A DNA stretch of 64,000 bases from an uncultured Phycisphaerales bacterium (GTDB lineage Bacteria; Planctomycetota; Phycisphaerae; Tepidisphaerales; Tepidisphaeraceae): assembly GCA_963755915.1 (NCBI GenBank), contig CAVWLP010000003.1, positions 96,001-160,000 of the forward strand, in the 5' to 3' direction. The notes below the pieces were generated by a model. That model did not search any database. It saw only the letters and a program-made list of their open reading frames with translations, and was not told where the DNA came from. Shown in pieces: positions 1 to 64,000 of the stretch (position 1 is the first letter of the stretch; the number at the start of each line of letters is the position of its first letter). The position numbers were made by a program, and so were the translations under genes.

Positions 1-106
1 GATCGACCCAAACTTTGCTTTAGCGCAAAGCAATCTCAAGGCGGCGGAGGAGAAGGTCGGTGCTCCTGGCGGCTGGAATAACCGCCCGATACAAATCAGG
101 CAGTAA
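1..106 (+). CDS. C-terminus of a TPR-like protein (partial)
   Basis: Frame from position 2 reads IDPNFALAQSNLKAAEEK...RQ*, resembling a terminal TPR helix. Confidence 0.5.
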   Translation, partial: IDPNFALAQSNLKAAEEKVGAPGGWNNRPIQIRQ

Positions 107-131
107 ATAAACGCTCCCCTGCGGATCGCCC

Positions 132-1880
132 TCACGACGCGAAAATTGAATTGATCGCCTGCTCCAGCGCCTCAAGGGTGACGGGTTTTACGATGTGCAT
201 TTCGAAGCCGGCGTCTTTGCTGAGTTTCTGGTCGTTTTCAGAGCCGAAGCCGCTGAGGGCGATGCCTTTCAGGTTGTGGCGGGCGCGGAGTTGGCGCATG
301 AGATCGTAGCCGCTGCGGTCGCGCAGGCCGAGGTCGCTGATAACGAGGTCGAAGGGTTTTTTGGAGGCGGCGTGGGCGGCCTGGCGAGCGCTGGGGACGG
401 AGTGGAGTTGGTAGTCGCGCTGGCGGAGGAGGATGGTGATCGCGGAGCGGGTTTCGGCGTGATCTTCGACAAGGAGAATGCGGAGGGGTCTTTGGGCAGC
501 GTGGGCGGCGCGGGTGCGAAGATGGGAATCGGCGGGTTTTCCGTTGTGAGATTCTGCGACCAGGGGAAGGGAGATGATGACGGTTGCGCCGCGATCTTTT
601 CCTTCGCTGCGCGCTTCAATGGTACCATTGTGGGCCTCGATGATGGAGCGGGAGATGGTGAGTCCGAGGCCGAGGCCGCCGAAGCGGCGGGTGATTCCTG
701 TTCCGCCCTGCTCGAAGAGGTCGAAAATTCGGGGAAGGACATCAGGCTCGATGCCGACGCCGGTATCGGTGAAGCGGATTCGAACCATACCCTGGGACCG
801 CGTAAAACCAATGGAGATCTGTGCGCCGTCGGGCGTAAACTTGACGGCATTTCGCAGGACATTCCAGAAGACCTGGAGGAGGCGGACGCGGTCGCCGTTT
901 ACGGGGATGGGAAGACAATAGAAGTCGGGAAGAAGGACAAGCCGGCGGGTTTGCAGGTCGGGCCGGCAGATATCCAGAGCCTCGCGAATGACGTCGCGGA
1001 GATCGAGCCGCTCAAAATCGGTGCGGAGCTTTCCGTGGAGGATTTTGTTGAAGTCGAGGAGGTCGTCAATAAGACGAACCTCCAGGTGAATATTGGTGAG
1101 AACGACGCGCAGGTCGTGACGGACATCGTCGGGCAGAGCGGGATCTTGCGCCATTGCGGAAATGCAAAGAAGAGCGGGAGTCAGCGGGGTGCGCAGCTCG
1201 TGGCTGAGCATGGCGAGGAAACGATCCTTTGCATCGTTGGCAGCCTGGGCAGCGGCGCGCTGTTGGACGGCGTCGGCGATGCGCTGCTCGGCCACGCGGC
1301 GTTCCTGGTCAAGTTGAGCGCGGCCTGTCAAATCGGTGATGGCGGTGAGATAGACCATGCCCTTCCCCGAGTCGCGGCCGACGTAAACGGCTGAAAGCTG
1401 GACGTGAGAGTATCCGCCGGAGGGGTTGCGAAGGCGGAGCTCCACCCAGGGCTTGGTCTGTCCCAGTGTTCCGGGAGCGGTGAGCAGGAAGTTGAGCAAA
1501 GCCCTTCGGTCCTCCTCATGCACGTAGACGAGCAGCGGACGGTGGATCATCGTTTCACGCGAAGCGCCCATGAGGCGAAAAGCGGTGAGGTTTGCCTTTT
1601 CGATGACGCCGTTTCGGTCAAGGGTCAACAGACCCACGGGCGCCTGTTCGTAAAGGCCGGCGTAGAGATTTTTCGAGCGTTCCAGTTCGAGCCGGGCTTC
1701 CCTGAGCTGCTCATTCTGGGCCAGGACTTCGTCCTGATGGGCGGTAAGGGCTTCAGCCAATTTGGCCGGATTCAAGGAGAGATCGTGTTGTCGGTAAAGG
1801 CGGCGTTTGGGTTTCGAGGAGTTCGGGGGAGCAGCAGCTTTCCTGCTTGCCGCGGAGATTGGGAATCGCTTTACCGGCAT
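132..1880 (-). CDS. Hybrid PAS sensor histidine kinase/response regulator
   Basis: PAS (YEQAPVGLLTLD), H-box SHELRTPL, N-box NAVKFT, G boxes DTGVGI and GGLGLGL, C-terminal receiver LLVEDH...DLVISD. Confidence 0.95.
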   Translation of the reverse strand: MPVKRFPISAASRKAAAPPNSSKPKRRLYRQHDLSLNPAKLAEALTAHQDEVLAQNEQLREARLELERSKNLYAGLYEQAPVGLLTLDRNGVIEKANLTAFRLMGASRETMIHRPLLVYVHEEDRRALLNFLLTAPGTLGQTKPWVELRLRNPSGGYSHVQLSAVYVGRDSGKGMVYLTAITDLTGRAQLDQERRVAEQRIADAVQQRAAAQAANDAKDRFLAMLSHELRTPLTPALLCISAMAQDPALPDDVRHDLRVVLTNIHLEVRLIDDLLDFNKILHGKLRTDFERLDLRDVIREALDICRPDLQTRRLVLLPDFYCLPIPVNGDRVRLLQVFWNVLRNAVKFTPDGAQISIGFTRSQGMVRIRFTDTGVGIEPDVLPRIFDLFEQGGTGITRRFGGLGLGLTISRSIIEAHNGTIEARSEGKDRGATVIISLPLVAESHNGKPADSHLRTRAAHAAQRPLRILLVEDHAETRSAITILLRQRDYQLHSVPSARQAAHAASKKPFDLVISDLGLRDRSGYDLMRQLRARHNLKGIALSGFGSENDQKLSKDAGFEMHIVKPVTLEALEQAINSIFAS

Positions 1881-1986
1881 TGCGAGGGTTTCATTGGTTT
1901 AGCCCGCAGAACTTGCGAAGCGACTAATTGTAATCTGATTCCCGGGTAATGAGAATCCAGGAATTTTCAGGAGGCGGAAAAAAGGC

Positions 1987-4738
1987 TTACGGTGCTTTGG
2001 ATCGCGGATCAAGGGAGGGGCCGGCGGGGTTTGGATCACCGCGCCCCTGGATTTCAAAAAGGGCGATGACCGCGCCGTCGATGCGATTGTCGATGTTTTT
2101 GTAGGGGCGGATGCGCAGGGAAAAGAGCTTGCCGTTGCGATCGCGGCATTCGCTTTCCTTGACGGACATGGAGTCGACGGCTTCGGCGATAAGTGCCTCG
2201 AGATTGGGGCAATCGATGTTGGGCTTGATGTCGCTGATGGGACGCCCCACGTCGGTGGGAATAAGGTTGAGAACCCGCTCGGCCATTGGGGTAAATCGCC
2301 GGATGCGAAGATCGTTGGAGACCATCACGATGGCAATCTGGACGCTGGCGAGCAGATTGATAAGGTCGGAATTTACCCGGCTCAGCTCCTCGTTGCGGGA
2401 TTGAAGCTCTTCGTTGACGGTGTTCAGCTCTTCGTTGGTGGACTGCAATTCTTCCTTGGCGGTGTCGAGTTCCTCGTTGGTGGATTGGAGTTCTTCGTTG
2501 GCGGAGAGGATCTCCTCGTTGGCGGATTGGAGCTCCTCGTTGGCGGCTTCGAGGTCCTGGATGATGGCCTGGAGATATTCGCGGCTAGCGGCCAATTCCT
2601 TTTCCAGCTCGCGAACGCTGTCGGAGCGTTTGTCCGTTTTTCCCTTGTCTTTTTTCGAGTTTGCGGAAGTGCGGCTGGACTTTTCAGGTTTGGCTAAATG
2701 CGGATCGCCGCCGGCCTGACGCTGCTCCTCAAAAAGAATGAGAAAATGTCGTTCTCCCGGCAAGGCGCAAGGGGACGACCTCGATGGCGACGGGGCTCAT
2801 GCCGCCGTTGCTGCGAACGCGGAGGCCTTCGCGGCGAACGGATTCACCGAGTTTGCGAGCCTCCTGGATGGCGGATCGGATGCTGTAGAGAAGGCCTTCG
2901 CGCGCCATTTTAAGGAGGTTGAGGCTGGGATCGCCGGGAGGGGGCTCGAGGAATTTTCCGGTCTGGCCGCGGAATTGGATAATCTGGAGATCATCATCGA
3001 CGACCACACCGGCGGGTGAATATCGGGAGAGAATAATGTGATTGGCTTCACTCTGGATGGAAGCCGGACGGAGCTCGGCGGTGGCCGCTTTTGCGCGCTG
3101 GGGCTGGGCCTGGGTATAGGCGCCGACGGGGAGCCCGGCTTCGGCATTCTCGGTGGCAGGTTTCTTGGCGTAGAGCTTGTAGCGTTTATCAACGATGCTG
3201 AAGGAGTCGGCGCCGGCGCCGACGGATTCGGCGCTGCCAAGCATGAGAAAGCCGTTACTTTTCAGGGCGTAGCGGAAGACGCCCATGAGGCGCTTTTGAA
3301 GATTGGCGCCGAGATAGATGAGGACATTTCGGCAGAGGATGAGATCGAGCTTGGAGAAGGGAGGATCGCGCGTGATGTCCTGCCTGGCGAAGATGCAGAC
3401 GTCGCGGATGCTTTTTTTGATGCGGAATCCAGCGTCGGTGCGGGCGAAAAAGATTCGCAGGCGTTCGGCAGAGACGTCGGCGTTGATGCTTTCGGGATAG
3501 ACGCCGGCGCGGGCATGTTCGATGGCTTTGTCGGATACATCGGTGCCGAAAATCTGTATCCGGGTTCCCGAGGCCTGATCGCCCAGATATTCGTGAAGGG
3601 CGATGGCGACGGAATAAGCCTCCTCGCCAGTTGCGCAGCCGGGAACCCAGATTCGGATCGGCGAATCCGTCGGGCGATTGGAGGAGATGGGGGCGTAGAC
3701 CTTCTGGTTGAGGACCTCGAAAGATTCTGGATCGCGGAAGAAGCGGGTGACGTGGATGAGGATGTCCTGATAGAGACTGTTCACCTCGGCGGGGTTTTGC
3801 TGGAGGAACTTGATGTAATCGTCGAGGTTGATGAGCTTATGAAGGACCATGCGGCGCTGGAGGCGGCGCTTGATGGTGGGCTGCTTGTAGTGGGTGAAAT
3901 CGACGCCGCTGGCGTTGCGCAGCATGTTGAAGATTCGGGGGAGCCGCTCGTCGATGCCGGTGATCTCGCCCGATTGTCTGGCTTCGCCGCGAACGAGGGG
4001 GTGGGAGGCGATGCGGATGAGTTCCTGCGCGATGCCGCTGGGTGGGCGGACCAGATCGACGGCGGAAGTGGCGATGGCGGCGCGCGGCATGCCGTCGGAC
4101 TTGGCGGTGGTCGGTTCCTGGACAATGGTGATGCCGCCGGCAGCTTTGATTTCGCGAATTCCGATTGCGCCGTCGGAAGCGGTTCCGGAGAGAACGATGC
4201 CGATGGCGCGATTTTGGGCGTATTCGGCAAGGGATCGGAAGAAAGAGTCAATCGGCATGTGCTGCGTGCGATCTTCCGGACGGGCGATGAGATGGAGCAC
4301 ACCGTCGGCAATCTTCATGTGGGCGTTGGGAGGGATGACATAAACCTGATTGGCCTCGACGCGGACGCCTTCCGTGACCTGAACGACGTTCATTTTGCAG
4401 TGGGAGGCGAGCAATACGGGCAGAAAGCTCTCGTGGCGGGGTGCGAGATGCTGTACGACGATCAGGGCGAGACCGAGGTCAGCGGGAAGGTCTTCAAGAA
4501 GCTGAGAGCAGGCCTCAAGACCGCCGGCGGAGGCGCCGACGCCTGCGATCATGAAATCGGGGAGAACTTCGACGGCGGTGTCGTCGGCGGGCGCCGGGGC
4601 GGCTGGGGGCGCGGCAGTTGCGTGCTGTTCGCCGTGGGTGGAGCTCTGTGCGGCGGAGGATTTGGGTTGGGCGCTCTTTTTGTAGGACGGCGCCGCAGCC
4701 TGGCCGGATCGACTCTTCCTGGGCCTTGGTTTTTTCAT
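1987..4738 (-). CDS. cheB/cheR: CheB-CheR fusion with coiled coil and PAS; one frameshift near 2760
   Basis: GASAGG and LSGTASDG (CheB); WVPGCATGEEAYS and DLILCRNVLIY (CheR); NEELQSTNEE repeats; split over ORFs 2729..4861 and 1987..2763. Confidence 0.92.
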
Positions 4739-4908
4739 TTTGCGCCTTTGCGATTTGATGGATCGATTTTGCGGGGGGTGCGGCCGGCGGATACGCGCAC
4801 ACAGCAAAATCGCCCGGAATCCCGAAACAGAAATGCTAAAGCTGCGGGCGGGAGGGGTCAAGGCAGAGCGAAACGTGGAGAGGCTGGATGATGAGGAGTT
4901 TTAAGCGT

Positions 4909-5214
4909 CTATGCATTGATCGCAAGGGCTCGCGGCTTTGTGCGGCGGGCGCGGTGTCCGTTGCCATTCGGCTTTTGCGCAGCGCCGTTTTCGCCGGCCA
5001 TGCGCTGAAGGATGACTTTCGCCACGTCTGCCTCGATTGCCGAGGGAATGAGTCGCTGGACGATAGCCTGAATGTTTTCGTCCTGGTCGCAGAACCAATC
5101 GATCAGGTGTGAGACGGCGGCGAGCTTAGTCATGCCCTTGTCGTCGCAGAATTGATCGAGCCGGGTTTTTGAGGACGGGGCGATCTCAATCCGCATGATG
5201 ACGCGTTTGTTCAT
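4909..5214 (-). CDS. Small hypothetical protein, ribbon-helix-helix-like N-terminus
   Basis: Clean 101-aa ORF; strand-helix-helix pattern MRIEI...KTRLDQFC...KLAAVSHLIDWF. Confidence 0.6.
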   Translation of the reverse strand: MNKRVIMRIEIAPSSKTRLDQFCDDKGMTKLAAVSHLIDWFCDQDENIQAIVQRLIPSAIEADVAKVILQRMAGENGAAQKPNGNGHRARRTKPRALAINA

Positions 5215-5399
5215 AGCTTTATTACCGTTTTATCTTGGAAACTGGTAGCCGCCCTTGAGCCCGCTGTCTATCAGGAAAATCGGCAGTTGGGTGATTATCT
5301 TGTGGCAAGGGAAGGGGCATCAAATGGAATGGCGCATTACCCGATGGGGTTGGTGGTGGGAATTGCCCGAAATGAGGCGGTCCGCGTAGGATCGTCGGC

Positions 5400-6750
<1,351 letters not shown>

Positions 6751-6779
6751 CATAAGTTGCTTCAGCCTGGGCTCGCAGC

Positions 6780-8163
6780 ATGTTCACGAAATCCACAGTA
6801 CTTCAAGGGGATAAAACCCTCCCAGCGCGGGAAACGCGCCTGCATCCGGAGTCGTGGGGCGAGCGCGGGGGGTTGAATGTTTTCCAGCGGCTGGTCCGGC
6901 AATGGGAATCGCTGCATCCGTATAACGGCGCAGGTGCTGAAAATCGAGGGGGAAGTCGATCTGCAGCTTTGCCGAAGCGCCTGGCTCGATGCGCTGGCGG
7001 CGCTCAACCTTGGGGTTGTATCCATACAAAAGAATTCCTACCGCTATCGGCGAATGAACGGGGAGGCGATTTACCATGGAGTCGTCGAATGTCCGGCGGG
7101 AACGCGGCTGGAGGAGTGGATCAGCCAAGAAATGAACCGGCCGTTTGATGATGGGCAGGGCGTACCGTTTCGGCCCTTTGTGATCCGGGAAAGCGGGCAT
7201 TTCTGGATGGGGTTGTGCTACCGGCACTGGGTGGCGGACAGCACGTCGATCCGGATGCTGATTCACGAGTGGTTCGCGCGGCAGTTTGAGCCGGAGGCGG
7301 CAGTCAATCGTCCGCTGCGGATTCACGCGGGGGGATATCTTTCGCTGTTTGGGCCGCATCGTCCGGGCTCGCGGCCGGGAAGCGCGCTGGCGTCGACGAT
7401 GCGCTGGCATGAGGAGTTTCGGCGGGTGAGGCGAATCGAAGAGCCGGTGAAGTTTCGCGACATGACGCTTGGATTTGAACTTTTTGACGCGCCGCCCGGG
7501 TTGATCGATTCCGTTTGCAAATCGGCGCACTGCGCCGGGGCGAAGGTGAACGACATATTTCTGGCGGCGATCGCGAAGGTGTGCGATGAGTTTGTGCCGG
7601 CAGAGGCGAAGTTTCGCCGCCGGCAACTGGCGATCGGGAGCATCGCCGATCTGCGTCCCTCCGCGGGGAAGCCGGTCGGGGATGTGTTTGATCTGCTGCT
7701 CGGGTTCGCGGTCGTGCGGTGCAAGGCCCATGAGATGAACGATTGGCCGAAGCTGGTGGGAGCGATTGCCCGGCAGACGCAGGACCAGAAGCTGGGGGCG
7801 CTGCCGCTGAGCAGCTTTATGCGGATGGGGATCGGGCTGATCGCCGGGAAGTGGCTGTCGCGGGAAAAGGTGATGGAGTTTTACCGCAAACGGGTATCCC
7901 TGGCGGGGGCAAATTCGAATGTGAATGTGAACCGCTGCTGGGCGGGGAAGTATGCGGGGTGCCGGCTGCTGGATTATGTGCGGGTGGCGCCGACCGGGCC
8001 GATGACGCCGCTGGTCTTTGCCACAACGACTTTCGGGAGCAATCTATCCGTGGGCCTGACCTACCGGCCGGCGATCGTGCCGGCCGAAACCGCCCGGCGC
8101 GGGGGCGAGATTCATCGAATATCTGCAAGAGATTCCGGGAAGCCTCAGGGCATAAGCAAATAA
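6780..8163 (+). CDS. Stand-alone condensation-domain/CoA-dependent acyltransferase; frameshift near 6930
   Basis: HxxxD motif (YRHWVADSTS), KVNDIFLAAI, SIADLR. Confidence 0.65.
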
Positions 8164-8369
8164 CCGATCAGGACCGCAAACAGGCCAACGAGGATGGCGA
8201 GCCCGACGGCAAAATTCGCCCGGGCGGCCGGGCCGATGCGTGCCCCCGGATTGCGGCAGGTTTCGCCGCAGGCGGGGCAATGCCAGCGGGCGTGGTCGTG
8301 GCTGGAATCCCGCGGGTGCAATTCCACCCTGGGGTTTCCGCAATGGGGGCAGGACAGGTTGATTTCCAT
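8145..8369 (-). CDS. Small Zn-ribbon membrane protein
   Basis: CPHC and CPAC pairs followed by a C-terminal hydrophobic helix. Confidence 0.6.
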   Translation of the reverse strand: MEINLSCPHCGNPRVELHPRDSSHDHARWHCPACGETCRNPGARIGPAARANFAVGLAILVGLFAVLIGYLLMP

Positions 8370-8596
8370 AGGCTCTCTCCGCAGTGGATACGCGCTAAAA
8401 CGGCCGGCCCTGCGCACTATCACGATGGGGGATTTTTATAATGGGGGACGGGATAACGCGCTTTTCTTGCGCTATCGGGCTTTACTTTTTGCGCGAGGCG
8501 GATATCTTTTGAAGCCAAGAACATGGAAACCGGCGTGGAAAACGCCGGTAAACGGATTGCTTCATAGGTCTATCAGGCGCACATGGAGGTGCCGCA

Positions 8597-9952
8597 ATGT
8601 CCTTCCGATCCCTTCTCCTCGCGGTCGCGATTTCGATTGCCCCCACGATAAAGATATTTGCCGAGGACGCCCTTTCGACGCCGGAAGTGGCGAATTCCAA
8701 ATACCAGATCAACGGGGTTATCAACGTTGATTCGGTCTACGTGCGCAGTGGTCCCGGGGAGGGGTATTACCCGACCGCGGAGCTCGCCAAAGGCGCACAG
8801 GTGACCGTCGTGGGGATCAAGTTTGACTGGCTGAAGATTCTGCCGCCGGCGGACAGCTTTTCTTATGTCGGCGAGAAGTTTGTGGATCATGACGCCAACT
8901 CGACGGTGGGGAAGATCAACCGCGACGACGTGAACGTTCGGGCCGGGAGCATGGTCAATGCGATGAAGACGACCGTGCAGGCGCGGCTGAACACCGGGGA
9001 CCAGGTGGAAATCATCGGGACGGATGAGGACTATCTGAAGATCAAGCCGCCGGCCGGGGCGTATCTGTATGTGAAGAAGGATTTCGTGACGATTTCCAGC
9101 GCGGTGTCGCCGGCCAATACACCGGCGCCGGCAGTGCAGCCGATGACCACATCGGCTGTGCCGACGCCGCAGGTCGCGGCGACGAATCCTCCGGTTGCGA
9201 ATTCGGGGGCGATTGTGACCAGCACGCCGACGACGATGCCGACAGCGCCGATGGCGGCGGCATCAGTCGCGCCGACGACAAATCCGTCGGCGGTTGCTTC
9301 GGCAGCGCCGGCCCCGTCAACGCAGCCGGCGGCCCCGCCGCCGAGCCCGGAGGAGCTGTTCGCGGCTTATGAGTCGCAGTTCAGCGCGATCAGCCAGCAG
9401 CCGCTGGATGCGCAGCCGATCGACGAAATGATTTCGGATTACAAGGGAATCCAGGGCAGCGAGCAGCTTTCGGATGATCTCAAGACCGTGGTGCGGATTC
9501 GCATCGCGACGCTGCAGGCTCGGCTCGACAACAAGGCCAAGCTGATCGAAATGAAGCGGCTGGAAAAGGTGGCCGCCGATCGGCAACTGGCGCTTCAAGC
9601 GGAGCAGCAGGAGCTGGCCGAGCGGCTGAAGCAGTCGCAGGTCCAGGTCTTCGCGGCCGTCGGCCAGTTGCAACCCTCAAGCTTGCAGATCGGCGGCGGG
9701 ACGCTCTATCGGCTCGTGGATCCGGCGACCGGACGGACGGAAATTTACGTCCGCACCGGCGACGCGAAGATTACCGCGATGATGGGGCAGTTCATCGGCA
9801 TCTCAGGGCAGCCGGAGACAGATCCGCAACTCAGCCTGCGGGTGATCGAGCCGACGGATGCGCAGGAAGTGGATGAGTCGAAGGTGAACGCCTCGATCAT
9901 GGCGGATATTGTGCCGCCGAGCATGTTGGCCAGGCAAGCAGCTTCTAACTAG
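8597..9952 (+). CDS. Secreted SH3b-domain protein
   Basis: Signal peptide, two SH3b repeats (VYVRSGPG, VNVRAGS), P/T/A linker, coiled coil; GGAGG RBS. Confidence 0.85.
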   Translation: MSFRSLLLAVAISIAPTIKIFAEDALSTPEVANSKYQINGVINVDSVYVRSGPGEGYYPTAELAKGAQVTVVGIKFDWLKILPPADSFSYVGEKFVDHDANSTVGKINRDDVNVRAGSMVNAMKTTVQARLNTGDQVEIIGTDEDYLKIKPPAGAYLYVKKDFVTISSAVSPANTPAPAVQPMTTSAVPTPQVAATNPPVANSGAIVTSTPTTMPTAPMAAASVAPTTNPSAVASAAPAPSTQPAAPPPSPEELFAAYESQFSAISQQPLDAQPIDEMISDYKGIQGSEQLSDDLKTVVRIRIATLQARLDNKAKLIEMKRLEKVAADRQLALQAEQQELAERLKQSQVQVFAAVGQLQPSSLQIGGGTLYRLVDPATGRTEIYVRTGDAKITAMMGQFIGISGQPETDPQLSLRVIEPTDAQEVDESKVNASIMADIVPPSMLARQAASN

Positions 9953-9960
9953 ACCACAGC

Positions 9961-10155
9961 CGGAGGCGAGGAGCGGTACTCCGCATTGGCTGGAGGCCAT
10001 CTGCCCGGAGGGCAATCTCTACTTGCGGAGGCGAGGAGCGGTACTCCGCAAAAGCTGGACGCGTCCGCCAAGGACGGCACTCTTTAATCCCGGAGGCGAG
10101 GAGCGGTACTCCGCAATGGCCGGACGCCCATTGCCACGGGGGGCAGCCTCTCGAT
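9961..10155. repeat. Three-unit tandem repeat, period 65 bp, identical 25-bp core
   Basis: CGGAGGCGAGGAGCGGTACTCCGCA at 9961, 10026 and 10091. Confidence 0.9.
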
Positions 10156-10167
10156 GTTACGAAATTT

Positions 10168-11657
10168 TAATCCCGTTCGGCACGGGGTTCGCGCAAGCAG
10201 CAAGATATTGAGATTGCGCCTTTGATCTTTTTATGGCATGCTGCCGGACGTGCAGGCAAGACTGAAGGAAAAAGAGATCCTGTGCCTCGGACATCTGCGG
10301 CGCGTCTTCGCGCTGCTGCCCACGCTGCGGGATGTGGGCTGTGAGCGGGATCGAGCCGGGAACCGCCAGCTTCACTTCGACGATTATTGCAAGCTGGTTT
10401 TGCTTTACACCTGGAATCCGCTGATCCAATCCCTGCGGGATCTTCAGGAGGTTGCTGAACTGCCCAAGGTGGCCAAGGCGCTGGGAATTAAGCGTTTTTC
10501 CGTGGGCAGTTTCTCTGAATCGGTTCGGGTGTTCGAGCCGGGGCGTTTGACGCCGCTGATTGAGGAATTGGCGGGGGAACTGCCCCAGGCGCCCGATCCG
10601 CGTCTTGCGGACTTTGGGCAGGCGATCACGCTGGTCGACGGGACGGTGCTGACGGCGCTGAGTCGGCTGGCCAAATCCGCTTGCGGCATCAATGCGCACT
10701 ACAACACCTCCCGGGACGGGAAAGCGGTCTATGGCTGGCGTTTGCACGTTCAATTCGATCTGGAGACGTTCAAAGTCCATCGCCTCGACCGCACTGGCGC
10801 TCGCAACGCGGGGGCCAACCGTGAAAACAACGTCCTGCGGCGCAGCCTGGAAGCAGGACGGTGCTATGTAGGAGACGGCGGCTACGCCGACCGGAGCCTC
10901 TTTGCGGACATCGCCGCGGCGCAAAGCTCCTTTGTGATGCGGGCCGCGGAAAACTCGGTGTTTGAGCTGTTTGAAGAACGATTGCTTTCACAGGAAGCAT
11001 TGGACGGCGGCGTGGTGCGAGACGCGCTGGTGAAACTCGACGGCCTGGAGACGGCGGCGGATAGGGTGGTGCGACGGGTGGAAGTGCAGGTGAAACCCCA
11101 TCCGCGCCGCACGCGCAGCGGCAACAAGCCGACGGACCTGATCATCCTGTACACGAACCTGCTGGACCTGCCGGCGGAATTGATCGCCCTGATTTATCTG
11201 TACCGCTACACCGTTGAGTTGTTCTTCCGGATCTTCAAGCAACTGCTGGGCATGCGTCACCTGCTGAGCCAACGCCAGGAGGGGATCGACATCCAAATCC
11301 ACTGCGCGCTGATCGTCTGCGTGCTGATTCAGCTGATCAGCGGCAGGAAGCCGAACAAGGCGATGCGGAACATGATCGGCTGGTATCTGCTGGGGCTGGC
11401 CGAGGAACAGGACGTGCTTCGATTCCTGAACAAGCCGGATAACACCGGGATTAAGCTGAGGGCAAGAGCGGAGGCCTTGAAAAAACTGGGAGTAAACTGA
11501 AGGGGAATCCGTCGCCGCGGAGACCTCGCGGTTGATGCTGCGCTCTTGCGGACGCCGGCGTGCAGCAGGGGAAAGTAAAAGTATCTAAGCTTCAATTGTT
11601 TCGCGTCCTCCACAGCTTTGGAATGCTCCGATGAAGCCTGCGTGCCGAACGGGATTA
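10168..11657 (+). mobile_element. IS4-family element, copy 1 (1490 bp), no target-site duplication
   Basis: 17-bp terminal IR TAATCCCGTTCGGCACG; flanks ACGAAATTT and ACAAAAAGC differ. Confidence 0.95.
10238..11500 (+). CDS. IS4-family DDE transposase
   Basis: LVDGT, VGDGGY and YREK signature YLYRYTVELFFRIFKQ. Confidence 0.95.
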   Translation: MLPDVQARLKEKEILCLGHLRRVFALLPTLRDVGCERDRAGNRQLHFDDYCKLVLLYTWNPLIQSLRDLQEVAELPKVAKALGIKRFSVGSFSESVRVFEPGRLTPLIEELAGELPQAPDPRLADFGQAITLVDGTVLTALSRLAKSACGINAHYNTSRDGKAVYGWRLHVQFDLETFKVHRLDRTGARNAGANRENNVLRRSLEAGRCYVGDGGYADRSLFADIAAAQSSFVMRAAENSVFELFEERLLSQEALDGGVVRDALVKLDGLETAADRVVRRVEVQVKPHPRRTRSGNKPTDLIILYTNLLDLPAELIALIYLYRYTVELFFRIFKQLLGMRHLLSQRQEGIDIQIHCALIVCVLIQLISGRKPNKAMRNMIGWYLLGLAEEQDVLRFLNKPDNTGIKLRARAEALKKLGVN

Positions 11658-12225
11658 ACAAAAAGCCACATATCATCCCGACGAAAACACGAAGGACCGA
11701 GGGGCCGCCGATAAGTTCGACGGTCCCTCGATAGGGAATGTGGGCCGGTGAAGGAGGGGCCAGGATGGCTGGCGGCGGTGCGTTGGAGTCGCCGGACGCG
11801 AGCATCTTCTGAATAATGGGTCGCATTTGCTCGATTGTTATGCCGGCGCGATTTAGACATTGGCAGGCCTTGCCGTCGGATTCACGCAAGAGGCCGAGGA
11901 GCAGGTGTTCCGTGCCCACGTGCGTGTGGTTCATCAGGCTCGATTCTTCGATCGCGTAAATGAGGACGTTTTTGGCGTGAAGCGTTTGCGGGAGTTTGAT
12001 CCGGGCAGCGGGGATGATGACGGGATTGACGGATGCATGGATGTGATCGAAAACCTTAAGTCCAGCCGGCAGCGACTTGAGGGCGCCGGCGCCAACGCCG
12101 CCGGCTTCGATGACAAGTGCAAGAAGAATATGTTCGGTGTCGATGGCGGCGTAGCCGCGGCGATTGGCTTCGAGATTGGCGATCGCCATGACTTTGCGGG
12201 CACGATTGGTGAAATGTTCGAACAT
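11658..12225 (-). pseudogene. Clp N-terminal-domain protein, 3' end truncated by IS4
   Basis: MFEHFTNRARKVM and two TEH(I/L)LL repeats; frame runs into the IS4 IR. Confidence 0.8.
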
Positions 12226-12330
12226 GCGTGCTGCGCCGCCAGATTATATGCGAGCAAATGGGAAGGGAAAATGTGTCAGGATTGGAAAATGCGCGAGGTG
12301 CGGCAGGGTAGTTTGGGGATAGAGCAGAAC

Positions 12331-12361
12331 GTGCTCCCCTGCGGGTCGCGGCTAAACGGGG
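12331..12361. repeat. REP-like palindrome
   Basis: GCTCCCCTGCGGGTCGCGGCTAAACG; partial copy GCTCCCCTGCGGATCGC near 113-129. Confidence 0.5.
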
Positions 12362-12395
12362 AAGGCGAGGGGTGGGCTTTGGGTCTCTGAGTTGG

Positions 12396-13637
12396 TTAGG
12401 CCGCGTCGGCGACGATGTGCAGCGCTGGTTGGCGATCGATGTCGGGCTGGTATTCGGGGACGAACCGGCAAAGAGCCTGGACGATTTCGCGGTGAGTGGC
12501 GCTGGTGATGGCGCTTAGAGTTTGAAGCATCTGCTCAATCTGCTCCGGCGTCGCCCGGGGGAGTTGCCAGACGCGGATTTTGGGATGGCTGGTCGGGCGG
12601 GTTTGCTCGCTGGCGCAAGCGAGTTCTTCGTAGAGCTTTTCGCCGGGGCGGATGCCGGTGAATTCTATTTGGATGTCCTTGTTGGGTTTGAGGCCCCGGC
12701 CGCGGATCATTTCTTTGGCGAGTGATAATATCTTGACGGGCTTACCCATGTCGAGGATGAAGATTTCCCCGCCGCGGCCGATGGCGCCGGCCTGCATGAC
12801 GAGCTGGCTGGCTTCGGCGATGGTCATGAAATAGCGTTTCATCTCGGGGTGGGTGACGGTCACGGGGCCGCCGGCGTCGATCTGCTTGTTGAAGATGGGC
12901 ACGACGCTGCCGCTGCTGCCGAGGACGTTGCCGAATCTCACCGCGACAAATCTCGTGCGGGAATTCTCGGTGTTCAGGGATTGGACGTAGAGCTCGGCGC
13001 AGCGCTTGGTGGCGCCCATGACGCTGGTGGGATTCACGGCTTTGTCGGTGCTGACCATCACGAACGCGGCGGCGTTGCAATCGCGCGCGGCATCCGCGAC
13101 TAATCTTGTGCCCAGGACATTGTTCTTGATCGCTTCGCCGGGGTTGATCTCCATCATGGGGACGTGCTTGTGGGCGGCGCAGTGAAAAACGACGTGGGGC
13201 TCGAAGCGCTGGAAGATCTGGGAGATGCGGCGCGAATCGCCGATGTCGGCGATGACCGGGATGATTTCCGCGCCGACCCAGCGGTGGCGGAGTTCGCGGT
13301 CGATTTCGAAAAGATTGTTCTCAGCTTGATCCAGAAGGATCATCCGGCGCGGGCAGAATTTCATGGACTGGCGGCAGATTTCAGAGCCGATGCTGCCACC
13401 GGCGCCGGTGATGAGGATGTCTTTGTTGGCGAGGAAACGCTGAAGCTCGGGGGTGTCGAGGCTGACGGGGCGGCGGCCGAGGAGATTGTCTAAAAGGGGG
13501 GACGTGATTTGAGGATTTCGAGAGACGCGCTGGGCAAGCCCGGCAGCTACACGGGGAGTGGAGGCGGCGCCGCGCGTGGTTTGGCGAGGCGTTGGCTTTC
13601 GCGGCGCACGCGCGTGGGAGGGTCCGCCTGGTGGCAT
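12396..13637 (-). CDS. CapD/PglF-like nucleoside-diphosphate-sugar 4,6-dehydratase; start uncertain
   Basis: TGAGGSIGSE, AAHKHVP, STDKAVNPTSVMGATK, RFGNVLGSSGSV, RPGEKLYEEL. Confidence 0.92.
   Translation of the reverse strand: MPPGGPSHARAPRKPTPRQTTRGAASTPRVAAGLAQRVSRNPQITSPLLDNLLGRRPVSLDTPELQRFLANKDILITGAGGSIGSEICRQSMKFCPRRMILLDQAENNLFEIDRELRHRWVGAEIIPVIADIGDSRRISQIFQRFEPHVVFHCAAHKHVPMMEINPGEAIKNNVLGTRLVADAARDCNAAAFVMVSTDKAVNPTSVMGATKRCAELYVQSLNTENSRTRFVAVRFGNVLGSSGSVVPIFNKQIDAGGPVTVTHPEMKRYFMTIAEASQLVMQAGAIGRGGEIFILDMGKPVKILSLAKEMIRGRGLKPNKDIQIEFTGIRPGEKLYEELACASEQTRPTSHPKIRVWQLPRATPEQIEQMLQTLSAITSATHREIVQALCRFVPEYQPDIDRQPALHIVADAA
13523..13557. repeat. GTAG-type REP, empty form
   Basis: Minus strand GTAGCTGCCGGGCTTGCCCAGCG; homolog at 16156-16214. 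Confidence 0.75.
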
Positions 13638-13742
13638 AGCGATGGTTAAAGATCGGCAAAATGAGCGATTGGCGCTTAGATATTCTCGGACGTTGGCATA
13701 CAATCCGTTGCAATTACATGTGGTTGGAAATACAGCGAAAAA

Positions 13743-13812
13743 CCCCCTCCCCGACCCTCCCCTCTTCGAGCCTGAGCCTCAGAGCCGAAGGCCGGATTAC
13801 CGGGGGAGGGGG
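13743..13812. repeat. REP-like hairpin interrupted by a 30-bp palindromic insert
   Basis: CCCTCCCC[TCTTCGAGCCTGAGCCTCAGAGCCGAAGGC]CGGATTACCGGGGGAGGG. Confidence 0.65.
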
Positions 13813-13813
13813 A

Positions 13814-15705
13814 ATGAGCGGGATTCTTGCGTTGATGGCTGTGGGACTTGCGGCGTGCGCGACACATACAGCCCCCCCACAGCAGCCGGTGGCGGCGGCG
13901 CCGACTCCTGCGACTGCGCCCTCGGTGGTGGTCAGCGATGCGCCGGCGGCAACGGATTCGGATCCGAAGGATACGCTTCCCTATCTGGCCAGCGATGAAT
14001 TGCAGGGGCGCGGCGTGGGGATGAAGGGGCTGGACATGGCGGCGGACATGATTTCAGGCGAGTTTGCCGCGGATGGTCTTAAGCCCGTGCCGGGATTGAC
14101 GGATTATTTTCAGCCGTTTGATTACACGACGCAGGGGGGGCCGGGGGCGAGGACATCGCTGGCGCTTGGGGCGCGGACGCTGAGGCTGGAGGATGATTAT
14201 CTGCCGATGCGGTTTTCGATCGAGGAGAAATTCAGCGCGCCTGCGGTTTTTGTGGGGTATGGCGTGAGCGCGCCGGAATCGGGGTATGACGATTACGCGG
14301 GAGTGGATGTGCGGGGCAAAGTGGCGATCGCGATGCGGTATGAGCCGATGAATGCGCGGAGCCAGAGCCGGCTGGTCGATGGGCCGGATGCGGGGTCATG
14401 GTCCACGCACGCGACGTTTGACGCGAAGGCGAAGGCGGCGGCGGATCATGGGGCGGTGGCGCTGCTGCTGGTGAATCCGCCGGATTCGGAGCCGGATTTG
14501 CTGTTGCCGTTTGCGGGGGCGTTTGCCAGCCCGGCGACCATCCCGGTAATCCAGGTGAAGCAGCATGTGGTGGAGGAAATTTTGGGGGCGGCACTGGCGC
14601 CGGATTTAAAAGCATTGCGCTCGCAGATCGACACGACGTTTAAGCCCTGCTCGACGGCGCTGGGGACCGTGAATGTTTCGGGGGAAGTGCAGATCGATAC
14701 GGTGACCGCGCATTTGAAGAATGTGATTGCGGTGATCCCGGGTACCGGGCCGACGGCAAATGAATATGTCGTGGTTGGGGCGCATTACGATCACCTGGGG
14801 CTGGGGCGATTGGGCGAAGCGTTTGGGCCACGGGGAAGCATTTATCATGGGGCGGATGACAACGCATCGGGGACGGCGACGCTGCTGGAGCTGGCGTCGC
14901 GATTGTCGCAGGCGCCGCCGCCGCGCGCACGATTGTGCTGATCTGTTTCACCGCGGAAGAAGAAGGGCTGGTGGGGTCGACGTATTTCATGAACCACTGC
15001 CCGATTCCGGCGGATAAGATCGTGGTGATGGTGAACCTGGACATGGTGGGACGCATTCGCGACCAGACGCTCTTTACCGGCGGGCAGGGAACAGCGAAGG
15101 ATTTCGACGCGATTTTGACGCAGGCGGATGAAGATTCGCCGCTGCAACTGAAGAGCATTGGCCGCGGCGGGCTGGGACCGAGCGATCATATGGCATTTGC
15201 ACGCCGGCATATTCCGGTGCTCTTTTTCTTCAGCGGGATTCATGCCGATTATCACCGCCCCACCGATACGGCCGACAAGATCAATTATGAAGGGATTGGG
15301 GAAGTTTGCGATTTCACGGCGAAGGTGGTTGCGGGGCTGGAGCATATGCCGCGGGATCCGTACATCGCGGAGGCGGATCGGGATTCGATGCATTTGTTTG
15401 GGACACCATTTTTCGGGGCCGACCCGATGCCGCGCGTGGAATTGGGCGTGCTGCCGGACATGGCGTCGCAGGAATCGCGCGTGGGGGTGCTGATCACGGG
15501 AACGCGGCCGGGGACGCCGGCCGAGGTGGCGGGGCTGCGCGAGGGGGATTTGCTCGTGCAGTTTGACGGGCAGAGGTTGGAAAATCTCATGGATCTGGAT
15601 CAGGCGCTGGGGCGGAGCAAGCCGGGGGATCGGGTCACGCTTCGAATCATTCGCGGGACGCAGACGCTTTCGTTTGATGTGATTCTCACGCAGAGGAAGA
15701 GTTAG
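13814..15705 (+). CDS. M28 peptidase lipoprotein with PA and PDZ domains; frameshift near 14930
   Basis: Lipobox LAAC, GAHYDHLG, GADDNASG, TAEEEGLVGS, NLDMVGR, SDH, YH, C-terminal PDZ. Confidence 0.92.
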
Positions 15706-15708
15706 GAC

Positions 15709-16143
15709 ATGGCCAAATCAGCAAGCGAAATCGGGATTGTCATCGTCGATCATGGCTCGCGCCTGGAGCAGAGCAACCGGATGCTGGAGGAGCTTGCAGG
15801 GTTGTTTGCGAAGCGGTTTTCCGAGAGATATGCGATTGTCGAGCCGGCGCATATGGAAATCGCGGAGCCGTCGATCGCCATCGCGTTTGATCGATGCGTT
15901 GCGCGGGGGGCGAAGCGCGTGGTGGTTTGTCCGTATTTTTTGGGGCCGGGCAAGCATTGGACGCAGGATATTCCCCGGTTGACTGCCGAGGCCGCGGCCA
16001 GGCATCCGGGGGTAAAATATCATGTTGCGCAGACGCTGGGGATCGATGATTTGATTTTGGATTTGCTGAACAAGCGCGTGGAGCATTGCGTTGGGTGTGA
16101 GTATGAGTGCGAGGCGTGCCGGGGGACGCTGCGGGCGGGGTGA
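15709..16143 (+). CDS. cbiX: CbiX/SirB-type sirohydrochlorin chelatase
   Basis: VDHGSR, AHMEIAEPS, PYFLGPGKH..DIP. Confidence 0.9.
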   Translation: MAKSASEIGIVIVDHGSRLEQSNRMLEELAGLFAKRFSERYAIVEPAHMEIAEPSIAIAFDRCVARGAKRVVVCPYFLGPGKHWTQDIPRLTAEAAARHPGVKYHVAQTLGIDDLILDLLNKRVEHCVGCEYECEACRGTLRAG

Positions 16144-16155
16144 TCGGAGAGACGA

Positions 16156-16214
16156 AGACGCGCCGGGCCGTTCGGCATTGCTCACGACAGGCAAGCCCGG
16201 CGGCTACACGGGGA
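16156..16214. repeat. GTAG-type REP carrying a 24-bp insert at 16169-16192
   Basis: Matches 13523-13557 apart from 2 substitutions and the insert CGTTCGGCATTGCTCACGACAGGC. Confidence 0.8.
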
Positions 16215-16228
16215 CGGGGGGAAGGGCA

Positions 16229-17641
16229 TTACTCCACCTGCCTAAGCTGGATCGTATCGACGACTTTGTCGTGGGCGAGGATGTTGGTGATGACGACGAG
16301 CCATGAGCCTTCGTCGGACCAATTTTTGCGTTTGAGATAGGCCATGGCGTTGAGGATGGTTTCTTCGGGGTCTTTGCTGAACGGCATGAGGAACGGCTCC
16401 ACGCCCCAGGGAAGCAGGAGCTGACGGAAGAGGGCTTCGTCGTCGGTGAAGGCGTAGATGGGGACGCCCACGGCGCGGAGGGCGGCCAGGGTGTAGGCGA
16501 GGAAGCCGCTGCGGGTGAAGACGACGATGCCCGATTTGCCGAGCTGCTGGGCAAGCACCGCAGCCGAGCGCAGCATTTTTGCCTTGGGTTCCTTGAGCTC
16601 GATGACCTCGTTGATGCCGCGTTTTTCAGTCGGCTCGATGGTGTTGACGATATTTTTCATCACTTCCACGCATTCCAGCGGATAGAGGCCCGTGGTGGTT
16701 TCGCCAGAGAGCATGACGGCATCGGCGCGCTCGCGGACGGCGGTGGAAATGTCGGAAATTTCGGCGCGGGTGGGCATGGGGGCGGAGATCATCGATTCCA
16801 GAAGATGGGTCGCGATGATGACCGGGCGTCCTTCGGTGAGGCAAAGTTCGACGATGCGGGTCTGGACGAGGGGGAGGGTGTGGTAATCGACTTCGATTCC
16901 CAGGTCGCCGCGGGCGACCATGATGGCGTCGGCGATTTTGACAATCCCCTCGAGGTTTCGCAGGCCGCCCTGGTCTTCGATTTTGGCGATGATGCGGGCC
17001 TTGGAGCCGAGATGATCGAGCAGCGCGCGCAGGACCAGGACATCGTCGCTGCGGCGGACGAACGAGAGGGCGATGAAATCGATGCCGGCGGCGACGCCGG
17101 CGCGGACGTCGCGCTCGTCTTTTTCGGTGAGGGATGGGAGATTCACGTCGACGCCGGGCAGATTGATATGCCGTCGCGAGCCGACTTTTCCGGGCGTGAG
17201 AACCCGGCACTGAACGTGGGTTTCGTCCTTGGTGAGGACCTGAAGACGGATCAACCCGCTGTCGAGCAGGACGATATTGCCGACCTGGAGATCGAGGGGC
17301 AGGCCGGGGTAATTGACGCTGACGCCGCGGCAGCCATCGGAGGGGGTTTTCGTGTAAAACTCGAAGGTGTCGCCGACCTTGAGGTCGATCGGTTCGGCGA
17401 CGACGCCGGTGCGGATTTCGGGGCCCTTCACATCCATCATCACGGCGACGTGACGTTCCACTTCCGCCGAAACCTCGCGGATTCGCTTGACGACTTCGGC
17501 GACCCATTCACCGGTGCCGTGGGCCATGTTGAGGCGGATGACGTCGACGCCGCTGGTGACAAGCTGCTTCAGCTTGTCGCGACTTTCCGTGGAGGGACCG
17601 ATTGTGGCAATGATTTTGGTGTGTCTGTAGTGACCGCGCAT
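16229..17641 (-). CDS. pyk: Pyruvate kinase
   Basis: TKIIATIGP, DVKGPEIRTG, IIAKIE, MVARGDLG, MLSGET. Confidence 0.98.
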   Translation of the reverse strand: MRGHYRHTKIIATIGPSTESRDKLKQLVTSGVDVIRLNMAHGTGEWVAEVVKRIREVSAEVERHVAVMMDVKGPEIRTGVVAEPIDLKVGDTFEFYTKTPSDGCRGVSVNYPGLPLDLQVGNIVLLDSGLIRLQVLTKDETHVQCRVLTPGKVGSRRHINLPGVDVNLPSLTEKDERDVRAGVAAGIDFIALSFVRRSDDVLVLRALLDHLGSKARIIAKIEDQGGLRNLEGIVKIADAIMVARGDLGIEVDYHTLPLVQTRIVELCLTEGRPVIIATHLLESMISAPMPTRAEISDISTAVRERADAVMLSGETTTGLYPLECVEVMKNIVNTIEPTEKRGINEVIELKEPKAKMLRSAAVLAQQLGKSGIVVFTRSGFLAYTLAALRAVGVPIYAFTDDEALFRQLLLPWGVEPFLMPFSKDPEETILNAMAYLKRKNWSDEGSWLVVITNILAHDKVVDTIQLRQVE

Positions 17642-17765
17642 TTTGTTTCGCCCGTTTTTCTGTGCGCGGCTGGTTACTTTAGCGGGCGGTGAGTGTATCA
17701 GATTGGCGGGGGTTCACAAAGTTTTGTTTTGCGCTTGGGTTGGATTAGGTGGAAGAAATGCAGTG

Positions 17766-17840
17766 GAACCACGGATTACACGGATGGGCACGGATAAGAG
17801 GGATTTTTTTTATCCGTGAAATCCGTGTAATCCGTGGTTC
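17766..17840. repeat. Long inverted repeat of 9-bp CACGGAT units; possible terminator
   Basis: GAACCACGGATTACACGGAT...ATCCGTGTAATCCGTGGTTC. Confidence 0.85.
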
Positions 17841-17851
17841 AATTCTTTAAG

Positions 17852-19294
17852 TCATTCCCCGGTTTCGGCGACGGGCGGGATGATGCGGGAGCCGATTCCC
17901 GGGTCGTCGATGATGGATGTTTCCATCGCGGGGACCGACGCCCTTCCGATTCCCGCCCCCATCAGGCGATGGGCGAAACCCTCGGACTGGTCCACTTCCC
18001 CATGCACGATCCAGGATGACGTTTGCTTGCCGAGCGTCGGCTTCAGAAATCGCAGCAGCTCGTCGCCGTCGGCGTGGGCGCTGAGGCCGTGAATCGTGCG
18101 GACCTGGCAGCGGACGTCATACCAGCGGTCGAAAATGCGGATGCGTTTCTCACCGCCCTGGAGGCGGCGGCCGAGCGTGTTGGAGGGAATGTAGCCGGTG
18201 AAGACGACCAGGTCATCCGGGGTTTCGACGCTTTGGGTGAGATGGTGAAGGATTCTGCCAAACTCGCAGGTGGGGCTGGAGGCGATGATCACGCAGGCGC
18301 CGGTTTGTGAATTGATTTTCTTGCTGTCATCGACCGAAGAGGCGAAGGTGACCCGGGACATTCCAAAGAGGTCGCCCCGACCGATCTCTGCGCGGGTTTC
18401 GTCGTCGTAGCATTCGGGGAACTGCGTGTGGATTTTGCTGATCGCCACGCCCATCGGGCTGTCGACGAAAATCGGGATCTCGGGGATTTGCTTGTGCTGG
18501 ATGAATCGCTGAATGTACCAGAGCACGGTTTGCGTGCGCCCGACGGCATAGCTCGGGAGCAGCAGGCGGCTCTTTCGCTGGATGCAGAATTTAACCGCGT
18601 CCAGGAACTGCGGGCCGACCTGGTCCATCGGGGCGTGCGTGGCATTGCCGTAGGTGCTTTCGGTGATGAGATATTCGACGGGTGCGGGAATGGGATCGGG
18701 GTCGCGAAGGATGGGGGTGTTATATCGGCCGATGTCGCCGGTGAAGAGCAACGAGCGCGAACGGCCGTTCTCGGTCCATTCGATGAGCACGTAGGCGGAG
18801 CCGAGAATGTGCCCGGCGTCGTGGAAGGTGAAGCTGACGCCTTTGCCGATGTCGGTCTTCTGGCCGTATTGGACGCGACGCATGAGGTTTATCGTGGCGG
18901 GGATATCCTGCGGCGTGTAAAGCGGGGTGAGCGGCGGCTCATGGGGGTCGCGTGTGCGGCGGTTGAGGTATTCGAGGTCTTCCATCTGGATCATCGCCGA
19001 ATCGTTGAGGACGATGCGCGCGACTTCAGCGGTGGCGGGGGTGCAAAAGATGGGGCCTTTGAAGCCGGCGCGGGTGGCGACGGGGAGCTTGCCGCAGTGA
19101 TCGAGATGGCCGTGCGAGAGAATGATCGCATCGGCGGTTTTGACGTCGGCGGGGAGGGTTTCGTTAATCTGCCGGGCCTCGTCGCGCGAGCCCTGGTAGA
19201 GGCCCATGTCCAGAAAAATTCGCAGGCCGTTCATTTCCAGAAGATGGGAAGACCCCGTGACGGTGCGGTCGGCGCCGCAGAATTGGATGCGCAT
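17852..19294 (-). CDS. MBL-fold beta-CASP ribonuclease
   Basis: SHGHLDHCG, AGHILGS, FTGDIG, ESTYG, AVGRTQ, LSAHAD. Confidence 0.95.
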   Translation of the reverse strand: MRIQFCGADRTVTGSSHLLEMNGLRIFLDMGLYQGSRDEARQINETLPADVKTADAIILSHGHLDHCGKLPVATRAGFKGPIFCTPATAEVARIVLNDSAMIQMEDLEYLNRRTRDPHEPPLTPLYTPQDIPATINLMRRVQYGQKTDIGKGVSFTFHDAGHILGSAYVLIEWTENGRSRSLLFTGDIGRYNTPILRDPDPIPAPVEYLITESTYGNATHAPMDQVGPQFLDAVKFCIQRKSRLLLPSYAVGRTQTVLWYIQRFIQHKQIPEIPIFVDSPMGVAISKIHTQFPECYDDETRAEIGRGDLFGMSRVTFASSVDDSKKINSQTGACVIIASSPTCEFGRILHHLTQSVETPDDLVVFTGYIPSNTLGRRLQGGEKRIRIFDRWYDVRCQVRTIHGLSAHADGDELLRFLKPTLGKQTSSWIVHGEVDQSEGFAHRLMGAGIGRASVPAMETSIIDDPGIGSRIIPPVAETGE

Positions 19295-19347
19295 GGCGGG
19301 GAGTCTAGCAGACTGTGAACCCACCGACGAATGGCTAACATAAGCCC

Positions 19348-20193
19348 ATGAATCTGGGCATCGACATCGGGGGAACTTCGGTGAAGGCGGCGGCGCTGGA
19401 AGGGGAGCGGATTGTTTGGACGGGGCAGAGCGAATTTTATTCGCGGCCGGATGCAGAGGCCTTGCAGGCGGCGATTCGCCAGGCGGTTGACGGGCGGGTT
19501 AACCGGATCGACGCGGTGGGGCTTTGCGCACCGGGGTTGCTGGATGCGGATCGAAGGGAGATTACCTACGCGATCAATGTTCCGGGAATCGCGGGAATAC
19601 CGCTGGATCGGCTTGTGCCCGATGCGGTGAAGCTTCCCGCCAGTGGTCGCGCGACCATCTGCAACGACGCGCATGCCGCCGCGTTTGACATTTTTCAGGT
19701 CCGCCGGATTTCCGATCGGCTGCTGGTGCTGACTTTGGGAACGGGGATCGGCTTGTCGGTGCTCGACAACGGCCGGGCGCTGCACGTGGAAGGCGAATCG
19801 CCCGGGCACGTTGGGCAAATCGACATTTCAATTCCCGGCGACGATGTCGTCGGACCCGACGGCGGAGCCGGTGGCCTGGAAGGATATCTCGGCGTGGCAG
19901 CACTGCGGAAACGATATGGCAACGACCTTTGGCATGCCGTCGCCGGATTCAAAGGCGACGAGACACCCATGCTCGCCCTGGTCCGGGCGATTCGCATCGT
20001 GCATGCGATTTATCGCCCCAACCATGTCTGCCTCTGCGGCGGCATCGGAATCCGGCTCCAGCATTTGCTGCCTGAACTGCGGCGGAGAATCGAAGACAAA
20101 TTGACGAATCTTGCCCGGCACGGATGGACATTCACAACCGGCGACGACCTGTTTCACGCCGCCCGCGGAGCAGCGCGGCTTGCGGGCGGTTGA
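19348..20193 (+). CDS. ROK family sugar kinase
   Basis: GIDIGGT, NDAHAAA, TLGTGIG, GGLEGYLG. Confidence 0.9.
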   Translation: MNLGIDIGGTSVKAAALEGERIVWTGQSEFYSRPDAEALQAAIRQAVDGRVNRIDAVGLCAPGLLDADRREITYAINVPGIAGIPLDRLVPDAVKLPASGRATICNDAHAAAFDIFQVRRISDRLLVLTLGTGIGLSVLDNGRALHVEGESPGHVGQIDISIPGDDVVGPDGGAGGLEGYLGVAALRKRYGNDLWHAVAGFKGDETPMLALVRAIRIVHAIYRPNHVCLCGGIGIRLQHLLPELRRRIEDKLTNLARHGWTFTTGDDLFHAARGAARLAGG

Positions 20194-20216
20194 TGTAAAG
20201 CCGTGCGGAGCGCAAA

Positions 20217-20916
20217 CTGCCGGTTACGAGCCGATCGCGTAAAACGCGGCCGAGGATCGGACCCCAGGAGGTCGAGGGATTTCTGCGCACCAATTATCCG
20301 CGCGTTTGCCGGATGGCGCTGGGACTCTGCGGCAGCCAGAAGGCGGGAAACGCGGCCGTGAAACTGATCGTGCGCAAAAGTCTGCACGCTCTGCCGTGGT
20401 GCGATAGTGACGCGGAGCCGGCCAACTGGTTTGCCCATCACACGATTCTCACCTGCCGCGAGATGTCGGCTGCAACCCCCACGGCCACCGAGGACGTGCT
20501 GGTGCGCGTCATCACATCCCCCCCGCCGGGGCACATCGCGTTCGTGAAAGCACTGCGAGGTTTGCCCCGGCAGCAGATGGAAGCCTTTTTGCTTTTGCGG
20601 TGCGAGCATTTGGATGCGCGGGGCGGCCGTCGCGATGGACTGCTCCACGCAGGCGGTCGCCACGCACCACGTAGCGGCAACCAAGGCCCTCTCGGAAATC
20701 GCCGGCAACGAATTCGAAGCACGGACGGCGGAATTAATGCGGGCGTATGCGTCGCTCAGCCCCACGGAGCAACTGGTCGAGCAGAATGTGAACATCGCCG
20801 GGCGCAAAATGCGCCGCACAAGATTTTGGCGGTTCATCAAGAACCTGATCCTTCTCGCGCTTCTGGCCGGCGTGGCGTGGGTGGGGTGGCGGCTTTGGAA
20901 AATGATCATTATCTAA
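20217..20916 (+). CDS. Divergent ECF sigma-like protein with C-terminal TM helix; frameshifted, start uncertain
   Basis: YPRVCRMALGLCG (region 2-like); ALRGLPRQQMEAFLL...AAVAMDCS (region 4-like); hydrophobic tail. Confidence 0.45.
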
Positions 20917-20925
20917 GGAGTTACG

Positions 20926-23148
20926 ATGGCGCGGAGATCTCAGGCAATATTTCTCATCGTATTGCTCGCGGCCGGCTGCAAATCCACCGCCGTGAATTCA
21001 TCGCTCGACGTCAAAATCGGCGAGGCAACGATCCAAGCCGCGGCAGTCACTCCCACGGCATTTCGTCTCTCCGTTTCTTATGACGGCAAACCGGCGCCCG
21101 CGCATAGTATTTTTCTCGCGCCTGATCCCTCGCCGGTGCAAGCGACAACCGTCCAGGACGGCAAATGGACGGGTGTGAAAAACGCCGCCGGAGAATTGCT
21201 GATCGATCAGGCCGAGGGATTGTGGACGCTGCGCAATTCCAGCGGAAAGGAGATCATTCCTCCGGGCCCCATCAGCCAGATCAACCGTGATGTGACCAGG
21301 GGCAAGCCAACTGTGACATTAGACATCGCCTGCCCATCCGCCAAATCATTCCAGGTATACGGCTGCGGCGATGGCGCAAATTCGCTCCTTCAATCGCAGG
21401 CGCATCCGGAGCTTGGCAATGGGCACGCCGTTGTCCCCTACTACTGGAGCCCCACCGGCTACGCCGCGCTGGCCGTCAGCAATGACGACAACGAGCCGGC
21501 AAGCTGGACGGCCTCGACAGAAAGCAGCCGCGTGGAGTGGGTCTACTCCGGCACGTCCGCGGACCTCTATCTCATGCCCGCGGCGACGATGAAATCCGCC
21601 TGCCATGCCTACGCGGAATTGTCAGGACCGGCGGCCGTGCCTCCGCGGTGGACGTTTGGATATCTCCAGAGCCGCTGGGGGTGGAAGGACCGGGCCTATA
21701 TCGACGATGCGATGCACCAGTTCCTTTCCCGCAAGCTGCCGGTCGACGCGTTCATTTTTGATTTCGAGTGGTTCACCACCACGCCCGACTACGAGATACC
21801 GAAGAAGGGACTGCCGACGTACACCGATTTTTCCTTCAATCCCAAGCTGTTTCCCGATCCGGCAGACCAGATCGCCGAGATGAAGGCCAACGGGATTCAC
21901 TTCGTCGGCATTCGCAAGCCGCGGCTGGGCAACAGCGCGCTTCTGGCCATGGCGGGGGCCAAGGGATGGCTTTTTGCGCAAAACGCTTCAGACCCCGTTG
22001 ACGCCCGCAACCTGGATTTTCCCAACCCTGATGTCCGCGCCTGGTATGCGAGTCAGACCGTCCCCCTGCTTCAGCAGGGCGTCGCCGGCTGGTGGGATGA
22101 CGAAGGAGAAATCCGCTACAACCAGTATTACTGGTGGAATCAGTCCGAAGCCGACGCACTGCACCAGGTGAATCCGGATGCGCGCCTCTGGACCATCGAC
22201 CGCGCCTTCACTCCGGGCGTACAAAGATTCGGAATCGCCGCCTGGACCGGCGACATCCACGCCAACTGGACGGAGCTGGCCAAGACGCCCACGCATCTGC
22301 TGAACTGGAGCCTGGCTGGAATGACCGACTGCGCCTGCGACATCGGCGGGTTTGGCGGCAACACCACGCCCCATCTGCTGACGCGCTGGATAGAGGCCGG
22401 CGTTTTCTTTCCGGTCATGCGGACCCATTCCGAAATCACCGTCAAACCGCATTTCCCCTGGCTCTGGGGCCCCGAAGCGGAGGCCGCGATTCGCAAGGCG
22501 CTGGATTTGCGCTATCAGCTCGTGCCCTATCTCTACAGCTTGGCTCACCTGACGTACGAAACCGGCCTACCGATCATCCGCCCGATGGCGATGGAATTTC
22601 CGGACGATGCGCGCTGCGCAAACCTGTCCGACCAGTGGCTCCTCGGACCGGGCCTCATGGCCGCGCCAATCCTGGAAGACAAGGAGGCCCGGCAGGTCTA
22701 TCTGCCGGACGGGACCTGGTACGCCCTGGGCAGCGGAAAGCCAATCCAAGGCGGACGGGACATCACCGTCTCGGCAAAGCTCGACGAGATCCCCATCTTT
22801 GTCCGAGCCGGCACGATTCTGCCGATGGGTCCGGTTCTTCAGCACACCGACGATTTGCCCGGCGGACCACTGGAGGTTCATATTTATCCCGGTCACGACG
22901 CCGTGTTTACGCTCGTCGAGGATGACGGCGTTTCAACCGCTTATCTTGAGGGCATCCTCCGGCGAACGAATTTCACCTGGGACGACGCCAAACGGACTTT
23001 AAGCTGGATCGTCGATGGGCCGTATCAGGCGAAGGACATTTTTACGGAACTCCGGATTACGGTTCACGACTCCGACGGTGACCACTCAACCACCGCCCCG
23101 ATCGCCACCGGCGGTACGCAAATTATCCAAAGCCAAACCCATTTTTAA
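20926..23148 (+). CDS. GH31 glycoside hydrolase lipoprotein
   Basis: Lipobox AAGC, GYLQSRWGW, WWDDEGE, WTGDI, DIGGF, PVMRTH. Confidence 0.93.
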   Translation: MARRSQAIFLIVLLAAGCKSTAVNSSLDVKIGEATIQAAAVTPTAFRLSVSYDGKPAPAHSIFLAPDPSPVQATTVQDGKWTGVKNAAGELLIDQAEGLWTLRNSSGKEIIPPGPISQINRDVTRGKPTVTLDIACPSAKSFQVYGCGDGANSLLQSQAHPELGNGHAVVPYYWSPTGYAALAVSNDDNEPASWTASTESSRVEWVYSGTSADLYLMPAATMKSACHAYAELSGPAAVPPRWTFGYLQSRWGWKDRAYIDDAMHQFLSRKLPVDAFIFDFEWFTTTPDYEIPKKGLPTYTDFSFNPKLFPDPADQIAEMKANGIHFVGIRKPRLGNSALLAMAGAKGWLFAQNASDPVDARNLDFPNPDVRAWYASQTVPLLQQGVAGWWDDEGEIRYNQYYWWNQSEADALHQVNPDARLWTIDRAFTPGVQRFGIAAWTGDIHANWTELAKTPTHLLNWSLAGMTDCACDIGGFGGNTTPHLLTRWIEAGVFFPVMRTHSEITVKPHFPWLWGPEAEAAIRKALDLRYQLVPYLYSLAHLTYETGLPIIRPMAMEFPDDARCANLSDQWLLGPGLMAAPILEDKEARQVYLPDGTWYALGSGKPIQGGRDITVSAKLDEIPIFVRAGTILPMGPVLQHTDDLPGGPLEVHIYPGHDAVFTLVEDDGVSTAYLEGILRRTNFTWDDAKRTLSWIVDGPYQAKDIFTELRITVHDSDGDHSTTAPIATGGTQIIQSQTHF

Positions 23149-23328
23149 CAAACCACGGCAGGCGATCAGGTTTCTTATATTGGCCACGGCGCGAGCACCG
23201 AGAGGTTAGCCCGGTCTTTCGCCGATTGCCGAAAAAACTGATTGCAAAAAGGCGTTCCCAAAACCCCGAAATGTTGCCTATTATGCAGGGAATCATCAGA
23301 ATAACGGATCACATAGGGCGCAGAGAGA

Positions 23329-23573
23329 CGATGGACACCAAACCGCAGATCGCCAGGCTTCTGATCGAGGCAGATGAAGCGATCGATTCACGAACCAACG
23401 GCCTGATGGATCGCGAGGATTTTCTGGTCCTTATCCAGCAACTTTCAGGGGTCATCCGCGATCTGCTGGTCGAGCGCGAAATCATCCATCCGACGGGTAT
23501 CGATCTTCCGACAAACTATGATTCGGCGCCGACCGACCCGCTGCAAAAATCTTCCATCCCTACGGGGGCATAG
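23329..23573 (+). CDS. Hypothetical protein; start uncertain
   Basis: Short helical ORF filling the gap. Confidence 0.45.
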
Positions 23574-23614
23574 ATCATCTCTGAATTTTCCGCGAGCACG
23601 GCTAGCAGCTCCTC

Positions 23615-24108
23615 TCACTGACCCTTCCTAGAAGCCGCCTCAGCCTTATCCCCAGGCAGGTTCCGCCCGAGCACCTCGAAGAAAGTATTCAGCGTAGCCA
23701 TCCCCCGGCGAAAATCCTCGTTCCAAAAGAAATCCTGCATCAATCTCCAGAGCCCCGGCGGCTCCGGATGTTGGACCATTTTCTGCAGCGTCTCCGGAAT
23801 GATCCGCATAAATGTTTTGAGCGATTCAGGCTCGATCGCGCCCAGCGTGTTGATTACCAGAAGGAGATTACGAATGCCGCGAATCGATGCCGGCGATTGC
23901 GCCGCCGCGACGACGATTTCCAGCACTTTATCCCCCGAGCCCAGCGCCCGCGCATCAGATCCAGTGCGCCCCGATCATGCAGGCCTTGGAGCACTTCATA
24001 TGCCGCCAGCAAAGCTTCCGCATGTTCCGCCGGGGCATTCTGCAACCGGTTCTGAAGCTCAACGCGCGGGTCGGCGGGCGGTGGCTCCAATGCGATGGGT
24101 TGAGCCAT
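23615..24108 (-). CDS. DUF1641 (YjgD-like) FDH-associated protein; frameshift near 23945
   Basis: LQGLHDRGALDL and PPGLWRLM...EDFRRG; directly after fdh. Confidence 0.8.
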
Positions 24109-24113
24109 AAATA

Positions 24114-27071
<2,958 letters not shown>

Positions 27072-27552
27072 GGGTCGACCTCTCGATAGCTTCGACGGAC
27101 AGGCAGGCGCCGGTGACCTGCGGGTGCGGAAAGGCATCTTCCTGCGACTCATCCGTAGCGTCAACACATTCAAAATCCTTCTCGATGAGGATCTTCAGTG
27201 CGCCTCCGTCGCAGCCGACCTGGATACTTTCAATTCCGACCTGGCCCGTCTCAGCCCACTGATGCATCAAAGCGTTCGGTATGCGAACAATGATGCGGCC
27301 ATCCTCGAAACTTGCCGTTACGGCAGGAAGATTCGGGCCGGCACATAACACGTACTTGAGCCGCTGACTTCCGGAGATATTGAAGATTGTTGACTCTTCG
27401 ACGATGCCTTGATCGAGCATTCGCCGCACTTCGGATCGGCCCAGCCGCAAGCGGATTGAGTTACCTTTGATTCTTAGCTTCATGCCTTGCCTCTAATCTC
27501 GTCAGGGCAGATCCGAGCTCATGCATTCTTACAATCCGGTACCCGAAATGCA

Positions 27553-28965
27553 TCAGAAAATGAACTGAAATTGTACCTGTCCAATCACCTCGTTTCCGCG
27601 TTGACTCGCCAGGAGGTCGTCAATGGTGCTGGAGACGGGTGAGCCATTGGGCAGATAGGTGGCGTCCGCGGATAATTTTGCGCGATGGCCGTAGAAGTAA
27701 TAGTTGAATCCAAAGGTCGCGTCGTAGACGGTGTTGTCGGTGCCGGTTGGTAACTCACGGCGGTCGAAATCGATCCATTCGAACCTTACGAACGGCTCCC
27801 AGTGCTCTTGAATGAGATAAGCCGCCATTAGTCGCACTGAGGCGTCGTAGGTATCGAAAGATGGGCCCGATCCGGTGAACCCACCGTCGGTAGTTGGAGG
27901 CCCGCCATTGTCCCTCACATATCGGCCAAGGTAAGCCCCATACAGGGTCAGTCCATTCGGAAGCGTGTATTGGATATCCGCCACGTGGGTGAGGCCGCCA
28001 GTGGCCCCCGCTTCAGTATAGTCGAGACCGCCGCCGAGAACCAACAGTGGCTCCTTGTTGTTGAGCCCCGTGAATTGGTTGTAGTCGATCCAGTCGCCAA
28101 ACAGTTTGTATTCAAAACGCGCGGCCGCGCCCCAATTCGCCGAATTGGTGGGAAACTGTTCGAAGTCGGTGTCGAAGTTTCTCTCGCCACTTGTGAACGC
28201 GACTTCCGTGCGGAACGGATAATTGCCGTCATACCCATAGCTGAGGCTGGCGCCTTTGACGATGTTGTCGCCATTGAGCAGCACGTTGTTCACGATCGAA
28301 CGTCCGGGCGTGAGCGATTTCGTGGCGAACACGATCTGCTCATGATCGACAGGATCGCGGATCTGTCCGGCCTCGAGCGCGAACGGTGTGTTAGGAATGT
28401 GGTACCGCGCCCACGCGTCCTGGAGGCCCAAATCCCCGGTGGTATCGCCGGTGGCCCAGATGAACTGGTAAGTCAGGTTGGGTGAGACGAGGTTGCCATC
28501 GATGATGAATTTCGCCCGCGGCAGCTCGAAACCATTCTCAGTATCGCTGGTCGTGGCCGTTGCATTTTCCCGGTAATTCGTGGCATTGCGGATCTGCACA
28601 AAAACCCAGGGGTGAAACAGGAAATTCCCGTCGTCGCTACGGATGACGAATCCTTTGTTCGGGTCATAGCCGGACGCGAGTCCTTCCATATCCGCAAACT
28701 GGCTGTGCTGCCCGGCATCCTGAACGATTTGATTCATCGTGTCCTGATTGGTGGGCGCTTGGACGACCGCAGCGCTGGGCCGCGTCGTCGACTGCGCCGT
28801 AGCCACCTGTGCACGAAGCTCCTTGACTTCCGAACGTAGAGCACGGACTTCGTCAAGCAGCTCCCGCGACGTTGGATCACCGGCATTTGCCGCCTGCGCC
28901 CATAGTTTGCTCGTCATGAGGCCGCAGATCGCAACGAAACACGTGTATTGGGCAATCGCTTTCAT
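27553..28965 (-). CDS. Outer-membrane porin, OprO/OprP-like
   Basis: Signal peptide, coiled coil, LQDAW, amphipathic strands, terminal QFQFIF. Confidence 0.85.
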   Translation of the reverse strand: MKAIAQYTCFVAICGLMTSKLWAQAANAGDPTSRELLDEVRALRSEVKELRAQVATAQSTTRPSAAVVQAPTNQDTMNQIVQDAGQHSQFADMEGLASGYDPNKGFVIRSDDGNFLFHPWVFVQIRNATNYRENATATTSDTENGFELPRAKFIIDGNLVSPNLTYQFIWATGDTTGDLGLQDAWARYHIPNTPFALEAGQIRDPVDHEQIVFATKSLTPGRSIVNNVLLNGDNIVKGASLSYGYDGNYPFRTEVAFTSGERNFDTDFEQFPTNSANWGAAARFEYKLFGDWIDYNQFTGLNNKEPLLVLGGGLDYTEAGATGGLTHVADIQYTLPNGLTLYGAYLGRYVRDNGGPPTTDGGFTGSGPSFDTYDASVRLMAAYLIQEHWEPFVRFEWIDFDRRELPTGTDNTVYDATFGFNYYFYGHRAKLSADATYLPNGSPVSSTIDDLLASQRGNEVIGQVQFQFIF

Positions 28966-29090
28966 TGGACCGTCTCCTTTATACCAATGAACATTTGATT
29001 ATCGTATAAACAATCAATTCCTTGCGATTTGTATTGAGTCGATATCCGCTTCCCGATCCGCTCGGGCACGCCAGACAACGCTCCGTTCGT

Positions 29091-30320
29091 TCACGGAGGC
29101 ATCATCATTTCTTCGGCCTTCGGTATTGCGTTAAACGTCGCCTTATCGATGTTGAGATGTGCCATGACCAATTCCGGCGGCGTATGGGACAGCCACTCGG
29201 AGAACGAAAGATCCTGGTAATTGGGGGATGCGAACATTTCCAGGAAGACCAGGTCGCTGTCCCCCGTGTTCTCGACGTAATGCAGCAGGCTTTTTTGTAC
29301 GTACCCAACGTCTCCGGCCTGAAAATCGAGGGTGCGAGCCTTGTTACCGGTGTCTATGACCGTCATCCGGCCCTTGCCGGCGATGTAGTATTGCCACTCG
29401 TCGGCGTTCGGGTGCCAGTGCAGTTCGCGCAGCCCGCCCGGGTGAACGGTGACCATCGCCATGGAAATGGCCGTAATCTTGAACTTGCTCGAATCAACGA
29501 TGCGGACATCGCCCCCCTTGGTGCTTTTCGTCGGCGGCATCTCCATCGTGCGAAACGCGAAATCGACCGGCGACTTCCCAAGGTCACCCGCGGCCGCATT
29601 CTGATCGTCATCCAGCGATCCGGGAACATCGGTCTGGAAAATGAAGAGCTCCTGTTTAGGCAGATTCTTCAAGGCATCTTGCGGAACGCCGAAGTTCTTC
29701 GACAGGACTTCGGGGGGCGTATGCGAGAGCGCGTCGCTCAGCAGCAGGGTCTCGGTCTCCGAGAACGCTCCATCATCGAAGACCAGCATGAATTCGGTGC
29801 CGTCGGGTCCCAAACCCTGAATGGAGTGTGGAGTTCCGCTGGGGAAGAACCAGAGATCGTTTTGTTTCACGTCGGCGACAAAACTCTTGCCGTCCTGGTC
29901 GATCGCCGTAATCCGCGCATTGCCGTAGAGGATGATGGCCCATTCGCCAGCCGTGTGCCAATGCAGCTCACGAACCCCGCCGGCCGTAAGCCTCATGTTT
30001 ACGCCTGCCAGGGTTTTAGAAACCGGCAGTTCCCGGATGGTCACTTCCCGAGACCATCCGCCTTCATAAGTCCGCTTGTTCGCAAAAGAAAAAGGATACT
30101 TGAAGTTTTGGACCAAACTCTTGGAATCTGTTGCCGGTGGCCATTCGGAGTCCAAGTTCTGCGCGTCGAGATCAGGATTTTGAGGACCGGGATCGGTCTG
30201 ACTCCTGTCCTCCGCAGCCGCGGCCATCATGGGCAGAAGTGCCGCCCCGGCCAGCGCCGCAGCGGGCGCGACCTGAAGCATTAAGTTTCGCCGCGAAACG
30301 CCAACATTCCTGTCATTCAT
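29091..30320 (-). CDS. oxdC: Oxalate decarboxylase (bicupin) with Tat signal; alternative start 30356
   Basis: SRRNLM; two RELHWH...EW Mn sites; PHSIQG; lid FSETET keeps Glu. Confidence 0.93.
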   Translation of the reverse strand: MNDRNVGVSRRNLMLQVAPAAALAGAALLPMMAAAAEDRSQTDPGPQNPDLDAQNLDSEWPPATDSKSLVQNFKYPFSFANKRTYEGGWSREVTIRELPVSKTLAGVNMRLTAGGVRELHWHTAGEWAIILYGNARITAIDQDGKSFVADVKQNDLWFFPSGTPHSIQGLGPDGTEFMLVFDDGAFSETETLLLSDALSHTPPEVLSKNFGVPQDALKNLPKQELFIFQTDVPGSLDDDQNAAAGDLGKSPVDFAFRTMEMPPTKSTKGGDVRIVDSSKFKITAISMAMVTVHPGGLRELHWHPNADEWQYYIAGKGRMTVIDTGNKARTLDFQAGDVGYVQKSLLHYVENTGDSDLVFLEMFASPNYQDLSFSEWLSHTPPELVMAHLNIDKATFNAIPKAEEMMMPP

Positions 30321-30596
30321 GGTATTGGTCTCCGTTCTGCGGGCCTTGCTTACCAAGTCCCATACCGAGTTTTAACTGCGCGATTCAAACTGGGTCACGC
30401 CATCGATATTCGCCCAACTTTCTGTTTGCGGTTTTGATGCCGACTCCTACCGCCATATCCCCGAGAGCTATGAGCGGAAGCCATGGACATTTCCGATGGG
30501 GAAAGGATTCGTGGCTGCAAACGCCCCTGGCTCATCCGACGAACGAGCAACTTTTCCACGAGAAGCTCAGCACGACATGGAAGTTCTGCGAATCGG

Positions 30597-31496
30597 TTAT
30601 GTCGTTACTTTTTGACCAACCCGAACATTGCCCTCTATTTCGAGGGCTTTGATCATCGCTGATGCATTTTCCTCACCCCATCCCTGGTTCACAGCCGATT
30701 TGATCGTCTCGCGAATCACCGCCCCCGCCGGAATAGGCGAATTCAAATCCTGCGCAAAGCGGTCGATCAGGTTAGCATCCTTCAACAGGTGCTTGAGCGC
30801 GAAAAAGGTGCTGAAATCCCGCTTAATCAGTGCCGCCCCCACCCCGGACAAAATCGGCGATCTGAAATCCGTCACCTTCAGCACCCCCAGCACGTCCTGG
30901 GCATCGAGCCCCGCCTTGGTCGCCAGCACCATTGCCTCCCCCAACGCCTCCAATTGCGCCGCGACAATAAGATTCCCCACCAGCTTCATCGCGGACCCCT
31001 TGCCGCAGTCCCCCATAAAGTGCACAGTCACCCCCATCGCCTCCAGGATCGGACGAACTCGCTCAAAGACCGCGCGCTTCCCCCCCGCCAGAACCCACAG
31101 CCCCCCATTGGCCGCTTCATTCTTGCTCCCAAATACGGGGCAATCCAAAAATTCCACTTTCTTCTTCGCATATGCCTTCCCCTCTTTCCGGCTCGTCTCG
31201 GGATGCACGGTTGAGATGTCGACCGCAATCTGCCCCGCACTAACCGATGCTAAAACCCCGCCCGCCCCAAACACAACCTCTTCGACCGCCTGATCGTCGC
31301 TCAGGCAATACATCACTACTTCCGCCCCTTTCACAGCGCTCGCAATATTCGCCGCCGCCTTGGCCCCTTGTTTCACCAGCGGCTTCCCCTGTTCGTGGCG
31401 CCGGCTCCAAACCGTCACCTCATACCCAGCTTTGAGAAGAGTTCCCGCGATTCCCCCACCCATCACACCCAAACCGATGAATCCAATTCGTTTCAT
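30597..31496 (-). CDS. NAD(P)-dependent beta-hydroxyacid dehydrogenase (HIBADH/TSAR/glyoxylate reductase family)
   Basis: [28 protein letters not shown]. Confidence 0.92.
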
Positions 31497-31709
31497 GTCA
31501 GCTCACTCCCGTAGTGAGGCCAATTCTTGCATAGCGCCTTTATCTTAGCCACACCGGAACGCACATGAATCCATTTCCAAAAAAATGGTGTGCCTCAGCT
31601 TGTCCCCTCTTTTTCACGGGTCTTCTCGAAAATACTTTTGCCTTTCCGTCCGGCAATTGCCTACGCTTCCCCACAGGATATCGTTCGCGCACTCAACCGG
31701 GAGGACGCA

Positions 31710-32609
31710 ATGAAAATCGGCTTTATCGGTTTAGGCATCATGGGCAGCCGCATGGCCGCCAACCTGCAAAAACAGGGTCACAATCTTTTCGTCTTCAACC
31801 GAACCCGCGCCAGCGCCGGCTCCCTCTTGGCCGCCGGCGCCAAATGGGCCGACTCCCCCGCCGTCCTCGCTCCCCAGGTCGAAATCCTTTTCACAATGCT
31901 CGCCCATCCCGACGCCGTCGAAAAAGCCGCCCTCGGCAAAGACGGATTTCTCCCCGCCATGGAACGAGGCCGAACCTGGGTCGACTCCAGCACCGTCAAC
32001 CCCTCCTTCTCAAAACAAATGGCCGCGGAAGCAACCTCTCGCGGCATCCGTTTCCTAGGCGCTCCCGTCACCGGCTCCAAAGCCGCCGCCGCGGACGCCA
32101 AACTAATCTTCTGGGTTGGCGGCGACCCCGCCGACCTCGAAAAATGTCGCCCCCTGCTCCAATCCATGGGCAGCAAAATCGTCCCCTGCGGCGGCCCCAC
32201 CATGGGAACCTCTCTTAAAATGGTGATGAACCAGCTCCTCGGAACCCAACTCGCCGCCTTCGCCGAAGGATTAATCCTCGGCCAATCACTGGGCCTTTCC
32301 CGCGAAGTTCTCTTCGAAGCCCTCTTCAACGGCCCCGCCGCCGCTCCCTTCGTCGCCATCAAACGCCAACGCATCGAATCCGAAAACTTTGCCCAGGCTG
32401 ATTTCGCACTACGCTGGCTCCAAAAGGATTTGCACCTGGCCACCGAGAGCGCCTACGAAGTCGGCGTGGCGATGCCACTGACGAACGTCGCCAAGGAGCT
32501 TTACCGCCTGGCAATTCGGGAAGGCCTCGGCGACCAGGACATCTCCGCCATTTATGGCTACCTGGCGAGGAATCGCGACGGTTCCTCTTCGACGGGAAAC
32601 AGAATGTAA
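31710..32609 (+). CDS. Second, divergently transcribed beta-hydroxyacid dehydrogenase
   Basis: GFIGLGIMG, APVTGS, LKMVMN, KDLHL; GGAGG RBS. Confidence 0.92.
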   Translation: MKIGFIGLGIMGSRMAANLQKQGHNLFVFNRTRASAGSLLAAGAKWADSPAVLAPQVEILFTMLAHPDAVEKAALGKDGFLPAMERGRTWVDSSTVNPSFSKQMAAEATSRGIRFLGAPVTGSKAAAADAKLIFWVGGDPADLEKCRPLLQSMGSKIVPCGGPTMGTSLKMVMNQLLGTQLAAFAEGLILGQSLGLSREVLFEALFNGPAAAPFVAIKRQRIESENFAQADFALRWLQKDLHLATESAYEVGVAMPLTNVAKELYRLAIREGLGDQDISAIYGYLARNRDGSSSTGNRM

Positions 32610-32772
32610 CTTGTTTCATTCACGCATAGTGCTCTTAACCTCGCAATTCTGCGGGCGAATTCCATTTTCTGTTTGCGAAAGAGAAAAGATTTGATACCAT
32701 CTGTTTCAGGCTGTTACATATCACTTCCGCAAATCTGAATCGCGTTTTCGGCATCTGGCGCTGGAGGAAATT

Positions 32773-33726
32773 ATGGCGAAGTCCAGGTCGGGCGAGAAAC
32801 ATCCGATCGCCGCCCATGCAGTCCTGTTGCCCCCGGCGTTCACCCTGGTCGAGTTGCTCGTCGTCATTGGAATAATTGCCATTCTTCTCGGCATCCTTCT
32901 ACCCGCTCTCGGCAAAGCGAGAGCTCAAGCGAATCTCGTTGCCTGTCAATCTCACTTACGCTCCATCGGCCAGGCAATTCAGTTGTACATCGATGACAAC
33001 CAGGGAACGCTCCCCTATGGCCACTGGAGCGGCCTTTCCCGGGGCCAGGGAGGTTATGGCCCCCTTCAGGGAGATTGGAGCACCCTCCTGGTTAATGAGC
33101 TCAATTCCCACTATGGCACCAGCTATCAACAACAGGCCGTCTACAACGGTGGTATGGATGTCTTCAACCGCGGAATCTTCCGCGATGTCGATACCGTGGA
33201 CGGAGACGCCCCCCTTCACTATTCCTGCCATCCCCGGCTCATGCCCGATATCAGCTCCAAAAATCCCGCCGACAACCTCTACGATCTCTATCCCTACAAA
33301 TTCGGCCGAATCAAACGCTCCACCGAAATGGTCATCGTCATGGATGGAAGCCAGTGGCAAACCTCCGTTGCGGGCGACAACAACTGGTGGGGCGTTCAGT
33401 ATACTGCCTGGGCCTTGGACAATTGGCGATGGGGTGAATTCGCAAACAACTACAGCTCGGCGCCCCTTGACTACCTACAGTCAGCCAGTCCCAACGCGGA
33501 CAACGGCTCGCAGGTCAACATTGGTCCGAATCAGGACACCGCCAATAACATCGGATATCTCTGGTGGAACTGCACGAACGGTCAGGTCCGCTTCCGTCAT
33601 GTGAACAACACCGCCGGCAATTTCCTTTTTTGTGACGGCCACGTGGAGGCGTTCCACGTCGGCAAACAAACTTCGCCCGGATATTTTAGTTGTGATCTTC
33701 TTGGCAAGAACGTGAATGTGGATTAG
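32773..33726 (+). CDS. DUF1559 prepilin-type protein
   Basis: [26 protein letters not shown]-terminal RFRH...[10 protein letters not shown]. Confidence 0.93.
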
Positions 33727-33746
33727 TAAGGATTCAGGAGGAATAA

Positions 33747-34835
33747 GTGGCCACAATTCGCAAAGTCGCCAGCGACGCAGACGTTTCAATCGCAACCGTT
33801 TCGCGGGTTCTAAACAGCAGCGGCGCGGTCAGCCATGATATACGTCAGCGCGTCCTGCACGCGGCCAATCGTCTGGGCTATGGTATTCCGCGCCGCACGG
33901 CGGGCAGTTTCGTCGCCCTCGCCTACACCGGCCGCAGTTCACTGACGTCCCCTTACGATACGGCACTGCTCGACGGCATGTCGGAGGCCGCCAGCGAATC
34001 CCCTTCTGTCGACCTTGCCATCGTTCGCCTGCAAATCGACCGCCAGACCGGCGAATCCTACGCCCAAATGCTCCGCCGCAAGGGAATCAAAGCTGCCGTG
34101 CTCCGTACGAACGCTGAAACCAGATCCATCTGCGCCGAGCTGACGAAAGACGCGTTTCGGTGCCTCGTAGTCGGCGACCGTTTTTCCGATCAGGCCGTCA
34201 GCTTTATCTGCTCCGATTCTCGTCCCACCAGTTATCAGGCCGTCGAGCATCTGATTTCTCTAGGCCATCGACGCATTGCCATTGCTGTCAGCCACATTCC
34301 CGACAGCGATCACATCGATCGTCTCGCCAGCTACCAGCAGGCCATGCGAGATCACGATCTGGAAATCGATCCAAAGCTCGTCTTGCACGTCTGGGCCATG
34401 CGCCCCAACGGCGCCCAGGTCTTGCGCTCAATCATGAGCACGGCCGCTCGCCCTACCGCCATCTTTGTCGCGGATCCGCTTGTGGCCGTGGGCCTGATTA
34501 ACCAGGCCCATGTCATGGGCGTGCGAATTCCCGAAGATATTTCCGTGATTGGCTTCGACGACGCCGACGCTCGCCACAATGTCTTTCCCGAGATGTCCGC
34601 GGTCTGCCAGGACGCACGACAGATGGGCTACGAAGCGATGACCGCCCTGACACAGATGATTCTCGACGATCGCAGCCAGCAGGTCCAAAAAATGATGCCA
34701 ACCTGGCTCGAATTGCACGGCACCACCGCCCAGCCCCCTTCCGATCCCGTCCGCATTCTCCCCGGCGGAACCCGCATCTCCGCCGCCGGCTCGCTCGTCG
34801 CACACACCGCGCCAAGTGAATCATCCGCGGATTAA
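33747..34835 (+). CDS. LacI family regulator
   Basis: TIRKVASDADVSIATVSRVLN, LGHRRIA, PEDISVIGFDD. Confidence 0.95.
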   Translation: MATIRKVASDADVSIATVSRVLNSSGAVSHDIRQRVLHAANRLGYGIPRRTAGSFVALAYTGRSSLTSPYDTALLDGMSEAASESPSVDLAIVRLQIDRQTGESYAQMLRRKGIKAAVLRTNAETRSICAELTKDAFRCLVVGDRFSDQAVSFICSDSRPTSYQAVEHLISLGHRRIAIAVSHIPDSDHIDRLASYQQAMRDHDLEIDPKLVLHVWAMRPNGAQVLRSIMSTAARPTAIFVADPLVAVGLINQAHVMGVRIPEDISVIGFDDADARHNVFPEMSAVCQDARQMGYEAMTALTQMILDDRSQQVQKMMPTWLELHGTTAQPPSDPVRILPGGTRISAAGSLVAHTAPSESSAD

Positions 34836-34932
34836 AGCTGGAGGACCGCGGTGAAGCCGAAGCGGGGGCCAAGCGGGAGCTTCAGCCTTCCGATTGGGTG
34901 CTTCAGTGCTGCTCCGTCGTCCATGTCAAAGG

Positions 34933-35060
34933 CGGGACGGCCTCGTCAACAGAACCGATTTCGAGGACCTCGCCGCCAACGTCGATAAAATCGCCGGTGG
35001 CGGCACGCACCCCATCCAGTGGGATATATTGAATCCAACAGTAGCGACTGCGCTGGAGTT
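34933..35060 (+). pseudogene. Degraded fragment of a dockerin-like/PEP-CTERM C-terminus
   Basis: DGLVNRTDFEDLAAN resembles DGTVNGSDFSILAAN of the 43869 protein. Confidence 0.45.
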
Positions 35061-35074
35061 GACTTCATCATGCT

Positions 35075-35821
35075 CTAATACTGATCCCGGCGGGCGGAAA
35101 TGGCCGCCGCGACGCGCCCAAACGTGTCGGCGCCGGAAGTGTATCTGCGAAATTTCATGTGACCGATAAAGATCGCGACGCCCATGAGAATGCCAATCCC
35201 CAGAAACAGCCATTTGCCCAGCTCTTGATTGCCCGCCGTGTGGTTGGCCGGAATGAAGTACCCGTCAGGAAAACTGTAGCCCATCGCGGCGTCACCCGGT
35301 TTGGCGACGGCGTAAATGGCGGCGGGTACGTCTTGAACGATTTCATCGCCGGTTGTCCGATAGCAATGCAAATCGGCTGTCGGCGAAGAGACGTCGAACC
35401 GGGCGACCATAAAGGTCTGCGGCAATACCTTATTCTTGGCGATCTGTTTTCGCTTGGCCGCCAGGGCGCGGTTGTCCGCACGCGAGCGCATCGGCGGAGG
35501 ATCTCCCGGAATGAGATAGCCGCTGGGGAATTGATAGGCGGTCACCTCGTCACCGGGCCGGATAGCGGAGAGGAAACTTTCGGCGATGGTGATCGTGACC
35601 GCTGGCCCACTGATCGTCCGATAGACCACGTTGTGAAAGTGGCCGATCGTGTATTTCCGCACGACGAGCAGCGTCTGGCCCGCCACCTGCCCGGTTTGAA
35701 TTTGCCCCATCTTCTCCCGATAAAGACTCTGAGACGCGCTGGCTTTAACGAAGACGAAAACACCCGCTGCCACAAACACGCTTGCCATGGCGAGGCCGGA
35801 GATGAAACGGATGATCGACAT
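35075..35821 (-). CDS. Hypothetical membrane protein with an internal duplicated domain
   Basis: Terminal TM helices; PGDEVTAYQFPSGYLIP and PGDAAMGYSFPDGYFIP. Confidence 0.7.
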   Translation of the reverse strand: MSIIRFISGLAMASVFVAAGVFVFVKASASQSLYREKMGQIQTGQVAGQTLLVVRKYTIGHFHNVVYRTISGPAVTITIAESFLSAIRPGDEVTAYQFPSGYLIPGDPPPMRSRADNRALAAKRKQIAKNKVLPQTFMVARFDVSSPTADLHCYRTTGDEIVQDVPAAIYAVAKPGDAAMGYSFPDGYFIPANHTAGNQELGKWLFLGIGILMGVAIFIGHMKFRRYTSGADTFGRVAAAISARRDQY

Positions 35822-35938
35822 ACGGTTGGAATGAAAATATACCCGAACAGATATAGGCAGCGGCGATTACAAAACGTGGGCGGTTTTTGAAACCCCGTGC
35901 CCCAGAGGTTGAGCTTTGGCTCACCGAGAGTACCACGG

Positions 35939-37830
35939 CTACCGGACCGCCGGCGCCGCCGCCTGCGCTTGCTCCGCTCGCGCAAACCCTCCAGCGGAAG
36001 GATTTCCAAATCCCGAATGGCAGGCCAGCACAGGTACTCGGCGTCCGTAACCGTGATGCGCAGATATCGCGCTCCGCGAGCCACAAAATTGTGCAGCGGC
36101 ATGCGCACCGCGGCCGTGCTCTTCGTCATGTCAACCGCCATCGTCCAATGCTCGTCATCCGCGGAAGTCTCGATTTTGTACTGATGATAAAAGCCGGCGG
36201 CGTCCCACAGAATTCGGCACGCTCCGATATCAACCGGTTTTCCCATGTCGACCTTGATCGAATGTCCCGGTGTCGCGTCGTCGATGCTCCACGCCGTGGA
36301 GATATCTCCATCCACCGCCTTGGTGCAGTCGGTATTCGGCTGCCAGCTATCGGCCGAGGCTGGTTTTCCGCGGGCGATATCGACACCGTTGCTGAAGACC
36401 CTGCATTCGGCAAAACCGGGCCAGTCGTAGCCGCTGGGCGTGGCGAGAATGGTCACCCGGACGTAGCGCACGCCGTCGGTGGAGAAAAAGTCATCCGCCG
36501 CCGGAAGCGGTGCATTCCTACCGGAGGCTCCACGTTTGCCCACGGCATTGACCTTTCGCGTCCAGTGCTGACCGTCCGGCGAGACGTCGATGGCGTAATG
36601 ATAAGCCCCGTTTCGCCGATGCCAGATGATCTGCGTGCCGGAGATATGGGTGGGCGCGCCCAGATCGACTTGCCACCAATGCCCCGGGAGATTGTCGCGG
36701 GCGCACCACCAGGTCGTAAGGTCGCCGTCGTTGGCGTTGGACGGCTCGCAGCCAGCGAGATGCGAAAAGTTCGTCTCGTCCATCTCGCCGTTAAAGTTAT
36801 AGTCCGAGCTCACCACCGCGCCGCGGGCAAGGTCGCCCGGCAACCGCGCGAATTCCGCGGGATAAGTGGCTTGCCCGCTCGCTGCATCAATCGACCAACT
36901 GTCCGCCCAACGCATCGGTTTGATCGCCCCGTCGGCCGTGAATTGCAGCGGCAACCAGACGTGGCGCATCGGTTCCACCTGCCATCGATCCCCGCAATAA
37001 ATGTAGGACGTGGTCGCCGTCCCCTGCACCGTCAGGATAAACGCCGCTTGTGAGTCGAACGTCGTGCAGGTGTCCTGACCGCACAGCGGCTTCATTTCCG
37101 ACCACGGCCCGCTCATCGACGTTGCCGTCGAATAGTAGTTGAGGTTCGGGTAAGTCCCCGTACAAAAAGACGTCACCAGATAATAAATCCCCTTCCGTTT
37201 GAAGACGCAGGGCGCTTCCCGATAGCGCCCTCGAAACAGGACGCCGATCTGCGATTTCACTTTGAGATAATCGTCGCTGAGCAGGTAGACCATCATGTCC
37301 GCATTCTCATTGGAGCTGGAGATGAAATAGGCACGGCCGTCGTCGTCCTTGAACAGGGTGGAATCCCGGGACATGTTTCCGTTGGGCCGAAAGCTGCCGT
37401 GCCAGGTGTAGTTTCCATCGACGGTATCGCAGGAAGCGACCGCGCATTGGGCATCCGCGTAGCCCATTAGACTTTCGCGGTGGACCCAGAGCACGAACTG
37501 ATGGGTTTTGTCGTTGTACACGACCTTGGGGCGCTCCAGGTGCGACCGCGCCACCGCCGGATCCGTCCCCGGCGTTATAACATACTTGTCAAACTTCCAG
37601 TGCAGCAAATCTTTCGACGTGTAGCAGGAGATCTTTTGCACTCGGAATCCCAGGCGCGATTCGCCGAACCAGTAGAACGTGTCGCCCACTTTGAGAATGT
37701 CGCCGCAATGGGCGTCGATGTGCTTCCCGTCGGCCGCCGGCCAGATCTGCGCCGGCGTAATCGTCACGGGCTCGGCGTTTGCCCGAGTTCCCAGCACTAC
37801 AACCGCCAAAGCGATGAATAATAATTTCAT
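35939..37830 (-). CDS. GH43 hydrolase with two F5/8-C (CBM32) domains; frameshift near the C-terminus
   Basis: IDAHCG, YWFGE, LERPKV, SRDSTLFKDDDG, REAP, DSQ; WWQVDLG. Confidence 0.9.
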
Positions 37831-37975
37831 GGATGTGCACGGTTTAGCCATTTTACGCGGCGGTTAAAGTTCACGCGTTATGACTGCTCATGGATTACGA
37901 GCTATCCATGCTTCTCGAGGGTTTGGTACGGAACAGAATCATATCCTAACTGCTAAATCTCCGTCATACCAAACA

Positions 37976-38017
37976 TTCCCGGCGGGGCTCGAACCCGCAA
38001 CCTTCGGTTCCGGAGGC
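37976..38017 (-). repeat. att copy 3: 3' half of tRNA-Arg(CCG)
   Basis: Near-identical to 57317-57358. Confidence 0.9.
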
Positions 38018-38084
38018 GAAGACCGGTAAAACCGGGTAAACCTGCACTTTCGACACGAATCCAATGCGATTATATAATCCCGGC

Positions 38085-38351
38085 ATGGGAAAGGTCCTCG
38101 AAAAAGAACGAGCACGCGCTTTATCGAAACGGCGGCTCAATCATCTCGAAAATGAGCGGCGCAAGCTGACGGCACGGATGCAAAAACTCGATGCTCAACT
38201 GGCTAAGCTTGGAAAGTCGCGCCAGTCTGGCCGGCTCCCAACACCGCGGGATCTAGAGCATTGGTTCGATGAATTGGGCCAGGGCATGCCGCCAGTTTCT
38301 CCCCTCCCAGCCGGTTTTTCGCGGGCTGATATCTACGATGATCACGATTGA
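38085..38351 (+). CDS. Putative antitoxin
   Basis: Ends FSRADIYDDHD; TGATG overlap with PIN gene; TATAAT just upstream of the ATG. Confidence 0.75.
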   Translation: MGKVLEKERARALSKRRLNHLENERRKLTARMQKLDAQLAKLGKSRQSGRLPTPRDLEHWFDELGQGMPPVSPLPAGFSRADIYDDHD

Positions 38352-38813
38352 TGCGATACTTGCTCGACACCGGCATCCTCATCCGAATTCCGCATCGCTC
38401 CGATCCCTTGAACACGGATATTCGCAATGCGATCCGCCGGCTCGCACTCGACGGAAATACATTTGTCACCACCAGGCAAAAACGTCGCTGAATATTGGAA
38501 TGTTTGCACTCGCCCGGCATCTTCTCGCGGTGGCTATGGGCTAACCACGGACGACACCGCCCGACGCTTGCGAATTCTGGAACGATTCGTCACAGTCCTT
38601 GATGAGCCGAAATCAGCGTACGCGCATTGGAAAGCCCTTGTCCAGAAGCACAAAGTTCTCGGGCGACAAGTCCACGACTGCCGAATTGTTGCAGTCATGA
38701 TTGCCTGCCGAACCAATCACATCCTGACACTAAATGACGCCGACTTCGCAAGGTATTCGCCGCAAGTTATAGCGGTCCCGCCCACCGCGGTTTTATCGGC
38801 GAAACATTCGTAG
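38351..38813 (+). CDS. vapC: PIN-domain VapC toxin; frameshift near 38478
   Basis: YLLDTGIL, NVAEYWNVCTRP, QVHDCRIVA, ILTLNDADF. Confidence 0.88.
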
Positions 38814-38850
38814 CAGGCGGCCGCGAGGCAGGAAAAGCCGTGACGCCCAT

Positions 38851-40296
38851 TCACGGCGACACATACGCTTCCGTCTGTGCCACTTTGATTCGCTGGCCCG
38901 GATGCAGCGATGCATTCTCGTCGACCCCGTTCATAACGGCAGTCATCTTCAAATCCCACTGATTGTCCATTCGTCGCGACACGTCTGCGAGGGTTTCGCC
39001 GGGCAGGGCTTCTGCAATTCGCAATCGCGTCACCTTGATCGAGGCTCGCTCCGCGGGCGTGAGATCGTGAAAGCTGTTGACGACGCCGCGGACGGCCGTG
39101 AGATTGCTCGACGTGGCGATGGCGAGAAGTCGATATGTCACGCCGCCATGCTCCAGCCACGTGATCTCCGCGTAGTCGACGGTTCCGCCATCCTCCTCTG
39201 TCAGCGTGACGCGCCGGGCGGGAAGATCGCCGATCGTTACTGATTCCACCGCGGGCGCCGTCACGTTATCGCGAGCCAACTCGGCGACGAACTGCTGGGC
39301 CGCCTGGTCGGGGCTGCTGACGCCAGATGGACGGTCGAGCAACACCGCCGCATCCTGATTCGGCGAGACGGTGACGACTTCGACCGGCATGTTTACGTCC
39401 GACCACCGGGGCGGGGCGCTGAATGCGACGCCCAGTGTCGGGTCCATAAAAACGTCGCCGATAAAGATGCCCGCCGCCGGGTCGTCGCCAAGCACAAGCC
39501 CATCGAGCATCTCCACGTATGCGTCGCGATCGTGCGGCAAAGGCGGCGGTATGATCGTCGCCACAAGCTCATCGGCGCACCATCGGGTGGCGGCCACCCG
39601 CTCCGGCGTCTGAGGATGCGTCTGGAATATGCTCGGAATGCGCTGGTCCCGCGGGTTGCTGATAAGCAATTCGTATTGACCGAGCCGTTCGAGAAGCCAC
39701 GACATCGCATGCGGATCGAATCCGGCCCGGGCCGCCAGCTCCTGCCCGATCCGATCGGCCATGCGCTCCTGATCGCGGCTATATCCTGCCAGAAACAGCC
39801 CGCCCACACCCTGCGCCGGCGCGGCCAGAATATCCCCCGCCAATGGCGAGATCGTCCCAACCAACGCCCCCGGAAGCGCGAAAATCCCCGGCACCTCCGC
39901 CGCTTCCAGCCGCTGCGCCGCGTGCCGCTTGATCACGTGGGTCGTTTCGTGGCCGAGCACGCACGCCAGCTCATCCGGCGACTCCGTCAACGCCAGCAAC
40001 CCGCGCGTCACATAAACGTAACCACCGGGAAGCGAAAAAGCGTTCGGCACCGGCTGGTCGATAATGTGAAACTCAAAATCATACTGCCGATCGGGCACCT
40101 GATTGACGACCTGCTGGCCGATGTCGTTCACGTAGGCGGTAAGTTTCGAATCGTTATAGAGCCCATCCTCTAATTCCAGTTCCTTCGATGCCTCCGCGCC
40201 GACCTTCCGGTCCCACTCGGGCGAATGCGCGCAGCCACAGGTGACGGCCGCGAGCAATGCACAAAAGAACCCCAACCTCAGCAAGGATCGATTCAT
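38851..40296 (-). CDS. M48 metallopeptidase lipoprotein with LysM-like tail
   Basis: PNAFSLPGG, LGHETTH, YSRDQERMAD, THP..PER, GETLADV. Confidence 0.92.
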   Translation of the reverse strand: MNRSLLRLGFFCALLAAVTCGCAHSPEWDRKVGAEASKELELEDGLYNDSKLTAYVNDIGQQVVNQVPDRQYDFEFHIIDQPVPNAFSLPGGYVYVTRGLLALTESPDELACVLGHETTHVIKRHAAQRLEAAEVPGIFALPGALVGTISPLAGDILAAPAQGVGGLFLAGYSRDQERMADRIGQELAARAGFDPHAMSWLLERLGQYELLISNPRDQRIPSIFQTHPQTPERVAATRWCADELVATIIPPPLPHDRDAYVEMLDGLVLGDDPAAGIFIGDVFMDPTLGVAFSAPPRWSDVNMPVEVVTVSPNQDAAVLLDRPSGVSSPDQAAQQFVAELARDNVTAPAVESVTIGDLPARRVTLTEEDGGTVDYAEITWLEHGGVTYRLLAIATSSNLTAVRGVVNSFHDLTPAERASIKVTRLRIAEALPGETLADVSRRMDNQWDLKMTAVMNGVDENASLHPGQRIKVAQTEAYVSP

Positions 40297-40498
40297 AGTT
40301 TTCACCCGATGGTGAATTTCAATCGACACATCTCTAGCCCGCGATTCGCCAAAAGTTTAAACGAGAATGGCATCGCGGTCACTACTCATGCTTGACCGCG
40401 GCGACTGCCCGTTTGCACAGGCGGAGAATGCTTTGTTAGCTGCGGAATGCCGCACGAAGGGTTCGTTCGTGCTGTGCTAAGACCTTGTCGTACCCAAT

Positions 40499-40540
40499 GT
40501 TCCCGGCGGGGCTCGAACCCGCAACTTCGGCTCCGGAGGC
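40499..40540 (-). repeat. att copy 2: 3' half of tRNA-Arg(CCG)
   Basis: Matches tRNA 3' half with one substitution and a 1-nt deletion. Confidence 0.9.
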
Positions 40541-40776
40541 GAACGGAGAACATTGCGAGACGTTATTGGAAACGTCGTGAGACGCTCGATTTAGAGGCGA
40601 ACCAGCAAACCAAACATCTGCTTTGACTGTCCCAATTTTAGATGGTTTGCGTTTGTTTTGCCAAACTTAACTGCCGTCCTCTGCCCACGATCTTCCAGAA
40701 TGATCTGCGATTCGAAAAGTGGCCGGCTGCCAACTCAATCGTACTGATATCGGAGGAAAGCGATGGCACATGGTCT

Positions 40777-41862
40777 TTACCCGCCAGGCGGAGGGGCGGT
40801 CGTTTGCCCGAGATCCAGGGTCGGCTCGACTTCAATATGCGGCACAGCACCGGGCCCTGCCGCATTTGCTGTCCGACGTGCTCTGTCGCGTGCAGCGGAA
40901 TCCCACAGCAAGGTCGCTGCCACACTGCCGATTTTCTCTGGATGCTGATTGATCCGGGTGAACTTCGGCCACAGGGCGAAATCAAAGTGAAATTGTCCAA
41001 ATCCCACGATTGAAAGATCATTGGGGATTTGAATTCGCGCATTTTGAGCAACCTGCCAAACGCTTACCGCCAGCTGCTCGGTTGCCGCAACCACCGCCGT
41101 CACTTGCTGAAGATCATGATCCAGCCGAGCGAGCGAGGGACTGTCGCCTTTACCGATTTCCTTCAGGAACATCACCTCCAGTCCGCGCGCGGCCATTCCT
41201 TGCACGAAGGCCTCACGGCGTTCGACGACCCAGTTACCAGGGGTTGCGAAACCAAGGTAGCCCACTCGTTTATGCCCCAGCTGCATGAGATGATCGAGAG
41301 CCGCAGCCATTGCCTTGGGCTCGGGCGTTCGCACGTTGACAGCGTTTGCGGCATCGGGCAACTCGAAATCGAGCGTGACCACCGGCATCTGTTTGGAGCA
41401 GACGCTGGAGAGGTAGTGGATAGCGGCGCGATCAGCGAGCGGCCAGCAGACGATACCTTCAACGCGCAGTCCCATGAGGTTGCGAAGCAGCTCCAGTTCC
41501 GTAACGGTGCTGGCACCGTCGTAGTCGGGTTGCAAAACCAGGGGTAACAGGTCGTGCGCAAGCAGTTGCACTTGCAGACTGATCATAAGCCGTTGCCAGT
41601 GCTCTCCACTGGGAATCATGATCAGGCCAGCCATCCCAGTGCGGCCGGTTTGAATTCCGCGGACGAGGCGATTGGGAGCCCACCCCAATTCATTGGCGAC
41701 TCGAATAATCTTGTCGCGTGTAGCCTGGCTGTAGCGATCCGCCCGCCGTCCCCGGAGTACCTGCGATACCGTTGCCAGCGAGACGTTCCCTCGCTCGGCA
41801 ATATCCTTCATGCGTACGAGGGTCTTTCCACGCGGGTCTAAAGCAGGTTGCGATCGCGCCAT
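40777..41862 (-). CDS. LacI family regulator
   Basis: MKDIAERGNVSLATVSQVL, LGHKRVG, IPNDLSIVGF. Confidence 0.92.
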   Translation of the reverse strand: MARSQPALDPRGKTLVRMKDIAERGNVSLATVSQVLRGRRADRYSQATRDKIIRVANELGWAPNRLVRGIQTGRTGMAGLIMIPSGEHWQRLMISLQVQLLAHDLLPLVLQPDYDGASTVTELELLRNLMGLRVEGIVCWPLADRAAIHYLSSVCSKQMPVVTLDFELPDAANAVNVRTPEPKAMAAALDHLMQLGHKRVGYLGFATPGNWVVERREAFVQGMAARGLEVMFLKEIGKGDSPSLARLDHDLQQVTAVVAATEQLAVSVWQVAQNARIQIPNDLSIVGFGQFHFDFALWPKFTRINQHPEKIGSVAATLLWDSAARDRARRTANAAGPGAVPHIEVEPTLDLGQTTAPPPGG

Positions 41863-41949
41863 TGTCAAACCACCTCATTTATCACGAGCCGACCCCGTCG
41901 GATGGTCAGAATATATAGCTGGGCAATCGTAATTGCCAGCCTTTTTATT

Positions 41950-42011
41950 GCATTCTAAGTACTTAGAATGCCGGTTTTTCCTTGACACATCCCGAGCGAT
42001 CCGGTAACAAT
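41950..42011 (+). promoter_or_regulatory. Perfect 22-bp palindrome plus sigma70-like promoter
   Basis: GCATTCTAAGTACTTAGAATGC at 41950-41971; TTGACA at 41982, 17-bp spacer, then TAACAA. Confidence 0.6.
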
Positions 42012-42162
42012 ATACCGGTTGCTGTGCCGGAGCGCATCAACACCTCCGGCAGCGATCGGGCGGTGAGCTGAAAAACACCTCCGACGGCTTGTCTCCGCGA
42101 GCCGACATCGAAATGCGATTGATTAGCGGTTGGCGGAACCGCTTCAAGCAAAGGGAGATCCG

Positions 42163-43178
42163 ATGTCCAGAAAGCCCCTGCCGCGCGGCTTCACATTGGT
42201 TGAGTTGCTCGTTGTCATCGGTATTATCGCCTTGTTGATCTCCATGCTCCTACCCGCACTGAACCGGGCCAGGGAACAGTCCAGTCTGATTGAATGCGAA
42301 TCGAACCTGAAGCAAATCGGGCAGCTCTGCGCAATTTACGAAACCGAGAATCAGGAATATCTGCCATACAGCTATGGCCAGATTCAGTATAGCACCACCA
42401 GCCCGTACTCTTACGGTTGGTGGAACACAACAACCTGGACTTGGACTGACTCCCTGCAGCTCTTGACCAACAGCCGCACCCAGGACAAGGGCGGAACCTG
42501 GCAAGAAAATGCTTCTTCGTGGGATGGCCCCAACCTGCAAATGATGGCATACGACTTTTCCGGTGTCTTCCACGACACCGACAACAGCATGCCTAAGGAA
42601 GATAGATGCTGTGACTACACCGCTAACATGCGCACCTTTCCTAACGTCACCTACATCGACCTCTATTCGCAATCATCAACCGGCCCGGCTACTGGCTATT
42701 TTCCCCTACGAAAATCAGCTCAATCCAGCGCTCTTCCCAGGTCATGGGAATCTGGTGCGGGAGTCTGAACCTTTCCGATGGCGTTGGCGACCAGGGCGCG
42801 GACATTTGCGACGACCAGCTGGACGATTCGGCCGTCTACAGTTTCGGTTATTGCTCGTGCTACCCCCAATGGCCCATCCATGCCGCCTCTTGGTACAGTC
42901 CTGTTCTCTACACCCAACCCGTAGCGCTCGGCGTTAATGGCAGTTATTGGTCTGGCAACAGCAACGTGACGATGTCGGTTCTCAAATCCGAGAACGTCGA
43001 TTTTGTCAACCCCTCATTAACATACAACCCTTTTTGCAACATGCGGTTTCGCCATATGGGGAATACCACCTGTAATTTTCTGTTTCTGGATGGTCATGTT
43101 GAATCCCGCGCACTCGGTCAGGTTCGGGCAATGGATGTATCCATGAATCCTTCGAACCTGTTTGCCAAGACGCCATAG
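42163..43178 (+). CDS. DUF1559 prepilin-type protein; frameshift near 42713
   Basis: [34 protein letters not shown]. Confidence 0.9.
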
Positions 43179-43206
43179 ACCGTTTTCCATTCGGCGGAGA
43201 TCCATC

Positions 43207-43711
43207 GTGGGCGTGCGCGAAAAATTGAATTCCGACCGAGTGATCGGATTTGTTATTGCCGCCATCTTGTTGGCCGCGGCGACGCTGCAGGCGGCCTATT
43301 TTTTTGGGCGCCGCCCCCAAACACCAGAGCGCCACCGACGCCTTCTACACCGATGATGATGGCCGCACTTATTTTATCGACAGTATCTACAAGTTCCCTC
43401 CCTGGGACCATAACGGCAAAGACGCCGATATCGCGATGGTGTACTCCAGCTCGTCCGGAAATTTTGTCGCCTATCAGGTCCGATACACCGCCGCCGCCCG
43501 AAAGGAATTACTGGATCTTTACGCCAGGGCTGAGGCAGGCCAGTGTCCCCTGGCCGATGTCAATCGCTTGATGACCACCCAGAGAGTTGGTGTCGTCGGA
43601 AAAGAAGTGAAAATGCGTGGGGCGGACAAGTGGGTCCCGATGGCAAGTATGCCACGCCCCATCCCCGTAAAGGCTCCTGATGGCACTGATGTGATGATGC
43701 TGATGCCGTGA
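43207..43711 (+). CDS. Membrane-anchored hypothetical protein; frameshift near 43305
   Basis: N-terminal TM helix, FYTDDDGRTYF motif. Confidence 0.7.
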
Positions 43712-43868
43712 TCAGACAGGTCGGCATTATCCACAATCGACCGCAATCTTCGAGAAGAAGTCACGAAAGGCTGCCTATGTGGGATAATTTTTTCAAAAGA
43801 AATTCAATTCAGGACGCTCGTGCGTCCAATGGACGAGAACTGAAGTGCTGTCAGATAAGGAGCGAGTG

Positions 43869-45602
43869 ATGCGTAGAATTTCACGAACCGTGCCGGCGAT
43901 ACTGCCGGTGACCGCAGCCCTAGTCGTTGCCTTTGCGCCATTCACGGCGCGGGCATCATCGGTTTTGATCGAATCCTGGGAAAACACCCTGGATGGTTGG
44001 CAGGCCCCTTCACCAGACGGCAGCAACAGCAGCTATTCGCCGAGCTTCAGCACGACCAACGGCGTCACCGACGGAAACTATAGTCTGGCGATGACCGGGA
44101 CCGCGTCGCCGGATTACAGCATAATGCTGAATTCACCTTCTTCGATGACACTGACCAACACCCTCGCCGATGCAACGTCAGTAAGCCTTGATGTGTTCGC
44201 GCCGTCCGGCTCGTTTGGCGGAGCGTTGGGTATCGACATGGACATTGGCAATAGCGCCACAGGATTTGTATCCCTCGATAACTACGATTACCAGTCCCCA
44301 ACCATAGGAACTGAATCAACGATTACCGTTCCGATTTCCACTTCGCTTGCCTCGGAGTTGGCGGCGTCGGGAGATCCGACCGAGTTTTACATACAAGTAG
44401 GCGGAAGCGATACCCCCGGTAACGAGACAATCTATTTCGACAATCTACGTGCCATCAATAACTCCACCACTCCCCAGCAATGGACTCCCACCTCTTCGGG
44501 TAACTGGAACAGCGTGGCGAACTGGAGCGGCGGCACTATTCCCAATGCCGTGGACGCTGAAGCCGATTTCTATGGCGCCATCACCGCCAACAGCACCGTC
44601 TACACCGACCAGCCAATTACCGTCGGCACCATCAACTTCAACAACGCCAACAAATACGTCATCACCGGAAGCAGTACCCTGACCTTGCAGGCATCTACCG
44701 GTAACGCACAGGTGATCGTTCAGCAGGGAACGCAGGAGCTGAACCTTCCAATCACGTTGGCCAGTAACACGATTTTCAATGTCAGCCCCGGCGCAAATCT
44801 GATCATCGCCAACCCGCTGACCATCGATCCCGGCGACAGCGTCACAACCAGCGGCGGCGGGACCGTCACTTACCAATCCATCATCACCGTTGGCAGCGAG
44901 GCTTCCATCGCTTTCGGGAACTCCACATACGCCAACGCCCTTAACGTCGCCTCCAGCGGAACGGCAACGATCCAGGGAAGTGGAAACCTTGTCGAGGTCG
45001 ACAACCTCTCGGTCGGCGGGACCGTCGACATCACCAAGAACGAGCTGCTGGTGAATTACTCCGGCGGCGGCGATCCGATCAGCACCGTCTACGCGGAGCT
45101 CAAGAGCGGCTATAACAACGGCACGTGGAACGGTAGCGGTATCATTTCATCGTCCGCACAAACGCTGCATAATGGCCTGGGTTATGGCGTTGGGTGGGCC
45201 GATGGGTCGAACCATATTGTGGCCGGGCTTTCGTCGGGTTTCATTGAAGTGAAATATACGCTGCTGGGGGATGCGAACCTGGACGGGACGGTGAACGGGA
45301 GCGACTTCAGCATCCTGGCGGCGAATTTCGGGCTGGGGGTTACCAACTGGGACCAGGGGAATTTCCTGTTTTCCAGTTCGGTGAACGGGTCCGATTTTTC
45401 GGCGCTGGCGGCGAATTTCGGGCAGGGGTCGAATCTTTCGGCGGTGACGCCGGCGGACGTGGCGGCACTGGATGCGTTTGCGGTGGCGAATGGGTTGCCG
45501 TTACCGACGATTGACGCAGTGCCGGAGCCGGCATCGCTTCTGTCCCTCGTCTTCGTCGCAGGGCTGACCACTCATCGCCGCAAAAGGCGGCTGCGATCAT
45601 AA
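43869..45602 (+). CDS. PEP-CTERM surface protein with dockerin-like repeat
   Basis: Signal peptide, GDANLDGTVNGSDF, VPEPAS-TM-RRKRR. Confidence 0.92.
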   Translation: MRRISRTVPAILPVTAALVVAFAPFTARASSVLIESWENTLDGWQAPSPDGSNSSYSPSFSTTNGVTDGNYSLAMTGTASPDYSIMLNSPSSMTLTNTLADATSVSLDVFAPSGSFGGALGIDMDIGNSATGFVSLDNYDYQSPTIGTESTITVPISTSLASELAASGDPTEFYIQVGGSDTPGNETIYFDNLRAINNSTTPQQWTPTSSGNWNSVANWSGGTIPNAVDAEADFYGAITANSTVYTDQPITVGTINFNNANKYVITGSSTLTLQASTGNAQVIVQQGTQELNLPITLASNTIFNVSPGANLIIANPLTIDPGDSVTTSGGGTVTYQSIITVGSEASIAFGNSTYANALNVASSGTATIQGSGNLVEVDNLSVGGTVDITKNELLVNYSGGGDPISTVYAELKSGYNNGTWNGSGIISSSAQTLHNGLGYGVGWADGSNHIVAGLSSGFIEVKYTLLGDANLDGTVNGSDFSILAANFGLGVTNWDQGNFLFSSSVNGSDFSALAANFGQGSNLSAVTPADVAALDAFAVANGLPLPTIDAVPEPASLLSLVFVAGLTTHRRKRRLRS

Positions 45603-45650
45603 GCCAATCTCGCCGATCGTATTTTGAGAAACTCCCTGAATGGATTTGCC

Positions 45651-46559
45651 ATGCCGCAAGAACCCGTCTCTGCTTGTTGTGGATTGTTCCCGAGGTATTC
45701 GACGTCCCAAAACACGGCATTTCGGTCGGTCCTATGCGGGTATATCGTTCTAACGCTTATCGGGGCTTCGTCCCGGGCGGAAACACTCCTCTACGATGAC
45801 TTCAATACGCCCGTCCTCAATAGGGACAACTGGTCGGTGGGGACTTGGGCCTTGGGACGGACGCAACTCGGAAATAAACCCGTGTTATTCCCCAAAACAA
45901 GCAACGAGCCAGCCTATGCCCGGCTCGAGTTGGACACGTTCAATCCAACGAATATTCAGCACCAAAATTCCGGTGAATACATGTTTCGCGGAACTGAGAT
46001 TTATTCCAAAAAGACGTTCTCGGTGATCCCGCCCGGCGTCCGCTTCGAGGCTAAGGTGCGTAATGAGGGCATCTTGCCGGCGGGACTGGTAACTTCGTTT
46101 TTTTCCTACACGCAGTATCAGGCTTCCGCCGCAACGCTCGCAGATGAAATTGATTTTGAATTCCTCACTAACCAGCTGGCTGCTGCGCACGGGCCGATCT
46201 TGTGCACCACCTGGCACGATTTCAATACGAGCCACGCGAACCCCGGCAACAACAATACTCGCAATCCCAAATACGCCGTGTGGACCCACCGATCGGCGAC
46301 TAACGACCTGACCAAATGGACGATCTACGATATCGACTGGTATCCGGACCATGTTGAGTGGTTTGTTGATGGTCAACTGGTGCGCACGGCCAGCCAAACA
46401 GTGCCCAATCGACCAATGTCGATTCGTTTAAACTTTTGGGCGACGAGCTCCGACTGGAGCGATGCCTTTAATGCCGATTTACAACCAGCCAAAGATCCCG
46501 GCCATAGCAGGAAATTCTACTACGATATCGGTTACGTCAAGGTATGCACGCTGCGATAA
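45651..46559 (+). CDS. GH16 glycoside hydrolase
   Basis: Catalytic DEIDFE; YDIDWYPDHVEWFVDG. Confidence 0.9.
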   Translation: MPQEPVSACCGLFPRYSTSQNTAFRSVLCGYIVLTLIGASSRAETLLYDDFNTPVLNRDNWSVGTWALGRTQLGNKPVLFPKTSNEPAYARLELDTFNPTNIQHQNSGEYMFRGTEIYSKKTFSVIPPGVRFEAKVRNEGILPAGLVTSFFSYTQYQASAATLADEIDFEFLTNQLAAAHGPILCTTWHDFNTSHANPGNNNTRNPKYAVWTHRSATNDLTKWTIYDIDWYPDHVEWFVDGQLVRTASQTVPNRPMSIRLNFWATSSDWSDAFNADLQPAKDPGHSRKFYYDIGYVKVCTLR

Positions 46560-46591
46560 TGGTTTTCGAAAGCGCGGCATTGAAACCTCCA
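46560..46591 (-). pseudogene. Seven-codon integrase stub with RBS
   Basis: GGAGGTTTCA-ATG, MPRFRKP versus MARFRKP of the intact integrase; 145 bp from att versus 147 bp. Confidence 0.75.
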
Positions 46592-46724
46592 ATGATCTGA
46601 GAGCAGACCTTGAGAGGTTTGCGGGGTGTCAGCGGATTATCCAGTCCGAGACCTTTTTCAAGCACTTCTCTGCCACTAAGGCTAGCGTCGAATTCGATCG
46701 TACGTAACCTCTTAATTGTTCAAA

Positions 46725-46768
46725 CGTTCCCGGCGGGGCTCGAACCTGCAACCTTCGGCTCCGGAGGC
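46725..46768 (-). repeat. att copy 1: 44-bp exact copy of the tRNA 3' half
   Basis: Identical to 57315-57358. Confidence 0.95.
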
Positions 46769-47183
46769 GGAAGTCCCCGATACCCGAAGCTGCGGAAACC
46801 AGCTTCTTAAGACATGTCAATACCGGTGCTTATCACCGTTACAGCAACACAGGCATCGCCTGCTAAACTTTTTTAATTCTACACGTTTTATGCTGGTTTT
46901 TCAACGTTTTGGTGACAAATCGGTGACGGCAAAACTGAACTTATATAAAATGACCTCCACCATGCTTTCGAATTGCGTGAGTTGCGGTCGCTTGGCTAGT
47001 CCGTCCATCCAGGATACGAAATTATCCCACGCCATTAACTGCTTCGTCGCCATCGCCGTCGGTCGGGGTACTCAGCGGCCAATGCCGCGTAGCGGCTAAA
47101 ATCGCCGCGGCCGACCGATGGTGATGGTGACAGTCTTTTAATCGCTGCTTCAGAGCCTGAGTCAGAGGGAGGGGGTGCCCTCA

Positions 47184-47205
47184 GGCGGAGAGGCCGGGAT
47201 TCGAA
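47184..47205 (-). other. 3'-end fragment of a tRNA-Ser-like gene (relic att)
   Basis: Minus strand TTCGAATCCCGGCCTCTCCGCC. Confidence 0.5.
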
Positions 47206-47614
47206 ACATCTCAAATCCACGAATTCCTGCTGAATCTCTATTTACGACTTAAGGCCGGCGAATTCCAGGATTTGGCGCGTCTCGAAAATGTACTGAAGCT
47301 GCACGGTTTTTTGCTGTCTTTTGATGCGGGTTGAGGGCAATGGCTCCCATATCCAAGGTGGCGTGGTTCATTATCGCCGAGTCTTGAAGAACACACTTGC
47401 GAGTGTGCATTGAGCAGCGGCCAATCCGTCAGGAGAAAGCGTGCAGCTGGATTTGGCAATTGTGGTTTCTGGATGATCCCACAAATTGGGGAAGAATGTT
47501 TTCCATTTGCTGGCGACCGCAGGATTGCGAACGAGAAGCCCCGAATCAAGAGATCCCCCGCCTTGTTGTGCACCGAAAGGCGCCCATGCAAGATGTGTAG
47601 TACGAAACCAACCA

Positions 47615-48178
47615 TTAAGCATTTTCGCCCGGAACGGAGGGAGGTGGGATGGCTACCGGCCGTTCGGCGGCGTTCGCGGGCTTATGTGACTCTGAACCGC
47701 AGTTCCCTTCCGCGCTTCCAATTGGCGCAATTCCGGCGAAAGGTGCAAGCTCTCTGGTCTTTTGATGGTCAGCGAAGGCAACGCCTTGGTTCGTGAGACC
47801 CCGAAAATAGTGCTTCTGGAATCTTTGCCTTGGCGCAGCTGGATCGTTTATCGCTTGAGCGGCCCAAAATTCCTGCCGTGATTTGACCCAAATATCATAT
47901 CCCTTCGCCAATTCGGAGTTTTCGTTCAGCTGCGCAAAGCGTGGCCGAAATGCCTCCAAATCGAGACGTTTGTGGGGTACCAACATCGCGATTGGCTCGC
48001 CGGCGCGGAACATACATTTTTCGGGCCGCGTGAATTTCCAATTCATTGAAAACGACGCGAAGCTCCAGTCAGTTTCGACCAACCCCTCCAACGGGAACAA
48101 TCCGTCTTTGATAAAATTTGCCGGCCCTCGGCATAGAAGGTTCCATCCGGGAGGCGTGCGAAATACGTAGGGTAGCCA
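47615..48178 (-). pseudogene. DUF6065-like protein, 5'-truncated
   Basis: YVFRTPPGWNLLCRGPANFIKDG, ETDW..FSMNWKFTRP, QKHYFRG. Confidence 0.75.
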
Positions 48179-48500
48179 CCTATTACAAGTTCGCTTTCGT
48201 TCGCAATCCGTGGGACAGAGCCGTTTCTGCTGCGTTGTGGAGGGCAAAGTTTCCGCTTTGTGGGATAAGAGATCTTCGCGATTACGTCGAATGGGCGGAG
48301 CGTGTCAACAGGCTGAACTCGTTCACGGGTCATGAAGTTCATGCTTTGCCGCAATCCGCATTCTTAGTGGACCAAGATGGTCGACAGGCGGTCGACCGAA
48401 TCGGACGTTTTGAGAGTTTTAGCGGCGACCTGCGCCTCATTCTTGGCCGTTTTGAGTCGGATTTGGCAAGTATACCTCATATGAAGAAATCCTTGGGGCG
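48175..48500 (+). pseudogene. Sulfotransferase family 2 fragment, truncated at both ends
   Basis: KFAFVRNPWDRAVS, HALPQ, IGRFE; cut by IS21 at 48501. Confidence 0.8.
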
Positions 48501-48583
48501 TGTCAGTCATCACTTCAAATGCCACCACCGATCATCGGATCAAATGCCACCACGTCCGATATATCGCAATCGACCGTCCCATT

Positions 48584-49495
48584 TCAAATTGACGCCGAGT
48601 TGTTGACTACCGGCGAGGCCGCTTCGGCAGGCTGAACCCCCACGCCAGAAGACAATGGCTTTCTGGCATCGGTGTCTTCCGGAGGGGAAAGCCCTTCATC
48701 GCCGCCGGTACTCCGGCGTCCTCGCGGTTTGGTGGATTCGATGCTTTCAGCGGTAGGCTTCGCCTCCGCGGCACGGTCTCGCAACCGATAGCTTCTGCCG
48801 GTGATCGCGATCACCTCGGCGTTGTGCAGGAAGCGATCGAGGATTGCCGTGGCGGCCGGTACGTCGCCGATCAATTTGCCCCAGTCTTCGAGCGGCCGGT
48901 TGCTGGTCATCATGGTGGAGCGAACCTGGTAACGCCGCATGATGATCTCGAAGAGATATTCGCCGGAGCGTTTGGGCAATTGCTTCATGCCCATATCGTC
49001 GATGATGAGCAGATCGGGCCGGAGATACCGCTCCATGATTTTGTCCTGCTGGTTGAGGGCCTCATCGTGCAGGAAGTCGCGCACCACGTCGAAGATCGAG
49101 CGGTAAAGCACGACCGATCCGTTCTTGATGGCTTGGTATCCCAGTGCCTGGGCGATGTGACTTTTTCCCAGACCCGGCGGCCCGATCAGCAAGACATCCC
49201 GCGCCTCGCGGATGAACCGGCCGGTTGCCAGCTCGAAGATCTGCTTGCGTTTGACCGACGAGTTGAAGGAAAAGTCGAACTCGTCGAGGGTCTTGAGTTC
49301 CCGAAAGCCCGCGATCTTGACGCGCCGGGCGATCAGGCGTTCATTGCGAATGAGCAATTCATCCTGAAGCACCAGTTCCAAAAACTCGCCGTGGGAAAGC
49401 TGATGGCCGGCGGCTTCCTGCAAGCGCACGTCCAAGGTGGAGGCCAAGCCCGAAAGCCGAAGGCGGGTCAGGGCGGTTCGTAACGATTCGTTCAT
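48584..49495 (-). CDS. istB: IstB ATPase
   Basis: GPPGLGKS, LLIIDD, TSNR, AILDRF, SYR. Confidence 0.95.
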   Translation of the reverse strand: MNESLRTALTRLRLSGLASTLDVRLQEAAGHQLSHGEFLELVLQDELLIRNERLIARRVKIAGFRELKTLDEFDFSFNSSVKRKQIFELATGRFIREARDVLLIGPPGLGKSHIAQALGYQAIKNGSVVLYRSIFDVVRDFLHDEALNQQDKIMERYLRPDLLIIDDMGMKQLPKRSGEYLFEIIMRRYQVRSTMMTSNRPLEDWGKLIGDVPAATAILDRFLHNAEVIAITGRSYRLRDRAAEAKPTAESIESTKPRGRRSTGGDEGLSPPEDTDARKPLSSGVGVQPAEAASPVVNNSASI

Positions 49496-49505
49496 AAATC
49501 TCCTT

Positions 49506-50326
49506 TCAAAAAAGTGGAGGCTTTGCCTCCACGGGGGTGTTATCGAAAGCGTCATGGACCAGTTGGGAGTAATCCGAAAGCGACCGGATCAGGGGATGCT
49601 CGGCGACGAACTCGAACTGTTGCTGTTGCGCGGCGGATTCCGATCGTTTCAGCAGATTGCGGATGTCGCGCAGCCGATGGGTGCCGTGCCCTTGAGCCAC
49701 CTGACAGGCCTGTTCGATCATTTTGGCGGGATGGCGATGCGTGAGACTGACCAGCCCCATCACCACGCGCAAGGCGTGAATCCCCCGGCAATTCAGGACA
49801 TTTTCAGCCCATTGGCCGGCGTGGGGACCGATGGCGCTGGCCTTGTTCATCCACCAGGCCGCGCCGCGTTCGATCCCGCCGCGCTTCTCGGGAACGATGT
49901 GACGATCATCGGTGGCGAAGCGTCCCGGCTCGTGCTGAACGTGGATGGCAACCTGCCGAAGCTGAGAATCAAAGAGCCGGACGACGTGCCCGTCCCAGCG
50001 CGCCCAGATGGTCCGGCCGAGGAACTCCGGCGGCGCCGAGTAATACGCCTTGGCCACCTCCACGTGGCCATCACGGTTGACGATCCGCTGGGCTTCCTGA
50101 AAACAGGGGAACCGTCCCGGCGGAAGAGGCAATAGCGCCGGCTTCTCCACTTCCGCGAACATCCTCGCCACCTGCTTGCGCGTGGTGCCATGAATGCGCG
50201 TGTCGGCGATGGTCGATTCCCATTCGGCCAGGAATTGGTTCTGCTCGGAAAGGCTCTTGAAGGTTCGGGCCTTGAGAGCATTCCCCTGGGCGTATCCGAC
50301 GCCGCGTTCGATCTTTCCCTTGTGCC
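49506..50326 (-). pseudogene. istA: IstA transposase, C-terminal part
   Basis: Begins at HKGKIERG; RIHGTT, DGHV...YYSAP. Confidence 0.9.
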
Positions 50327-50442
50327 TGTCATGGGCGCGCAAAACCGGCCAATTGAGGGCGCGCCAAAACCGGCCATTTTGAGGCACAGGAGATTGGGTT
50401 ATCGACCTTGGCTTTCGGCGGTTGCCGCAAGCCAATGGTGGG

Positions 50443-52197
50443 ATGGCCAATCAACTCAAGATGGCGGAAGTACAAGCAATTTTGGCACTTGCGCAGCGGC
50501 TGGTCCAATCGGAACATCGCCCGCCAACTCGGCGTTCACCGGGAGACCGTTGGACGCCACATCCGGTTGTCGGGCGGCGATCCTGCGGCGCCCGGATCGG
50601 ATTCAAAACCGGCCAGCGCGCCCCTCGGCTCGACGGTGCTCGCCGCAGGCGGCTCGACGGTGCTCGCCGCAGGCGGCTCGACGGTGCTCGCCGCAGGCGG
50701 CTCGACGGTGCTCGCCGCAGGCGGCTCGACGGTGCTCGCCGCAGGCGGCTCGACGGTGCTCGCCGCAGGCGGCTCGGAGAGCGCGCCCACCGGGTTATCC
50801 GGCGCGCCCATCGGGTCGGTCAGTACGGCATCGCCCTGGCGTGAGGTCATTGTTCAGAAGTTGGAAGCCGGGCTGACGGCCCAGCGGATTTATCAAGACA
50901 TCTCCAGCGATCACGGCTATGCCGGCAGCTATTACAGCGTGCGCCGGTTCATCAAGAAGCTCTCGGCTGCCGCGCCGGCGCCCTTTCGCCGGATGGAATG
51001 CGAGCCGGGAGCCGAGGCGCAGGTGGACTTCGGCCGGGGTGCGCCCTGGTCGGTCCTGACGGCAAACGCAAAGCAACCTGGGTCTTCCGCATTGTGCTGA
51101 GCCACAGCCGCAAGGGGTACGCCGAGGCGGTGGAGCGGCAGACGACCGATGATTTTCTGCGTTGTCTGGAAAATGCCTTTACGCACTTCGGCGGGATGCC
51201 GTCAGCGCTGGTGATCGACAATCTTCGCGCGGCGGTGACGCGGGCGGACTGGTTCGAGGCGGAGTTGTGTCCCAAGGTCCGGTCGTTCGCCGAACATTAT
51301 GGAATCGCCATTCTGCCCACCAAGCCGTACACGCCGCGGCACAAGGGGAAGATCGAGCGGGGCATCGGCTATGTGAAGAGCAATGCTCTCAAAGGCCGGC
51401 AATTCGCCTCGCTCTCGGATCAGAACGCGCATCTGCTGACGTGGGAGAAGAGCGTGGCCGACACGCGCATCCACGGCACGACGCGGCGGCAGGTGAAGGA
51501 AGTCTTCGAGCAGGTAGAGAAGCCGGCACTGTTGGCTCTGCCGCCGGTGCGATTCGATCTTTTCACCGAGGCGTTGCGCAGTGTTCACCGCGACGGGCAC
51601 GTGGAGATCAAGGGGGCGTACTATTCGGTCCCGCCGGAGTTTTTGGGCCAGCGGGTCTGGGCGCGGTGGGACGGGCGCACGGTCCGGCTGTTCGATCAGA
51701 AGATGCGTGCGATCGCTCTGCACGCGCAGCGTCCGCCGGGCAGGTTCTCGACGCAAGACGCCCATATCCTGCCGGAGAAGATCAGCGGCATCGAGCGTGG
51801 AACGACCTGGCTTCTCCAGCGGATCGAATGCATCGGGCCGCACGCCACGCAGTGGGCGCAGTCAATGCTTCAGCATCGCGGCATCGAAGGCGTGCGCGTG
51901 TTGATGGGGCTGCTGTCGCTGGCCAATCAGCAGCCGCGACCGGCCGTGGAACGAGCCTGCGAGATTGCTCTGGGGCATGGCGCGTATCACCTGCGCTCCC
52001 TGCGGCAGCTCATCGAACACCAAAACGGCGCGCCGGTTCAACAACACTTCGAGTTTGTTCAGGAACATCCAATCATCCGCGGACTGGCCGATTACGGACA
52101 GTTCGTACGCGACGCAATCACCCAAGCGGAGGCTTTGCCTGCCGCACAACCTTTACAGGCCTGCCCTGAGCAGAGCCGAAGGGAGTCCACCCCATGA
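50443..52197 (+). CDS. istA: IstA transposase; frameshifts near 50497 and 51045
   Basis: HTH (IARQLGVHRETV), AQVDFG, VIDN, KGKIERG. Confidence 0.9.
50627..50770 (+). repeat. Six perfect 24-bp tandem units (GSTVLAAG) in the IstA linker
   Basis: (GGCTCGACGGTGCTCGCCGCAGGC) x6. Confidence 0.95.
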
Positions 52198-53084
52198 GAC
52201 CTTCGTTGATGCAGACGCTCAAGCAACTTCGGCTTTCAGGTCTGGCGAGCAGCCTTGAAGTTCGCCTGAGCGAGGCGGCCGGCAATCGGCTCGACCACAG
52301 TGAGTTTTTGGAACTGATCCTTCAGGATGAACTGAACGTCCGATCCAGCCGGCAGATCGGCCGGCGCGTCAAGGCGGCGATGTTCCGCGACACCAAAAAC
52401 CTCGACGAGTTCGACTTCTCCTTCAACACCTCCATCAAACGCAAACAGATTCACGATCTGGCCGCCGGCCAGTTCATTCGTGACAAACGTGACGTGCTCT
52501 TGCTGGGTCCGCCCGGCGTGGGCAAATCGTTTTTGGCCCAGGCCATCGGACACCAGGCGATCAAGAGCGGCTTGGTGGTCCTGTACCGATCCATCTTCGA
52601 CCTGGCCCGCGACTTTTTAGGCGACGAGGATCTGGGAGCCCAGGACAAGACGCTGGCCCGGTATCTCAAGCCTGATCTGCTTATCATCGACGACATGGGA
52701 ATGAAGCAGCTTCCGCGGCGCAGCGGCGAATGCCTGCTGGAGATCGTCATGCGCCGGCACGAGAACCGCTCGACGATGATGACCAGCAACCGTCCACTGG
52801 AGGACTGGGCCAAGCTGATCGGCGACGTGCCGGCGGCCACGGCCATTCTGGATCGGTTCCTGCAGCACGCCACGATCATCAACATCACCGGCAAGAGCTA
52901 CCGCCTTCGGCATGGGGGCCATTCGACTTCGCTCACGGCAGGCCAATCCGGGACACCGGAAAAGACAAATCCAAAAGGACGGCGGAGTACCGCCGGCGAT
53001 GAAGGGTGCTCCCCCCCGGAAGACACCGTGACAGAGCCGCCGTTGTCTTCTGATGTGGGGGTATCCGCCGGCCAGACGGCGTGA
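52194..53084 (+). CDS. istB: IstB ATPase
   Basis: GPPGVGKS, LLIIDD, TSNR; ATGA overlap with istA. Confidence 0.95.
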   Translation: MRPSLMQTLKQLRLSGLASSLEVRLSEAAGNRLDHSEFLELILQDELNVRSSRQIGRRVKAAMFRDTKNLDEFDFSFNTSIKRKQIHDLAAGQFIRDKRDVLLLGPPGVGKSFLAQAIGHQAIKSGLVVLYRSIFDLARDFLGDEDLGAQDKTLARYLKPDLLIIDDMGMKQLPRRSGECLLEIVMRRHENRSTMMTSNRPLEDWAKLIGDVPAATAILDRFLQHATIINITGKSYRLRHGGHSTSLTAGQSGTPEKTNPKGRRSTAGDEGCSPPEDTVTEPPLSSDVGVSAGQTA

Positions 53085-53206
53085 ACGGGGACCAATAACT
53101 CAAGGAACAGTTGCGTCGGATAGAACGGATGCGGTATAGAATACGTCAGCACATTGGCCGGTTTTGAAGCGCCCCGCCCTGGCTGGTTTTGGCGCGCCCC
53201 GTGACA

Positions 53207-54016
53207 GTCAACGCCCCAGATTCAACAGATTCCATGCAATGCGATCACCTGGCCACAGCAGGAGCGGAAGCATTTTCGGAAGAGGGAATCGCCGAGTTGG
53301 CCGAAACGATGCGAATCCACGGGATTTTAGAGGCGATCGGCGTGGTGCGGGATAAGGATGGATATTCCGGCCTGTGGGGTCAGCGCCGATGGCTGGCGGC
53401 CAAGCGGCTGGGGTTGGAGTACGTACCGGCCGTGGTGCTCGACAACATTGAATCGGACGCGGAGGCGGTGGAAATCAGACTCATCGAGAACACCTCTCGG
53501 GAAAACCTCCGCCCCGGCGAGTTGGCGGACGGCCTGGCACGCCTGATGGATATGCAAAAACTCACCGGTGCCGACGTAGCCAAGCGTGTGGGGATGAATC
53601 CCGCATCAGTAACAAAGACCCTTACACTTCGGCAACTGCCGGACTGGATTCGCGAGAAAATCGATGCCGGCGCGATTAGCGCCGGGGCGGGATATGAACT
53701 GGCTCGCATCAAAGACCCGGAAATTCAGGCGGAATTGGCACGGCAAGTGGCCAACGGCGCGTTATCTCGTGATGGTCTGGTTGCGATGGTCAAAGCCCGA
53801 AAACGCGGAGGGAAGAAAGCCGGAACATCAGGAACAAGAGTCACCGCGATGCTCGATTCGAACCGGAGTATTTCATTAAGCGGCAATGGCATGGATTCGG
53901 TCGAAGTGCTGATTCAGTGGCTGGAAGATCTTCTGACCAAGGCCCGCAAAGTGCGGCCTCAGAACTTAGCCCTGGGCACGTTCATCAACATGCTCCGGGA
54001 CCAGTCCAAAACGTAA
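53207..54016 (+). pseudogene. parB: ParB/RepB/Spo0J protein; start apparently lost at the IS21 end, frameshift near 53272
   Basis: IAELAETMRIHGIL, GQRRWLAA, IENTSRENL, HTH. Confidence 0.8.
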
Positions 54017-54055
54017 ATTGAAAGCGCAGATACCAGCCTTTTGGATGGAGGCAGC

Positions 54056-55305
54056 GTGTGGAGCTTTCTGACGCCATGGAGAAAGCGGCAGCAATCGACA
54101 GAGCCGTGGTCGCTGGACCAAAGGCTTTGGAGCTGGTCGCGGCGTGACCATCACTGCATCGCCGATTCGTTCATGCACATTTGCTGCATGGGAGCCACCG
54201 GGAGCGGCAAGTCGAGCGGTCCATCGGAAATGATCGCGATGGCGCATCTGCGGGCTGGCTTCGGTGGAATCTTCACTTCCTGCAAACCCGACGATTTGGC
54301 AATGCAGTTGGAATGGTGCAAAAGGGCGAACCGACTCAATGATGTCGTCGTCTTCGGCCCTGGACACGACAAATGCTTCAACTTCCTTGATTACGAAATG
54401 ACCCGTCCAGGTGTTGGGGCCGGGTTAGTTGACGACATCGTTAAGAACCTCCTCAATATAGCGGAAATCCGTAGCCGCGAAGCGGCCAAAAATGGTGGCG
54501 GCGGCGGTGACAATTCTGAATATTTTGCCAACGCCAAGAAGCAACTCCTATCGACAATCATCGACGTGCTTGGCATGGCCCGGCAGCGCGTCAGCGTGCC
54601 GAACATCTACATGACGCTCAGTTCCGCGCCCGACACGATAAACGAGTGGAATGACCGCCAATGGAGAGAGAAATCGTTCCTCTGGGCGTGTTTGACGGAA
54701 GCGGAACGTTTGGAACGGGACCCTCGGCGGCTCACGGATTTGGACAACGCCGTGAAGTTTTGGAAGGCCTTTGCAAAGCTCAATGAAAGGACGCGCAGCA
54801 ACATTACCAGTACGGTTACGGGAGCGCTTGATTTGCTAAACCGTTCAGTGCTACGACAGCTTTTTTCTGAAGGCACGAACGTCACGCCGGCGGATATCGC
54901 GGCGCGGAAAATCCTCCTGTTCGACATGTCTGTGAAGCAATGGGGCGAAACCGGGGCGATGGGTCAGGTCGTATTTAAGTATGCCTTTCAGAAGGACATC
55001 GAACGACGCGACGTGCACGTAAATCCGCGCCCGGTATTCCTGCATATCGATGAGTTTCAGCTCCTCGCGACCTCGCATGACAGCGAGTTCGCGACAACGT
55101 GCCGTTCGTCGCGCGTTGCCATGATCATTTTGACGCAATCGCTTCCAACGGTCTGGTCGGCCCTGGGCGGCAACGACAAGGCCAAGGCCGACACTTCAAG
55201 TCTGCTGGGCAACATGAACCTGAAGATTTTCTGCGCGAATTCCGAAACCGAAACGAATCGATGGGCCGCTGAGACCATCGGCAAGAAACGGCAGCACCTG
55301 ATACA
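54056..55305 (+). pseudogene. TraD/VirD4-like coupling protein, C-terminus apparently deleted
   Basis: Walker A GATGSGKS, Walker B LHIDEFQ, TQS, LLGN; recognisable similarity ends after WAAETIGK. Confidence 0.75.
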
Positions 55306-55627
55306 GGCCTACCTATGGCGAAGAACAGCAGAACATCACGTAAATGGGGCCAGGGCGCCTTGGGGGCCTATGGCCGGAAGGGCTTGCTGGAAATACAGGC
55401 GGCGGGACCTTTCGGAAATTCCCCAATTGCTGCTCCGACCGACCCTGGAATGCCTGGAATGGCGACGCAGGGGGAGATAGCTCAAGCGCGGCAGGAGGAA
55501 TCGCCGGGGCTGGAAGAAAAGTTTCCCGCGCGCACCGGCATTGGCTTGGACGATCGCGGGCGGGATGACCGTGAAATCGACCCCGATCTTTGAACTGAAA
55601 GCCATTTGTACAAAGAAGGAGATAGCA

Positions 55628-55756
55628 ATGACGACGCTGCTACTGATTCTTCTCGCGTTTCTGATTTTGATGAAGGGGCTATCGAACAAAATGAGCGAAG
55701 AGCCTGAAAAGGTCAAAGATCATCACAACCATAACGACCCGCCTGGAGCGCAGTGA
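55628..55756 (+). CDS. Small hydrophobic peptide
   Basis: AAGGAG RBS; MTTLLLILLAFLILM. Confidence 0.4.
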   Translation: MTTLLLILLAFLILMKGLSNKMSEEPEKVKDHHNHNDPPGAQ

Positions 55757-55828
55757 GTCGAATGCCGCGGGAAAGGCGTTGCCAAGGTCCGCCCGCGGCT
55801 CTGCTCGGAGTTGAACTGGAGACAAGCC

Positions 55829-56050
55829 ATGACCGTCGCGCAGGCCGCCCAGCGAATTGGAATCAGCGCCTCAAAGGTCTATCAATTGGTCGCGTCACGG
55901 CAGATAGGACATTACCGGATAGGCGGTAAGATTGTCTTTTCCGAAGCGGATATCGCGACCTATCTGGAGAACTGCCGCGTCGGCCCGGTCAGCCCCGCAT
56001 CCCCCTCGCCCCGGATGCGCGTGAAACTCAAACATCTCGCCTTCGGATAA
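55829..56050 (+). CDS. xis: Excisionase-like HTH protein
   Basis: TVAQAAQRIGISASKVYQLV...HYRIGG; next to integrase. Confidence 0.85.
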   Translation: MTVAQAAQRIGISASKVYQLVASRQIGHYRIGGKIVFSEADIATYLENCRVGPVSPASPSPRMRVKLKHLAFG

Positions 56051-56113
56051 CCGCCGGCGGACGACGGCAGTCAAGCTACTACTAAATTTCGCAGGCAGCC
56101 GGGAGGTTGCAGA

Positions 56114-56145
56114 ATGCCCCGGCGGGTTGCAGCCCGCCGGGGCAT
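56114..56145. terminator. Hairpin between convergent xis and int
   Basis: 13-bp stem ATGCCCCGGCGGG/CCCGCCGGGGCAT. Confidence 0.6.
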
Positions 56146-56157
56146 CGTCATCACCGC

Positions 56158-57168
56158 CTACGCCGTTACCCTCCGCAGTTGCTCTTGCAGGAACTCTGGA
56201 TTCTGGGTCAGGTGTTGATAATGGCGGGCCAACATGCTGGTGTCTCTATGCCCCAGCAGCGTTGCCACTGTGATGCTGTCAACGCCGCGCATCAGAGCGT
56301 GCGTCGCGAAAGAATGCCTCAAGGCATATAGGCTATATCTCACGCCCATCCGCTTTTTGAGGCGATCAAAGCGGTTGTTGGTGGCATCGGTGGTCCAGGG
56401 CACGCCATTGACGTTACGGAAAATCGGACCCCGGGGGTTTTTCTCCATCAGCCGCCGCGTAATTTCCAGCGCCTTGGGTGTCAGGTAAACGACGCGCGGA
56501 AGCTGATTGCCCTTTGACTCCGATGCCGGAAAGAACCAGCGGCTCTTAGCCACATCGACGTGACGGGCCTCAACGCGTAGCGACTCCTGTGGGCGACAGC
56601 CGGTCTCCCAAGTAACCGTGAGCAAGTCCTTGAACTGCTGGTCGCGTGTGCGTCCGAGAATTGATTGGTATTCCGCGGGACTAACCACTTGCTCCCTGCG
56701 GCCACCGCCCGGCTTCTTGAAATGGGCCAGGGGTGAGCGGGAGACGTACCCCTGCTCTTCCGCCCAGTTCATCGCACGGATGATGGTGCGGCAGTAATTT
56801 CGCTTGGAGCCGTTCGACAATTCGGGGTAGCCATCGATCCACTTCTGCACGTGGAACGGTTTGAGCTGCCCCAGACGCAGATCGGGTGGAATCGCGTCGA
56901 GAAACAACTGCAAGCGGTCCTTATACCAGCGGTACGTGTGCGGGTTACGGTGCTGGTGGACGAAGTCCAGGAACGAATCGATCACGACAACAACAAGCCG
57001 CGTCGCCTCGGCGGCAGTAACCGACGGCGCCGATGGCTTGCTGGTCAACTCGTGCCATGCGGCAAAGGCCGCACTTTTCTCAGGGCCCAGATTGATCTGT
57101 CTGCCCTCATGCCAAACATACCACAGCCCGCGTGAGGGGCGATAGAAGGGCTTCCGGAAACGCGCCAT
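56158..57168 (-). CDS. int: Tyrosine integrase
   Basis: TGCRPQE, K, YALRH, LLGH, RHY; adjacent to tRNA. Confidence 0.95.
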   Translation of the reverse strand: MARFRKPFYRPSRGLWYVWHEGRQINLGPEKSAAFAAWHELTSKPSAPSVTAAEATRLVVVVIDSFLDFVHQHRNPHTYRWYKDRLQLFLDAIPPDLRLGQLKPFHVQKWIDGYPELSNGSKRNYCRTIIRAMNWAEEQGYVSRSPLAHFKKPGGGRREQVVSPAEYQSILGRTRDQQFKDLLTVTWETGCRPQESLRVEARHVDVAKSRWFFPASESKGNQLPRVVYLTPKALEITRRLMEKNPRGPIFRNVNGVPWTTDATNNRFDRLKKRMGVRYSLYALRHSFATHALMRGVDSITVATLLGHRDTSMLARHYQHLTQNPEFLQEQLRRVTA

Positions 57169-57314
57169 AGCAAACCTCCAGGTAGCGCAGGCGGCCGGAA
57201 GTTGCTGTGGACTTATGGCGAGTTGCAGCTCACCGGAAGTAATTTGGTGACAGAATCGGTGACATTTCAGGTTCGGCGAAAAATATCGCTGCTCTAACCT
57301 GTTGTCTTAAAAAG

Positions 57315-57388
57315 CGTTCCCGGCGGGGCTCGAACCTGCAACCTTCGGCTCCGGAGGCCGACGCTCTGTCCAATTGAGCTACGGGAAC
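57315..57388 (-). tRNA. tRNA-Arg(CCG); CCA not encoded
   Basis: Acceptor GTTCCCG/CGGGAAC; anticodon arm TCGGC-CTCCGGA-GCCGA; GGTTCGAG T-loop. Confidence 0.97.
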
Positions 57389-57615
57389 TCAAAGCCCAAA
57401 GCCTATCCAGCGTCCCCTTATTCATCAAGACAACGCCGCCAAGCGCCTGCAAGTAGAAGCGGCGTCCCACCGCTTGAATTTCCCCGAGCGGCGTGACGCC
57501 GGTTCTACACAATCCACAAAAATCCAGATATGCATACCAGATATGACATTTGGCCCAAAACCCCTACCCCATCTCCCCCAAACCCCCCAGCTTGTTGCGG
57601 AGTGTTACCTTTTGT

Positions 57616-59105
57616 TAATCCCGTTCGGCACGCAGGCTTCATCGGAGCATTCCAAAGCTGTGGAGGACGCGAAACAATTGAAGCTTAGATACTTTTACTT
57701 TCCCCTGCTGCACGCCGGCGTCCGCAAGAGCGCAGCATCAACCGCGAGGTCTCCGCGGCGACGGATTCCCCTTCAGTTTACTCCCAGTTTTTTCAAGGCC
57801 TCCGCTCTTGCCCTCAGCTTAATCCCGGTGTTATCCGGCTTGTTCAGGAATCGAAGCACGTCCTGTTCCTCGGCCAGCCCCAGCAGATACCAGCCGATCA
57901 TGTTCCGCATCGCCTTGTTCGGCTTCCTGCCGCTGATCAGCTGAATCAGCACGCAGACGATCAGCGCGCAGTGGATTTGGATGTCGATCCCCTCCTGGCG
58001 TTGGCTCAGCAGGTGACGCATGCCCAGCAGTTGCTTGAAGATCCGGAAGAACAACTCAACGGTGTAGCGGTACAGATAAATCAGGGCGATCAATTCCGCC
58101 GGCAGGTCCAGCAGGTTCGTGTACAGGATGATCAGGTCCGTCGGCTTGTTGCCGCTGCGCGTGCGGCGCGGATGGGGTTTCACCTGCACTTCCACCCGTC
58201 GCACCACCCTATCCGCCGCCGTCTCCAGGCCGTCGAGTTTCACCAGCGCGTCTCGCACCACGCCGCCGTCCAATGCTTCCTGTGAAAGCAATCGTTCTTC
58301 AAACAGCTCAAACACCGAGTTTTCCGCGGCCCGCATCACAAAGGAGCTTTGCGCCGCGGCGATGTCCGCAAAGAGGCTCCGGTCGGCGTAGCCGCCGTCT
58401 CCTACATAGCACCGTCCTGCTTCCAGGCTGCGCCGCAGGACGTTGTTTTCACGGTTGGCCCCCGCGTTGCGAGCGCCAGTGCGGTCGAGGCGATGGACTT
58501 TGAACGTCTCCAGATCGAATTGAACGTGCAAACGCCAGCCATAGACCGCTTTCCCGTCCCGGGAGGTGTTGTAGTGCGCATCGATGCCGCAAGCGGATTT
58601 GGCCAGCCGACTCAGCGCCGTCAGCACCGTCCCGTCGACCAGCGTGATCGCCTGCCCAAAGTCCGCAAGACGCGGATCGGGCGCCTGGGGCAGTTCCCCC
58701 GCCAATTCCTCAATCAGCGGCGTCAAACGCCCCGGCTCGAACACCCGAACCGATTCAGAGAAACTGCCCACGGAAAAACGCTTAATTCCCAGCGCCTTGG
58801 CCACCTTGGGCATTTCAGCAACCTCCTGAAGATCCCGCAGGGATTGGATCAGCGGATTCCAGGTGTAAAGCAAAACCAGCTTGCAATAATCGTCGAAGTG
58901 AAGCTGGCGGTTCCCGGCTCGATCCCGCTCACAGCCCACATCCCGCAGCGTGGGCAGCAGCGCGAAGACGCGCCGCAGATGTCCGAGGCACAGGATCTCT
59001 TTTTCCTTCAGTCTTGCCTGCACGTCCGGCAGCATGCCATAAAAAGATCAAAGGCGCAATCTCAATATCTTGCTGCTTGCGCGAACCCCGTGCCGAACGG
59101 GATTA
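57616..59105 (-). mobile_element. IS4-family element, copy 2, with 9-bp target-site duplication
   Basis: Same IRs as copy 1; ACCTTTTGT at 57607-57615 and 59106-59114. Confidence 0.96.
57773..59035 (-). CDS. IS4-family transposase
   Basis: Differs from copy 1 at two residues seen (L/M, N/D). Confidence 0.95.
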   Translation of the reverse strand: MLPDVQARLKEKEILCLGHLRRVFALLPTLRDVGCERDRAGNRQLHFDDYCKLVLLYTWNPLIQSLRDLQEVAEMPKVAKALGIKRFSVGSFSESVRVFEPGRLTPLIEELAGELPQAPDPRLADFGQAITLVDGTVLTALSRLAKSACGIDAHYNTSRDGKAVYGWRLHVQFDLETFKVHRLDRTGARNAGANRENNVLRRSLEAGRCYVGDGGYADRSLFADIAAAQSSFVMRAAENSVFELFEERLLSQEALDGGVVRDALVKLDGLETAADRVVRRVEVQVKPHPRRTRSGNKPTDLIILYTNLLDLPAELIALIYLYRYTVELFFRIFKQLLGMRHLLSQRQEGIDIQIHCALIVCVLIQLISGRKPNKAMRNMIGWYLLGLAEEQDVLRFLNKPDNTGIKLRARAEALKKLGVN

Positions 59106-59229
59106 ACCTTTTGTACCGCATACCTCCCGACCCAAAAAATCATCGCCCCACCCCAACTCGCGCTATTCGGGAGAATTCATGATCATTATTCTCCGCGCTC
59201 TCTGCATACTCCGCGGTAAGTAATCCGGT

Positions 59230-60713
59230 TCAGTTATCCCGCGCCTGTGCCACCGCCAGCGCATGTTCATCGATCGCGCGAACGATCCGTTCCTGCAAAA
59301 TCTTCGCGCTACTATTGGACTTGTCAGGAATCCCGTTGAACATAATGCTGAAGCAGTACGTATTCGCATCCTTCGCGTGCAGATACCCACTCAGGCAGCT
59401 CACCCCATTGACGAACCCCGTCTTGGCAATCACCCGCCCGCGCAGATCCGACCCACGAAACCGCTCCGCGAGAGTGCCGTCTTCCCCGGCCACCGAGAGA
59501 GATTGCATCCACACCGCACTGTTGGCGCTGAAATAATCGTGCGTCAGCACGCTCACCATCACGTGCGGGCTGATCGCGTTGTTGTGTGAGAGGCCGCAGC
59601 CATCAGTCAGCGAGAATTGCGACGATGGAATCTCCAGCGACTTAAGGAACCCCCCTACCGCAGCAGTGCCCGCCGCCCAGGTCCCCTGCCCGAACTTGGC
59701 GAAGCCGAGCCGCTTGCAGAGACACTCGGCGTAAAGGTTCATGCTGTCCTTATTCGCCCGATCGATCACGCTCGTCAGCGGCGTCTCATGCAGCGCCAGC
59801 AGCGTCCACGACGAATCCCCCGCCCGCGCCCGGCAATGCAAGCCGCCCGCATCGTCCGATCTCGCCGCACCTGCCCGCTCAGCGCGATGCCCGCCGATCG
59901 CAGACATTCCGCCAAAACCGCCCCCGCATACATCGGCGGATCATGAACCGTCACCGAAACCGGAACATCATTCGCAAACCGCGCCGTCCCCCGAAGAATC
60001 AGGTTATTCGTCTCCGGCTCCCGCGAAAGCCACACCGAATTGTCCGCCCCGGTCACACAGCTATTCTTGATCGAAACGTACGACGTCACCGGATCAGTCG
60101 TATATTCGATGAGGCGTCCATAACTGGTCGGCCGCGCGTAGATGTCCAGGCAATTCGCATTGAGATTCAGCCCGGCGATTTCGGCCATGTAGCGCTTCTC
60201 GGTCTGATCGGCCGGCCAGTCGGGATGGACGAATTGATCGTCAAAGACGCTGTCATCCACAATCAGGTCTCGCGCCGACCGAAACTGCTTTTGAACCAAT
60301 CCCGCCGCCCATGATTTGAAAACGGTATCGACATCCCACCCATATTTTTTCAGCATCTCCGCATCGCCCAGGGTCGGATCGCCGTCGCCGATGAGTACCA
60401 GGTCGCCATTGTGACCGAGCAGCAGCGTGCGAAACTTGAAACCCGCCCCAAGCTCCTCGAGCGCAGCGGACGTAGTGATCACTTTGAGATTACTCGCGGG
60501 AACCAGCGGCGTAGAAGCATTATGGCGATAAACCGGCGTCACATCGCCGTTGGAATTTCCCAGCCGAACAATGTCGATGCCAACGGTCGCCCGATCGAGC
60601 AGCTTATCGGCGGTAATCTGATCGACCTCGCCGGCAAGATCCGCGCGGGTGTAAGCGGGTATCAACAGGAGTGTGGAAAGGATTGCCAGAGCGGCGAAGA
60701 TCGACGATTTCAT
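59230..60713 (-). CDS. dacB: D-Ala-D-Ala carboxypeptidase/endopeptidase PBP4; frameshift near 59845
   Basis: PASNLK (SxxK), SMN (SxN), KTG, DGCGLS, GDGDPTL. Confidence 0.93.
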
Positions 60714-60939
60714 CCGTGAAACCTCCGGGGACAACGTAAACTCCTTTTGGCAACTACCTTATCGGGAAAGTGATGCGAGACAAGTGAATCGCCGAAGGAA
60801 ATCCTGAATTTGAGATTTTGATAATCTTGCGTCGCCCCCATCCGCTTCTCTCCACAGCGGCTCGGAGCCGCCGGGCCGTTGACATAACCTCAAGCCGCTA
60901 CGTATCGTTATGTCAAACTGTCTCCAGGAGCGTTGGGCT

Positions 60940-61332
60940 ATGGCGGTGCAGATGGAACTTCACAAAATCATCATCAGCGATGTGGGGGATTCGCAGGTGA
61001 TCGTGCTGAAGGAAGTCGACGGCGAGCGCAGCTTTCCGATCCTCATCGGCAGCAAAGAAGCGGAAGCCATCGACCGGCGTCTCAAGGGCCTTTCAACGCC
61101 CCGCCCGATGACCCATGAGCTTCTGGCCAGCGTCATCGAACAGCTTGGCGGAACGATCGAGCGGATCGAAATCAACGACCTGGCCGATCACACGTTCTTC
61201 GCCCTGATTCACATCCGCCAAAATGGCGAGGTCTTCCAGATCGACAGCCGGCCGAGCGACGCGATTGCCCTGGGCATCGCGACGACGGTACCGATTTACG
61301 TCGCGGAACATGTGCTGAATGCGGTGGCGTAA
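60940..61332 (+). CDS. Bifunctional nuclease family (DUF151)
   Basis: FPILIG..EA, RPMTHEL, IDSRPSDAIAL. Confidence 0.93.
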   Translation: MAVQMELHKIIISDVGDSQVIVLKEVDGERSFPILIGSKEAEAIDRRLKGLSTPRPMTHELLASVIEQLGGTIERIEINDLADHTFFALIHIRQNGEVFQIDSRPSDAIALGIATTVPIYVAEHVLNAVA

Positions 61333-61344
61333 ACGCATCCACGC

Positions 61345-61373
61345 TTGTCCCATATTAGCAATTTTGCTAACCT
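61345..61373 (+). promoter_or_regulatory. Toxin-antitoxin promoter with operator-like palindrome
   Basis: TTGTCC-17 bp-TAACCT; TTAGCAATTTTGCTAA at 61355-61370; leaderless ATG at 61380. Confidence 0.65.
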
Positions 61374-61379
61374 GTCATT

Positions 61380-61754
61380 ATGCCTCAAACGCCGGTGGTT
61401 TTCTTCAGGGAAACCGACGGCAATGTGCCGTTGCTTGAATGGTTGCATAAAATCCCGAAGAAAGCCTCCGCGAAATGCATCGTTGCCATCGAACGACTCA
61501 GCCAGATGGGATATGAACTGAGACGTCCAGAGGCCGATACCCTGAGAGACGGCATATACGAATTACGGGTCGGCTTGCAAGGAATTCACTATCGCATGCT
61601 GTATTTCTTTGATGGGGCTTCGGTGATCGTGCTATCTCATGGACTAACCAAAGAACGTATCGTTCCCGTGCGTGGGATCGAATTGGCGATTCGGTGCAGA
61701 AACGAATATTTAAAGGACCGGCAAAAGCACACATTTCGACGGGACTTAAAATGA
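61380..61754 (+). CDS. higB: RelE/HigB-like (Gp49) toxin
   Basis: LRRPEADTLRDGIYELR, YRMLYFF, LSHGLTK. Confidence 0.88.
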   Translation: MPQTPVVFFRETDGNVPLLEWLHKIPKKASAKCIVAIERLSQMGYELRRPEADTLRDGIYELRVGLQGIHYRMLYFFDGASVIVLSHGLTKERIVPVRGIELAIRCRNEYLKDRQKHTFRRDLK

Positions 61755-62071
61755 CGAAGAAAAAGACTTCAACCACGGACGCTATTGCCATCCTTCACCG
61801 AGAGTTCCTGGCGAGTGACAGCGCCATGCGCGCGTTGGTTCAGGAGGCTCGGATGGAGTCCGATATAGCGCGGCAAATTCGGCAGCTTAGAGAAAAAGCA
61901 GGATTAACCCAGCGACAACTTGCGGCGCTTGTGAAGACCACCCCGTCTGTAATCAGCCGATTGGAATCCGCGGATTATCAAGGACACTCCCTGGCAATGC
62001 TGCATCGAATTGCGCTGGCGTTAGGGCGGCAATTGAAGATCGAGTTTATCGCCTCGAGGCGGTCCGCGTGA
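61751..62071 (+). CDS. higA: XRE-HTH antitoxin
   Basis: LREKAGLTQRQLA...SVISRLE; ATGA overlap with toxin. Confidence 0.88.
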   Translation: MTKKKTSTTDAIAILHREFLASDSAMRALVQEARMESDIARQIRQLREKAGLTQRQLAALVKTTPSVISRLESADYQGHSLAMLHRIALALGRQLKIEFIASRRSA

Positions 62072-62092
62072 TTTGTCGACGAGCCTTCAGGC

Positions 62093-63014
62093 TTATGCAT
62101 TCCCCAGCAACACCGCCAGCAACCCCTTTTTGAAATGGAGCCGATTGGCGGCCTGCTGGAAGACGACCGACTGTTTCCCCTCCATCACGCCGTCGGTGAT
62201 TTCCATTCCCCGGTAGGCCGGCAGACAGTGCATGACGATCGCATGATCCGGCGCGGCGGCGAGAAGTTTTTCGTCGATCACGAATCCGGAAAACACCTGT
62301 TGGCGGCGCTCTTTTTCCGATTCCTGACCCATGCTCACCCAGGTGTCGGTGTAGATGACGTCCGCTTCTTTAACCGCCTCCGCAGGGCTGTGGGTGGTCT
62401 GGAAATCCATCTCGGGAACCTGCGACATGATTCGGTCCATGTCGGCGGTGGGCAGTTCGTAGCCGGCGGGCGAGGCGAGGATGAAGCGAACGCCCAGCTT
62501 GCCGCAGACGACGGAGAGGGAGCGGGCGACGTTGTTGCCGTCGCCGATGAAGGCCATGGTGCGGCCTTTGAGGTCGCCGAACTTTTCGCGCATGGTCATG
62601 ATGTCGCTCATCGCCTGGCAGGGATGGCTGTAATCGGTCAGGCCGTTGATGACCGGAACGGTGGCGTATTTCGCCAGGTCGAGCATGTTCTGATGGAGGA
62701 AGACTCGGGCGGCAATTCCGTCGCACATGCCGGAGAGAACGCGGGCCACATCTTTGACCGGCTCGCGCTTACCGAGGCCGACTTCATCATCGCGAAGCAT
62801 GACCCCCTGCGCCGCCGAGGTGGGCCATCGCCACGTCGAAAGCGACGTGGGTTCGCAGGCTGGGCTTCTCGAAGATCATCGCCAGGGTTTTGCCCTGGAG
62901 GATGGGATCGTTTTTTCCCGTTTGTTCGTGCTCGAGCTTCAGGTGCGCGGAGACGTCGAGCAAATGCTCAGTTTCAGCAACGCTGCATGACGCGATGGAA
63001 ATGAAATTTTTCAT
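62093..63014 (-). CDS. argF: Ornithine carbamoyltransferase; frameshift near 62800
   Basis: KPSLRT, HPCQ, GDGNNV, WVSMG, HCLP. Confidence 0.95.
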
Positions 63015-63044
63015 GGCGAGTTGCGGGTTTTGTCCAACTTGGTC

Positions 63045-63122
63045 AGTTGCGAGTCGCGAGATGCGCGTTGCGAGTGAAGACGATGTCTTTAACTCGCAAC
63101 TGGCGACTCGTCACTCGCAACT
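63045..63122. repeat. Inverted array of heptamers between argB and argF
   Basis: GTTGCGA-type units followed by TCGCAAC-type units. Confidence 0.75.
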
Positions 63123-63129
63123 CATCTCA

Positions 63130-64000
63130 TCATCTGACAATTTCTGTTCCGATACCGGCTTCCGTGTAAATTTCCAGGAGGAGCGCGTGGGGAATTTGGC
63201 CGTCGATGATGTGGGTTTTATTAACCCCGCCCTTGAGCGCGGCAAGGCAGGCTTCCACTTTAGGCAGCATGCCGCTGGTGATGACGCCGCTTTTGACCAG
63301 CTCATCGATCTGGCCGGCGTTGAGGTGACGGACGAGGCTTTCGGGGTCGCGGGGGTCGGTGCGAATGCCGTGGGTGTCGGAAACGACGACCAGCTTTTCG
63401 GCCTTCATGGCGGCGGCGACGGCGCCGGCGGCGGTGTCGGCGTTGACGTTGAGCTTGTTCCCGGCCGCGTCGCGGGCGATCGTCGCGATGACGGGGATGG
63501 AGTCGGCCTGCACCAGGAGCTGCAACAGGCGGTTGTTGACGGCGGTGACTTCGCCGACGAGCCCGAGATCGATTCGGCGGCCGTCGGGGCCGGGGAGATA
63601 GGTTTTCTCGGCGAAGAGGACCACGCTGGAAAGGGAATGGAGGCCCATCGCCTCGCAGCCCTGGGTCTGGATGAAATTCACGATGAAGGCGTTGATCTCG
63701 TTGCAGAGCACCTGCTCGGCGATGGCGAGGGTGCGCTCATCGGTGTATCGGCGTCCCATCACCATCTGGGGTTGAAGTCCGGCAGTTTCCATCTTCTGGT
63801 TGATCGCCTTGCCACCGCCGTGGACAAGGATCGGCTGCATGCCGACGTAGTTCATGAAGACGATGTCGTTGAGAAGGTCGGTAAGGGCCTTCTCATCGTC
63901 CATGATTGAACCACCAACTTTGACGACGACGACTTTATTGTGAAATCGCTGGATATATCCGAGCGCCTCCACGAGTGCGGAGGCTTTGTCGATGGCAATT
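63130..64000 (-). CDS. argB: Acetylglutamate kinase (5' end outside window)
   Basis: VVKVGG, VHGGG, GRRYTD, NVNAD, GMLPK. Confidence 0.96.
   Translation of the reverse strand, partial: IAIDKASALVEALGYIQRFHNKVVVVKVGGSIMDDEKALTDLLNDIVFMNYVGMQPILVHGGGKAINQKMETAGLQPQMVMGRRYTDERTLAIAEQVLCNEINAFIVNFIQTQGCEAMGLHSLSSVVLFAEKTYLPGPDGRRIDLGLVGEVTAVNNRLLQLLVQADSIPVIATIARDAAGNKLNVNADTAAGAVAAAMKAEKLVVVSDTHGIRTDPRDPESLVRHLNAGQIDELVKSGVITSGMLPKVEACLAALKGGVNKTHIIDGQIPHALLLEIYTEAGIGTEIVR

Follow-up and report, generated by a model that had tools for sequence, protein, structure and literature searches.

Why does a small palindromic hairpin in a bacterial genome carry exactly 24 additional nucleotides between its left arm and its loop? 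The hairpin is a REP sequence, here called REP-1, and it lies in the window, that is, the whole stretch of 64,000 nucleotides that was analysed (G000:C3:96001-160000; G000 is a genome of 6.63 Mb with 59% GC, in three contigs). A preliminary description of the window had noticed four variants of one 24-mer, units A to D, of which A is the hairpin insert. All four are found where they had been placed, B as a run of six (Table 1), and each is preceded by a C, as had been said. On the evidence set out below, A is probably a divergent member of a family of tiny non-autonomous DNA units, 23-30 nt long, that carry no gene; the probability of this reading is put at roughly 70%.

Table 1. Features of the window that bear on unit A and its relatives (positions count from the first letter of the window)
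Feature	Position	Strand	Sequence	Remarks
Unit A, 24 nt	16169-16192	+	CGTTCGGCATTGCTCACGACAGGC	W/Y type; between left arm and AA loop of a REP hairpin
REP-1 copy hosting A	16161-16214	+		left arm 16161-16168, then A, AA at 16193-16194, right arm 16195-16202
Tail of the REP-1 host of A	16203-16214	+	GCTACACGGGGA	3' of the right arm
Empty REP-1 paralogue	13528-13557	+		arms 13528-13535 and 13538-13545, loop AA, tail 13546-13557
Unit Z	13762-13791	-	CCTTCGGCTCTGAGGCTCAGGCTCGAAGAG	nested centrally in another hairpin repeat, ~13745-13815
IS21-family insertion sequence with B, C, D	50327-53210	+		5 of 5 other copies align, 98.3-99.8%
istA, split into two ORFs here	50408-51100 and 50998-52197	+		rve 42.8 bits; Mu-transpos_C_2 54 bits
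Unit B, six in tandem	50627-50770	+	GGCTCGACGGTGCTCGCCGCAGGC	IstA linker between HTH and catalytic domain
Unit C	52159-52182	-	CCTTCGGCTCTGCTCAGGGCAGGC (minus strand)	IstA C-terminal tail, directly before the istB start codon
istB	52194-53084	+		IstB_IS21 223 bits
Unit D	52920-52943	+	CATTCGACTTCGCTCACGGCAGGC	IstB tail, past the conserved SYRLR motif

The host of A, read as its reverse complement, consists of GTAG followed by a hairpin, which is the classical REP layout. Convergent open reading frames flank it, ending at 16143 (+) and 16229 (-). A scan of the window against Rfam at gathering thresholds returned tRNA only, with no family for the unit or its host, and a permissive scan of 16080-16280 gave only two matches at chance level. 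The preliminary description had compared the host with a second REP at 13523-13557, which it took to be the same sequence without exactly these 24 bp. Two substitutions aside, the comparison stands: the REP at 13528-13557 has exactly 24 bases fewer than that at 16161-16214. As an empty site for A it fails, being a paralogous REP. Its orthologue in G001, a genome of the same genus, is empty too. For A itself no empty site turned up at the orthologous position, since the corresponding spacer of G001 holds a different repeat. Within G000, 95 REP-1 hairpins were found, 60 of them empty and 18 filled with exactly 24 nt. A is one of the 18, and the other 17 carry a related unit, X.

The units of this family share a common layout: three bases, TCGRC, a variable stretch of 3-6 nt, GCTC, a triplet pairing with the opening one, and a tail of 6-9 nt. 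Unit X, GG(C/T)TCGACNNNGCTC(G/A)CCGAAGTC, is invariably 24 nt long, with ~90 copies in the genome census. Unit Y, CGTTCGRC...GCTCACGGCGAGC, is 23-24 nt long and has 11 copies, at times two or three in tandem. Unit W, the 24-nt type of the preliminary description, has the tail RCAGGC and is scarce in G000 outside insertion sequences (IS); its typical form in other genera is CCTTCGACTGCGCTCAGGGCAGGC. Unit Z measures 30 nt, with 30 copies in the genome.

The consensus of the preliminary description matches the window 9 times against 0 in 100 shuffles, a result that is circular, the pattern having been derived from the same four sequences. A weight matrix was therefore preferred that was trained on 38 distinct X and Y units with A-D excluded. 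It scores B at 25.0 bits, D at 20.5, A at 15.2 and C at 9.9. In the reversed-genome control (13.25 million positions), 45 matches reach at least 10 bits, 8 reach 14, 1 reaches 16 and none reaches 18. The real genome has 294 matches of at least 16 bits, 203 of them IS-borne and ~91 elsewhere. Because the scores of B and D exceed every control position under a matrix trained without A-D, these two are certain members of the family. A belongs securely as well, its exact place at the loop adding to its 15.2 bits. Unit C is a probable member; ~0.02 such matches are expected by chance in the IS.

B, C and D lie in an IS21-family insertion sequence that has the layout of its kind, istA (HTH and DDE integrase core) followed by istB (AAA+ IstB); the HTH_23 match in IstA, at 24.1 bits, falls slightly below the cut-off. 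The pattern of the preliminary description matches the whole genome 233 times, as B 172 times, D 31, C 29 and A once. Because all of B, C and D are within one multicopy element, they are one locus copied ~30 times and are not independent. The 30 B arrays of the genome hold 1, 3, 4, 5, 6, 7, 8, 10 or 12 units, and IS copies that differ in array length are 96-100% identical. The array is a variable-number tandem repeat, its head-to-tail number differing between otherwise identical loci. The eight residues that the copies in genes had been said to add (GSTVLAAG, ACPEQSRR and HSTSLTAG) are correctly translated; the three separate gene insertions that these seemed to represent reduce to one IS21 element. 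The units do add variable peptide segments to proteins, of 8-96 residues in IstA. Their description as frame-preserving comes down to arithmetic: the frame is kept because the unit length, 24 or 30, is a multiple of 3, units of 23 nt exist, and the copies outside IS lie nearly all in repeats and not in recognisable genes.

The surroundings of B, C and D were compared with IS21 elements of other genera (71-80% identical) and with a diverged paralogue in the window. No clean 24-nt indel was found for any of the three among these homologues, which show length-variable linker and tail regions instead. B sits in a low-complexity linker that cannot be aligned. Around unit C one homologue (G034) is shorter by 39 nt, in two gaps. 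At D a 30-nt block is missing in all three homologues; it covers most of D and coincides with it in part. The comparisons are compatible with insertion into tolerant regions. Given the scarcity of W in G000 outside IS and its dispersal in other genera, the IS may have acquired its units in a host with active W.

The repeats of G000 in which X is found occur both empty and filled. Class a (CCACGGYRGCGS^CGTGGG) has 34 empty copies, 12 with 24 nt and 2 with 54 nt; class c has 22 empty, 7 with 24 nt and 2 with 54 nt; class d, a heptamer array, has 42 empty, 4 with 24 nt and 1 with 54 nt. Three copies of class e hold 24 nt and 7 are empty, and in class f the numbers are 2 and 18. For Z, the host repeat is empty in 119 copies and holds 30 nt in 10 and 60 nt in one. 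The 54-nt inserts consist of X with Z nested past the tenth base of X, and one 55-nt insert is an X holding a Z that holds an X-like unit. X also occurs within X after positions 8, 13 and 17, within inverted X, and in Z in X. The X flanks of G000 fall into at least eight unrelated families, heptamer arrays included, and inside each family the orientation and position of the unit are uniform among the copies listed. These observations support the view that the 24-mer is a unit in its own right, which can be told apart from the repeat around it. A search for a larger autonomous element, either interrupted by X or nested in it, was made among the 60 shortest of 149 candidates, which yielded only Z, the one 55-nt triple nest and 2-nt variants. 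Some X-bearing repeats stand in inverted pairs, for example C2:858093 and C2:858174.

Orthologous sites were compared between G000 and G001, which are ~86-93% identical over six 20-kb regions. Among 13 non-IS X sites of G000, three differ from G001 by a clean 24-nt indel with gapless flanks: C2:4142162 (class f), C2:2695889 (heptamer array) and C3:1278487 (class a). A fourth is near-clean, a REP-1 hairpin that is filled in one genome and empty in the other with a difference of 24+1 nt. Three sites are filled in both genomes, one of them with a substitution inside the unit; one site lies in a replaced region and five could not be aligned. The reverse comparison, from 13 X sites of G001, gave one clean 30-nt indel, a Z inside an orthologous X. 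Two sites are filled in both genomes, whole X-bearing host repeats are missing from G000 at three, a REP-1 with X stands opposite unrelated sequence at one, and the flank match is unpaired or one-sided at six. Clean indels at orthologous loci, whose absence had been named beforehand as grounds for refutation, are thus found for two sister units, of 24 nt in the case of X and 30 nt in that of Z, and not for A-D. Each may be a gain or a loss: at C3:1278487 the whole 112-nt host repeat is missing in ten outgroup genomes, and at the class f site the outgroups fail to align. Four soil-metagenome runs of one study contain parts of the region, and no RNA run is listed for it; aligned to 20 kb with three X sites, their contigs break at the repeats, with no 24-nt skip listed, which speaks neither for nor against mobility.

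The target was defined from 117 unique X sites in other genomes. Base -1 is C at 114 of them and base -2 is a purine at 96, while base +1 is C at 61 and base +2 is G at 66. The preferred site of X is RC^CG. Perfect flank stems of at least 6 bp surround the unit at 23 of the 117 sites, where permuted flank pairs give 3.9, and at most 9 over 200 permutations; where the flank stem is long (9-16 bp) the unit lies 0-4 bases from the dyad. Eight of the sites fall inside other X units. The base before the unit repeats its last base: X and W end in C, and Z ends in G, which precedes 30 of 30 Z copies. The single base identical at both junctions may reflect duplication of one base or mark the place of a crossover. 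The features of a MITE, terminal inverted repeats and a target-site duplication of at least 2 nt, are absent; the units have no terminal inverted repeats, and the flank shares only the one base with the unit end.

Positions 1-3 had been said to pair with 16-18 and to covary, and a larger alignment bears this out. In 48 distinct members, 126 of 144 cells are Watson-Crick; shuffled 2000 times, the set averages 92.5 (sd 3.9) and never exceeds 107. Kinship of the members inflates such counts; the variety of pair types is hard to get otherwise. In this set the types are GC and CG at the first position, GC, AT, TA and CG at the second, and TA and CG at the third; other genera add the helices CCT/AGG, GCT/AGC and CCC/GGG. 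That the unit is recognised by its structure stays a supposition. A helix of 3 bp is thermodynamically negligible on its own, A alone folding at -0.6 kcal/mol, a value that 175 of 200 shuffles equal or surpass. The helix, if it matters, would act within a complex or within the host hairpin.

Of 12 further genomes of the genus, 10 have strict X, the range being 0-62 copies per genome. It also turns up in two of the six other genera that represent the family, and in none of 12 genomes from other families of the class. X read backwards, used as a control, has no match in any of the 31 genomes. W is found in other genera at 16 copies in G015, 13 in G017, 12 in G018 and 13 in G020, and its backwards control is likewise 0 in 31 genomes. 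One genome counted, G014, is unpublished, and no claim depends on it alone. A search over one genome per species gave at least 121 exact X matches under at least 14 phylum labels, where chance would give ~1 (21 specified positions, ~1.2e12 positions searched). A single sequence, GGCTCGACTGAGCTCGCCGAAGTC, makes up 89 of these matches. The labels among the 80 matches listed are Planctomycetota (several orders), Chloroflexota, Verrucomicrobiota, Nitrospirota, Nitrospinota, Bdellovibrionota, Latescibacterota, Desulfobacterales, 'delta proteobacterium', Acidobacteriota, Tectomicrobia, Sumerlaeota and Patescibacteria, with one actinomycete and one Promethearchaeota bin. Several of the cross-phylum matches stand on contigs or chromosomes of 0.4-7.7 Mb, and mis-binning is therefore unable to account for all of them. 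In IMG/VR, X occurs in 18 stretches of 15 viral contigs. X flanks identical to those of G000 recur in Phycisphaerales genomes.

Could the unit be no more than a loop variant of REP that spread with the whole REP, the clean indels arising by short-patch recombination or gene conversion between filled and empty paralogues, so that the unit would require no insertion activity of its own? Several observations fit such hitch-hiking. Whole X-bearing REPs are present in one and absent from the other of G000 and G001 at three sites, a fourth facing unrelated sequence, and at C3:1278487 the entire REP is missing in the 10 outgroup genomes. A single founder would also produce the uniform position and orientation seen per flank family among the copies listed, and no enzyme was found among the Y1/RAYT-like families checked. 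Spread with the REP does not explain the identical 24 letters in 117 different flank contexts of other genomes, the eight or more unrelated flank families in G000 alone, the nesting of the unit in its own copies at several positions, or its presence within IS coding DNA. Each new flank context calls for at least one non-homologous exact insertion, and hitch-hiking is considered unlikely as the full account.

A functional motif, either a binding site or a small structured RNA or DNA signal (for instance a site recognised by a protein, or an element at a 3' end) that is kept by selection and spread by recruitment, is a little less likely again. It would suit the letter-for-letter identity over many phyla, the covarying helix with its conserved unpaired segments, and the frequent occurrence in intergenic hairpins with convergent genes on either side. 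Self-nesting, which destroys the recipient copy, speaks against it, as do the range of 0-62 copies within one genus, the units inside transposase coding sequence, and the results of Rfam and of folding, with no match in the one and nothing better than shuffles in the other. A motif of this kind would leave the exact indels unexplained, and it is compatible with mobility. By far the least probable reading is that the four 24-mers are unrelated, A being a REP loop variant, B a coding minisatellite, and the remaining two chance matches. The pattern was indeed drawn from the same four sequences, unit C reaches only 9.9 bits, and B looks like an ordinary variable tandem repeat; but B and D lie above all 13.25 million control positions with a matrix trained without either, the W tail type is dispersed in four other genera while its backwards control is zero, and A sits exactly where 17 other REP-1 copies hold X.

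On the favoured reading, A and its relatives enter and leave DNA as exact blocks. They do so at REP hairpin tips, where the units of heptamer tandem repeats meet, inside one another, and in the tolerant linkers and tails of the IS21 element, which then carries the inserted units along. Insertion duplicates no target past a single base, the preceding base being identical to the last base of the unit. The discreteness of the units, the empty and filled flank families, the clean orthologous indels, the nesting, the covariation and the identity across phyla are shown by the data; the manner of movement is inferred. Four features point to single-strand cutting and joining in trans: gain and loss are exact, the overlap is a single base, exposed loops are preferred, and at this size a free form can only be single-stranded. 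Tentatively, the units may move in single-stranded form, possibly as a 24-nt circle, by way of a nuclease-ligase of the HUH/Y1 kind acting in trans or of a comparable activity. It would cleave behind the terminal base of the unit and ligate 3' of a matching base wherever a loop is exposed as a single strand. At 24 nt, a circle of double-stranded DNA is physically implausible. The tandem arrays (1-12 units of B, 1-3 of Y) might result from units that end in the preferred RC, or from replication slippage. An RNA-templated route is a further rival for the mechanism. A little more doubtful is the wider proposition that X, W and Z are substrates of an unrecognised DNA insertion activity, conserved or repeatedly transferred across many bacterial phyla, which would move single-stranded pieces of 23-30 nt with a one-base overlap.

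The window holds no candidate for a mobilising gene, as had been noted; the IS21 transposase is a DDE enzyme for the 2.9-kb element. Two Y1-transposase genes are present in G000, a RAYT-like gene at L023:1432-2172 and a second at L024:1252-1836. The RAYT-like gene scores 57 bits with REP_Tyr_transpos, below the NCBIfam cut-off of 80, and 57 bits with Pfam Y1_Tnp, above the cut-off. It is flanked by hairpins of its own, of the GGGGACGCAGCTAG type, of which the genome has 7; X is not adjacent. Both Y1 families are multi-copy across the taxonomic family, and they do not track the copy number of X, a comparison that is weak evidence in incomplete and closely related genomes. G011 has 14 X, yet no match to either Y1 query at E <= 1e-10, and G003 and G008 have 0 X, yet 5 and 4 matches to the RAYT-like family. 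A link between the RAYT-like gene and X was rejected on its own hairpins at L023 and on the copy numbers. No replichore strand bias was found (16+/14- versus 10+/19-); for IS200/IS605 insertions a lagging-strand bias is known. The trans-acting enzyme that had been postulated stays conjectural, none having been identified and the Y1/RAYT-like families failing to track copies. The preliminary interpretation is right in large part: the discrete, covarying family and the indels of its sister units stand, the structural recognition and the enzyme are conjecture, the three genes are one IS, and the kept frame follows from unit length.

Parts of this picture recall known systems. The IS200/IS605 elements move by single-strand 'peel and paste', with exact gain and loss, no target duplication and insertion 3' of a short sequence, and they favour exposed single-stranded hairpin DNA. 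The units resemble them in their clean indels without target duplication and in insertion 3' of RC, and no free form other than a single-stranded circle would be plausible for a unit of 24 nt. They differ in having one weak helix instead of left-end and right-end hairpins, a target specificity of only ~2-4 bases, no lagging-strand bias, and Y1 genes that do not follow the copies. IS1397 and others reportedly insert at REP hairpin loops (Tobes and Pareja 2006). Such REP-targeting elements are complete insertion sequences that encode a transposase and duplicate their target; the REP loop as a site is shared, whereas the piece inserted here is 24 nt long and encodes nothing. The palindromic elements of Rickettsia, ~100-150 nt long, lie in frame within genes. 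They are alike as selfish repeats that are tolerated in coding sequence as peptide segments (in IstA and IstB here), and differ in that only the IS-borne copies were identified as coding in this genome, with the frame kept by the length of 24.

REPs themselves occur inside other palindromes and inside genes, and their families are mostly lineage-specific, according to passages of Di Nocera et al. 2013 (PMC3733652); a passage of Bertels and Rainey 2011 (PMC3116915) associates REP/REPIN elements with RAYT transposases. The host of A, GTAG-tagged, fits the REP type, an imperfect palindrome of 20-40 nt with a GTAG or CGTC tag, and the genome has Y1/RAYT-like genes. The 24-nt unit differs in its lack of a GTAG or CGTC tag, its helix of 3 bp only, its position away from the RAYT-like gene and its sharing across phyla. 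In the literature searched there was no match to the 24-mer, its complement or the encoded peptides, nor to nested insertions in REP loops. In practice the units break short-read assemblies, and they may lead gene callers to annotate small ORFs that are spurious.

In one cyanobacterial family, mobile repeats of very small size were reportedly described in 2008 (Elhai et al. 2008, Genome Res 18:1484), their mechanism then unknown. These small dispersed repeats (SDR) of the Nostocaceae are the closest known kind, likened here by their description. SDR1-8, of Nostoc punctiforme and its relatives, are said to be ~21-27 nt in unit length and to nest in each other and in heptamer repeats. The units of G000 resemble them in size (X and W 24 nt, Y 23-24, Z 30), in being dispersed, gene-less and present in many copies, and in the precision with which they insert into other repeats and palindromes, which are found with and without them. 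They differ in the host, Phycisphaerales (Planctomycetota) as against Nostocaceae cyanobacteria, X extending to at least 14 phylum labels and viral contigs, and in the one base that is identical at both junctions here. Later papers state that bases 3 and 4 of HIP1 are the exact place at which SDR5 goes in (PMC4390886), that the search for SDRs beyond Nostocaceae found none (PMC5861425), that SDRs are 'some 20 bp long' and possibly mobile (PMC2884548), and that they are of unknown origin, listed alongside REPINs (PMC3116915). A letter-identical 24-nt unit over at least 14 phylum labels and viral contigs makes this a general question and not a lineage curiosity. Either a widespread enzyme or a common host process moves DNA that is too short for genes or for the ends of a classical transposon, and the strong conservation makes a co-occurrence search for the responsible gene feasible. 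If the units are indeed substrates of an unrecognised activity, they would be, at 23-30 nt, the smallest mobile DNA known. The units of the planctomycete behave as the SDRs do: they are gained and lost exactly, nest in one another, and enter both hairpins and heptamer arrays.

The 30-nt unit Z resides in the middle of a hairpin repeat, a family represented in the source genome by 119 empty copies, ten copies with Z and one in which Z lies inside Z. The related genome of the same genus (G001) is also rich in this family, with many copies. The 23-24-nt Y units are confined to one subtype of REP-1, the GTAG-type hairpin repeat (11 of 11 copies, on contigs C2 and C3 of the source genome). Their final 7 bases, GGCGAGC, are the left arm of this subtype; Y could equally be read as an insert of 16-17 nt plus a duplication of the 7-nt arm.

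Units also nest inside one another. A three-deep nest occurs once in the source genome, as a 55-nt insert at C2:701005. In other genomes (genome_contigs stretches L160 and L161), an X lies within a Z that itself interrupts an X, and three X units are nested one in another.

Features of the window and of contigs C2 and C3 of the source genome; L023 is a stretch of this genome containing the RAYT-like gene.
Feature	Location	Strand	Remarks
Hairpin repeat CCCCCTCCCCCGGTAATCCGG ... GGGAGGGTCGGGGAGGGGG	window 13745-13815	-	30-nt unit Z at centre
Diverged second IS21-family copy	window ~48000-50450	-	adjoins left end of multicopy IS
istA of multicopy IS21 copy	window 50408-52197		read as 50408-51100 plus 50998-52197, ORFs that overlap but lie in different frames
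ORF	window 53189-54016	+	immediately right of multicopy IS
tRNA gene	window 57315-57388	-	Rfam, 63.9 bits
RAYT-like gene, 247 aa	C3:~1124976-1125816		within L023
Hairpins GGGGACGCAGCTAG(N7)CTAGCTGCGTCCCC	L023:1350-1430; L023:2150-2190		bracket RAYT-like gene; its own type
Y-type examples	C2:4617965-4618019; C2:4102751-4102783		
CGCCCGATCGTGCTCACCGCAGGC sites	C2:1050215; C2:740940; C2:1884994; C2:3969487; C3:918906		

In this copy of the unit-carrying multicopy IS21 element the istA gene is split. The homologue in genome G034 can be aligned in one frame. Either istA is expressed by programmed frameshifting, or the family shares a frameshift and still reached about 30 copies. The diverged copy on its left is 68% identical to it in IstB and 58% in the C-terminal part of IstA. 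The N-terminal part of istA is absent there, as though an older IS had been interrupted by the arrival of a younger one. On the right, the translated ORF looked ParB-like. A W-like 24-mer, CGCCCGATCGTGCTCACCGCAGGC, scoring 12.1 bits, repeats with the same flanks within an open frame of ~425 aa present in five copies, which is perhaps another unit-carrying mobile element. The type of hairpin that brackets the RAYT-like gene occurs only 7 times in the whole genome.

Among the IMG/VR viral contigs with exact X units, one of 68.8 kb has three (L196, L202, L210) and one of 13.3 kb has two (L204, L205). Such contigs may be vehicles of spread between hosts.
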